In this document: piece by piece, positions 1 to 64,000 of the stretch
How the letters are laid out: each line of letters starts with the position of its first letter
Position numbering within the stretch: the first letter of the stretch is position 1
From: Vitrella brassicaformis CCMP3155
Lineage: Eukaryota; Protista; Chromerida
DNA: 64,000 bases
Direction: 5' to 3'
Assembly: GCA_001179505.1 (NCBI GenBank)
Contig: CDMY01000367.1
Location: 35,107-99,106 of the forward strand
The notes under the pieces: generated by a model
The model's database searches: none
Seen by the model: the letters and a program-made list of their open reading frames with translations, nothing else
Told to the model about the DNA's origin: nothing
Position numbers and translations under genes: made by a program

Positions 1-959
1 AGCCAGTCAGTCAGTCAGTCAGTCAGACTGCCCCCCGGCTCTGCTCCGTATCGGCCGATACGAGAGGCACAAGGGCGGGCCCGCCCCCCTGGCTGCGCTG
101 CGCTGCGTGGCTGGCGTTCCTTTTTCATTCAATTCAGACCTTTTGCCCCTCTGTGTGTGTGTGTACCTGTCATGTGTGTGTGATTGATTGCATGTGTGCG
201 TGAGCAAAGGTTACTAGCAGGTAGGTAGGGTAGATTCATTCGCCCGGCACGCATGCCGGCAGCGTTTAGGAGTTTATTGTGATTGGTTGGCGGGCAAAGA
301 CAGGGGACATAGGTGGGCGGGGCGGTGGGCGGGGCGGTATGTATTTGTGCCTGCTTGAGCGACTGTGCGTGGATTGAGGGGGATGTTTGGGTGCGTGCCT
401 TGCCTGTCGTGCGGTGTGATTTATCCCGACAAGCCGCCGAGCTAGCTGCCGCCGCGTCGCGTAAAGACGAGACGAGTGATAGACAGCTCACCGGCTTGCT
501 GTGCTGGGACATCTGATGGATGGATGGATGGATGGATGGACACGCCGATGTCTCTCTGTGGATTGCTGACTACTCTATGCGCATCTTGATGTGTGTCTGT
601 GCATTTGCACGCTCCTCAAAGTGAGACTTTTGAGTGCCTTCCTTCCTGCGTGCTGCTGGCCTGACTGCAACATCTCCTTCAATGCGAACACGTCCGTCCG
701 TTAGTTACCCATTTCGGCACGCAGTCGAGTCCGTCCCGTCCGTCAGTCGATCCACAGACATACAGACAGACAGACAGACAGACAGACATACAGACACACA
801 CGCACACACGCACACACAGGCAGATAGATAGATGTGTGTATGTACACGTGTAAAAGTGTCTGGGCTGGTCAGCTGGCCGCGACGTTCACTGTGTCTCCCT
901 CCTGGCATGGCATGGCCTAGGCTAGCTGGGCGACTCCGAAACTGCAAATAAAACAGGGA

Positions 960-2551
960 TCACGGCTGCTTCTTGACCTCGACGGAAAGTCTGCCACGCC
1001 AGCAAACATGCATGTCCCTCCTTCACTGGCTGCCTGGCTGGCACGGCCATTCAGCCCTCCCCTCCCTGTCTGCCTCCTCTGCCTCTATGTGTGAGTGTGT
1101 GGTCACCTGAGTATTTTGAGGCATGTGTAGAATTTGTCCCGGGCGTCCTCCTCGGGAATGAGGAAAAACAACTTGACCCTGTCGGGCTTGGTCTCCATAC
1201 CTACGCACACACACACACACACACATGGATGGATGGATGGATGGGGGACATGACTGATGGGCGTCTCTCTCACCGACACAGTGTGGTGCGTCTTCGGGAT
1301 AGGGGAAGGCGGGGTTCTTCTTCATGATCTTGGTGCCCCTGTACACACTCTCGATCTGGGCACACACACATGCACAGGCACCCACAGGGGCAGAGACAGC
1401 AGGCAGGACAACCAATCTGTCTGTCTCCCTGTCTCCCTGTGTGTGTTGCATCCATCGCGTCTCGTCTCGTCTCGCACCCCTTTCATCTCGATCTTCTTCA
1501 TGTGTTCTGGCACTTCATCGCCGCTCTCCCCCTCACCCTCGCCCTTGACCGGCTCCAACGTGAAGTGCTACGGACGGACAGGCCACCGCACACACAACAG
1601 TGACTGCAGTGGGGTTGTGAGCTGTGCAGTGCTGTGCTGTGGCTGGCTTACCTGGAGGTAGTTGTCCATTTGGAAGAGGGTCCTGAACTTCCTCCCTGCA
1701 CACTCATCCAGAGGGTGAACTTTGGACACTCCTGGGCGGGCCTGTGCCTGTGTACCGTCGAGGTCTATGACGGTCATCTCCATGCCCTTGACGGCATCCT
1801 GACCCACACACAAAGAGACAAACACAGGACGACGAGACACACGTAGGCCTGATTGTGCAATGACCTCTTCGCACACACGAATGCGTGACAGTCAGTCAGT
1901 CAGTCAGTACCTTTGCGAAGTCCTTGACAACCCGCTGCAGACGAGCCTTCTCATTCTCCTGCCCGCCCACAACAGACACACAGTCACACCACACACGTAC
2001 ACACGTACGGGACCGTACGTATAGATACCACTTACCTTCTCCTCAGCGGTGAGTTTGCTGCCTTTGGCCGGCCCTCCTGTCCTCCTGCCGCCCTCATTGT
2101 CGTCCGCCTCGCCGCCCTCGGCATCTTCACCAGGGAGCACCACCTGAATGTGACTCCCGGGCCCGCCTGGCGACGACTCATCGCCAAGTGGTGGATTTGC
2201 GGCTCCGAGTGGCGGGCTCTGCTCGGGGCCTGGCTCAGACACGCCATTGTATCCAGTCAGCTGACCCTTCCCCAGGGTCACCTGACCCGGATCGGGGCCG
2301 ACTGCAGTGACAGACAGACACGAGAGGAAAAGAAGATACCGACACTGCCACTGCATTTGGCTTCTCTCTTTGAAGCCCTTCTTTCGTCCACGGTTGATTG
2401 CGTGTGTGTGCCTTCTCGCAGCCAAAACCTCACGTGAGATGCCGACTTTGTGTCCCTTTGGGCCCGCCATGAGCTGCGTTGACTCCTCCGCCCGCGCCTC
2501 CTCGGTAGGTGTGCAACACGAGCAAAAGAAGCTATGAAAGAGTCCCGCCAT
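960..2551 (-). CDS. Alveolate PH-fold / IMC sub-compartment protein (ISP)-like protein, multi-exon
   Basis: Spliced exons read MAGLFHSFFCSCC... / ...EKARLQRVVKDFAK / DAVKGMEMTVIDLDG...FQMDNYLQ / HFTLEPVKG... / IESVYRGTKIMKKNP / GMETKPDRVKLFFLIPEEDARDKFYTCLKILR / LSVEVKKQP* (TGA 960-962). The N-terminal Cys cluster suggests palmitoylation. Family assignment is from recalled similarity only. Confidence 0.6.
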
Positions 2552-2760
2552 GGCGATGAGTGATACACGGCGGCGAGAGGACTTCAGATGGGGGACGCCA
2601 GTGGGGGCTGAGACTGCAGTTGCGAGCTTGGCTGTAGACCCCCAGATCTTCCGTCCTGAGCCTCCTGTCACTCCCTGAAGCTGCTCGGGTCACACTTGAC
2701 AGCGGGCGTTCATTGCCGGCTTCTTTCACCTCCTCGAGATTCATCCGGGAGTGTTCACCA
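2552..2760. promoter_or_regulatory. Probable bidirectional promoter (ISP-like / CobW)
   Basis: About 210 bp between divergent start codons; contains AGATCT at 2644-2649. Confidence 0.5.
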
Positions 2761-4925
2761 ATGCGGAAGAAGGTTCCTGTGACCATCGTCACGGGCTTCC
2801 TGGGTAGGCATGAAGCACAGAAGCACACCGACACGACGGCAACAGTCATGATCTGCTGCTGTCCTTTTGGGCTCGGCGCAGGTGCTGGGAAAACGACGCT
2901 GCTCAGGTGCTCATCTCATCCATGCGAATGTGGAGAGATCGATCACGGCAAAGATGCGACGGTCTGTTTGTTGGATGGATTGGGGTTTGTTCATTCTTTG
3001 ATGTATGCTGACAGGTACATATTGCGTCAGCCGCACGGCAAGCGCATAGCAGTGGTACAGAATGAGTTCTCGGAGGAGATGGGCATCGAGAGCCCCGTCA
3101 TCGTCGACGACAAAGGGGAGGTCTACAAGGAGATATACGAGCTCCCAAACGGATGTAAGCCTCGGCAGACAGACAGACTCAACTCTCACGCATTAATCAC
3201 TCGGATGTGATGTGATGTGATGTGATGTGTGTATGTTAACAATGTGCCATGGCATGCAGGCATCTGTTGTTCGGTGCGTGACGACTTGGTGGCGACGTTG
3301 GACAATTTGCTGGAGCACCAGGACCGGTTCGACTACATTCTGGTGGAGACCACGGGTGTGGCCGACCCTGAGCCCGTCACCGCCGCATTCTGGGTGGACG
3401 CTAACCTCGACTCACGCCTCTACCTCGACGGCATCGTCACACTCGTCGATGCCAAGAACGTCCTGCGGTGAGTGAGGCCACACATGTGGGCACAGATTAT
3501 CGCTGGCTGGCTGCATCGAGTGCAGGTCGGCTTGGGTCTGTGTGTTGTGTGCAGGTGTTTGGGTCACGAGAACTCGTCGAGCCCTCCGTCGGAGCAAGCG
3601 AATGGGCGCGCTGGACAGGGAAAGGGAGAGGGGGATGGCGAGGGGGAGAACGTCGACTGGCTGGAGAGGGTTCGGCAGATGAGGACCGACCACAAGTCTG
3701 CAGAGGCGTCGGCGGGTAGGAAATGGGCTCGTCGCGAGGGACTCCCCACAGACACGTATGGACATGTATACATGTGTGCGCTCACGTGGTGTGCATGTGA
3801 CTCAGGTCTAGAGGTAGAGGCAGCCAAGCAGATTGCCTTTGCCGACTGCATCCTGGTCAACAAACAGGTCAGGGGAACTAGATCCACGACGCACACACAG
3901 GCTGAGGCAACGGCGCGTGTGCTGTGTGTTTCAGGATTTGCTTGCCGAGTCGTCGGACAGCGAGCGTCTTGAGGAGATCATCACCTCCATCAACCCATAC
4001 GCACGAATCGTCAGGTGCAGACAGACACACATACACACACATGCACAGATACACACACGTCCATCAGCTGAGCTGACCGTCCTCTGGCCATCCCATCCCC
4101 CCATCTGTCTGTCAGGTGCACCCGCTCGGAGGCCCCCCTGGACTCCCTCCTCCACCTGAGAGCTCTCGAGACAGCCGAGACGCAGCCACAAGCATTCATG
4201 CTCGCACAGCCGCCAAACAGCCGACAAAACAACCACAACCACCATGACGACCACCACAACCACAATCACGAGCATCAGCATGATCATGATGAGCACCACG
4301 AGCTTGAGCACCCACCCAAGCACAGCCACGTGGGCGCCCCCTCCCATGCGCACTCACATGGCCACCCCCTGGTGGACAGCGTCCTGCTCACAAGACCGAC
4401 GGCCGCCAGCGGCAGGGCGGGGGGAGGCCAAGGGCGGGTGCTCAGCTGGGATGCCGTCAATCGGTGGATAGCCAGGATGCTCTGGGAAGCTGCCGCCGGC
4501 AAGATATACAGGTCGGTGACTTAGTAAGTCAGTGAGTCAGTGCAGCCGACGCACGCAGCACATGTGTGTGAGAGATCCCATGTGTGTGTGTGTTCAGGTG
4601 TAAAGGCATCTTCACGGCCATCGGAGGTGACGAGGAAGATGACAGTGACATGCCCGGCGCAGAAGACGACGACGAAGCCCCCGCACTGCAACCGTCACCG
4701 TCGCCAGCAGCAGCAGCAGCAGCAGCAGAGACGACCGATGTCCCCCGGCTGTTCGCCCTGCAGGGTGTCGGAGAGCTGTTTGAGATCGAGCGGGTGAGGG
4801 ACAACAACGGCAGTGGCGGCGATGGCGAGGGTGCGTTTCAGTCCAAGTTCCTCTTCATCGGTCGGCATTTGGACCGTGAGCAGCTGGACAAGGGGCTCGA
4901 GCAGTGCTGGGCTGAGGCTGCCTGA
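2761..4925 (+). CDS. CobW/COG0523 (G3E family, ZNG1/CBWD-like) zinc-metallochaperone GTPase, multi-exon
   Basis: Walker A VTIVTGFLG/AGKTTLL split by an intron, IAVVQNEFSE, GC/ICC CxCC motif, ILVETTGVADP, ADCILVNK, a His-rich linker (~4230-4370), and CobW_C-like YR/CKG...LQGVGELF...FIGRHLD; stop 4923-4925. Confidence 0.95.
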
Positions 4926-5211
4926 TCTGCAGATGGCCAGCCAATACAATCAATACATGGACGGGTTGATTGTTGATGGAGTTAGTTGTGCCTTCACTCA
5001 CTCACTGCTGAGTGAGTGACTAGGTAGGTAGGACAGTCATTGAATGGTGCAATGGATGGATGGATGTGATTCGACATACACACATTCGACATGACAGATA
5101 GACAGACAGCCACCCAGGTGTGTGCGCTAAGTTAAAATGGATGGATCATATATCGAATCGAAGAGGGTCTGGGCCGGGTCAGAGTAGAGAGAGTGTCACG
5201 TCACATCACGT

Positions 5212-5246
5212 ATTGGTGACACCAACTTGGTGTTGGTGTCACCAAT
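5212..5246. repeat. Perfect 15-bp inverted repeat with 5-nt loop
   Basis: ATTGGTGACACCAAC-TTGGT-GTTGGTGTCACCAAT, between the convergent CobW and MON1 3' ends. Confidence 0.9.
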
Positions 5247-5403
5247 CAATCCATATGTAGGTAGGCATCTTGCTTGGTATATATGTATGTACAGCGGATC
5301 GAATACGGAATCAAAGACGCCGTCAAGCCGTCGCATCAATGAATGAACCCGGACAGACAGACAGGCAGACCCCACAGAGATAAAACGCACGCCCTTCAGA
5401 CTA

Positions 5404-5437
5404 ACAGACAGACAGACAGACAGACAGACAGATAGAC
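5404..5437 (+). repeat. (ACAG)n microsatellite, representative of the many (GT)n, (GACA)n, (GGAT)n and (CAGT)n tracts in introns and intergenic DNA
   Basis: Directly visible tandem ACAG units. Similar tracts occur at ~4-27, ~514-540, ~6068-6093, ~31349-31376 and elsewhere. Confidence 0.9.
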
Positions 5438-5712
5438 AGACGGACATTCGTCCCTCCAGCAGGCAGGCAGGGGGGCGGGCAGCTGCTTGATTGTGTTGCT
5501 GTGTGGCTTGTCGTGCGTTACCCTACTACGTGAGGAGGGGCATGTCATGGCATGATGTCCGTCCATTCATCGCAGCCCGCCCCGCCTCACGAGATGGCCC
5601 CACTCCACAAGGCAAGCAGCAACGCGCTCATTCGACACTCAGTGAATAGGATAAGACGGACGGACGCACTGAGAACACGCCTGTCTCGCCGGCTGGCTGT
5701 CTGGTTGGCCGG

Positions 5713-8700
5713 TTATAGCGTGGGTATGTTGGATATGAACAGGAAGCTCTCCTGCGTCTTGAGCCACTGCACCAGCTGAGTCAACGAATGGGTGCTCAAC
5801 TCTGACACAACACAAACAGACAGACACACAGACAGACGTCAGCAGAGCAGAAGCCGAAGAGACAGAGAGAGAGAGAGAGAGAGGCAAATGCATGGATTGG
5901 ATACGATGAGCGGTGTGCGGTTGCGTGCCTGCAGGTATGTGCGTATTCACCTACCTGTCCATCTGGGTGCGCAACAGTAGAGGTGGTACTCGGCCGTCTG
6001 CCACACGAAGAACGACTCGTGCTGAAACAAAGAACCAACGAACCATACAAGGACACAATAAGGCCAGTGGATGGATGGATGGATGGATGGATGGCCCTCT
6101 CTCCCTCACTGTCCTCACCCTTCGCTTGTAGAAGAGCTGACACGGCAACTTGGCTTTGGTCTTGGCCAGCAATGTCTTGCAGCAGTGATACACACTAAAC
6201 AACCTGCACACACACCACACACCACACACGAAACAAGTCCTGCCGCCCATCGGGTCGTAGGTGGGGCAGCTCACTCACTGTTGCTCCCTTGCAGGTTCCT
6301 GGTAGTCTCTGCTGAATGCCGACCCGAAGTACTGCTGGAGGGAGGGGAGGAAGTAGCCCACGTGGATGAACGGCACACCCAAGGTGCTCAGCAAACTGTT
6401 GGCTGGACGTGACGTTGGTTGGGATGGACACGACAACACATGCAGGACATGACGCACACGCACGCACTGATGTGGATGGGATGGAGGCGTGCCGTGCCGT
6501 ACAGCACTTTGTGTGTGTATGTGTAATTAATGTACAGACACCACACCACTTAGCTTACGGAGTGCGTATGGGCAGTATGCGATGGAGGTGCGGATGGCGT
6601 CAAGGCACCCACTGCTCGACAAGGCCTGAGCCAAGAATGAAGAATGAAGAATGACGCCACGCCACAACCGTGAGACAGACAGACAGACACATCGGTTCCT
6701 ATCTGTCTGTCTGTCTGTCTGGTCAACCTACTTTCTCCCTCCCTCCCTACCTCCATCATCCTGTGGAAGTGCTGTGACAGCGCATAGAACTGGTCGCCGT
6801 CCGACGTGGATGACAGCACCACCAGACCCAAATCGCGACCAGAGAAGTTGACGTACGCATACAAAAACGCGCTGCACACAGACAGACAAACAGCGGCACA
6901 TGCCGCGATGCTTCCCTCCCTCCCTCTCTCCCTCTCGTTCTCTGTCTCTGGTGTGGGTCACGCCTCGCCCCGCCCACCTGTCGTTGTAGTGTGGGAGGCA
7001 GACAGGTGTCCATGACTCTGACTGCCGCAGGGCCGACGACCGAACCAAATTGATCAGAATCACCAAATCTGACCATACATGCCAATCCATACAATATGTG
7101 AACACATACACACACACAGGCAGACAAATAGTTCGCCACTCACTCACTTAACCCATGAATCGCGCCTCCCTCTGTCTGTCCGAGTGTACCCACCTGTGGG
7201 GTGCAGTTGGTTCTTGATGACGCGTGACACGGCCATGGTGACCACCCGGTGGTGCGCCAGTAGAATGGCCGCCAGCACGTGGGGCTGCGGATTCACACCA
7301 CTCCCAACCGCCCTAAAGTCCTTCAACGCGTTGGTGGCGATGACCCGCATCGGGGGCGCCAGGGGCAGCGGCTCGAAGCTGTCAACCAGGGCGAACATGT
7401 CCCTCCCCGACCACTCGATCAGGTTATTCAGCACGGCATCCGTGCCGCCCAGCAGCGCCCTCACGTCATAGGAGGGGCGGGCCTTGAGTGTCTTGTCGAT
7501 GCCGCGGGTGAGGATGCATATGAGCTGCTGGTGGATCCGATCCAGCAGCTCCGCCAGCATGCTGTAGGTGTGGATGCGCTGGTGGTGATGCTGGGGATAG
7601 ACGGTGGGGCCGTCAGAGGGGTGTGGGGCTGTGGCTGTGGGTGGGGTAACGGGGCAGGAGGGTGCAGTGGACGGGACAGAGAACGACTGGAGGGCGTCGA
7701 TGGACTCCTGCCATTTGTTGCGTCCCCTGACGCCCCGCGATATGCTGACCAGCCAGAGTGGGCCCCGCTCCATGAAGGCGAAAATGTGGTCGCCCGCCTT
7801 GATGTACCGCAGTGAGTCGGTGCCCTTGGAGTGCACAAACAGCGACGCCATCTTGGACACAATCGCCGACAGCGTGCCAGTGAAGGCGCTGAGGCGGTCT
7901 TCGCTGCCGTATCGGCTCCACACGGGCTTGCCCGAGTAGGTGAAGATGAGCACGTGGTCGTCATGCTTGTACCATTCAGGCACCGAGTCGTCTTCGTCCA
8001 CACACTTGCTGGCCAAGTCGTAGGAGCTGTGGATCTCATCCACCGACTTGCGCAGAGCGAAGGACCGGTTCCGCGCCGGCCGGCCGTCGGGCAGACCCGG
8101 CGGCCTCCTCGTTTCGCTATCGCCCTCGGGCTGCTCCCCTCCCTTGTCGCCGCGCCCTTCTCGCCTCTCCGCCAGCACCACCTCGCCATTGTCTGTCGTC
8201 GCCTGCTCGGGCTCTGCCTGAATCTCCTTGGCTGGTGCCTCTGCTGGCTGCGAGGGCTCCAGCGATATGCCCTCGAGAGGGCTGCCCTCGTTGCTGGTGG
8301 GGGATGACTCGCCGGATGAGCCTTCATCGTAGCGCAGGGGGACTGATGGGAGGGGAGGGGAAGTGCCCCACTTGACGCCATTGGGAAGGTCTTCGGCGGA
8401 GGCTGCAAAGGGCTCAGATGGCCGCTGGATGTCGTCGCCCTTGCTGCCGGCATCAGGCTCATCAACTCGCTCCTGGTCTGTTGCTGCAGCGCTCGCTGGC
8501 TGAGTTGTGTCCTGGGTGCCGTAGAAGTCGTCACATGAAGCATCTTGTTCACTCTCGAGCAGGATATCCTCCAAACCAACACGTGGCGCCGGCTCCTCGG
8601 CGTCTTCTGCACCCTCTGTCACGCTGAGGAACGCACCCGACATCACTGGCGGATGGACCCGCTCCCGGTCTTCTGCCGCTGCCGCCGTCCGCATGCCTCT

Positions 8701-8979
8701 TGCCGTCCGCAGGGGCGAGCCCTCTTGGGCATAGTCAGACCAGTCAGCTCCAGCAGCATCCTCTTCGTCGGCCTCATCCTGAATGACCAGCAGAGATCTG
8801 TCCCGCGGCACTGTCGCATCCTCATCTGCTGCTGAAGCTGCTGCTGCTGTTGATGGCTCCTCTGTGATCTCCTCCTCGCCCGTATCAGCAAAGCCGCCGG
8901 GCACGCCAGCCACACGTGCCGCGTGTGAATCGGCTTCGCTGTCCACAGGAAGTGGCGTACCCTCATTTGCTTGAGCCAT
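5713..8979 (-). CDS. MON1: Vacuolar fusion protein Mon1/SAND (Rab7 GEF subunit), multi-exon; start could extend to ATG 9117
   Basis: HVLIFTYSGKPVWSRYG, LICILT, YDVRALLGGT, ESWTPVCLP, AFLYAYV, FFVWQTAEYHLY and final exon ELSTHSLTQLVQWLKTQESFLFISNIPTL* (TAA 5713-5715). A long acidic N-terminus lies in the first exon. Confidence 0.93.
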
Positions 8980-9180
8980 GCTGAGATCTTCCGCCACAAA
9001 AGCTGCTGCGTTTTGATTCTTCTTTGCAAGCGAAGCGCGCAGAAGGATCGGGCTTCCTGAAACCGATGCTAATCGGGAGGAGGAAGGGACTCGGATGGCT
9101 TTCCCATATTCGCGCATCACAAGAGCTCCCTCCGCCCGTTCCAGCGAAGTCTGACTGGTCCCTTCCTTCTTGTGACGAGC

Positions 9181-10809
9181 ATGACAACAAAGAAGAGGTG
9201 AGGGATGCGTTCAAGATCTACACAGACGTATGTAGACGCACATCCATGATGATTTTGTTTCCTCGCTTCAGTTCCACATCAGGTGATGTTCTCCTTGGCT
9301 TCGTCGGGCCACCCCTGAGTGCATCGGAAGCAACTGACCCATCGGTGTCACGGATTGGAGGCAAACCGGTACGCCACATCAACGATAGATAGGAAACGAT
9401 TTTGCTGATGCATGCTGTTCACATGGATTCTCTTGCGTGAGTCGCAGGCCTGGTTGGGTGAGGCACCACTTGAGTCTTCGCTGCGCTGCGGCATCTGTGT
9501 GGGAGATCTGACATTCGTCGCCCAAATGTAAGCGACCGTGGCGACACTTTAGGGCCCGTCCACTCACTCACTCACTCATTCACTCACTGTGTTGGTCGTT
9601 GGCTCTGTCGATGTCTTCACGGTTAGGGACACCACTTACGAGTCTTCGCACCACCGTGTGCTGTACCTGTTCACGTGCCTCCATCACCTGGACACAGCCG
9701 CATCGGCCGCATTCCCAAAACCATGCTGCCTCTACACGCAGGGCTGGAAGGCCATCCGCGTCAAACGAACGGCGGCACTACAGGCGACCACACCACCGGT
9801 GGAAGAAAGGAAGACTGACCCACCTGGGTCAGGTGGGACAACGGGGTCTGCTTCTGAGAACGTGGCGGCGGATATCGTGTCCTATGATGATTGGGGTGCC
9901 AACGTTGACGATGAGCTTGAGGCTCTGATTGACAAGGTCACCAACTGGCAGCCCTCAGCGGCAAGCACCACCCAGGAGAAGCAGCAAACAGCGGCATCGC
10001 AGGCTTCGGCATCCGCTGCTCATGCGACACCCACCGACGAGCCAACATCGTCTCTACCGGTCTACGGCTACTCGCTCTCGGTGGACGAGGAGCCCTACCA
10101 CCCTGGCGACCAGGGCGCCAAGAGCCCTGAGGAAGAGAGCGATGAAGACGAGCTGGAGGACGACGACAAGGCCGCTGCGTCCGACGCACACGTCATGCAA
10201 CTCTACAAACGGTACTGCAACGATTCCAGCCAGCAGCCGCCGCCGCCGCCGCCGCAGCAGGCCAGCAAGACCGCAGACACGAAGCGGCCAGAGAGGCGAG
10301 GCAGCACGTCATCATTCGACGACAACGAAGGCAACGAGCGCGACGGTTCAGAGGTCATGGGCGAGGAGCCGTACGAGGCCGACGACCCCGACGTAAGGGC
10401 TCTCCGCGCCTTCCAGCTGCGCGTTGCCCGCAGCCCACAGCAGGTCGTCCGCTACTCATTCGGCGGCACGCCGCTCTGGCTCAAAGCGCGTGACAAGGAG
10501 CCCGGTGGCGGGGACGGGGAGCGGTGCGGGGCGTGTGGCGGCCGTCGTGTGTTTGAGATGCAGCTGCTGCCCACCCTCCTGACGCAGCTGCAGTCGCGAC
10601 TTGGCCATCTGCTGGCCGAGGAGAGGAAGAGAGAGGCAGGCGGCGATGGTGGCGAGACGGCTGAGGGTGTTAGGTCGTGTATGTGGGATTTGAGTCGTGT
10701 GGCGTCTGGGGAGTGGGGCACTGTGGTGGTGATGTCTTGTGAGGCTGACTGCGGGGGGGATGGGGATGGGCGGGTGGAGGAGGGGGTGGTCGTGCAGGAA
10801 GAGGCCTGA
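9181..10809 (+). CDS. PDCD2-like (PDCD2_C / Tsr4-type) protein, multi-exon
   Basis: ATG 9181 MTTKKS splices to STSGDVLLGFVG...SRIGGKP, then CGIC...FVAQI and HRVLYLFTC. The C-terminal domain reads FQLRVARSPQQVVRYSFGGTPLW, CGACGGRRVFEMQLLP, EWGTVVVMSC. Confidence 0.92.
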
Positions 10810-11418
10810 CATACATGACTGACAGGGTCTGTCTGATCGCATACAAGGCACTTGTCTGCTTGAAGAGGGATGTCTGTTGGCTGCATGTGGTGTGGATTAT
10901 GACTTGAATGAATGACTTGAAGTGCAATTGCGATTCAGCTCAAAGCATTCAACTGCTCAGAATGATTGTCTTGTATAATCGATCAATGTTCGTGGCCACG
11001 TCTCGATCTCTTGTCTGCAGTGCTCGGTGTCTAGGATAAGAAGGTGAGGTCGTGTACACCTTCTTTCTTGGCCTGGACACCAAAGAGTGCAGACAAGAGA
11101 TCGAGACGCAACACATGACGCAATCAGAATGATGCCCGTGGCTAAAACCCTCACAACTAAATGCATAGCGAGCCGGCCACTTCAGGAAAAAACCCGCGCG
11201 CTCACATTCGTCAACACAGCGGACCCGAAGCCACGCGTGCAACACCCGCCATGCAGAGACGCACTCACACAAACACGCACCATCCAGAAAAAAACGTCTG
11301 GGGGACTCTCTCGTTTGGCACGACGAGGAAAAAACCAAACCCATTCAGACGTACCTTCTTGGGTCGACCTGCCCACCCGCGTCACGTACCCAGCCACCAA
11401 AAAAAAAACAGTGGTCAC

Positions 11419-13819
11419 TCACATGAAGATGGCCGTCTCCTTGTTAGATGTTGCGCCGTCTGTAGGGTGGCAGTGCCCCGTCTGCCACTCGATGCACTCC
11501 CTGAAGACCCGCAGAGATGCGGCGGGCGATGACATCGGCACCATGTGGGACGCGTTGTAGACCCGCAGGAAGGACAGCTTGTCCACCCACTTGTACGCGC
11601 CATACTGGTGGCCGTCGACCACCCACTCCACAAACTGCACACAACAGAACAGAGAAGGGTGGGCGGTCAGGTGGTGTTCGTATGTGGGTGTGTGTGTGAG
11701 TGTGTGTGGCTGTGGGGTGCGTCGTCATGCACTGCTCACCGGTGAGGCTCTGAATGACTCGGCGTGGTCCCATTCAAGCTGCTTGGCCATCTCCAGGCCG
11801 CCCATCCAGTTACACATGAAATCTTGGTCACCATAATAAAGCAGCACACGCACACCCGCATCGATGACATACGACAGCTCAGGGCCCGAGCTGCACACAG
11901 AAGCATCCACGCAGACACAGGGATGGGGGATGACACGCCTGTGTAGCGAGTGGAGGTATTATGGCGATTGGTTCTTCACCTCTTGATCGAGTCGGTGCGC
12001 AGATTCTTGTGCAGCTGCATGAACACATACACACACAGCATGGCTGCACTTGGCGTTCGTCGGTGCGGTGTGTCTGTCGCCCTTCCTGGGCAGTGCTTCC
12101 CCCCCTCCCTCCCTCCGTCCCTCCCTGCGTCCCTTGCTGACCTCATTGCTGCAGGAAGTCCAGTCTTGGCTGACGTGCAGGGCCTCCTTGACCTCCTTCT
12201 GGTTGAAAAACGACACGATGCCATCCATGTCGTGACAATAGGGCGGCAACTGCAGCCAGCCATCACAAAATGAATGAACAAACGCACATCAATCAGAGCC
12301 ATTCACTCCAATGCGTTGCGCCATTCCCTCTATCTGTGTGTGTCAGTTACCTCGCACTGTTCGCGTATGTCATATGGGCTGGTGCTGCCGAGCAGACGCG
12401 TGGTCAGGGGATAGCACGTCGCATCCACTGCATCCCACTTGCCACTCCGCAGTGCCTCCTCACACAGACCATAACCTACACATAACACACCACGCACAAC
12501 CGAATCTGTGGAGTGCGTCTGGCTTCGGCCTGTCTGTCTGTCGCGTTGCCCACCTAACCTACCCAGCTTTGCCTCTGCAAACGTGGCATCGTCGATCATC
12601 TCGTTAGCGTAGGCGAAGGCCGCAAAGGAGGGGAACTGGACGAATGGGTTCGTCCACCCATTGCCGATCGCGATCCCTGCATGGCATGGGTGAACGAACA
12701 AGAGGGCGGTGAGTGACATGGTTCCATGCGCTCCAAGTAAGTCAAGGGCACCCACCCACCCTTGAAGTTGAGGCCGTCGATGGGGCTGTCTACGAGATGT
12801 TTGGCAATGTGGGGGATGTAGTGGCCGGCGTACGACTCTCCCGCAAGCACAAACGGACTGCACATGACACGACACACAACAACCACTTGGACAGCGCAGG
12901 TCCATTCAGAAACGATAGAGCTACACGTCACGCACCGGTCGTGAAAGTCAGGAAAGAGTGAGAGAAAGCCCTCCAGGAAAGCCCCCATGTCTGAGAGAAT
13001 AACGAATATGTGGGTACATGATTACGACAGACAGCCGTGCAAGGAAGGACACATTCAGCTCACCAGAGGCGATATCCTCCTCGGTGGCTGGGTAGCCGTC
13101 AGGTCCCTTGGTGTGCGACCAACCAACACCAAGCGACAGGTCAACGAACAGCATGTTCGCAGCGGCCGTCCTGACCAGACCAGACCAGCACACACCAGGA
13201 CAGTTCCTTCAAGGTGCAAGCGTGTTTGCGGGCGAATACCATGAGTATTCGTTGAGTGCGAGAGTGCCGTTCGGCAGCACAGTAAAAGGGCCGTTCTCAG
13301 CTATCCACCCAAGCTCACTGGAACATCCAGGACCTACAGACAGACGCACACAGGCGCAGACAATGCAAGTACTGCTCAAAAACGGCCTTGTAGACATCAC
13401 ACTCTTCCCCATCGCACCGCACCTTGCAGCCCCATGTCTGGAAGGTCCCCCCCGGTCAGCCACATCGTCAGCGCATCGTGGCTGGCGTTGCCTCGTGAGG
13501 GGAAAAAGACGAAGAACATGGATCCGCCACCGATGGGCACCCGGCCTGCATTGCATGCATCACACCAACACACAGCACGACATCAGACAGCAATCACCCA
13601 CACTCATGCCATCCATCATGCCCTCCCTTGTGACTCACTCGTGCATGCTGTGCGTTCTGGCTGACCTGTGTACATCTTTTCGTTGAAGAAGATGCTGCTT
13701 TTGACTTCGTTCTTGGTTGGCAGGCCGCAGCTGTGTTGGTCTCTTCTGGTGCAGGCAGGCCGCGCAAACGAGCATGACAGCACCTCCCAGAGCGCCAGGA
13801 CAGCCACCGCTGCCTTCAT
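11419..13819 (-). CDS. Serine carboxypeptidase, family S10, with signal peptide, multi-exon
   Basis: MKAAVAVLALW leader, WLTGGP/GCSS, ENGPF, GESYAGHYIP (Ser), GIAIGNGW, YYGDQDFMCN (Asp), VYNASHMVP (His). Confidence 0.95.
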
Positions 13820-14057
13820 GATGATAGATCTGTGTTGGATCTTTCGAATGGAGAGCAGCCCACTCCGCTACCTTTTCTTAGCTCGCAAAACCCTAAACCC
13901 TGAACCCTTGCGGGCAAGAAAAGCCCAAGAAGGCAGGCACACGTCCGCAGCTCATTAATTGTCTTTTTTCTCCTGCAATTCTGCCAGGCTATGTGCTGCG
14001 GGATACTCATCGGATGCAGTGAGGAGACCTGGGAGCACAGGGATCATCTGCGCTTGC
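13820..14057. promoter_or_regulatory. Probable bidirectional promoter (S10 / GT32) with telomere-like repeats
   Basis: Divergent starts, AGATCT at 13826-13831, and AAACCCT AAACCCT GAACCCT at 13888-13908. Confidence 0.5.
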
Positions 14058-15371
14058 ATGCGCATGCGGCCGCCTTCTCTGATGAGTCCCCTCACCGCCG
14101 ACAAGACAGCCGACGCCGCCACTCCTCCACGGGGCTTTTGTGTTCTTCTGGGCCTGGTGGTGGTTTCGTCAGCCTTGTCTATCACTCTGATGACCCTGAC
14201 GCACAGCTACACCAGCTTGCACGGCCTCGCGGCGGGCTGGATGAGGCGGTCGCGTCATCTGCACGGGATACAATGGCGGGCAGAGTGCCTGAGGCGGAGA
14301 GAGCAAGACCCCAGTATGCCCTCATGCACTGACGGGCAGACAAGTTTGCATTCTTGATGGACTCCTCGTGCTGACGCGCTTTCCGTTAATCCCGTGGCCG
14401 ACGGGCAGACAAGAAGGAGGAGGAATGTGACCTTCCCCCGTGTGATCCACCAGACGTGGAAGCATCGCCGGCTGCCTGTTCGGTTCAAGGCGTGGATGAG
14501 GAGCTGCCGTGACGTCAACCATGAGACGCGGCACCATTTCTACACCGACTTCTCGCTGCTTCAGCTGGTCATGCGGCACTTCCCCGAATGGCGAAGGCCG
14601 TGGAGCGACTTACCCGGCATCATCCGTGCGGACCTGGGCAGGCTGCTCATTCTGTGGCTGTACGGCGGGATTTATCTCGATGTCGACTACGAATGCCTGC
14701 AGCCATTTGAGGCACTACTGAGGCAAGCTGAGGCTCAGGGGAATGACCTGATTGTCGGAGAAAAGCATCTGGTGCACGTTTATCTGCTCGAGCATGTGAA
14801 TGACAGCATGAGGCCCTTCGTCTCAAACGCAGCCATGATATCGACCCCATTCCATCCACTTATCGGCGCCTTCCTCAACCAGACTCTTCACAATGCGTCA
14901 GCGGCCTTGGTCGATTGCAAGGACGCCGTGCAATGCACTGGCCCAAGGCCGCTCACGAGGCTGGTGCACCAGGCTCTTCAGCTGGAGGACCAGATGCGGC
15001 TTGCCAGCCGCTCGTGTGAGGTGACGCCTCCACTGGGCTCTGTTATGGTGACCGACTTCGATGTGCTATACCCGGAGCTGGCGCATTGGAATGTCGATGG
15101 TGCGATGCGCGACAAGTGCCAGAGACACCCTCGGACACGCCGCATCACGGCCACACCGACGGATGCATTCGCCAACCGCTCGCACGTCCACAAGGGTTGT
15201 GCGCTTCTTGCCGAGACGCAGGACAACGCTACGAGGTATGTGTCGAGTGAGAGGAGCGTGGCTGTGCACCACTGGCGGTGCAGCTCGTGCAGGAAGAGCC
15301 CCATGGTGAGGCTGCGGGGCAGTCTGGCGTTTGACGTTGTGCGGGAGATTCCTGAGCTGATTGTACAGTAA
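14058..15371 (+). CDS. GT32 (DXD; OCH1/SUR1-like) glycosyltransferase, type II membrane protein; in-frame TGA at 14355-14357 between the TM anchor and the catalytic domain
   Basis: FPRVIHQTWK, RADLGRLLILWLYGGIYLDVDY and TGP motifs in ORF 14394-15371. An upstream same-frame ORF encodes the hydrophobic anchor FCVLLGLVVVSSALSITLMTL. Confidence 0.85.
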
Positions 15372-15986
15372 AAGTGGGTGGGGATATGGTCTGGGATATT
15401 TGTCGACAGGCTCGGTCGGTCTCCATCCTCACAGATAGATTGTCATAGAGGGGAAGGAGAAAGAGATGGAAACAAACAAAGGAGCGCCATGGGCGTTCAG
15501 AAAGAGACGCTCGTGTTGTTCGTAGCACTCTGGCTGACCTGACAGCCCTCTGTGTGTGTGAATTGCATGTGAGTCGAGTCGGCTGCTGTAGTGTGTTCCT
15601 TGTTTGTCGCTGTAGGCTGTGTTGTCTTGGCTGCTGACTGAGTAGTTTGCATGCCATGCGTGACCCATGACGACGTAGGTAGGGCTGGCTGCACACGCTG
15701 TATACGATTAAACTCGGATTAAATGTCAGTCAGTCAGTCGCATGAGTTGAGTACACACAAATCGCATCGCATCGCATCGCACCCACTGACCAACAATCTA
15801 ATCTATATGTGGGTGTGTCTCGTCTCGCATACACTACATCGCCGGCCGGCCACAGATAAACGCCCATCCTCCATCTATCCATCCATCCAGCCCTCCATCC
15901 GCCCGCGGCACACATATGAACAAGTCAGTGACCCTCCATCCATCCAACCAGCCAGCCAACAAACCGACACACCAACACAACCTCTT

Positions 15987-18900
15987 TCATCTGAGCGGCC
16001 TCGCGGGATGCAGCGGCCGCGTCCTCCTGAACTGTCTTATATCATCATGCGTCCGCAGAACCACCCCCCCATCACCCGCAGCAGCCGCCTCGCCCGCCTT
16101 CTTGTCACCGGCCTGTTGTGCATGTGCCTCTGCTGTCTTGTCGTGGCTCTCTCGGTGTGGGATCGACCAGAAGTGGGACGCCAGCAGCCGACGGGAGGGG
16201 GCGGTCTTGGCTATGTGCTCGTCAAACAGCGCCAGCAGCCGCTTCTGAGGGAGGCAGGACATAGAAGGGGGAAAAACAGATGGATGTGTGTGTGTGTGTG
16301 GAGGGGGAAGGGCGCGTATGCGGTCCGGTCCGAACATACCTTGCTGATTTTGGTGTTGTCTTGGAGCACTGCCGCCTCCCTCTCCTTGCGATCGAACACA
16401 AACTGGCGCAGGGAGATCTCACGCCACATACGGGAGCTCTCCTCAGCCAACCTGTACACAGCCACAGACGACACACACATACACATGACCACGGTCATGC
16501 CCAACGGGCCTCTGTGTGTGTGCGTGTGTGTGTGTTACCGTTTGTCTCGCTGTGTCTTCTTGGCCAGCAGGCCGTTGACGCTGTTGAGGAACTCCTGGTC
16601 GCTCATGTCGACCACCTCCTGCCGCAGTTTGACCAGCCAGCCCTCGATGTGCTGCTCCAGGGCCAGGGGGTCGGCCACGGTGGACTGCACACGCACGGAG
16701 AAACCTCTCGTGCCGTACAGCGACCGGACCATCGTGTCCACAATGTATCCGAGCTGGAGTTCGGTGCGCAGGCGATTGAAGGCCGACCTGCGTCGCATCA
16801 GACAAGGGAGATGGATGAGCGGACAGAGGATATGGATGGTGCACGGCAGGGCAGGGGGGGCGTGAGGAGTGTGTGTGTATATATGGTACGGTACCGGTAT
16901 GCGATCTGGTCAAGCAAGTCCAGCAAGAGGTCCCTCTCGAAGCTCAGATCCTCCAAACCAACCTGCACACACACACACACGCATGCAGACTAGACTCACA
17001 CCCATCCCTCCCTTCCTCCATCCCTCCGTCCCTCCCTTGACCTTCATTCCATCTATGTATGGTCCACTCCACTGACCTGGAAGTGCACCTCGACGGCCGA
17101 GTTGGGCTGGTTGGCGTCGACACTTGTCTTCTCGACGACCACTCCCCTGCCGCCCGGTGTGCCGCTCGCCAACGGCAGCTCCACGCACCGGTTGACGGGC
17201 TCCTCGCCCTCGAGCAGCGGGTCGATCCGCAGGACATCAGCGGCCTGCCTGGCGGTGTCCTCTGCCTCTTCGCGGTGGAAGTTGCCCGAGACGAAACAGG
17301 TGATGTCGCCCCTCGCCAGGGACTCCTGCACGTTGCGGGCCATCTCCTCGGGGTTGCACTGGCGCGGATTGGACAGGAAAGAGATGTGCTGGTCCCACGA
17401 GTAGCCTCGGGGATTCAACACCTCGTTGACAGACCGGCTGCAACCAACCACATACTAACAGGTGTGTCAATGGGACGGGACGGTGGGGTGGCCTGACATA
17501 CCTACCTTGCGAGATGGTACGACTCGGCGAATCTGCTGTTTTCGTATCTCCTCTTCTCCTTCTGTCTCACGGTCTCAAATCTCTCGAGCAGCTTCTGCTT
17601 CCTCGCTTGACCCTTGGTCAACCCCTCCTAGAACAAACAAACACATTCATGCATATCATATACATACATCACACACGCGGGTGAGGTGATACCGACCGTC
17701 TGTGTACTTTGCACACATCCCGTTCCTCCCCGTCTCGTCTCACCTGTATGTCGTCATCGTCTTCCCACCGGTCGTCATCCTCTTCTTCCCTACTCGACTC
17801 GGGCGGCGGCAAATGGACGTTCTTGTACTCGGTCAGCAGGCTCTGCATGGCCTGCAGCACCCGGGTCATGAGCAAAGGCAGCTTCTCGCTGAAGCCCCCC
17901 ACGCTGATGGTGATGTCGCCGCGGCTGTAGAAGTCCATCTGGCACCCCATTCCCGCCTGAGAGGCGTCGTACAGCAGCGGGTTGAGCTCCTCCCCCAACA
18001 GCTGCATGAAGATGTCGTTGAGCAGGTACGATGCGGGGTTCTGCTGACTGGATGGGACCGTCAGCTGCAGATAAAGATGGCCCTTCGGCACCCGGAACTT
18101 GCGATCCATCTTGTGTAGGATCTCGACGGTCCTCTCGCCGCTCTCGCCAGGGGTGGACACCCGGAATCGCTGCGGGAAGTCGTCCTCACCACCACCACCA
18201 CCACCACGATCCTCATCCAGCCGCCTCGCTGACACCTGCACCATCGCCTCGCCTGGCCCCCCATCAGTCGCCGCCCGCTCGGCGTCGGCCGGGGGACTCT
18301 CCTGGTCGCATCTCAGGGAGAAATCGACGGGAACAAGGTCGTTTGGCGGCGGGAGGGTGAGTTTGGAGTGGATGGATGAGGGATGGGCCCAGTCCCGGAG
18401 TTTCTTGGGGTCGATGTTGACCTCCCGGTGCAGCGTGCCGTACCACTTCTCTTTTTTCCACCCGTCGGGCCGCTGACAGACAGGGAGGGATGAAGAGAAA
18501 GACATTCATCGGATGGATGGATGGATAGATGGGCGGTTGTGTGTGCGCGTACCTCCTGAGCGTGTTTCTCGAATTCCTTTGAGATGATGGTGAAGATGCA
18601 GTTGCGTGGGATGAGGTAGTGGTCAAGCAGCTCGTGGATGTCCTCCGGTGCCCACTTGGTCAGCAGCGCTGGCCCACTCAACACACGGGGCGGCTCGAAG
18701 TCAAAGAGGTTCCGCGACACCAGCGTCGCAAAGGACTGCACAGAGAGATACAACAGAGGCAATGTGCATCTCGCCTGCCCTTGCGCGTGTGTGTGGCGTG
18801 CTCACCGCTGGGTCGATCTTCTCTGAGAATCGGAATTTCATGGACCTGAGTTTGGCGATCTGGTCGAAGAGCGCCTGCGAGGGCGGGGCGTTGCTGATGA

Positions 18901-20004
18901 GGGCCAGGTACTGGAAGGTCAGCGATGTGATCTCCTCCAGGTGCTGCAGACCCTCGTGGGTCAGGTCGATGCTTATCCTGCACACACAATGGATGGCGAT
19001 GTCCTAGTGTGCTGTGCTATGTGGTGTGGTGTGGTGTGTCAATGGCATGGCTCACCTGAAGATGTTGAAGTCAGTGGCCTCAAAGTATGGGGCGGCGTTG
19101 AGCTCCTCTGCCCAGCCCTTCTCCACCAGCAGCTTTCGCAGACTGCCGGCGCCCTGCACAGACAGACAGACAGACAGACAGCACCGCCATGCAGACAGAC
19201 ACGCTGCCGCCATGGCCCCCCGTCTGGCTGCCTTCGTACCTCGTATCCGAGAATGTATGACAGATACATATCCGGCTTGGTCTCCCTGACAACGAGACAA
19301 CACACATCAAAACACGGCCACAACACAAGGGTGAGTGAGTTGGTGTGGATGGTAACCCTCACTTGAAGTCCTCGAAGTGCGGGTAGGGGAATGAGAAGAC
19401 GATCCTCTTGATGTCGCGGATGGGCACCACTTGGTACTTCTTGCCCAGCGACTGGTATGAGAAGGGCTCCACGGGGTACTCGAACACCGTCGGCCTGTCG
19501 TTGTTGACGATAGGCGAAAACATCTGGTCAATACAGCACACGCACACGCTCTCTTCAGTGAATGTAGGCCTTGGGTGGTGGCTGGCTATTGGCTCGCTGA
19601 CCTCCTGCACCCATTTCTCGAGCTGCTCGACGTCGTCTCGGCCCACCACACAGAGCTTCATGGCGTTGCCCGAATAATACGCCTCATGGAACTGCTTCAG
19701 AGCAGCACGGACGTCACGGCCCTGGTCCACACACACAGAGATATACACACACCTTGCGTGGCAGGGTTTGTGGTGCAGGCCAGCTGACCTTATGCGGCTC
19801 ATTTGAGAGTGTTTGGAGGTTGCCGGTGGCGAACTTTGAGAAGGGGTGTTTGGGGTGTGCCATGGTCTTGGTGAGCATCCACAGGCGGCGCTGGTCGGAC
19901 TGGACGTTCTTGTAGAACTCGCTGTCCACCGCATTCACCTCACGGTCTGTGGCGTCCTCGTTGAACAGCGGAGATATGAAGAACTGAGAGAACCTGCACA
20001 TACA

Positions 20005-20036
<32 letters not shown>

Positions 20037-20822
20037 CCAACCCATCTTCGGACTGGTCCCTCAGCTGTGGCATGGCGCATACCTACCTGTCGAGGGCGCC
20101 GTGCAGGTGGTCGTAGGCCACCTTGAAGTAGTAGTTTGTGGTCTCGGTCCATGTGACGGCGTTGCTGCGGCCGCCATGGCGGTTGAGATACCGCTTGTAC
20201 TCGCCCTCGACAGGAAACTTCTCAGTCCCCAGAAACAACATGTGCCTGCACACGCACACACACATCCCATGAGTGGCAGGGCAGAGTGCCTCTGACTGAC
20301 GCCACGCCAGACCCCGGTCGCTCACTCGTGGAAGTGCGCCAGGCCCGCGAATTCCTCGGGGTCTTGGAAGTGGCCGACCTTGACGTGCAGGGACGCAGCG
20401 GCCATGTCTGCAGTGGGGTCGCTCACCAGCACGGCCTGCACCCCATTGCCCAGCCAGATGGTCCGATAGGTCCGGTCGTCCACGTCCGCCTTGTCCATGC
20501 CATCCACTCGACGCACTATCGCACCACCCGACTTGGCCTTGCCGCCCTCCTCCTCGCTGCCCACACTCGCGTCTGTGGCGATGAGTCCCACAGCCCCGCC
20601 GCTGGCCGCCGCTGTCGTCAAGGCGATGTGGCGGGCTCGATGGTGCGGCCTCCCGATGAAGCAGTGCCATAGGCGACTGGTGAAGTTCTTGCCTTGCGGG
20701 AGTCGGCAGTACGCCAACGAGCGGATGGTGCGACGGTAGGGGCTGTACGCTTGCGTCAGCACCACATAGCACAGGAGCGGCTTCCACTGATGATGCAGAT
20801 CTGACAAGGGCGGGAGGCGCAT
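15987..20822 (-). CDS. IDE: Insulin-degrading enzyme / insulinase (peptidase M16A), multi-exon
   Basis: [46 protein letters not shown] (inverted HXXEH), [49 protein letters not shown]; the C-terminal exon ends at 15987. Confidence 0.95.
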
Positions 20823-20931
20823 CGCGCGCTCAAAAACTCACCAGATCTGCGCTGATAGATACATGTGCTTCTGGGTTTGGGTTTCAGGGTTTTGGCGCGC
20901 AGGTCGTGGTCCGGCGGAGAAGCGTCTCATA
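20823..20931. promoter_or_regulatory. Probable bidirectional promoter (IDE / duplicated gene copy 1)
   Basis: Only 109 bp between divergent ATGs; AGATCT at 20843-20848 and GGGTTTGGGTTTCAGGGTTTT at 20873-20893. Confidence 0.5.
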
Positions 20932-22344
20932 ATGGGGAACAATGTGCCGAGGACGAGCAGCCAGCAGGACTGGCCTGCCATCCGCAACCAAAGCCTCGAC
21001 GTCATTCATCGAGAGGGCAGGGATGAACTGCACAAGATCAAGGAGGTCGGCAACCTCAGAATCAGCGCCCGGTTCCTCTCGCGCGTCGACTTCGAGCCGG
21101 CTGTCCTCCGCCGCCGCCTCCGCCGCGCCCTGCACGACACCCAACTCGCCGACGGGACGCCGCTGGATGCCGTGGTGACGTTCGACGTAGACAATCTCGG
21201 GAGCAAGCTGCTGCTGCAGGTGCGGGAGCCCTGCACACGTGGGATGGATGGATGGATACTCTGTGTGTGTGTGTGTGTGTGCAGGCCTGGTGGCTGGTGG
21301 AGCACCAGCAGTGGGACGAGGCGGCCGACGCACTGCGGCTGGCCCACCAGCTGACCTACTGTGAGCTGCCGGTCATCGTCACACAGCAAGATTTAGAGAA
21401 ACACCGTAGCAAACAGGTCGGTGGGCTGATGGGGAAGGGGACGGATGGCACTCATCTCTCTGTGTGTGTGTGTGATGTGACGGATGTGTGTGACGTCAGG
21501 CGTATTTGGCTGAGCCGCGTGTGGTCGCGCTGTGGAAGATGCTCGGCCGCCACGTCAACTTCGGCGACGAGTTGGGCAGATTTGAGCTGTTCGACGACGG
21601 CAATGGCGACCTGCGGGCCATCAAGGACGAGCCCGAGCACCGCCTCGATCTGACCCCCCTGCCCCTCGCCCACGCCTACCACCCACACACCAGCCCCCAG
21701 GACCCCCCAGTCAGACACCACATCGCCGGCTACGACGACGAGAAACACGGCTGGGACACTGGTGGCCCATTCACCGAGGCGTCATTTTCCTCCTTCCTTG
21801 TGGGCACCATCGTGCTGCCCACCTATGCCGACATGGATCTCACTGAGGAATTCATAGACCGGTCGGCCAGTTGGGACGGCCCACGACATTCCCCATCCTC
21901 ATTGATGCTTCATTGGGTTGGCTGTGTGTGTCTGCAGTGATGCGCGTGGCGGCGTGTTGAGGGGCCTGCTCGATCAGTCGGTCCACCAGCCGATTGAGGG
22001 CACCACGGCTGTCACGGCGTTTATCCTTGCCAACGACTCATCATGCAAGTGGCTGCTGCTGACGCCGTTTGACCACCCCTTCATCGCATTCATCGACATC
22101 GAAGACTGGGGGGATGATGGAGAAGGCAAGCTACAGACGACAGAGGGTCACTCAGACAGACAGCCCGCTCATTCCCCTGTGCTGTGTGTCTGCAGTGTCT
22201 GTGAGGGTGTTGACAACCGAGCCGCCGGCAGCTGGTGTGTCTGCTGATGCGCCCTTCAAGCAGCGCTTCCCCCGCACCACCGCCATGGCGCGACCAGTGC
22301 TGGGACAGATCGCACCCGTAGTGTTCGACGGCGAGGCGGCGTAG
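20932..22344 (+). CDS. Hypothetical protein, copy 1 of a locally duplicated gene (MGNNVPRTSSQQDW...), 5 exons
   Basis: Open spliced exons with GT-AG junctions. A near-identical paralog at 31001-32769 has the same intron positions. Confidence 0.8.
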
Positions 22345-22961
22345 CTCGTGTTGGAGCAGGGGGAGTGGGGTAGACAAACAAGAGGGAACGAGATGAGAGA
22401 GGCATGAGGGACACCACATCTCAGACACGGGGCGAGACGTGTGTGTGTGGATGGATGGCCTGTGTGTACGTGGTGAATGGCCATCCCTGCTGTGAGTGAC
22501 TCCTGACTGACTGAACACATCCATGCGTGTGTGCATCAAACGTTATGATGAAATCACGTCTGTTGTCTTCCATTATCGCACACACGAGACTGCCCGTCCA
22601 TCCGTCACGTCTCACTTTACTGAGATGCGTCAGAGTCTGTCACACACTGCCCTCTCTGCCCAGACAACCCTACACATACACGAGTACGGCCACAGACGCT
22701 CCACCGGGATTGTATATCAAGGAATTAGCAGCGCCCCATCTCACCGCACACCAGCAAAGCTAAGCAGCGTGGCCTTCGCCCCCGCCGACAGCTCTCAAAA
22801 CATTTATATCGACACATCGTCAAGCTGTCTATCTGTCTGTCTGTCTCTCTCTCTGTCTCAAAAAGGCCAAGGTCCTCTCTCTGTCTGTCTGACTGCCTGA
22901 TGGCTGAGTAACCGCCACGGGCGATAGACAGCATGAGGCGAAAGCGCGTGTGTGGACACGC

Positions 22962-25900
22962 TCACCACAGAAACAAAGATAGATAGACAGGGTGCGATGT
23001 GCATATGGACACCGAGCTACTGCTGCACAGTACAGTACATGAAGTTGCTGGCTGTGTGTCATTCGTCCTGCCGGCTAATGCCCGGCGGATGAACGACTTC
23101 ACCAAGGCCATATCAGATATGCCCATGAAGATGGCCTCCCTCGCCGCATCGATCAGTGCCGCCTCCAGTCTCCCCTTATCAGACCCATCGCTGTCTTGGG
23201 GCGGCTCCACCAGCAGTGACATGCTCATGCCTGATATCCCATACTGCACACACACGAATGGAATCCATGTGCCGCATTCTGTGTGCTGTGTGTTGTGTGT
23301 TGACTGACCTCTTTGATTTTGTCGATGACGTGCTGCAGTTTGCCGCCGTGCCGCTGCCTCTTGTCCTCGGCCATCATGCCCATCTCACGCTCAATGGCCG
23401 ACACCAGACGACCTGCGTCCCACGACTGGCCGGCAGCCAGGCCTTCTCCGTCCCCCCTCACACCATCCCCAGGTGGCCACTGGACGGCCCCCCGCCGCTT
23501 GAGTGACTGCAGGAAGCGCCGCAGCTGCGCTATGATGACGAGTGCGATGCCCTTGTGGAGGCCGAGGTCGCGGCCGATGTCCTCACACGCCGCCACACTG
23601 TCGATGTCATCCAAGATGTCCAACAAACTCACCGCCAAACCGATCTCCGTCTGACCCGACATGACAACACACCGACATGACAACACACACATTCATCCCG
23701 ACTTCACTCATGTGTGTTGCTCGTTGCTGACCATGATTCTGTCGGCTACGCGTTGCATGTCGGGTGACGGGTTGGCCTTGAGCAGCTCCACCAGCTGACC
23801 ATTCGTCAGCTCATCGAACGGAATCATCTCGCCCTCCCTCTCGCCATCCCCGTCGCCACGTCCACCGTCCCGCCCTTCGTGCGTCGGCCCATCCACCATG
23901 CGAAGGGCAGCGGCCGGATCTCGTGTGTGCGGGCCATTGGCTGGCGAGGGGGACTGCGTCTGCGGGACCACATCGGCCGCGTCTCGACTCATGGGCTGCG
24001 GACGGGGCGGTGGCCGCATCGTCAGGGCGATGTTGGGTGCCTCATCGCCAGCTGGAAGCTGCTCGTCGTCCGCCGCCTTGAGCTGCTTGGGCCTGGGTGG
24101 TGTGGCGTGCGCCTGACGGGGGTGCTGGCCGAGCTGTTTGATGAATCGGTTGGCGGCCTCCTTGACGCCCTCGCCGTCACGCTGCCCCACCATGGCCGGC
24201 AGCTTATGACGCACAAACGAGTCGACGGACGCAAAGCTCAGAGCTGGGACGGCCGCCAGCATCGCCCCAATGTTGTGACCCACTTGGCCGTACACGCGAC
24301 AGAGGACCATCCGCTGGGCGTGTGTCATGGGCTGCTGGTCCTCAGTGCCGTCGGTGTCCATCTCCCGCTGGCGGCATGCCCAAGCGGCATCGATGGCCGC
24401 CCCCATGGCCTCCCTGGTGGCCGCTGAGAGGGGCACCGACTGCACTGGGGTGCCGGGCAGGACCACCTCGACGGCCAGCTGTGTCAGCGCAGACCCACTC
24501 CTGAACCGCAGACAGAGGGGCATGTCGGGATGGGCTCGGCCGAGTGCCTCCAGCTGCTGGTAGAAGTGACGAATCAGGTCCCCCTGCTGGACCGGCGTCA
24601 CACGAGGGCCGCAACCGGCCGTGCGATTCGTCGGCGGTTCAGGCGGAGCGTCTTGCTGTAGCCGACTGGGAGTCTTGCTCTTGAGGATAGGATTGCGGTC
24701 GAGTCTTCCGTCTCTGCGGCGCCGTGGCTTGGTGTCACGGCGAGCAGTAGGGTCCAGAGGCACACCGGCTCTCACACCAGCCTGACGGAGCTGAGGCGCC
24801 TGTCGCTGTTTGCCAGGCAGAGGATCGTCGCCATCGTCGGCACTTCTTGCATCAGCCGGGTCGCCATCCAGCACCGCCGCACGCTCGGACGTGTGGGACT
24901 GCCTCTTCAAGATGGCCCGTAGGTGGCTGATGGCGGCGCCTTTGGCCTCTTCGTAGCCCAGCTGCTTGACGGAGAAGCTTTTGGTCTTCTCCTGACCGCT
25001 CGCCTTCCAGCGGGCTTCCCATGTGTTGTGTGTCTTGTCGAACCTCACGCGCTTGACGCCGCTCTGGTGCTCAGATCTCCGCTTCATTGCCGCCCGACCG
25101 GTGCGGTCCATCTCGAGACGATGCTCCTCGGCCAACGCCTGACGCACACGTGAGAAGAATAGAGGGTGAGATGGAGGCAGGGTGCTGCGATGCGATGTCG
25201 GTACCTTTGCTTTGTCGAATCCGTGGTGCTTGACATAGAAGGTCTTGCGCTTCTCCTTGCCGCTGCTCTTCTCGTACCACTGCGCTATCCACGCCTGGTC
25301 CCTCGCAGACCACGAGACGCCCGACACGTGCGACTGGTGTTCGGCAGCCTTTCGTGTGACGGCCTCGCCCTTATCCCTGGCTGTCGTGTTGGTCTGTGGC
25401 CTCGGCTGCCTCTCGATGGATGGTTTGCTGCTGCTGGCGAGAGCCGTATCTCTGCGGCGTTGCTTTCGAGAGGGGCTGTGGTCGGATGACTCGTCATGCA
25501 GCGAAGCCTCTGGCCCCACCGCACCCCCCCCCCCTGCTGCTGCCGGTCGAGCCATGAGAGGTCGATGACGCTCGCATGATCGCCGAGTTGGTCACGGTGG
25601 ATGGTGTTGCGGTACGCCACACACAGGCGAAGAGCCTCGAGGATGCTGTCACGGGAGTTGGGGTCGTCGATGACGAACTTGCGGAAGCCAAGGTACTTGC
25701 CCTGTTTGTAGAAGTAGGCACCGAAACGTCTCGGTGAAGCCATACAGACGCCCACCCTGACGGGACGCCAAAGATAGGATGCGAAGATATGTCGCTCCCC
25801 CTTGTCGTGTGTGTTGCTCACCCTCCATCGGCGGGCGGACAGGCGTCGTTGAACCGTCGTACCAGTCGGTCCACCAGGGCCGTGGCAAGGAAAGCCCCAG

Positions 25901-28900
25901 TCAGCCCATCCAGGTTGGGGTCGTCGCGGACTCTCTTGCGGCCGACGGCGTTCCGCTTGCCGGCGTGACGACATGCCGGGCCATCCCCCTCCTGAGCTCT
26001 CCCGCGACGCATGAGAGGGTCCGCCCTCTGTGCCCTTTTGCTGTGCCTGCATTCCGGGCAGAACCACTGGCCCTCCGGAACAGCCGTGAGGTTGATGCAG
26101 TAGGTGTGGTAGGCGGCAGAGCAACGCCGGTTGTCACACAGGAGGAGAAACTTCTCGTTGTCGCCCTTGCCGCACTTCCAGCACCGCACTGACTCATCCG
26201 AGCCACTCCTCGCCTCATCCATCTCGCCGCTCTGCGCCTTTGCCGCCTCACCGCCGCCCACGCCACTCAGGTCATTCCCCTCGAGCGGCTGTTTGTGGCA
26301 GTGACTGCTCCGTTTGGGGAGGGGGTGGGGCGGTGGGCGCGGGCGGCGGCTGTCATGGGACTCGCTCTCACGTCCGTCACCACAGAACGACGATGAAGAG
26401 CCCCGCCGCTCTGAGTCTGAGGATGAGGCCATGGCGGCGTCGCGGCTGGGCGGACTGGGTAGTGGCGTGCGGCTGCGATGTCCGACGGCAGGGTGGACGT
26501 CGCCATGAGAGGCTGCCGTTACCCCTGCATTGGCCCGTCGGTATGCTATGGCCGCACTCATCGCATCCTCGTAGCCGAGCTGCTTGACGGAGAAGGACTT
26601 GAAGTTCTTCTTGCCGCCGGTCCGCCAGTCGTCGGTCCACGCATTGCTTCTTTTGTGGTAGTAGACGCCCTTGACGCCGCTCTGGTGCTCAGATCGTTTC
26701 CTGACGGTCGCTCGTCCGATGCTCTCCATGTGCCTCCTGTCGATACTGGGGCTCGTGACGTCTGCCACATCACCACTGTGGCGCTCCACCGACGGGCCGT
26801 CGGTTGCCCTATTGCCGACGAGGCGGGTGAACAGGGGAAGGCTCTCGTCGTCGAATGACTCATCGCGATGGCCGTCGTATGGAGAATGACCCCTGGCAAC
26901 TCCCTTGCTTGGACGCTTCGAGACCGATATGCCGACGCTGCTGTCGCGCATGTGGGTATCGGAGCCCTGTGCTGTGTGGCGCGACGACTGAGGGCGACAG
27001 GCAGAGTGGACGGAGTGGACGCTTCCCTCAGATGTGTAGTGCCGCTGCAACATGGCACATCTGTGGTTGATAGCGGCATTCTTGGCGCCCTCATAGCCCA
27101 ACTCAGCCACTGAGAAGGACTTGCGCTGCTTCCTGCCGCCCACATGCCAACAGGCGATCCACAGGTTGGTCGCCTTGGCGTAGTGGACGCCTCGCACGCC
27201 GCTCTGATGCTTCGATCTCTTTTGCAACGACGCCTGGCCGGTGCGCTCCATCTCGAGACGATGCCGCTCGGCCAACGCCTGAAAGAAACAAGCAGAGCAA
27301 GAGAGGTTCTGGCTTGGGTGTGCTTCCTTCTTGCTTGTTGCACCTTTGCTTTGTCGTAGCCATGCTCCTTGACGTAGAACCGCTTGCGCTCCCTCTTGCC
27401 GCTGCTCTTCTCGGACCACTGCGCTTGCCACGCCTGATGCTGTTCAGACCATGAGACGCCCCTCACGGCTGACTGATGCTCGGCAGGCTTGCGGGCGGCG
27501 GTCTTGCTCTTGCTGGCCCTTGGCCTCGATCGGCCGTCGGGTGAGGTAACGTCGCCATATCCATCCATCTCACTATGACTCGACTCATCACCATCGTCGC
27601 CACTGGCACGAGCACTCGCCCGGCTGCCGACTGCGTGGTTGTGCAGCTCCTGTGGCTGTAGGCTGACCCGCTGGACGTAGATGGTCGCTGCAGTGTCGCC
27701 GTGGTGGGCATGGCGGATGATGTTGAGGTGGTGGGCCGCTTGCGCAAACGACTGAAAGATGCGCCGTGAAGACGTCACGTCAGACACCCGAAAGACACGC
27801 TCGTCGTGCATGGCCTCTCCGTCTGGTCGATAGGCCGCAAAGCTGGCCTCCTCGGCGCGCCACTCGAGACCAAAGCTGCATGGCACACACATCAACGAAA
27901 GGTCAATGGGTAGCCCATTCCACCAACCAGAGTGCATGCCTTGCGCCCACCTGGCGGTACCTTCCTGGTTTACGTCCACGAGCTGCCGCCTTGCCTGCTC
28001 CACCAGGCTGGCCGCCAGCGCATGGCCGCCCGCCTCACTCAGCTTCGCCGACAAACACCGCTCCTTCCCACCGCCCGACTCGTCGCGATGGCGCTTGGCC
28101 GCTGGTCGGTCGATGAGCATCTCGCTCTCAGAGCACGACGAGTCGGCTACTGGCCGCTCACTGACACGATGCGACGACCTGCCTCGGTGACGGCGCCGGG
28201 GCCGAATGTGGGGTGGCATGGGGACGTCGGTGCCCAGTGGACGGTCACTGGGACTCTGAGACACAGGCCGTAGCGGCATGGGTTTGCGCCTCGCTCTCCT
28301 GCTGCGGCGCATCTGAGGGCCAGCGGAGCCGTGGGAGCTGATGTCATCGAGCCAGCTGAGGTCCAGGGGGACGGCGGCCTCTCCCTCACTAGCCGTGCTC
28401 AGACGGTTGAGCTCCTCGACGGCTCGGCGAAAAGCGTCCATGACGGCCGAACGGGAGTCGAGGTCGACCACCGGCACATCGACAATGCGCTCAGTCGCAC
28501 CCTCCCCGACAGAGGACGGCACACGGACACGGAAGCTGCCCTTCTGCCAACACAACCCGCATGACCTGCCCGAAAGATCCGACCCCACACACACACCACA
28601 CACGTGACAAATCTGGCCCTTCCTGTCTTCCCTTGTCTTGTCTTACCCGTCGCTGCTGAGGACCTCAACGAGGGCAGCAGCCAGGTCGCCGCCCTCCATC
28701 CCACTTACACCTGGCCTGCTGCTGGGGGGGCCGTGGCGGGGCGCCGAGTGAATCGCATCATCATCTTTGGGGGGACTGCGGGAAAGGCTCTCATCTCTCG
28801 TCGCCCCTGCCTCTGAAGTATGGCGCCGCTGCTCCATCTCCCGTCTGTGTGCGATGGCCGCCTGTTTGGCCTCCTCGTAGCCCAGCTGCTTGACGGAGAA

Positions 28901-30665
28901 GTACTTGCTCTTCTTGCTGCGGCCCTCACGCCATTCGGCAGTCCAGTAGCCGCCGTACTTTTTGTCGTAGCTGACGCCCCGCACGCCGCTCTGGTGCTCC
29001 GACCGCTTTTTGACTACCGCCTGGCCGGTGCTCTCCATCTCGAGACGATGCTGCTCGGCCAACGCCTGGTGCACACGATACACACGAGGAGAGCTTGAGG
29101 ATGGCAGTTGGCGTCCCTGTTGTCAGTCAGTACCTTTGCTCTGTGGACGCCGTGCTCTTTGGCCGAGAAGTGCTTCCACTTGCGACCGCTCTTCTCGTAC
29201 CACCACACCTCCCAGACCTCATCCTTGGGACGCCAGCGGACGCCCCGCACATTCGACTGATACATGCCCTCGCTGGAGTTGGGCTGCTCATCCGCTGAGG
29301 GGCTCCTGCCGAGTGGATGTGTGAGGCGATGCTCCTGGGAAGGGCTGCGATCGACGGCCTCCTCGATGGCGGGGCCCGCCGGCTGCGCCACTTCCCCCAC
29401 CCTCGCAGTGGATCGTGGCTTGTGACCGTCACGAGGCTTCCTGCGTGCCTCCTTCTCGGCTGACACAACTATGAGAACAACACAGACAGCCACAGTCAGT
29501 GGATGGGCGCCGGTCGATTATTCGAGTGCGGCTCTTGTCGCATCCAACGTGCGTACTTTTGTCGTCGTGTGGTCCGTCGTGAGATGCATCAGCCGCCCCA
29601 CCAGCGACAGGGGGCGTGTGCGAGTGGTTGGCTGCATCGGCGGGCGGCGCTTCGTTGGCGCGGCCAGGGAAGCTGCTTTCCCCTGCACACACAACAGCAC
29701 GCACACAACGATCTGCATCATGCCCTCGAGTGTCTTCCTCCCTGCCCCGGTCTTACTTGCAGGTTTCCACTGTGTGACGATCCGCTCGACGCCATCAATG
29801 ACATCCGACACGCTCTCGAACCGATCGTCACTGTCTGCCGTGCCGTTGCGGACGGCCACCAGCAGGTCGCTCAGCATGCTCGTGTCCCAGCCCCTCACCA
29901 CATCGTCACGCTTCACAACCGCTCGCACCCACACCGGCGGCCGGTCGGTCCCTCCCCCCTCTCCCCATCATGCCGTCACCAAATACCGCTGGCCGTCGCC
30001 CTCGCCGGCCACACTGAAGTCCACACCTCATACTCAGCCGAGTACTTGCGGTGGCCGGGGATGCCCTTGTTGAGCAACACATCCGCCAAGGGGATCGGCC
30101 GGCGGCTTGACGTCCGCTCCCTGCTGTGGGAGGGCGCCGGAGGCCCCTCGCGCTCACGTGACCCGCCGACTGCTTTGCTCTTCGGATCGCGTGGCTCGTG
30201 ATGGTGATCGGCCGACGACATGTGCTGTTCTGCTGTGCTGGTGTTGCCATGCGGTGCCCCTGTGGGTGGGCCTGCGTGTGCTGGTGGCGGTGGGGGGGTC
30301 AGGCTGTGTCCCAGTGGGGAGGGGGAGGGGCTGGGTTGGGCGTCTGTCGTCTGCAAGGGTCGTCGGTCGCCCTGGACACTCGCTGTTCCACCACTCTGAC
30401 ACGGTCGACTTGCCGATGGATCAACAATGTCATGCGATTGGGAGCCGGTATCCGGCTGCTGTCCGAGGTCCCCTGACAGCAGATGAGAAGATACAGATCG
30501 ACAGCTGTCCTGGTGCACCTCTCCCGATACTGCGGCCGCGCCGGCAGCATGTGACGACGAGCCATGAGTCGCTGAGGCCGCCTGCGCGGCTGCCAGAGCC
30601 CGAGAGCCGTCCTCAGCCGCCGGTGGCGAGCCGCCGGCAGGAGCATGAGTAGGCTGACTGGCCAT
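22962..30665 (-). CDS. Multi-AP2 (ApiAP2-type) DNA-binding protein with 7 canonical AP2 domains, a PHD finger and two C-terminal SAM-like segments; the reading frame appears interrupted (possible pseudogene, split gene or assembly error)
   Basis: Seven (Y/H)QS.V.GV...W.A.W......K.F.VK.(H/L)G...A...A motifs (two end the first strand variant SGV/KRV) at ~29040-29260, 28835-29000, 27250-27480, 27050-27210, 26530-26690, 25110-25340 and 24910-25070. PHD CWKC...LLLCDNRRCSAAYHTYC...GQWFCPEC at 26049-26183. GT-AG introns link the long ORFs. Confidence 0.8.
26049..26183 (-). other. PHD finger (C4HC3) domain within the multi-AP2 gene
   Basis: CWKC-x9-LC-x4-C-x4-H-x2-C-x9-W-x-CPEC pattern, typical of PHD fingers. 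Confidence 0.92.
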
Positions 30666-31000
30666 CGTCAGTTTTGTTGCTGCCGCCGCTTCGGCTCGCT
30701 CATGGGCTGTCCGTTGTGGCTACCGAGCGCACAGATAGCGTGAGATAGTGCAGATCAGATGCCGTACCAGCAGCCACAAAAACGTGATGCAGCCCGGGAG
30801 CACAAACCATCAGATCTTTGCGGAGTTGTTGCTGATCTCCGGCGGCGGTCTGTGCCGGAAGGGGGAGGGGAGTTTCAATAAGCTCGCAAGATCGGATTGG
30901 GAGAGGAGTCTTTTGTTTTGTTTTGTTCGTTAGGAGAGGTCCCCTGAGCATGCGGAGGGCAGATGTTCGTGATTCGGCGAAATCGGAATGATATCGATTG

Positions 31001-31345
31001 ATGGGCAACAATGTGCCGAGGACGAGCAGCCAGCAGGACTGGCCTGCCATCCGCAACCAGAGCCTCGACGTCATTCATCGAGAGGGCAGGGATGAACTGC
31101 ACAAGATCAAGGCGGTCGGCAACCTCAGAATCAGCGCCCGGTTCCTCTCGCGCGTCGACTTCGAGCCGGCTGTCCTCCGCCGCCGCCTTCGCCGCGCCCT
31201 GCACGACACTCAACTCGCCGATGGGACGCCGCTGGATGCCGTGGTGACGTTTGACGTAGACAATCTCGAGAGCAAGCTGCTGCTGCAGGTGTGGGTGCCC
31301 TGCACACGTGGGATGGATGAATTGATGGATGGATACCCTGTGTAT

Positions 31346-31379
<34 letters not shown>

Positions 31380-32769
31380 GCGTGGTGGCTGGTGGAGGGC
31401 CAGCAGTGGGACGAGGCGGCCGACGCACTGCGGCTGGCCCACCAGCGCACCTACTGTGAGCTGCCGGTCATCGTCACACAGCAAGATTTAGAGAAACACC
31501 GTAGCAAACAGGTGGGTGGGCTGATGGGGAAGGGGACGGATGGCACTCATCTCTCTCTGTGTATGTGTGATGTGACGGATGTGCCACGTCAGGCGTATTT
31601 GGCTGAGCCGCGTGTGGTGGCCCAGTGGAAGATGGTCGGCCGCCACGTCAACTTCGGTGGCGAGCGGGGCGGATTTGAGCTGTTCGACCACGGCAATGGC
31701 GACCTGCGGGCCATCAAGGACGAGCCCGAGCACCGCCTCGATCTGACCCCCCTGCCCCCCGCCCACCCCTACCACCCACACACCAGCCCCCACGACCCGC
31801 CCGTCAGAAACCACATCGTCGACTGCTACGACGACGGCTGGTACACTGGTGCCTCTGTGATCACCGAGGCGTCATTTTCCTCGTTCCTGAGGGGCACCAT
31901 CCTGGTGCCCACCTATGCCGGCATGCATCTCACCGACAAAGACATAGACCGGTCGGCCAGTTGGGACGGCCCACGACGTTCCCTATCCTCATTGATGCTT
32001 CATTTGGTTGGCTCTGTGTGTCTGCCTGCAGTGATGCCCGTGGCGGCGTGTTGGCGGGTCTGCTCGACCAGTCGGTCCACCAGCCGGTCGAGGGCACCAC
32101 GGCCGCCATAGCATTTACCACTGTTAACGACTTGTCACACAAGGAGCTGCTGCTGACGCCGTTTGACCACTCATTCATCGCACTCATCGGCGTCGACGAC
32201 TTGGGGGGTGGACAGGGCAAGCCACAGACGACAGAGGGTCACTCAGACAGACAGCCCATTCATTCCGCTGTGTTGTGTGTCTGCAGTGTGTGTGAGGGTG
32301 ATGACGACCGAGCCGCCAGCAGCTGGTGTGTCTGCTGATGCGCCCTTCAAGCAGCGCTTCCCCCGCACCACCGCCATGGCGCGACCAGTGCTGGGCCCCA
32401 TCGCACCCATAGTGTTCGACGGTGAGGACCCCGATGAGGACGACAACGGCGATGGGCAGGACGACGGTGGCGACGGTAGCGATGAAGGTGGGTGGGTCTC
32501 TCGGCAGAAGGGGGGCTTGGTGGATGGTTAGGTCGGTCTCACTTGTGTGCTGTATTGTGTTGTGTGCAGATATGGGTGACGATGTCGGTGACGGGGAGCC
32601 CAACGGCAGCGATGAGGAAGGGGGTAAGACAGACAGCGCGACTCGGAGGGGAGGTGCATCCATCACGCGACGCCAGTGTGTGCATGTTGGTGTGTGGTGG
32701 GTGGATGTTTGTGCTGCAGGTGCGGCGGGTGACGACATTGTGGGAGGCGGGGAGGGCCATGCACAATAG
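31001..32769 (+). CDS. Hypothetical protein, copy 2 of the duplicated gene, with an extra acidic C-terminal tail
   Basis: Same exons as 20932-22344 (MGNNVPRTSS..., AWWLVE..., AYLAEPRVV..., ...FKQRFPRTTAMARPVL). Instead of stopping it continues GEDPDEDDNGDGQDD... over further small exons to 32769. Confidence 0.78.
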
Positions 32770-32973
32770 CGAGCAGTTCGATGGAGGTGCTTTCACACGG
32801 CCAAGTGCATGCCATTGATGAGTGGGCCTCTCTGTCTGTACTCACTGCTTTGGTCTCCCTTGTGTCAGGTGTTGGTGGAGAGGACGAGCAGGGTGGGTAG
32901 CTGAGCTGACTCATGCCGGGTGGCCGAATGGATGCACATGTGTAGCCGCAGACGTAGGGGGGGGGGGGGGGGG

Positions 32974-33273
32974 NNNNNNNNNNNNNNNNNNNNNNNNNNN
33001 NNNNNNNNNNNNNNNNNNNNNNNNNNNNNNNNNNNNNNNNNNNNNNNNNNNNNNNNNNNNNNNNNNNNNNNNNNNNNNNNNNNNNNNNNNNNNNNNNNNN
33101 NNNNNNNNNNNNNNNNNNNNNNNNNNNNNNNNNNNNNNNNNNNNNNNNNNNNNNNNNNNNNNNNNNNNNNNNNNNNNNNNNNNNNNNNNNNNNNNNNNNN
33201 NNNNNNNNNNNNNNNNNNNNNNNNNNNNNNNNNNNNNNNNNNNNNNNNNNNNNNNNNNNNNNNNNNNNNNNNN
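32974..33273. other. Assembly gap (300 N) flanked by poly-G
   Basis: N-run preceded by a G run at 32957-32973 and followed by G7. Confidence 1.
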
Positions 33274-33914
33274 GGGGGGGTAGCTAGCTAGCTATCGAGC
33301 GAGCGAGGCGGACACGTCCTTGCGTTGCGTGGTCGTCCAGGACTGGCTGCACACGTGCTGATGGACGATGCTTGGCGCTTGTGTCTGGTGCGTGTCGTGT
33401 GTACATATAATTCAACGGTGTCGTGTGTTGTGTGGCTGAGAGGGCTACAGAGGATGGGTGCTGCATGCACGCAAAGAACCCACCCACCCACCCACCCACT
33501 GCTGAAGCAGTGCGGTGCGGTGCAGTGCTCACAAGCCTCCAGGGCCGGGATGGAATGGGATGGTGCCTCCCTTCCCTTCCTTCAACCAGTCAGTCGGTGC
33601 ATATGCGCACGTACAGGCAAACGTGTGAGGTGAGGCACTGATTGATTCATTTGATACATACAGTGTCACGTCTCCATTCATTCATTCATCCATTCATTCA
33701 TCGATCATCTTGTGGGCCCATCCCTCTCTCCCTGCCAGCCGCCGCATGACGTACCACCACGAGCTAGATGACGTCCTGGTCATCAACAAGACGACATCCG
33801 TCTCAGCTGTTGGCCAGCCATGTGGTGCTGTCTGGCAAGAGAGCACTCAGAGAGCCACACACGAAAGAAATGACTAGTCAGTCCATCGCGTCCATGCTAT
33901 CGATATGTATTCCG

Positions 33915-36900
33915 TCACTGCCGCACTCCGAAGTTGGCCTCCAGCCTCTGCACCAGCCTGTCCAGGTCAGTCTGCACACACACACACACACACAATTAAC
34001 ACAACCACCACTGTCTCCTTTTGTGTGGGTGGCCTGTCTGTCTGTCTGTCTGTCTGTCAACCCTTGCTGACCGCTTCTTGGTCCAGGCTGGCGAGTGCGT
34101 CCTGGTGCAGCTTCAAGATCTCAGCAATGCCGGCAATCTGACACACCAACCAGTTCATTCATCCGCCGCTGGCAGCCCGCAGCCACCACACCCACATGCC
34201 CTCACCCACCGGGTCTGGGAGGCTCTCGCTGACGAGGCGGCTCGCTTCGGTCTCCAACTCACCTATCTGCAGCGCAAGACACACACACGTGACACAGGCG
34301 AGCGAAGACACAGGCGAAGAGCAAGCACGTCATTCATTGATCTGAGTGGTGCAGAGCTCCCTCCCTCCCTCCCTCCCTCCCCTTGTTGCCCACCTGCTGT
34401 TCCATCATGTTGAGCCGAGTCTGCATCTGCATGGCGCGGGATTGACTGTACGGCATGGCACACACACCCCCACACACACGGCAGCAGCAGGCGGGCATGT
34501 GAGTCAGGTGGTGGATGGGATGGTTGCAAGGTCGCGTACGTGTTGATGTGTGGCTGCGGTGCGCCCTTCATTTTCTGGCCTAGGTAGTTGCTCACGCCCT
34601 GCAGCTGCTCCAACATGGTCTTCTGAAACACACACACCCAGGGAGAGAGAGGGAGGGAGGGAGAGCCGATGTGAGCACAGGCATGGTGGCCAGGGCACGC
34701 ACCGCACCACACCGCCCCTGACCTGCTGCTGTGCCATGATCTCGAGTGTATCGTCCATGGTCTTCTGCCGGGCCTCCAGCGCATTCTGGCTCTCATTCAG
34801 AGCCATCAACTGACACACACACACGTACGGCGGTGTGTTTGGTGTCCTTCCTCTCCCTCTCCCTCTCCCTCTCCCTCTCTCTCCTCTCCCTCCTTCAGTG
34901 TGCTGTCTGCCCACCTCCTTGACGGCCCGTATGTTGGCTAGGTCCGTCTGCTTGACCTCGTCAGCCAAAATCTGGAACTCCTCAGCCTGCACACACACAG
35001 AGTGCACGGCTTGCGTAGTGGGTGGGCGCTTCGTCAGTCAATGTCTGATCGCCCCACCTGATGCGCCACTCGCGCCTCCCACTGGCGCAGCAAATCGTCA
35101 ACCTTCTTGTGCGGCATCTGAGACAACCGAACTGCACGCAACCCACATCAGTCATTGTCGCACTATCCCACAGGGCCAGCACTAGTCCGTCCCCTCCCCC
35201 ACCTTGTTCTGGGCTCTGCAGTGTGGGGGCGGCCCCCGTGGTGGCTGCACCCGCTGCGGCAGCTGCTGCAGCAGCAGCCGGGGCCGCTGATGTGGCGGGT
35301 GCACCCACAGCGCCAAACAGTGATGCTGCACAGGGTGCACCATAGCATCCAACACGTAGGTGAACGAGGAGTCATGCCGCCGACAGGTGAAGTCCCACCC
35401 GCTCCTCACTCACCTCCTGATGCAGGTGTGAGTGCAGCAGTGGTGCCTGCACACGTGCCGTGCACAGCAATCCATCCATCCATCGATCCACCCCCTCCCC
35501 TCTCTAGCAGCCCACCTGCAGCAGGTTGAGTCCCCGCAGGTGCGGCGGCGGCAGCAGCTGGTGCGGATGTGGTGGCGCCAAACAGTCCCGCTGCTGCTGC
35601 AGGGGCCGATGTCTGTGCTGCTGCACCCGTGGTAGCTGACGGCTGGGCCGCCGTGCTCGCTGCACCGAAGAGTGACGTGCCTGTAGCCGCTGCAGTTGAT
35701 GGGGCAGCTGTGCCGAACAGTCCACCTGCACACACCGAGGGAGGGAGAGATCGCCCAGATGGATGGATGCTCTCTCTTGTGTGTGGTGTGGTGTGGGGTA
35801 CCTCCAGTGGTCTGAGCGGACGACGCGGCCCCGAACAGGCCTGCCGCAGGGGCAGCCGCAGACGTGCTGGCAGCCGTCGTTGATGCCCCCGCTGCAGCCG
35901 CACCAGTGGTACCTGACATCCAAAGCGAGAGAGACGACATCATGACTGACACTTGCTGTCCTGTCCTGTCCTCTTCTCACACACCCGCACCAAACAGTCC
36001 TCCTCCCGTGGTTGCCCCGAACAGTCCAGGAGCAGCAGCAGCGGTCGATGCTGCGGCACCAGTGGCCCCGAACAGGCCCCCGACTGCGGTGGTGGACGCC
36101 CCTCCGGTGGTGCTGGTGGTGGCAGGGGCCGCGCCGGTCAGACGAGAGGCGCCCCCGGAGGGCACAGGTGGCGAGGGGCTGACGGCGGGGTGGGGCGTGG
36201 CGCCGAACAAACCTCCACCTACACACCAGTGGCGCAGGAGGTCAGTGAGGTGGGACGCTTTTTGTGTGCTAGAGGGTGTCTGTGGTAGTGGGGAGGAAGG
36301 AGGTACCTGTCTGTGCAGGTGCAGAGGGTGCGAACGAGAAGGCACCTCCAGCGCCGCCCGATGCAGCAGTAGGTGCAGGTGGTGTGGCCCCGGCTGTGCC
36401 TCATTAATGAAGGAGCACATATATCACATCCACGCACAGCACAGCACAGCACACCGTCCACTCGTCAGTCATCTCTAGCTATGTCTGTCGGCCATGCATA
36501 CCGTGTATCTATCGTATGGATCTTACTTGTTGCAAATAGTCCGCCTGTTGCTGGTGTGGTCTGGCCCCCGAACAGTGATTGGGTGGCCTGCCCGGCCGTT
36601 GCTGGTGCGCCTGTCCCTGTGGCTGGTGCACCGAACAGGGCTGTGCCTGCTGCGGCCGACGAGGGGGCAGCTGCGCCAAACAAACCACCTGAACAAAAAC
36701 GGGGCGACCGAGACACATCCATCCATCCATCCAGCCATGAGCAAACAGTCGTACCTACCTCCTGTAGTGGCCTGTGTCGCTTGTGCACCGAACAGGCCGC
36801 CGGTCGCAGCGCTGCTCGCGGCCGCAGGAGCAGCCGTGCCGAACAAAGCGGCACCTGTAGTACAAGGAAGAATGTGTAGATAGATACCTTCTGGATACGT

Positions 36901-38246
36901 GTGTGCACATCGTTCATGTGCGTATGAAGATTCTGAGTGAATACCTGTGGATACCGGTGCCGCTGCTGGTGCGGCAGTGGTTGTGCCGAAGAGCCCTCCG
37001 CCAGTGCTAGATGGTGCGCCGAAGAGACTCTGCCCTGCACACACGTCACCACACCACACCACACCACACCATCGATCCCCACAGCTAGACTCACGGCAGC
37101 CTCGGCCTCTCTCCCCACCCACTGGCTGCTCCACCCCACCTGCTGCTGCCCCAGTGGCGGGAGCTGCACCGAACAATCCACCTGCCCACATACACATACA
37201 CGAATAACCGTCACCCTCCCGTCAGTTTGTGTCGTGATGGCCACCACCTCTCAATCAAGGACTCACCTGACGTCTGTGCCGCTGTTGTGCCTCCGAAGAG
37301 GCCCCCACCGCCCCCTGCAGCAGCAGGTGGCTGTGGCTGCTGGACGTTGGCCGATGGAGCACCGCCGAACAAGCCCCCTCCTGTGGTGCTGCTGCTTGCC
37401 GGTGCAGCGCCGAATAGCCCGCCGGCCTGCGCCGGGGCAGACGTGCCGAACAAACCACCACCACCTAACGCACACAGACACGGGGACACAGACAGAGGGA
37501 GGGAGATGTGAGCTGAGCTGTATGGGCGGCTGGTGTCTGTCGAGTCGAAATGCATCCGCTCACCTGTGGATGTGGCTTGTTGACTTGATGCGGCACCAAA
37601 CGCCGATGTCCCAGTAGACGCGCCGCCAAACAAACCGCCTGCAATGCAATGGACACGTGCACACGACGCAAAGACGAGAGAAAACCTTCGCACACCCATT
37701 CACGTCACGTCGTGTGTGTCGTGTCGTTCGGTTCGTGCCTGTTGCAGGCGCGGACGATCCGAACAGCCCTCCTCCAGTCGCCGCACCCGTGTTGCTGCCG
37801 AACAAACTTCCACCACCGCCTGGAGACAGACACCGACGTGATACGCTTGACATGTCAAACCAAAACCGACATGGGATGCAGCACCGACCTGTTGTGCCAC
37901 CGCCGCCAAAGAGGGACGCCTGCGTGCCCTGGCCCTGTGTGGAGCCGAAGAGGCCTCCCGCGCTGCTCGAGGCGCCAAACAAGCCGCCTGAGCTGGGCTG
38001 CTGACTACTCGCACCTGACACACACACGTGTGCACATCAAGGCAGATCAAGATGAATGAATGTCACATGTGAGATGGCCGCTCCGGCGCTGTCTGTCTGT
38101 CTGGTGTGTCTGTCGTCACGCCACAGTGTCCCTTCTCGTGCCGGACTGACTGATCTGGCATGCATGCGATGATCCGCGGTCTGTCTGGAGGAACTCTTCT
38201 TATCTTTTCCCGCGCCGCTCTGCTTACCGAACGTGCCACCAAACAT
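33915..38246 (-). CDS. NUP62: FG-repeat nucleoporin Nup62/Nsp1-like, many exons
   Basis: Starts MFGGTF, followed by dozens of GGLFG/SLFG repeats in Ala/Thr-rich spacers. Coiled-coil exons read RLSQMPHKKVDDLLRQWEARVAHQ / AEEFQILADEVKQTD... / LMALNESQNALEARQKTMDDTLEIMAQQQ / IAEILKLHQDALAW..., consistent with Nsp1_C; stop 33915-33917. Confidence 0.85.
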
Positions 38247-38474
38247 CTTGGCTGCCTCTGAACCCTCTTCCACTTTCCAGAGTGAGAGAGCGGTTTCACG
38301 CAATGTCCTAAGCGTCAAGTGCGAGCTTTTTGCTGATCTGCCTTCCTTTGTAAAAAAGCCCCTCCCGTGCCTTGTGAGTACCTTCCCCGGCCTCCCACCG
38401 GCAGCAGGTGGCGCATTCCACGAGAGACTGCAGGAGGGGTGAGGGGGTGAGGTCAGCGGTCCACCGCCGTCACC

Positions 38475-39133
38475 ATGCGGTTCGCCGCCTGCCGTCAGGC
38501 GTACATGTGAGCACACGGCCGGGGGGAGGCAGGGAGAGCAGAGATCTGCCCCTCCGGGAGTGCATTCATGTGTCGTGACTGTCTGTCTGTGTGGTGTCCC
38601 CGATGATCAGGACGGCCCAGCGGCATTTCGGTTCAGAGTATCGGAGGGGTCTGCCCAGTCTGACGAGGCTCAACGCACTCGGGCCGTACAGGACACTCAC
38701 CACGCAGAGGTGCGTCGGATGGGCTTGGGCAGCCACAACACATGTAGGGTGCTCTGTGATGTGTCTCCTCGCCTGTTGTGTGTGGTTCTTTCACAGGAAT
38801 GCGTTCACGTTGAGGATAGAGCCGTCGACGACCTGCTCATTATCGGCGGCCCTGGGCATCGCCGCACTCAGGCACGGACTCGTCCCTCCCACATCAGAGT
38901 TCGGCGGACTCGGTCAGTGAGGGAGGGGCTGGCAGCGAGGAGGAAGCCGCACACGCCACAGATGCATCCGTCCATCATGCTGTCCGTGTCTGTGTGTGTC
39001 TTGTTGTTGTGTGTGGTGTGTGCATTCAGAGTCTAGCGGTTTGAGTGAGTGGCTGCTGAGTTTACTGGAGGAATACCAATGTAAGTTATGGAAGAGGGGA
39101 ACCGTCATAAACATCATAGATAGATACTCGTAA
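38475..39133 (+). CDS. Small (~115 aa) hypothetical protein, 4 predicted exons, possible mitochondrial presequence
   Basis: Splicing gives MRFAACRQAYM/TAQRHFGSEYRRGLPSLTRLNALGPYRTLTTQR/NAFTLRIEPS...EFGGL/ESSGLSEWLLSLLEEYQCKLWKRGTVINIIDRYS*. All three GT-AG junctions keep frame. No recognised family. Confidence 0.55.
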
Positions 39134-39407
39134 TCAATCATACCGCCAGACAGACAGACAGACAGACAGACGGGGGTGTGCAGTAGATGTGGTGGATTGA
39201 TGGATGGGTGTCGTGTGGCTGGCTGGCTGTATGTTTGTGAGTTTTACGAGGTAATCAGATCATGGGAATGACTGGCCACCGCATCGTAACACTAGACAGG
39301 TCAGCCAGCACAACACACACACGCCCACACACAGCAATGAGAGAGGCGATGACGCATGCATATGCATTAGTGTGCGTGCCGGGCGTGGATGGATGTCGGG
39401 CTGGGGT

Positions 39408-39450
<43 letters not shown>

Positions 39451-39750
39451 NNNNNNNNNNNNNNNNNNNNNNNNNNNNNNNNNNNNNNNNNNNNNNNNNN
39501 NNNNNNNNNNNNNNNNNNNNNNNNNNNNNNNNNNNNNNNNNNNNNNNNNNNNNNNNNNNNNNNNNNNNNNNNNNNNNNNNNNNNNNNNNNNNNNNNNNNN
39601 NNNNNNNNNNNNNNNNNNNNNNNNNNNNNNNNNNNNNNNNNNNNNNNNNNNNNNNNNNNNNNNNNNNNNNNNNNNNNNNNNNNNNNNNNNNNNNNNNNNN
39701 NNNNNNNNNNNNNNNNNNNNNNNNNNNNNNNNNNNNNNNNNNNNNNNNNN
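39451..39750. other. Assembly gap (300 N) preceded by a G40 run
   Basis: G run at 39411-39450, then the N-run. Confidence 1.
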
Positions 39751-42700
39751 GAGGGAGCGGAGCGGGAGAGAGTCGTAGTTCCGTGTTGTGTTCCTCTTAC
39801 TTTATGACTTGTCGATGTATCGACAGTCTGGGTCTGTGCTGTTGTGTGTGTGAGTCAGGTGTTGGCATAATGCACTTAGTGGGATTCCAGCCAGTCAAAT
39901 ACCGACACACCGGTATGCATGGTATATAGGTACCTACTCACTACCACCATTGGTTGTGCCCTTCTTCGTTGGCATGCCACCAGTGTAGTGTAGTTACTGT
40001 GTGTGCGTCCTTCATGCCATCCAACCACCGAGCCAGTGCATGCCTGTCTGTGTCTGCACACGTATCCCCTCCACCCGCGATATACACCGCTCTCTCTGTG
40101 TGCTGTGTGTTGTGTGCTGTGTGTTGTGTGTTGTGTGCAGTCCGCACCAATCTATTGAGATGCATATTAGCTATCGAAACAAAATCGTTATGGGGTGGCC
40201 ATGGCGTGGGTGGTGCTCTGACTGCTGCTGGTGTGGTGTCGCCCACTCAGGCTACTCAATACTCAACATCTTATCTGCGAGCACAAAGTAAGACAGACAG
40301 ACAGACTGACAGACACAGAGAGACAACAAGATTAGGCACAGAGAGAGAGAGAGAGCGACTGTTCTCTTCCCTTACCCATGGTGAAAGGGCTGTGTGTTTT
40401 GATGCGTACGAATGCCCGCTCGTGTGTGCCTGGTGCCAGCCACGTTTGCTGCCCACATTGACTCACCGCCCATCTTTTGTTTTGCTGCTGTGATGTGTGT
40501 TGTGTTGTGTTGTAGATTTGTGCATCACGGGATTCTGGACATTAGCCGACCGCTTCGTCTCTTGGCTCGTCCTGCCGTGTGGTGTGGTGCATGCAGCGTT
40601 TTCCATCACAAACAAAAAGATACTGCCAGTCATCCCATCCTGCAGCCAGCCAGCCAGCCAGCCAGCTACCGACAGGCAAGTCGACCGAGGCAGGCACCTG
40701 ACTTGCACACACAGCCCTGTCCGTACTCATGTAAGTCAGTCATGTGTGTGCATTGGGTGGGTTGGTTGAGGGGTCTGTGTGTGTGTGTGTGTGTGTGTGC
40801 ATATCGTGACTGACACATACACACGACGATACGATCACGTGTGTCGACACACACACGTCACGGACGTTACGTTGCTGTCTCTCTGCTTTGCTCTGTGTGT
40901 GTGTGGTTTCTGTCTGCATGTGCTGCTGGCGACCGGTGGTGGTTGTGGTCATCTTCCCCTCTGCGCCGTCTCTCCTTCAACCCTGCCGCTGGTGCTCGTG
41001 CTGCTGATGGTCGATCTCTCCATCTCTCCATCTCTCCATCTCTCCATCCATCCATCAGGCAAGCAGTACATACGAGACTTCGATCCGTTAGCGTGCCAGC
41101 CGAGCCAGCCAGCCAGGCAGCCCGCCATGTGCGTCCGTCCATGTGGGATGTTTTGGTGGTTTGGCACACAGGCATCATTCTAAATGGCTCACACGGAATG
41201 ACTACATGGGTTGGTCAATCATTGGACAGACGAGACAAGACAGGGCCGCCTGGGGGGGGTACATGACAGACATGTGCGCTGTCAGCCAGCCAGTCTGCCA
41301 GCCAGCCAGACAGCCAGGCAGGCACCCACTAGCTCAGACAGACAGAAACAGACAGAAGGGGTGAGGGGGGCCTGGCTTGGGTGGCTCGGCTAGGCTCGCT
41401 GGCGTCCATGTGGTGTGCATGTGTGTGTGGCGCCTATGCGTGTGTCTGAATCGAATCACCGTTCTTCTGTCTGTCTGCCTGCCTGTCTGCCTGTTTGTGT
41501 GTGTTGTGTGGTTGCAGTTTCCAAACACATCAGCATAACAATAATGGCATCACCAGTATGGGAACCACCGACCCGACCCGACCCCACCAAGTAGTCGATG
41601 ACGGACAGACAGACCGGGGGGCGGTTTGGTGATACATGGGTGGGTGGGTGGGTGGATGGATGGGTGGGTGGGACAAGAAGGCAGGCCTCTCTGTGTGTGT
41701 GTTTTGGTTGAGACGCTCTCGGTCTCGTTCGTTCCGTTTTTTGTCTGTTGTGCGATGTGCCGTCACCGTGTGGCTTTGCCTCTCATCGTGGGGGAGGGGC
41801 ATGCGGTGACGGCAAAGTACTACAACAGGCGAAGGACGGACGGACGGATGGGAGACGGGAGACACGTGTGTGGGCGTGTGCGTGGTCCAGTGGTGTTCGA
41901 TAGCGAGCTAGCCAGAGGCTGTGTGCACACACACGGGGTGGTGACTGACTGACTGACTGACTGGATGGATGGATGGATGCTCTCTCCTCCTTTCCTTCGT
42001 CTCGGTGATTTGTGTTGGTTCCACCATTCACACCAGACCGACTTCCAATGAGCACATTCGAAAGTGCTCTTGTGGTCGGTGTGTTGTGGGTGGTGAGTGC
42101 GACACAAACCAACGAGATGAGGAAGATGAGCTCGTGTTTGCAACTTGTGTGTGTTGGGTAGCCAGCCAATGGCTCTCCCTCCGTCCCACTCATCTCATCC
42201 ATTCCAGTCACCACAACGCACGTACATGTCTGTCTACTCTACATGGGTATCACTCACTGGATGGATGGATATGCACGATGGGCCGTGCCGTCAGTCAAGT
42301 TGATGGCCCTGCCCGTCAGTCTCGCTCAAGTGAGTATATATAATACCAGATCAGCCTGCCTGCACAGCACTTGACTGACGCGGTTTTGTCAACGGTGTGA
42401 TGGGTGCATGGGTACGTGAATGGATGAATGCACAGACAGACAGACAGACAGAGAGATGGGGAGGGATGGATCGAATGTTTTGAGCTGAGCCTGTCTGAGA
42501 GGGATCTGATCGCGTCGCAGTTTGACGCCGTTGCCCCACTGCCTGCCTGCCTGCCGTGTCGGCCATGGACGGATGGATGGATGGATGGACACACGCGGTG
42601 GTGTTTGTTTGTCTATTGCTGACTGACGGAATGCGCCTCTTCTACGTGCAACGTGACACGGGGAATGGGTGGCTCTCGCTTTAAGCAGTGGGTGAGAGGA

Positions 42701-42966
42701 CCGATGTGTCTATGGATCTGCCTGCCTACCATCAACCAACGAATGTTTGACCAACCGAGCTGAGCAGGACCCCGCCTTCATTTCATTCAACGCACTCATA
42801 TATTCACATCATCCATCCATCAAATCCACTTAACATTGTCACACACCGACACACACATGTGCAGGTGTCCAAAGACCATCCGTCCGTCACAGGTCTCACG
42901 TCAATTCAATTAGCCACATGGAGCACACCACCGACCCTCCCAGTCACCCCCTCCTGTCTGTCGCCT

Positions 42967-45900
42967 TCAGTCAGCAAGATCCAGCGTCAGCACCTGCTGC
43001 TTCATGTGCATCACAGCCTGGCCCCGTTGCTGCTGCCGAGGAGACGGAGGATAGGCCAGCCGTGCCCCAGGGTGCTGCACCGCTGAGACCGGCCGACTCA
43101 CTCGAGGCTTCTTCTGCTGTACATCAGTGGTGGACGACCGCCGTGGCTGCGGCGATGGTGGGGGCTGAGGTGGGGGCGGGGCAGGGGGGTTGATGCGGTA
43201 TGAAGACGAGACGGTGGGTTTGGCGTAGGAGGGCACCTCCCCTGGGGCCGAGTACCGTCTGGCGGGCTTCCTCGGTGGGACCTCCTCAGTGTCTTCCTCC
43301 TCATCTTCTTCATCTGACTCACTCTCCTCTTCTCCTTCTTCTTCTTCGTTTTCATCTTCCTCTTCGTCGTCCTCTTCCTCTTCCTCTGCTTCTGACTCGG
43401 ACGATGACTCCTCAGCTGCCGCCACCTGCTGTCGCGGGGGCGGGGGGTGCTTGGATCGGCTGCTCCTGTCATCGGACTGAAGGGAAAGGGGCAAAGGAAA
43501 GGCATGCAGTGTGTCTGACTGTCTGGGGAGGGTGGGTGGTGGTGGTGGTGTGGCGTACGTCGATTCTGAGGAGCTCGGCGACGATGTCGACTGGCAGATT
43601 GACGAGAGAGGCCACCTCACTCACACCCTACACACACACACACACGCAGAAGGAATCCCTTGTGCATGACTGACGATAGGTACACCAATGCGCCGATGCG
43701 ATGCGCACCGGTGGAGGTGGGAGTCCAGATGGCGGCAGTGGTTCGGTCATCCGCCTCCGCTGCAGCAGCTTCATCGCCGCCTGGGTCCGGCACTTGGGGC
43801 ACTGACACGTGAAGCCATAATCCTGATGACACACAACCAGATGCCTCCATGCACCGCACCCCTGCAGACTCTATCACCCGTACGGCTACCTGCTGCAGCT
43901 GCTTCTGCCGGAGTTCCAGCGGCTTGGCCTCGTCGATGTACGACTGGAGGATCTCCTCGCCCGCCCGGATGGGCCGTGCCGCCTTGACCACCGACTCTTT
44001 GCAGTTGACGTAATCCACGTCAACATTCGGCCAGCACGAATGATTCGTCAACGCAACTATGCGACACACACACAGACATAAGGAAAGATATTGGGCCGAG
44101 GGGCCATCATTTGTGTTGGTATGTGGGTGTTTCACCTGATCTGAAGAGCCCGATACCGAGGAACGGCGGGAAGATGCCGTTCTTGTCGTCGTTTTCGTCA
44201 GAGTCTGCGTCGCGTGTGTCGGCGGCCATGGCGGCAGTGGGGCTGTGAGGAAGCTCGTGCTCCTCTTCCTCCTCCTCCACACAATCCACTATACGCTTTA
44301 CCTCACGAAACACCTGCACACACACACACATCCATCCATCCATCTATTGAGGGGTCTCGTTGCGTATGAAGACGTACCGGTTGGCATGCAATGAGTGCCC
44401 TGTGCACATTCTGTGGTGTGGTGACTCTGTTGGCCATGTTGCGGCGGATGATGCGGTTGAGGGGGTGGGGGAACTCCACGTTCATGTTGACCAGATCGAA
44501 CTGACCCTGATCCATGAATGGGTGCACCGAGAGCACACCATTCACACACAGCCGGACAGAGGATGGATGGCTGGCTCTTTGACCGCCAATGTCTTCCACA
44601 TGTACCGTACCAGTAGGTTAGCGTAGTACTCGAGCGAGAAGAGCTCCAGCCAGTTTGGCGGCGGGATCGACGGGTGCGTGTGTGCGTCTTTGGTGTCGCG
44701 CGTGATGACGTCCAGGAACACCTGATTGAGCCGACTCAGAGACTCCGACAGACTGCACAGGCAGGGATCCGGGCAGTGAGGAAATTGAGAATTTGCGGCT
44801 CAATGTCCGTCCCTGCCACCATTCACTCACCACTTGAGTCTGTGTTCTCTATAGTGAAGGCTCGACGGCTGCCGCCGCACCCTATCCTCACCAACCAAGT
44901 CATACCTGCATCGCATCAGAGCCATCCAATCCACGCAACAGAAAGGACGCCATTCACGCCAACACGGGATATGATTTGTGTTGTTGGCCTCTCACCAGGG
45001 TTTTTGGTAGAAAACGGCGTACTCCGCCATGCACAGGTCGAGGGGCCGCTCCTCGTACTTGACCTGACAGATAATGTCGGCGTACACCAGGCCGGCGAGA
45101 ATGAAGTTCTCGTGATAGCGACGCGCATGCCTGACGAGAGAAAGCAGAGCTGTGAATGGCCGGCAGGCAGATGCATGGATGCACGTTGCTCTGTGGCGTA
45201 TGTGTACTTGCAGAAGTCCTTCCATTTGTGACGTCTGACGGGGGTCATCTCGGCGCACAGGATGCGATGATGCGTTGAACGAAGGGCGGTCTGAGGGACG
45301 AAGGAAGGAAACACAGACATGTGAACAGTCGTGAATGCGTGTTCGTTGATGTGTTTAGCCTGCCGCACCTGCATGCATTCGTGTGAGCAGAAGACCTCCC
45401 CAGAGCCGTGTGGGCACTTGAGGGGGCGAGGCAACCCTTCCTCCAGATACTGCACACCCAATTAAACACCCAACCACACCCATTTTATGCCCGCATCAGT
45501 GAGTGGCTGGAGCCGCCTCTCTCTGCGTACCTTGGTCACATGTGAGGTCAGGGCCTGGTGCGCCTCGGGAAAGTTCTTGGCCAACGACTTGCCCGCACTG
45601 ATGCCGACAGACAGACAGACAGCCACACAGACCGATATGCATAATATGAGGAAGGGCACAGTGTTCATGGATGGGGTCTGTTGACACCCACTTGGCGAGT
45701 ACGTGGTCGAGCTGCTGGCGAAATCCACCCACTATACGGAAGCAGTGGCTGCACGCTATGCAGCAGCGTCTGTTGTGGAAAGGGCAGACAGACAGGCACA
45801 CAGACAGACGACATGAGTGCGGCACAACACAGCTGTGGTTCACTCACTCCCTCTCTGTGGTGTGGGCTCACTTGGAGTACAGGTGCTGCATGGCCTTGAG

Positions 45901-46320
45901 TGGTGTGTCCCGGTACACAACTGCATAAGCAGAACAGGCCGGCAATGCACAGCACACAGGCGACCCTTTGCCTCTCCTTTGGCTTCTCTCACCATCTCCC
46001 TTTTGGAAGTCCCTCAGTGCCACGAGCCCCATGCCCATCTCTCGACCAAAGTAGCGAATGCCCACATCCTTGAACGTGCTGTCGCAGAACCGCTCATGCC
46101 ACATCCGATAGATCTCGCTGCGCAACGCATATGGCGGCCACGGCTCAGTCTCACTCTCAGTCTCCCTCGCCGTCAGCTGCTCATCCCGCTCCTCTACCAG
46201 AGAAGCAGAGTCTTCTGGTGCTTCAGGCTCTTCTGCCGGTGCCATCGTGACCTCTTCTGCTTGGCCTGGAGGCCGGCTGATGTCTTGTTGGCTCACCGCC
46301 GGCGCCGAAGCAGCATTCAT
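42967..46320 (-). CDS. SMYD-type SET-domain lysine methyltransferase (split SET with MYND-like zinc finger) with an acidic, Pro-rich tail, multi-exon
   Basis: GMGLVALRDFQKG, C..C.HC...CPHG...FCSHEC...HHRILC, GIGLF, NHSCWPN, GEEILQSYI, post-SET YGFTCQCPKC, and an E/D tract at ~43290-43420. Confidence 0.9.
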
Positions 46321-46564
46321 GCCGAAGGCTCGGATGACGAATATCAGATAACCACGTTCCGATGATGTGACAAAGAAGTTGATACAAAACGCCGTGGCGC
46401 TCAGGAGGCGCTTCAGTGGAGCATGTCTGCGAGCTTAGCCGAAAGAGCTCGCAGTTCGAGGAATTCCTACGGGGAAGAATGGCTAATCACGTACATTACA
46501 AACCACAAATAACACTTCCGTCGCCACCTATCGTTTCTTTTCTCGTCATCGGCCAGCGTCAGTC

Positions 46565-46963
46565 ATGACGAGCAGCCTTGCCATCGTGATCACCCGCGAC
46601 TCATCGCCCACGACGCACAACAGCATCACGGCACGCATGGGCACCTTCTCATGCTCAGGCGTCAACAGCAGCAGCGGCCACACGCTAGAGAACGAGGGCC
46701 AGAAGATTCCCACGGGCACCTACTCAGCCTTCGTCCGCCGAGACCGTCAGATGCCTCGCATCCAGCTGCAGGACGTCCCAGGCCGCACCGAGATCCAGAT
46801 CCACACCGGCAACTGGGTGAAAGATGTGACGGGCTGCATCCTGCCGGGGACGGGCACTGCCACGGACGAGAAGGGGCCCATGGTGACCAACAGCGGTGCT
46901 GCGATGAACAAGATGATGGAGGGGGTTGTCGATGGCACCAAGATCACCGTCACTGTCATGTGA
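46565..46963 (+). CDS. Intronless DUF5675-like protein (L,D-transpeptidase/carboxypeptidase-like, bacterial/phage type)
   Basis: 132 aa ORF with GHTLE...KIPTGTY...PRIQLQDVPGRTEIQIHTGNWVKDVTGCILPG...SGAAM. This matches the recalled DUF5675 consensus (TLE...IP.G.Y...L..VP.R..I.IH.GN...DT.GCILVG...S..A). His codon at 46802-46804, Cys codon at 46835-46837. Confidence 0.8.
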   Translation: MTSSLAIVITRDSSPTTHNSITARMGTFSCSGVNSSSGHTLENEGQKIPTGTYSAFVRRDRQMPRIQLQDVPGRTEIQIHTGNWVKDVTGCILPGTGTATDEKGPMVTNSGAAMNKMMEGVVDGTKITVTVM

Positions 46964-47171
46964 GTGACGGGCGGAGGGTGCTGCGTGCGGGTGCATGAGT
47001 GGGTGGGTGTTCAGGAGGGCAGGTGGTGGTGTTGGCTTGCTTTTTCAATAGGGCTGGCTGACAGACTGACAGGCGGGGCGGTGAGGGTGCACTCGATGCC
47101 CTGTGGCTATGGGATGTGTCCTGCCTCTCTTCTAAATATCAATGTGCCTGCTTGTGCTCTTCTGACATACA

Positions 47172-50100
47172 CTAATAGACCCGTTTGCCTGACTGACCTC
47201 CGTTCGTCGTGCATGCCATGCATGGCTGGACAGGACACATCCGTGGTGGACCCTCTACATGGCTACAGTGATGACCAGCTGCACACAGATTGACAAGTAC
47301 GTCTGCCCACACCCACGGTCGGTCGATCGCTATACACACGGACGGACGCATCTCAGCGCACACACATGAATGAGGACACCATAGACCATATACACATACA
47401 AACATCCATCGATGGACGCTGTCAGCACGCATAACCCCCCTCCCCTCCCCTCCCAAATACATGTGTCAACCAACACCGACCCACAGACAGACAGATGTGT
47501 GCCGTCCAACCAGCAACGCACCCTTGCCATGCCGTCCAAAGAGAAAAACGCGTGACCGAGCGCTGTGCATACATGTCTCTACAGTGTGCTTACGCATCAG
47601 CGAGTGACCGCACGTGCTGTTGTGTGCTCGACCGACAACCACACCGACACCCCAATGAGTGCACCAATGGATGGATAGATGGATGGATGGACCAGGCGGT
47701 GTATGATAGGGCAGCGGACACCCTGCGTGGCGGGGGCGTCCGCCGGCCACTCAGACACCACATCGCCAACGCATCCAGCAATGTCGACCACATCCAGTCT
47801 TTCTACCGACGTGTAGCAGAGAAACTCACGCGCAGCAGCAAAGCTAGACTTGTCTGAGAAGGTGACACTCTTCAGTGTCGTCAACCCGCCCACAAGCGGG
47901 CTGAGCTTGCTACTGGCGGCACGCACGTCAGCCAAAGACAGGCAAAAACCGCGCACCGTCAGGTGTTTGACAGCCGGGAGGTGGCGGCTCGTCGCCCCCT
48001 CCCTCTCGGTCAGCCATGTGGGGATGCTGTCGACCACTGCTGATGCACTCGCGCCGCGCTTGATGTTGATGGTGAGCTTGCTGGTGTTGTGGAAGATGAG
48101 CTTGTCCCGCCATGACTCGTGCAGCGCTGTGCCACCGAGCTCCAACTCAACCTGGAAAAAGATACTCACCCTGATGCACTCCCTCTCGCCTCCCCGTGTC
48201 TGTGCGCTCCTTACATGGGTCGCCTTGGCCGCCAGCTGCGTGGCGATGTCCCCATAGAGTCCGCCGGGCGCAGGACGAGCAGTGGCAGCGCTGCTGCAGT
48301 CGATGGTCAGCCAGCTCACTCTCGGCCACTCGATCTGGCAACGGACGTCTGCCGCCCACTTGGTGATGCCCGCCATGTCGGCCGCCCCCTGCCCCTGCCC
48401 GTAGTCCACACCGATCGACGAAATGTAATCAACCATCACGAACCCCAGCTTCTTCGGCGCCTCTGTATGCAACGGGTAAGAGAGACAGACAGACAGAAAG
48501 GCAAACCATCCGGCCCCCCGACTAAAGCGATTCGGTCCTTCTGGTCACGTACCCTTCTTGTCTGGTTTGCTCCAGTTCTGGTCGAGGGTGTCCTTGAGCT
48601 GACAGAGGCGGCCGAAGTGCTTCATCTTGATCCCGATGCCAGCGATGGTGGTGAGGTGGGGGCAGCCGACGAGGGCATCGAGGAAGTCGCTCCACCGGGC
48701 GTCGTCGAATGTGATGCCGTCGCTGAACTCCAGCCGCTCGATCTTGGGCGATTCGCGGAGCAGACGCACCAGAAGGGCGGCCCTCTTGCTATTGGAGATG
48801 CGGCCGACTCGGAGTGTGGTGACTGCCGGGAAGGTCCAGCAACGATCACTGACACACACGTCGAGTAACGAGATGAATGACTCGGCGGTGGCGTCAACCC
48901 TGACTCCCTTGTCTGCGTACCTGATGTGGTCAAGACCTGCACGGCCAAGGAGGTCCAGGTGTGTCACTTGGGAGAACACGGCGGCGCTGTGGTTCGGCGT
49001 GATCTTCTTGAAGTCACATGGAAGATGGGGCTCGACGTCCAGCGTCACCTTCTTGAGTGTGTCCTTGTTGGCCTCCAGCAGCTCCGACGCGACAGACGGC
49101 ACACGGTCAGCCTCCACATGAGCCACCTGGATCTTGCCCTGCACTCACACACACAAGCATCGACAGGGCTGCACACACAGACACGCTTACCTTGTAGGCA
49201 TTCTTCACTTTATTGGCATTCTCTACCCAAGAGGCGTCCGCGAACTTGCCGAAGAGGCCAAGCGTCTTCTCGACCTGGCTAACCTGCACCGGTCACAACA
49301 AGGTCAGGCATCACAGCTCAGCCGAGCGACCCCCCCTCCCCCCCCTCTCATCTGACCACGTTGTGTAGCGTCTCGATCTTGTGGTAGGTGGGCTCCTCGG
49401 CACGCGTCACGGTCAAGCTGCGGAACACGCCATACGTCTTGTCGGTGGCCTTCTCGTGGATCCCCCTGCTGATGCTCGAGAGGCGGCGGATGTGGTCGAT
49501 GGTGGTGAGGAAGGAGCCCAGGTGGCCAATGACGGCTTCGGGCAGACCCGGCAGACACGGACGGCCGTGATCCTTCTGACACGCAGTCAGGCATCAGGTT
49601 GAGAAATGTGTGTGGACATCCTCGTATTCCCTCTGTCACCTCTAAGGGCACGCCCTGCTGCTGTGTCGCTGCTGCAGAACCACACACATCAACTGAACCA
49701 TCTGAAAGCACCGCACCGCGCAGCCATACATCCCATCAATGTGTGTGTGTGTGTGTGTGTGTCTTGTACCTCCACTACTCGCATCAGCCAGGGCGTCTAC
49801 ACGTCCACGCTTGCCGTCCTCGCCAACCGCCACCTGAGCACATGACGTGTGACGTGGTCCACCCATGTGTGTGCGTCGGCCTGTCTATGAGTTTGTGCGT
49901 ACCGCCTTGCTGTGCTGTGCGTCCTCATCGGTCTGATCCAGCCCCCCAGACACCAACGCCTCAATGTCGTTCGAATTGCCCTGACACAGACAGACAGACA
50001 GACAGGGAAAGATCGGCCTGTGTGAGCCATCCACTTGTCGTCCCAATCGTACATGTGTTTTACGGGTTATGTGGTCAGTCGATGTCTCTGCCAGCTGCTT

Positions 50101-50620
50101 GTTGAGGGCCGATTGAGCGTCGGTGAGGGTCTCCAGAATGGAAGCAAGGCTGCCGGCCAGCGATGCACCATCCTGCAGGCCACCGACAGCCCGGTGAATG
50201 ACAACTGAGTGCTGCTGTTCGACTGTGTGTTGTTCCACGCGCACCTGTGCGTTGTTGTCGGCATGTGTGGCTATGATGCCCTCTGCCCGCTCAAGGTCAG
50301 ACACAATCTGAGAGGCAACCTGCAAGCCAAAAGCGACACACCCATGTCGGTCCTGCCGATTGTATGTCATGTGAGTAGCTCTCTCCCCCACTCTCTCTCA
50401 CCGATTTCATCATCTGCACAAGATTGCGAGAGCTACCGCCGCCGTGATCTGCACCCGGCCCGCCGCCCTGCCCACCTGCAGCACACAATCATGACAGACA
50501 CGGCATGACACACGGGCTGTCCATCAGACGTGTGTGGTGGTGGTGGCGTATGAGACCTGCAGAGTCGGCAGGGCCGTCATCTTTGTTTACGTCCATCGGA
50601 GCATCGTCAGACATCTGCAT
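47172..50620 (-). CDS. Hypothetical F-box-like/LRR-like protein of an expanded lineage-specific family (paralog 1); 3' end uncertain
   Basis: Starts MQMSDDAPMDV, then coiled-coil-like exons, an F-box-like LPEAVIGHLGSFLTTIDHIRRLSSISRGIH, and degenerate LRR-like units (WTFPAVTTLRV, PKIERLEF, LPAVKHLTV). Same architecture as 56356-60213. Confidence 0.65.
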
Positions 50621-51090
50621 GGTGGTTCAAAACCTCACAGCCCCATCACCTCACCTAACAAACACACCAAACAAACGGCAGGTTTCAAAGACATATCGTT
50701 GTGTATTTCTCGTGCATCCCCGTCTGCCCTGCCTGCCTGCAGGTCTGCCTGTCTGTTTGCCTCCCTCCCTCCCTCCCTCCCTGGCTGTCTGTCTGCTTGC
50801 TTGCCTGTTCGTTCGATGGGCAGATGATGTCACAGTGGTACCCGCATTCCACTGACATCCTTCTCTCTGCGATGTGTCAATCGGCTCCACCGCATTGAAG
50901 GAGATTGCGCTCTTCGGAAAACCGATTGCGAGCTAAGAATGCGAGCGTTCGAAGAGTCTGCACTAATTATGGAGATCTGGAATTCTTCGTGCTCTGCAGA
51001 GGCTGCTGGTGGTGATCTGCGCCAGATCCATGAGTTTTCGCGGTTTCCCTCATCTCATCGGCGGTTAATGACCACATCTAAGTGATCAGG

Positions 51091-52949
51091 ATGATTGTCG
51101 GCGTCTTCTCTTGCTTGTGGATTCATCTAAGTGCTCTAATGGTGCTGTCGGTGGCTGGCCTGTTCGTCCCTCCTGCCATCGCATTGCCCATCTCGACCCT
51201 CCGAAGGCCGGCTCCCTCATTCCTCTCCTCATCCATCCCCTCACGCCGCTTCCAAAGGCCTAGGCCTGCATTGTTATCGGTCACCCATCGCACTCGCACC
51301 AGGCGTCGCCGTCGATGGCTGGTGGCTCGCGGCTACGGCGATGCGGTCGTGTACAAGTGGGCTGAGAACGACGAGGCCGTCGAGCTGTCGCTCATGGTGC
51401 CCGCAGCGACCAGGTCGACGGATGTGGTGTGTCAGATCACCCCCGACACGCTGTTCCTCAAGCTGAGGACGGCGCAGGCGCCGATCATCGAGGGCAGGCT
51501 TAAGGGTCGCGTGATGGTGGAGGACTCCTTCTGGACGCTCTCTAGCGAGGATCAGCAGGACCAGCTGGCAAAGGTGCTGGGCGAGCGGCCGCCGAAGCCC
51601 AGGAACGATCTCGTGCCCATGTCGCCAACCCACCGCCAGTCACTCAAGGACATGGGCTTAGGCGTCCCTGCTTCTGCCGCCGCAACGGACACCGGCAGCT
51701 CCAGGCCGCTATACCTGAAGCTGCACCTGACCAAGAAGGACCGGCTGGACGAGTGGTGCGGTGTGATCAAGGGCGAGACAGCCTACGAGCGGGCGTATGA
51801 CGAGCTGCCTGGGCTTATCCAGAAGGCACCGTCGCCCGCCGCTTGGCACGCGTGGCCGAGCGGCCGTCCGCTGCTGACTCTGCCGCTCGCTGAGTTTGAC
51901 AGCAACGACGTGGTGGCGTGGCTGCAGTCGTGGGCCACCACTCAGTCCAGGGAAATGAGCCGCCTGTTGAGCAGGAAGGCCGCCACCATGAGCAAGGAAC
52001 ATGAAACCGACGACGTGAGCAGGGGTGCGGGGGACTCATTGTCTTCGTGTGTGCGTGATGTGTGTGTTTTGTCTCACCCTAGGGTGACTATGAGGCGGAG
52101 CTGGGTCTGCCGCAGACCTTCCTAGAGGTCACCCCAGAGGCCCTCGACGACGGCGTGCGCCTCTTCATCGAGAGCGACGGAGAAGACCACGTCGACATAC
52201 TCGCCATCGACTCACCGGAGCTCGAGAAAACCACAACGGCTGCCGACGACCAGGCCGCCGGCTGCACGATCGTCGTGTTGCGCGGTCCGAAGGCGACGGG
52301 CCTCAGCGGTCGGCACGGCGCCCGTACAGCCGCCTCCGTGCAGGACACGGAGCAACGACTGCTGCGGAAGCTGCAGCACGACGTCAAGGGGGTGTGGTCT
52401 GAAGGGGACTACGACTTCGAGATAGGTCTCGACAAGTATGGAAGACCACTGCCGAGGTGAAGAGATAACACACACATCCTCGAATCAATCAACCCACCTG
52501 TCTGTCTGTCTGTCTGTCAGGTCTCCCGCAGAGCTGATGCCGCTGTACCTGGGCGACCCGAAGAAGCGCGAGCCCGTCCCTGAGGGCTTTCCCGGCAACG
52601 CCATCTCCCGCCCCATCAAGCCAGAGCTCCTCAACGCCGACGGCACCGTCAAGCTGCCCGAGGGCGCCCCCATCCAGAACAGGCGCAAGGTGACGACTGG
52701 TCGGCTGCACAAGGAGTGGATGGGTGAGGAGCGGCAGAGACAGAGGCATGACGACGGGGTGGAGAGGGGCCTGGAGGGGGACTTGACGGCTGACGGGATG
52801 GGAGGTGGCATGGGTGGGCTCGCTGTGGGAATGGGTGAGGAGATGCGGAAGCTGCGTGATGAGCTGAGGCCCAAGTGGATCGATAAGAGGAAGGACTGGC
52901 GGCCGGAGGTGGGTGGGTGGAGAAGTGGGGTGGAGGGGTGGAGCGGTCA

Positions 52950-52981
<32 letters not shown>

Positions 52982-55909
52982 CAGGACAAGTTGGCGATGC
53001 AGAATGTGTCATTGGAGCTGTTTGACGAGAAGTACAAGCTGCTGCAGGGAGGGCCGCCACTGCCTCTAATACAGTAAGCTGACCTGAGCTGACCTGTTAG
53101 GGCGCCACACCGGACTCATTTACACCGGACTCATTTGTTCTTGTGTGCTGTGTCTCCGACTAACACGCAGAGAGATAGCCAATGTGACCAAGGGCAGCTA
53201 CGGCAAGACCGACGACGAGTTCCAGGAGCTCTGGAAGTCAGCACATGCACAGATGCACAGATGCACAGCACGCACACACGTTCTGCCTATGTCTGTCTGT
53301 CTGTCTGGGTGTGTCTCCAGGGACGGCATCAAGCGCGTCGAGGAGGACGGCAGCATCAAACGGTCCACCGAACTCGCCAAATTCCAGGTAGGCATTCAGC
53401 GCCCTCTCCCCACTCACACACGGTACATGTGTTCCGTGATCTGCATGACGCAGGCCATGCGCAAGGGTGCACTGATGGGCCACCACCAAGAGCAGGAGAC
53501 CCTTGAACAGCAGGGGCAGCCCACACGCTCTTCCATGGCACAAGGCGACGAGTTCGAGGACGACTACATGCTCTTTGGAACGGTGGTCGACTTTGTGTCG
53601 GGCTCGGCGGCGCATCGGCAGCGTCAGTCCGAGTATCTGAAGCAGTACGCCATCTACACCAACAACACACTGGACCCCGACACGCACAAGCAGCTGATGG
53701 CCAAGGTGGAGGAGAGGCAGAGGCGTCTGCGGCAGGAGCAGGGCTACTATGACCCGGATGACCTGCCCACTGGTCAGACAGACCGAGACACACAGCGAGA
53801 GGGGATGGATGGTGGGTGCATGGTGTGTGTGTCTTTGAGTGCAGTTGAGGAGCGTGCGAGAGAGTATCAGGCGCTCGATCCTGGCGCAAAGAAACGGATC
53901 ACAGAGGAGTGGACCAAAGAGGTACGTGCGCAGGCATCCCATCCATCGCATAGATGCAGACAGACACAAGATGGATGGCATGCAATGCAGGCTGTCCGGT
54001 TGGAGCTTTTGTTGAACGAGCTGCTGACGACCGATTCGTCCCTGTGGGAAACCATCTGCGAGCAGTACCGAGACCTCCTCCTCTCAGACCGCTTTGTCCC
54101 ACTCATGAGACACAGACTCGATGTCAAACCCCCCAAAACCGCCCACGAAAGACGAGTACGCACAGACCACCTGAATTGACAGAGATGCACATGGGTGTGG
54201 CTGATGTAACTGATGTCTGTCAGGTGTTTCGCAAGCTGACGGAGATCGTGCTGGACATGCTGCATTACATGGAGGTGTGCTGGGTGTGGCTGGAGAAGCA
54301 GCAGCTGCGCAAGATCCAGATGATCTGCGAGCAGGCCATCCGCGACGACACGCGGCTCAACGAACTGGCCGAGAGCATGAAGCCCCTGTTTGACAGGGAC
54401 TTCTTCGGCTACCTCCACTATGCTATGGAGAGGGAAAGGGAGATACTCGTCGAGAAGGGGTATGACCCCAACCTCGAGCCGACCCCGTGGCTCATGGTGC
54501 TCATGATCATCGAGCAGGGCGTCTCCAATGTCTTTCAGAAAGAAGTCTCAGAGGTGCATGTGCCGTAGACCAATGCCTGCGGCACCCTCTTGTGTGTTGT
54601 GCGTGTTGCAGGAGGTTTATCAGATCAGCCACCTGGTGTCGCAGCGCTACCCCGACATGCGCAAGTCGATGCTGGAGCTGCTCATCGCCAAGACGCCCAA
54701 GGGCGAGTGGGCCAAGTTCAAGATGGTCGTGCGCAACATCTGCGACTACTGGGACAGCAAGATCCGTGCCGGCCAGCCCGTCCCTCTGCCACATCTTACC
54801 GATGCGATTCGACAGCTCTCGGTCGATATCGAGGTGAGTTGGTATGATGAGTGCACCGATACAGAGGGCTCCGTGTGTGTGTGTGTCTGTGGCATCCCTC
54901 TCGCTTCTGCAGGCGTTGCTGCCCGACTTCATGATATACGGTCTGATGGACGACTTCGACTGGGAGGTCCACAACATCACACAGGTACGCGGACCCCCTC
55001 CCCCCCCCGCCCCCCCACACGCGCGACACCCATCCCCTGACGCATGCCTGTCTGTTGTGTGCATCAGGACCGCATGTCGTTCATGTGGCGGTTCGACGAG
55101 GCCCGCATCCGTGAGGTCGAGGAGGAGTTCGACCGAGAAGAGGAGGAGCGGAGGCGGGAGATGATGCAGCAGGAGATGGGATACGCCGCACCCGACTACT
55201 CACTCCAGCTGCCCGCATTCAACGTCGCACTGCCCAAGGCGTCAGCTGGCGGCACGGACAAGGAGAGGGAACTGGTGGCAGCCAACAGGCTACAGGTGAG
55301 TGTGGGTGGGTCGCGCAGACAGGGAGGGATGTCTTCTGTGTTTTGTGTCTTTCTTGTCAGGACGGCGTTCGTGGCACCGCGTCCAAGTTTTCGCTTAAGG
55401 AAGAGCGTGACCCCTCCAAGATGACGTACGAAGACGTCATGCAAGAACACTTGCGCAAGGTGAGCACCGAAACACACTCAACACTCAGCACAGCAGCTGT
55501 CTGTCTGTCTGTGTGGCTTGGCATTGCCAGGAGTTGCGGCTCTTCAATTATCAGCGACAGAAATTCATGGAAAATCCCAATCTGGAGGTGAGTCACGAGG
55601 CTATCCACCCATTCTACCCTTCTATTCTTGCGCATGGATGCGTGCAGGAGGATGAGCTGTGGGGTCTTGGTCGCGACCCCAGTGAGCGCGTCAAGATCTA
55701 CCAGGGACTCGAGGACGTCACGCCAGAGGTCACATCAACGCACACACACACGCCTACACATCCGAAACGCCACTGTGTGTGTCTCTCTCTTCGTATGTGT
55801 GTGTCATGTTTAGGAGAGGGATCGTGTGGTATCGCTGAATCCACCGGACGATGCGGCCGCCGGTGGTGGCGCCCCTGTTGTCCCGCGGGGCGGCAGGGGG
55901 GCAATATAA
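51091..55909 (+). CDS. Large plastid-targeted protein with an N-terminal CS (p23/NudC/HSP20-like) domain, many exons
   Basis: Hydrophobic signal (MIVGVFSCLWIHLSALMVLSVAGLF) followed by an S/R-rich acid-free transit-like segment. CS motif YKWAENDEAVELSLMVP...LFLKL...IIEGRLKGRVMVEDSFWTL...LHLTK. Helical downstream exons; last exon ends with TAA 55907-55909. Confidence 0.75.
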
Positions 55910-56355
55910 TGACCACATAAAGACACACACAGGCAGATGGGGTCGGATCGATATGTGCATGTCTCGGTGTTTTAAGAGGAGGTCCTGTCCTGTGTGTCTT
56001 CGAGCAATGGTTGGGATGTATCTGTGCTTGTATGCCAAGTAAGTGTACTGTACAGCATCAGACAGGCTAGATGTCATGTCAGCTGATGAACGCTGCGCTG
56101 TCCGGCGAGCGAGGCCAGTCAACTCACTCACTCAGCCTTTGTGAATATGCGATGGAGCGAGAGAGACGTGGGACCCTCATGTTCGTTCAATTGTCCGGTC
56201 CGGCCACATCACATGAACGTGTGGACCATGCACACCCACCCCCGACCCCCACCGATCCACCCCCCGCTGTACAAGCCCATAGTCTACCTCAGCCACTGAC
56301 ACACATCTAGCCACACACCCACCTACGAATGCGCACACACATGCGTGCAATCTAC

Positions 56356-59300
56356 CTATCCAAACCCACTGCAGGCAGGCCCCTGCAGTAGGCGGCCCTG
56401 CAGACGGTACCTATTCTCGTGCACATCGATCCGCCGAACCGTAATCTCATACAGCGCCTCTATCTCCCCCTCACACCCACTCAGACACCCCTCGACGAAC
56501 GCCTCACTTCCCGCAGACATGTCGGCCAACGCAGTCAGGGTGAAGGCAAGCGGCCGCATGGCACAGATGAGCCTCACGCACCCTCGCACACACGCATACG
56601 ACGTGAGAGGCTGCTCATCCAAGACAGCGTGCCCCTTTGCCCGGCCCGCCTTCATGATCAGCATGTCGATGCGGGGGTAGGCAGGAGCCGGTGCATCGGC
56701 AGGCAGCTCACTCAGACACGCGGCACAGAATACGAAAAGGCTCGACACACGAGCTGGCAGACACAATACGACCTCCCTCACTATGCCGAGGCTACTGGTC
56801 ATGAGCTCAACGTCCTCCACTGCACGGAGCGACCCCAGGAGCGCCCCCGGGGTATGTGGAAGCGGCGGGCGCTGCTCGTACTCGTCTCGCTCCTCCTGCC
56901 CCATCCCCCTGCCCATCCCCTGGATGCAGCCGACCTCCACCTCCAGCTTGGTGACGTTGGGGAATCGACTGCTCTTGCCGCTGGCGTCTCGGTCGGCCAG
57001 CCAGGGGGCCATGGTGGGGATGTCCTGGGAGGGCTTGTTGGCGTAGATCTCGAGCTTGCTCGCCTCAGGGAAGTAGAGGTGGTCACTCCAATCGTCATGC
57101 AGAGCTAAGAGGCCGCCCTCATACGTCACCTGCCGACAATCAATGGATGGATGGATGGATGGAGACAACGCTGGTGACCTGATGGGTGTGTGCGCATTTA
57201 GTTTAAGGTACCTTGTCGATTTTGGTTGCGAGTTGACCGATGAAGCGGGCGGCCGTGCGGTCTGGAGGCGGAGCGAATGACACGGCGGTCTTGTCGCTCT
57301 CGCACGACAGCCACATGTGGTCACACTCCCACTCAATCTGATACACACATACATGACAACCAGACAGACATAGGCACACGCGTATGTGCAGTGAGTGAGG
57401 CGTGCTTGATTGCCTGGCAGCTGCTGGATTGTGCCCATGAGAGGAATGAAGGGATGCCGAACGAGCCGGGTCCTCGAGGGAACGAATGGACCTGTAGGGA
57501 GAGCACAAAAACGGAGAGCACAAAAACATGCGATCTATGCGGTTGTGCACTTCAACCAATGGAGTGCGATGGAGTGCAGTGCACCAGACCTGGTCATTGA
57601 AGTCGGCGCCAACACGTACAGTCTCAATAGCGAAACGCAGCTTCTTGGGCACGCCTGCACCCACACACACATAGGTGTGCAAACACCCACCCGCATATGC
57701 ACCACATCGATTGACGCTCCCCGTCGACCCACCCACTGTGCCCACCTAGCATCGATGGCTTGCCCCACTGTGCCGACAGGGCGTTCTTGACCATTGACAG
57801 TGGCGTGAGGGCCTTGCTCGGGTCGGTGAAGGCGTCGACATTGAGATTGGGCAGCGATGCGATGGGGGGGCAGCTGTTGAGCGAAGTGAGGAAGTTCTCG
57901 CAATTGTTGTCGCATTCTGCCCTGGGCAGCCGTCGCATGAAATGCACGAAGTAGCCGGAGTCGCCGGCGGCGCTGGCCGACAAGTAGCCGGTGATGGTCT
58001 TGAGCTTCGGGGATGTCTTGATGATGTGCTGGACCCACTCGCTGCGGCTGCTGTCGATGTGGAGCGTCAGCAGGCCGGGAAACGTCCACCCATCACGTCT
58101 GCAAGACAAACCGTGTACCACATCCATCACGATGCGCTGCGCTGGTGTGCCATGTCGTGAAGTCCCCCTTACTTGAAGTATGCGAGCCACGCGTCGCTCG
58201 TCACGCTCAGCTGGTCCACATTTATGAAGGCCCTACGGCCCCAATGGGCGAACACACTCATTGGCCGCTCATTTGGGGTGCCCTTGATGCTCAGGCGGGT
58301 GAGTGTGCTGCTGTTTGCCGCCAACACCGACGCCGAGAGCTCCTTGTCTGAGCGCGCCTCGATCGTGGCTGCCTTGACACTCGTCTGCACGCACACGCAG
58401 GGAGAGGGGTCAGAACCACCGCAGCATGCGTGTGTTAGGTGTCTCACCAGTCGTTGCTTGAGCAGGGTCCGTTGCTGCGGTGTGTATTTGTCGCCGCTGG
58501 CTATGATGAAGTGCTGCAATATGCCGGTCTCCTTGCTCATGATCTGAGTGCGGAGATCCCTACTGACGCGGCACAGTCGGGCGGCCGCCTTGGTACTGAA
58601 GAAGGCCGCGATGCCCTGGACGAACAGGCCGCCGGGCAGCCCGTCCAGTGAGGCGCGACAACGAACCTGACGACAACAGACAGGGTTCACACACAATGCT
58701 CTGTGGAAAGAATGTGGTGTGTTTGTGTGGTCACCCGCCCACCCACTTGACTATGAATCGTCTGGTTGGTCAGTGATGTCTTGGCGACGTCTGCCGCCTC
58801 GAGGAAGCCAACCAGCACGCCGCTCACGACACTCTGCAGCAGCCCGTCTAAACAGGGCCGCCCGTACGGCTGCACACGGGAAAGCAAGAACAGCACGGAT
58901 GGGTGAGGGATGCATTTCTGCTCGACGGCCGAGCTGTCGTACCTGGGCGGGTGGCTTCCATCCGGTGGCTATGGGTAGTAGTGGTTTGATGGCGGCGTCG
59001 AGGACCTCACTTGCGCTCGACACCATGCCCACGGCAGACGACAACATGGCTACGAACTCACCCGCACCAGGCAGCTGCACACACAGAGGGAGAGAGAAGA
59101 CAACGAATGACCTTCGTGTGTGGTGTGTGTGTCGGTGTTGCCTACAATGAATCGGTGAGGGTCGCCCAAGATCTTCTCCGCCTTGAGCAACTGCGCAGGG
59201 ATCTGACGAAGGAAGAAACATTGCATTGACAGGGAAGGGCAGCCCACGGGCCAGCCAATGTGCTGACCTGTTTCCTGATTTCCTGGATGCACTTGAGGCC

Positions 59301-60213
59301 TGGAGGTGATGCAGCTGCGATGGGGATGGAAAGCGTAGGCTCAGCCTCGCCCTCGCCCTCTGTCAAGCTGAGGTCGACATCGCCATTGCCACTGTCATCG
59401 TCCTCATCAGATGAGACCGAACCGCTCTCTGCTGCTGCCACTGCTGCCACTGCTGCTGCTGCTGCTGGTGGTGGTGGTGAGTCGGAATCTGGAGCCGATG
59501 CCCGCTGCCAGTAGATGCCGTTGGAGCCCATTGGCCACCCGCCACACCGACGCACCACCTCCCTCTCCAGCTTCAGACGCTCATCGCGCACCTCCTCCAA
59601 CTTAGTGCTGCACACATGCACACACCAAACACACACGACCAAGGTGATGGTTGGATAAGAATACGTCAGTCAGTGTGCCGGTGCTGTGCAGGTAGATACA
59701 TCAGCTTCATGTTCAATTGCGCCTCAACCAGCCAGTCGGCATGGTGGGCGGGACGCTCCTCGTCGACGGTGAGTTTCTCGGCTATCAACTCATTGTGGTC
59801 GAGGAGGACTTTGAGGGAGGAGCGTAAGCCTGTGAGACCGCACCTGAGCTGTAGAGGCAACGAGGGAAGAGGCGGCGGATCGAGTTGCTGACACACAGAC
59901 AGAGGACAGTGTGCTAGATGGATGGGTGATCTGTGCTCTCTGCGGTTGTGCAGTGAGTGCATTCTTACAACACAAACATACCCAGATAGAGGGATAGAAA
60001 TTGACGACATCGTCCAGTCGGTCGACGTGCCCTGCCAGCTGCAAACAAACCATCCATCCATCCACCCGTGTCCCTCCCTCCGTCCCATGAACCATTGCAG
60101 CCATGTGCACCCACTTCCTCACTCACCTGCGCTTCGAGTCGCGGCAACTGCGCCTTTACCCACCGCAGCTGCTCATAGACATCACGCAGCTCCTGTCGCC
60201 CGCCGCCCTGCAT
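56356..60213 (-). CDS. Hypothetical F-box-like/LRR-like protein of the same lineage-specific family (paralog 2)
   Basis: MQGGGRQELRDVYEQL coiled-coil start, F-box-like LPGGLFVQGIAAFFSTKAAARLCRVSRDLR, then WTFPGLLTLHI, SPKLKTI, PKKLRF, IEW, FPNVTKLEV, ADAPA. These motifs are collinear with paralog 1. Confidence 0.7.
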
Positions 60214-60416
60214 CAGAGAAGCCGTCGATTGGATGAGTCAGAGTCCAAGAGACGCGCTGGCATCATCCAAGCATCCGCATCGGGGCATCTCACGTACCTG
60301 TCCATCCATCTTGCTCGTGGACGTGGTGGTGGTTAAGGGTAAGATTGTCCGTGAAAGGTCTGTGATCTTTGACCCAAACGGGGATCCGCCGTCCCATCAC
60401 GTTTGTACACATCAGC

Positions 60417-63223
60417 ATGCCTGCGAAGTCCTCCGCTGTCCATCAGTATGCCGCCATCCGCCGCGCCGCCGCATTTCACCATTCCCTCGTGGCGGATTTG
60501 GCGTGGCTCATCCACATGCTGCTGCACCCGCTGCAGCTGCTCACTGCGGTGCTCTCGGCGATCGGCACGCTGCTGTGCGCCTTGAAGCCGAAATGGCAGC
60601 CGCGAGGCTATCGCGCCGTGCGGTGGGAGGTGCCGTGCGATGTGGACGAGACGGAGATCGGCCGATACACGTACAAGGCAGACCGGCTGCCGAAAGACGG
60701 CATCGACTATATCATCATCGGATCAGGTGCGAAAGGCAGGGAGGGGAGAGAGGCGTCTAACGAAATGTGCGGGTGTGCGGCTGGTTTGATGCAGGTGTGA
60801 GCGGTCTGTGGCTGGGTGCGTGTCTGAGCAAATGTGGCTACAAGGTGGTGGTCCTCGAGCAGCACTATATAGCCGGGGGCTGCTGTCAAGCGTACACAGA
60901 CAAAGGTAAGGTAGACACATGAATGAGGCCTTGGTCGTGTGCCCACCTTGGACGCCTTGTCACTCGTCAGGTGCCACCTTCTCGCCCGGCATCCACTACA
61001 TCGGCGAGCGGATTGTCGCCGATGACGACACCTGGCTGACCGCCAAAGACACCTGGCTGACCGCCAAAATGATTGCCATTGCCGGCGACCCCGAGTACCC
61101 CATCTCGTGGCACAAGATGGGCTACGAGAACGAAGACACGCATGAGAGAGACGGCACCGGCAAGGGCGCATACGATATCATCAAGATTGCTGACCAACCG
61201 CTGGTCAGGTGAGAGAGAGGGCGGGAGGGGACCGGAGAGAGGCCAATGAGATGAACACACACAGAGAGGCTCATTGCTGCCGTCTGTGTATGTGGGCGGT
61301 AGGTTGCGTGCTGGCACTGATGAGTACGAGAAGGAGTTGTGTCGCCATCTCCCTGGCAAGGAGCAGGCCGTGGCGGAGTGGATCAAGACGGTTAAGGAGG
61401 CTGCGGCAGAGACAATGGTGTTCTTAGTCTCCCGCGCATGGACACCAACGGTGCAGCGGATCTGGCGCGCTCTGCTGGGCCGCAACGGCTTTAAGTGGGC
61501 TGGCAAGACAACACACGAGGTACCCACGCAGAACATGCGCATTCTCACGTTCGTCGATGCACGCCCGCATCGTGTGTCTTATGTGAAGGTCATCGCCAGT
61601 CTTGGTTTCTCTGCGCGCGAAGAGCAGATCCTCTGCTGCCAACACGGCACCACGGGCGAGGCGCCTCGCGACTTGAGCTTCCTCCTCCACGCGGCGGTCG
61701 TACACCATTACCTGCAAGGAGGCTACTTCCCTGTCGGTGGCCCGATGTCGATCGTCAAGACACTCTCGTCGACCATCCACAAGGCAGGCGGTCGGGTGTT
61801 CGTGAGGGCGCATGTCGAGAGGATCCCCGTGGAGAACGGTGAGCTGAGCAGGGATGAGATGAGATGCGTGCCACGAGGCAGCCGTGCTGAGGAATTGGTG
61901 GTGCCGTGTGTGTAGGCGAGGCTGTTGGTGTTGTTCTCGCCAACGGTGACACAATCAAGAGCCGCATGGGCGTGATATCCGCTGCAGGGCTGTCAGCGAC
62001 ACTGGTGATGCTGCCATGCGCCACATACACGGCATCCCTGCTCATGATTTCCTTTTTCGCTTGCTTCGCAGCATCACCTGCTGTCGCCTGCTGACGTGGA
62101 GCGCTATATGGCGGCTGAGATGAAGTTCCTCCGCCAGGTCGGCGAGGGGGTGTCGTGTGTGTGTGGGTCTGTCGGCGTCAATGGCACCGCGGAGGAGCTC
62201 AACCTGCCCTCCAGCAACTTGGTCTGGTTCCCTGAGGAGGCCACTGAGGTCAGCTAGGCGCAGAAGACGCTAACGTGTTCTGATGTGTGCCGTGTCTGTT
62301 AATATCAATCAGGGTCATGACATGGACGAGATCATCATGAAGTACCGCAACAAGCTGCTAGACTTCTCAGTCGAAGACGGCTTTTGCTTCATTTGTGCGC
62401 GCGATGCACCTAATCCCATGTGCTTCAATTGACGCAAATGGCCTCTCTCTTGTTTTGTGCAGCCTTCCTTTCTGCGCGTGACCCTGCCTACACGCATCTG
62501 CACCCCGGCACCACTTCCTGCTTCATCATGGCGGAGGCAGCACCAGAGGCGTACGAACAGCTCAATGAAAGTGGGTGCCCAGAGGCATACGGGCAGGGAT
62601 TGCGATCTGATTGGCCGTCTCTGCATCCTGTGTGTGCTTTGACAGCGCTGGGAGGCGCTCACACGGAGAGGCGCACCAAGGCCTACAAGGATACCAAGAA
62701 GCAGCTGCAGACCAAACTCAAAAACTTGCTGCTCAAACACTTCCCGCAGCTGGAAGGTCGGCCATAAATATACCTGAGGGTCCCTGCAGGTGTCTAAGAA
62801 GCGCCTGTGTATCTTGTGTGCTTGCAGGTCGAATCACAAGTTTCGACGTCTCCACTCCATTGTCGATGCACCACTACCTCAAGAGATTCGCAAGCTACGG
62901 CCTCCGCCAGACTCCCGAGCGCTTCACCCACACCCTGCCTCGCGTCGGCACGGCCATCCGCAAATTCTTCCTGACAGGCGAAGACCTGATATCGGGCGGA
63001 TTCATAGGTGAGCAGACCACCCATAAATGCAGCCGGCATGACCAATGGGCGTGTGTGCGTTTCAGCCGCTGTGTCGTCTGCGATGGTGACGGCGACTCAC
63101 GTGCTGGGCTACACGCCGCTGGACATTGTGACCGGCCATCATCTGCTGAATGACCTTCCCAATGTGCCCCAGCCACCCACACTCGAACAGCTGACTCAGG
63201 CAGCCAAGACAGAGGCGATGTGA
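60417..63223 (+). CDS. FAD-dependent oxidoreductase, all-trans-retinol 13,14-reductase (RETSAT)/phytoene desaturase-like, multi-exon
   Basis: DYIIIGSG/VSGL dinucleotide fold, VLEQHYIAGGCC, FSPGIHYIG, GGYFPVGGPMSI, GGRVFVRAHVERI, VISAAG, STPLS, FFLTGED; hydrophobic N-terminal segment. Confidence 0.9.
61027..61068 (+). repeat. Perfect in-frame 21-bp tandem duplication
   Basis: GACACCTGGCTGACCGCCAAA x2 encodes DTWLTAK-DTWLTAK. Confidence 0.95.
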
Positions 63224-64000
63224 ACTATGAGGAAAAGATAAGTGGCCCGTCTTTTTTGTCCAGCTGTCGTGTATCTCTTTTTGAGCTGACCTCTCGACAT
63301 GTGTGATGGTCAGCTGTCGTCGTTCCTGTGCTGTGTTTGATGTCGTTTGTGTCAGTCAGTTTTATGACGGTAGCTGCCCGCCTGCCTGCCTGCCTGCCGT
63401 GAGGATAGTCCTCACCTGAGGTCTTTTTCGACCGGCATTTCTCTGGCTGTGTGTGTTTATCCAGCAGTCTAGGTACTGGGGTGCGAAGATTTTTGGCTCC
63501 GCTGCATCCAACGGGATGGGACGGGAGTGTAATATAGTCAGCTCTTGCTACAGGGTGGCATGAAATGACACACGGACAGTTAACACACAGGAAGAAACAT
63601 GACAATGAAGAGCATTTCGCCTCGTAGCTGATGATATACCGCTGCGCTGATGAAGGGAGGGAGATGTCAGCATCTCTCCCGTGTTCCAGAATTGAGCAGC
63701 ATAGGGTAGCCGTTGACATGAAACTGACGTGCTAAGGTCACCGGCCTTATTGTGCCAAGTGAGTAAGGGAAGGACAAAACAGGAAGAAGATCAGAGAGAA
63801 TGGTGATGAAATTGAATGAACTGGTATTGGACTGTTGAACCGTTCATTCAATGTTGCTTGGTAAAGCTTTTTCATGCTCCAGTGTGGCCACTCAGGCCCT
63901 CTGGAGGTTGGCATGGTGTCCGTCGGTCAAAGTTACATCACTCACCCATTCTACTACTAGACACCGCTCCATCGGCACAACCACAAGCCGACCCGGGAGC

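What the first reader, a model, noticed from the sequence alone, without database searches (positions are those of the whole stretch)
22962..30665. Giant 7xAP2 + PHD finger + two SAM-like domains in one gene model
Seen: seven canonical ApiAP2-type domains, a full C4HC3 PHD finger and GT-AG junctions joining the long ORFs. Knowledge: apicomplexan ApiAP2 factors usually have about 1-4 AP2 domains and seldom carry other recognisable domains, and PHD fingers read histone H3 tails. Inference: one polypeptide that combines sequence-specific DNA binding, histone reading and SAM-type oligomerisation would be an unusual Polycomb-like chromatin regulator built on AP2 domains in an apicomplexan relative.
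Basis: partly seen in the sequence, partly recalled or inferred. Interest (0 to 1): 0.8.

Follow-up and report, generated by a model that had tools for sequence, protein, structure and literature searches.

The report
Giant seven-AP2 plus PHD gene, Vitrella
This is a real but already annotated and unstudied gene of the alga Vitrella brassicaformis, one of a species-only family of giant proteins joining seven AP2 DNA-binding domains to one histone-reading PHD finger. The claimed SAM domains could not be confirmed, and this copy carries two frame-breaking lesions.

Summary
Observation confirmed except for SAM. On the minus strand of 22962-30665, Pfam finds seven AP2 domains (255 bits) and one C4HC3 PHD finger (31 bits; cut-off 24). 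All twelve annotated introns are GT-AG.

The organism is Vitrella brassicaformis CCMP3155. The locus is already one public gene model: CEM06613.1 / A0A0G4F439, 2058 aa, 13 exons.

It belongs to a Vitrella-only family of at least eight annotated long paralogs. At least three whole loci keep the same module order: N-module, AP2 pair, X, X, AP2 pair, solo AP2, PHD, X, AP2 pair, mid region, two C-terminal helical repeats. That collinearity, matching intron phases and three RNA-like contig junctions favour one gene. No transcript spanning it was seen.

The two "SAM-like" repeats got no support from Pfam, PDB sequences, profile comparison, two AlphaFold runs (pLDDT 42 and 49) or Foldseek. Only weak language-model leads point to SAM, so the Polycomb-like reading is unsupported.

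This copy has lesions that its paralogs lack. One is a 1-nt deletion plus a TGA in the N-module. The other is a frameshift at an 11-G run before AP2 no. 6. The annotation bypasses both with its two longest introns.

In a 1.84-billion-protein search, only Vitrella proteins among the best 150 combined AP2 and PHD. The scan has reported this family before on other DNA of this genome.

The parts
22962..30665 (-). The public CDS (CEM06613.1, P0012, 2058 aa) runs 30221 to 22965 plus the stop at 22964-22962.
   Evidence: Exact mapping of P0012 onto the window; accession and names; upstream ORF 30222-30665 is similar to paralog N-termini.
29758..30045 (-). N-terminal family module, damaged in this copy. 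Relative to the sister copy there is a 1-nt deletion at 30025 and TGG>TGA at 29970-29968. The annotation removes it with a 116-nt intron (30026-29911).
   Evidence: Nine of the ten closest paralog loci are open here and ours has stops. Differences from sister locus L036. An X6 contig identical to this copy leaves the genome at 30026.
29134..29268 (-). AP2 no. 1 (a-type). Its helix continues after the 68-nt intron 29133-29066.
   Evidence: Pfam 31.3 bits, positions 2-41/54 in the exon alone; coordinates; intron.
28820..29065 (-). Conserved linker plus AP2 no. 2 (b-type).
   Evidence: Pfam 54.7 bits, positions 1-53/54; coordinates.
28343..28564 (-). X1 module (ends with the D-L-S-W-L-D motif); family-specific, fold unknown.
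   Evidence: Alignment with paralog modules; hhalign against AP2 gives probability 0.1%, so AP2 kinship is not shown.
27650..27877 (-). X2 module (G-L-E-W-R type); family-specific, fold unknown.
27344..27490 (-). AP2 no. 3 (a-type), followed by the 65-nt intron 27343-27279.
   Evidence: Pfam 28.8 bits. X6 contigs end at 27280 and start at 27367, which fits this intron.
27039..27278 (-). Linker plus AP2 no. 4 (b-type).
   Evidence: Pfam, two AP2 stretches in this exon, 83.2 bits together; coordinates.
26523..26702 (-). AP2 no. 5 (solo b-type).
   Evidence: Pfam; coordinates.
26040..26195 (-). PHD finger, C4HC3, of the BAZ2 / KDM5-PHD1 / NSD / ATXR5 kind.
   Evidence: PF00628 31.5 bits. Best PDB sequence matches are NSD2 (2e-13), BAZ2B (1.8e-12), ATXR5 and KDM5A/B.
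25540..25755 (-). X3 module.
   Evidence: Preceded by the 65-nt phase-2 intron 25821-25757, in the same phase and matching position as the intron before X1.
25524..25534 (-). Run of 11 G (minus strand) where the reading frame shifts. The public model starts a 230-nt intron here (25524-25295) that deletes the first half of AP2 no. 6.
   Evidence: Sequence. Paralogs P0002 and the C348 locus read straight through. Logan contigs of runs X2 and X3 span it without a gap.
25205..25351 (-). AP2 no. 6 (a-type). Its N-terminal half (25295-25351) lies inside the annotated intron.
   Evidence: Pfam on ORF piece 23711-25555 gives two AP2 stretches, 71.2 bits.
25139..25204 (-). 66-nt in-frame GT-AG intron inside the third AP2 pair; the only intron seen directly as a joint.
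   Evidence: Run X6 contig skips exactly this stretch, ends CT..AC on the + strand.
24899..25138 (-). Linker plus AP2 no. 7 (b-type).
24095..24622 (-). Conserved 'mid' region of the family; no known domain.
   Evidence: 71% identity to P0010; no Pfam hit; landmark in paralogs.
23495..23827 (-). C-terminal helical repeat R1 (the better 'SAM-like' candidate), split by the 81-nt intron 23731-23651.
   Evidence: Alignment with the spliced paralogs P0010 and P0011. Atlas feature scores of 0.81-0.85 to three SAM-clan clusters, a lead only. No other support.
23073..23428 (-). C-terminal helical repeat R2, split by the 65-nt intron 23308-23244.
   Evidence: tblastn self-match between the first halves of R1 and R2. 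Short hhalign match to the helix 2-3 region of SAM, E 0.02, probability 2%.

Best explanation
The stretch is one multi-exon nuclear gene of Vitrella brassicaformis CCMP3155 (public model CEM06613.1 / A0A0G4F439). It belongs to a Vitrella-only, recently duplicating family of giant modular AP2 proteins. SHOWN: seven AP2 domains, arranged as three a/b pairs (each pair has a GT-AG intron inside the helix of the first domain, followed by a conserved linker of about 20 residues) plus one solo domain. SHOWN: one C4HC3 PHD finger, three family-specific X modules, a conserved mid region and two related C-terminal helical repeats. SHOWN: the same module order in at least three whole paralogous loci. INFERRED mechanism: a multivalent sequence-specific DNA binder. 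Each AP2 pair would read a composite site, much as plant double-AP2 proteins do. Several pairs would let it bind clustered motifs or bridge sites. The PHD finger, closest in sequence to PHD fingers that I recall as readers of the unmodified H3 tail (BAZ2A/B, KDM5 PHD1, ATXR5), would tie binding to nucleosomes lacking H3K4 methylation. That puts in one chain a partnership that Toxoplasma builds in trans, where PHD/PZP scaffolds dock AP2 factors to GCN5b. The C-terminal repeats are probably a protein-contact module; a SAM fold is possible but unproven. This copy has two frame-breaking lesions, so it may make a product lacking part of the N-module and half of AP2 no. 6, as annotated, or it may be decaying.
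For: - Pfam domains.
- Public single-gene model and its exact exon map. All 12 introns are GT-AG and ten of them are 65-97 nt.
- Intron phases fit, and homologous introns lie at homologous places.
- Splice sites agree with the spliced paralog proteins P0002, P0010 and P0011.
- RNA-like run X6 shows the joint 25204-25139 and contig breaks at 30026 and 27280, all at annotated junctions.
- Family: C-terminal module at 10 or more loci, PHD module at 7 or more, N-module at 10 or more.
- Long paralogs are annotated as single genes with 5-7 AP2 with or without PHD.
- Whole-length collinearity at C348 and C269.
- dN/dS about 0.5 against two paralogs.
- PHD similarity to BAZ2B, NSD2/3, ATXR5 and KDM5A/B.
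- Trans AP2-PZP/PHD partnership in Toxoplasma: PMC13601556.
Against: - No contig or read spans more than one junction, so a single transcript is not shown. X6 is only inferred to be RNA.
- The two introns that rescue the frame are the longest (116 and 230 nt) and remove sequence that is coding in paralogs. They look like annotation work-arounds.
- Annotators split the collinear C269 locus into several genes, P0002 and P0011.
- dN/dS of 0.5 is only moderate constraint.
- DNA binding, histone binding and oligomerisation are all untested. The dimer prediction gave no verdict.
Confidence: 0.7

Rival explanations
1. This copy is a decaying paralog (an expressed pseudogene or a truncated gene). The family design is real, but here translation stops early and the 7xAP2 + PHD giant is not made from this locus.
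For: - The N-module has a 1-nt deletion and a TGA that the 94%-identical sister copy lacks, while nine of the ten closest paralog loci are open.
- The frame shifts at the 11-G run, where paralogs read through.
- Logan contigs of two runs reproduce the 11 G.
- The two rescuing introns are length outliers.
- The C-terminal tail also differs in frame from most paralogs.
Against: - An RNA-like contig identical to this copy leaves the genome at the annotated donor, 30026. This suggests the lesion is spliced out.
- Everything downstream of both lesions remains open and similar to paralogs, with dN/dS about 0.5 and not 1.
- The G-run length could still be a sequencing error, because the runs may be the assembly's own data.
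Confidence: 0.25
2. The stretch holds two or more separate genes, for example a 5' gene with five AP2 domains plus the PHD finger ending after the frameshift, and a 3' gene starting at the ATG at 25555 with two AP2 domains, the mid region and the C-terminal repeats.
For: - An ATG at 25555 opens the 615-aa ORF just upstream of the frameshift.
- Annotators split the collinear C269 locus this way, into P0002 and P0011.
- No spanning transcript was seen.
Against: - In the paralogs P0002 and C348 the X3 module runs into AP2 no. 6 in one open frame.
- Module order and spacing are kept on one strand at several loci.
- P0173 and P0175 are modelled whole.
- Intron phases match across every junction.
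Confidence: 0.08
3. The family is the cargo of a mobile element and not a host regulator, with the AP2 domains serving element-specific DNA recognition.
For: - Ten or more copies, some near-identical in parts.
- dS between copies is mosaic.
- A related Vitrella AP2 protein, P0018, is named as having a CENPB-type HTH domain.
- AP2 domains occur in bacterial and phage endonucleases and integrases (general knowledge).
Against: - Pfam finds no transposase, integrase, reverse transcriptase or endonuclease domain in P0012, P0173, P0174, P0175 or P0176.
- Intron positions are conserved between copies.
- Copies cluster on a few contigs, as segmental duplicates do.
Confidence: 0.03

Closest known systems
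ApiAP2 transcription factors of Apicomplexa (review PMC6631176)
   Same: AP2 domains of about 60 aa as the DNA-binding unit; large proteins with little else recognisable; tandem AP2 arrangements; expansion by duplication, already noted for chromerids (PMC4501334).
   Different: Described ApiAP2s carry one to four AP2 domains, with AT-hook, zinc-finger, acetyltransferase-like, pentapeptide or ACDC extras. This gene has seven AP2 domains plus a PHD finger. No orthologue exists: the nearest non-Vitrella hits (Piridium, Cardiosporidium AP2VIII-7, Chromera Cvel_8538) match only single AP2 domains.
Vitrella paralogs CEM-series P0173 (2187 aa), P0175 (2226 aa), P0174 (sister copy, 2296 aa)
   Same: Same module grammar and intron positions. 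P0173 aligns over 95% of the length at 54% identity.
   Different: This copy has the solo AP2 no. 5, the N-module lesions and the G-run frameshift. The sister copy P0174 has no PHD finger.
PHD fingers of BAZ2A/B, KDM5A/B PHD1, ATXR5, NSD2/3
   Same: Best PDB sequence matches, E 2e-13 to 1e-9, including the shared 'K-G-D-N-E..L-L-L-C-D' stretch with BAZ2B. I recall several of these as readers of the unmodified H3K4 tail; this was not checked in a paper here.
   Different: Here the finger sits alone between AP2 arrays. It has no bromodomain, SET or JmjC partner domain. Ligand untested.
Toxoplasma GCN5b complexes in which PHD/PZP scaffolds dock AP2 heterodimers (PMC13601556)
   Same: The same two functions, an AP2 DNA binder and a PHD-type histone reader, work together in a close relative.
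   Different: There they are separate proteins. Here they are fused in one chain. No homology beyond the domains was shown, and no GCN5 link was tested.
Plant AP2/ANT-type double-AP2 proteins (general knowledge)
   Same: Two AP2 domains joined by a conserved short linker, acting as one unit.
   Different: Independent origin is likely. Here the pair is repeated three times in one protein and split by an intron in the first domain's helix.
SAM-domain polymerising chromatin proteins (Polycomb Ph/Scm type)
   Same: Only the size and the helical character of the two C-terminal repeats, plus weak language-model leads.
   Different: No SAM match by Pfam, PDB sequence, profile or fold. No other Polycomb feature is present.

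Membership tests
AP2/ERF domain (PF00847), ApiAP2-type factor | Match to the AP2 profile above the curated cut-off (33.3 bits) | tested here: met
   255.4 bits and seven stretches on P0012. Exon by exon: 54.7, 83.2 and 71.2 bits, plus two a-type halves at 31.3 and 28.8 bits.
AP2/ERF domain (PF00847), ApiAP2-type factor | Complete three-strand plus helix domain | tested here: met
   b-type domains cover profile positions 1-53/54. a-type domains are complete only after splicing, as in P0002 (2-53/54). AP2 no. 6 loses its first half in the public model.
AP2/ERF domain (PF00847), ApiAP2-type factor | Sequence-specific DNA binding | not testable with these tools
   Needs a protein-binding microarray or EMSA.
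AP2/ERF domain (PF00847), ApiAP2-type factor | Orthology to a named apicomplexan ApiAP2 | tested here: not met
   In the 1.84-billion-protein search all strong hits are Vitrella. Non-Vitrella hits match one AP2 domain only.
PHD finger (PF00628) | C4HC3 zinc-ligand pattern with PHD spacing | tested here: met
   Pattern found once, residues 1155-1199 of P0012; window 26040-26195.
PHD finger (PF00628) | Profile match above the cut-off (24 bits) | tested here: met
   31.5 and 30.7 bits; 105 PDB PHD sequences at E<=0.01.
PHD finger (PF00628) | Binding of a histone H3 tail | not testable with these tools
   Only inferred, from similarity to BAZ2B, KDM5 PHD1 and ATXR5.
SAM domain (PF00536 / PF07647) | Profile match | tested here: not met
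   No SAM family at E<=10 on the exons or on the spliced paralogs, nor at E<=1 on P0012. PF00536 on the whole genome at E<=1 misses the locus. hhalign against three Vitrella SAM_1 domains gives probability 0.6% and 2.2%.
SAM domain (PF00536 / PF07647) | Five-helix bundle fold | tested here: inconclusive
   AlphaFold models are helical, with five helices per repeat in the first run, but pLDDT is 42.2 and 48.7. Foldseek against the PDB finds nothing below E 1. Atlas feature scores are 0.81-0.85 to SAM_TNK, SAM_1/2 and SAM_NCD1 clusters, under the 0.9 line.
SAM domain (PF00536 / PF07647) | Self-association | tested here: inconclusive
   The two-copy complex prediction gave 'no answer'.
Polycomb-like chromatin regulator | Polymerising SAM, or other Polycomb signature domains (chromodomain, MBT, PCL-type Tudor with two PHD fingers) | tested here: not met
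   Pfam on P0012 finds only AP2 and one PHD finger.

The most novel reading that the evidence does not exclude
The AP2-PHD fusion could be a 'Rosetta stone': a free-living relative carries in one chain the AP2 factor and PHD reader partnership that apicomplexan parasites assemble in trans on GCN5b. The C-terminal repeats would be divergent SAM-type polymerising domains. The protein would then nucleate sequence-targeted, self-spreading chromatin domains, a Polycomb-like logic built on AP2 domains.
Probability: 0.12. Interest if true: 0.7.

Novelty: new variant of a known kind. Interest (0 to 1): 0.4.

Why it matters
ApiAP2 factors are the main gene regulators of malaria and Toxoplasma parasites, and how they connect to chromatin is an open question. 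A photosynthetic relative that fuses arrays of AP2 domains to a histone-reading PHD finger gives a natural example of that connection written into one protein. It also widens the known range of the family (seven domains against one to four) and offers PHD-plus and PHD-minus sister genes for comparison. The value is limited for four reasons. The gene is already in public databases. The family is confined to one species. This copy may be damaged. Nothing about its function has been tested.

Tried and rejected
- SAM reading. Pfam was run at E<=10 on exons and spliced paralogs, and a PDB profile search was run. PF00536 was run on the whole genome, and hhalign against three real Vitrella SAM domains. 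Two AlphaFold jobs used 2 and 16 alignment rows, followed by Foldseek against the PDB. None supports SAM. The models are too poor for fold searches to mean anything.
- Self-association of the C-terminal repeats. Complex prediction with two copies gave 'no answer', which is neither for nor against.
- X modules as degenerate AP2 domains. hhalign probability 0.1%; not shown.
- R1 against R2 by hhalign. Weak (E 0.03). Their kinship rests on a tblastn self-hit and the shared intron position.
- An intact allele of the N-module. The variant letters in the laid contigs restore the frame, but they are exactly the sister copy 56 kb away. They are not an allele.
- A different intron that would keep AP2 no. 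6 whole. 132 GT/GC..AG pairs fit formally, so sequence alone cannot decide.
- The look-up of encoding contigs for the paralogs returned nothing, because records of the window's own genome are left out.
- Papers on ApiAP2 with a PHD finger: no description of such a fusion was found.
- Joined models. Whole-protein scans used the public protein P0012.


Full report
**What is there.** The window is GC-rich, 56-64% around the locus. The long open frames of 22962-30665 lie on the minus strand.

Scanned exon by exon, Pfam finds AP2 (PF00847) in five ORF pieces, seven domains in all. It also finds one PHD finger (PF00628, 31.5 bits, cut-off 24).

The AP2 domains form three pairs plus one solo domain. 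In each pair the first ('a') domain is cut by a short GT-AG intron inside its C-terminal helix. In the exon alone it matches only profile positions 2-41 of 54. The next exon supplies the rest of the helix, a conserved linker of about 20 residues and the second ('b') domain. In the spliced paralog protein P0002 the a-type domains become complete, 2-53 of 54. This is good internal evidence for those introns.

**Organism and public record.** Word-based and exhaustive protein searches show the organism is Vitrella brassicaformis CCMP3155. The locus is already one public gene model: P0012 = CEM06613.1 = UniProt A0A0G4F439, 'PHD-type domain-containing protein', 2058 aa.
- Exact mapping gives 13 exons between 30221 and 22965.
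- All 12 introns are GT-AG. Ten are 65-97 nt; the other two are 116 and 230 nt.
- Pfam on P0012 gives seven AP2 stretches (255 bits) and the PHD finger.
That extra stretch resembles the annotated N-termini of paralogs (E 1e-11 to P0013, 7e-56 to P0174). The longer start is therefore plausible.

**One gene or several.** Direct transcript evidence is thin.
- Three of the four runs laid (X1-X3) behave as genomic DNA.
- Run X6 behaves like RNA. One contig skips exactly 25139-25204 with GT..AG ends on the minus strand. Other contigs, identical to this copy, stop at 30026 and at 27280, which are annotated junctions.
- No record spans more than one junction, so a single transcript is not shown.

The stronger argument is comparative.
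- The C-terminal module occurs at 10 or more loci of this genome.
- The PHD module occurs at 7 or more loci.
- The N-module occurs at 10 or more loci.
- At several loci these modules lie on one strand, in the same order and at similar spacing.
- P0012 aligns collinearly along whole loci on contigs C348 and C269.
- Long paralogs are modelled as single genes: P0173 (2187 aa, 6 AP2 + PHD, 95% coverage) and P0175 (2226 aa, 7 AP2 + PHD).
- Others carry AP2 only: P0174 (2296 aa, 5 AP2) and P0176 (1849 aa, 6 AP2).
- Homologous introns sit at homologous places in the same phase.

Against this, annotators split the C269 locus into P0002 and P0011.

**Lesions in this copy.** There are two places where paralogs have an open frame and this copy does not.
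- *N-module.* Nine of the ten closest paralog loci are open; ours has stops. Against the sister copy 56 kb away on the same contig (94% identical here), ours lacks one base at 30025 and has TGA for TGG at 29970-29968. The public model removes the segment with a 116-nt intron.
- *G-run.* At the run of 11 G (25524-25534) the frame shifts. Paralogs P0002 and the C348 locus read straight from module X3 into AP2 no. 6. The public model starts a 230-nt intron in the G-run, which deletes the first half of AP2 no. 6.

These two rescuing introns are the two longest of the gene. Logan contigs of runs X2 and X3 reproduce the 11 G, but those runs may be the assembly's own data. dN/dS against two paralogs is about 0.5. 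Synonymous divergence is mosaic, from 0.05 to 1.4 between exons, which suggests exchange between copies.

**The PHD finger.** It has the full C4HC3 pattern. Its best solved relatives by sequence are NSD2 (2e-13) and BAZ2B (1.8e-12, sharing the acidic 'GDNE' stretch before the 'LLLCD' motif). ATXR5, NSD3 and KDM5A/B PHD1 follow. From memory, several of these read the unmodified H3K4 tail. That class assignment is an inference.

**The 'SAM-like' domains.** These are two related C-terminal repeats, R1 (23495-23827) and R2 (23073-23428). Each is split by an intron at the matching place, and both are well conserved among paralogs. Nothing identifies them as SAM:
- no Pfam hit at E<=10;
- no hit when PF00536 is run on the whole genome;
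- no PDB sequence match;
- hhalign probability below 3% against three real Vitrella SAM_1 domains;
- AlphaFold pLDDT of 42 and 49, and nothing from Foldseek;
- a dimer prediction without verdict.

Only the language-model atlas places three SAM-clan clusters among the nearest named sets, at 0.81-0.85, under the tool's own line for more than a lead. I put a SAM fold at roughly 40% for R1 and 25% for R2. The 'Polycomb-like' label has no support.

**Other modules.** The three X modules and the mid region have no known family. A test of X against AP2 was negative.

**Comparison with what is known.**
- The ApiAP2 review gives one to four AP2 domains per protein, with AT-hook, zinc-finger, acetyltransferase-like, pentapeptide and ACDC extras (PMC6631176). 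No PHD finger is listed.
- The chromerid genome paper reports many apiAP2 genes in paralogous clusters but does not discuss this design (PMC4501334).
- In Toxoplasma, PHD and PZP scaffolds dock AP2 heterodimers to GCN5b as separate proteins (PMC13601556). Here the two functions are fused.
- Among the best 150 of 2883 hits in 1.84 billion representative proteins, only three carry both AP2 and PHD, and all three are Vitrella. Weaker combinations below rank 150 were not examined.
- The nearest AP2 hits outside Vitrella (Piridium, Cardiosporidium, Chromera) match single domains only.

**Earlier notes of this scan.** Three notes describe other members of this family on other DNA of the same genome (s1-197157, s1-246546, s1-235869). 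They agree on three points: the genes are annotated but unstudied, the family is species-only, and the SAM claim is mostly unconfirmed. I tested the family claims on my own locus only.

**Verdict.** This is a real gene with an unusual, undescribed domain design, best filed as a new variant of the ApiAP2 kind. It is already present in public annotation and is one of many paralogs. Its SAM/Polycomb reading is unsupported, and its integrity in this copy is open.

Noticed in passing
G000:C367:2500-9800 (locus L038), about 56 kb before this gene on the same contig, outside the window: A sister copy of the gene (P0174, 2296 aa, 5 AP2, no PHD finger). It is 94% identical in the N-module, where it is intact. 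Its letters explain all the 'variant' contigs laid on 29937-30208.
   Followed up: partly
window 22965-30221 compared with L038 and L039: Synonymous divergence between paralogs is mosaic, exon by exon (dS 0.05 to 1.4 against the sister; different exons are closest to different paralogs). This looks like gene conversion or exon shuffling within the family.
   Followed up: partly
   Followed up: no
window 23656-23688: A perfect 16-nt unit repeated 2.1 times inside intron 11 (23651-23731).
   Followed up: no
P0018 (CEM21216.1, 730 aa, elsewhere in the genome): A Vitrella protein with three AP2 domains of this subfamily is named by UniProt as having a CENPB-type HTH domain, a domain often derived from pogo-type transposases.
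   Followed up: no
G000:C961 (7.9-kb contig), protein P0001: A fragmentary family member. Its public model translates an AP2 linker out of frame and switches frame after the X3 module, so either the copy or its model is broken. RNA-like run X6 carries its letters at the place matching window 25529.
   Followed up: partly
window 27217 joined to 29019: Contigs of runs X1-X3 join these two places with 14 foreign letters between them. This is most likely the assembly graph jumping between the repeated AP2 pairs or a paralog, not a deletion.
   Followed up: no
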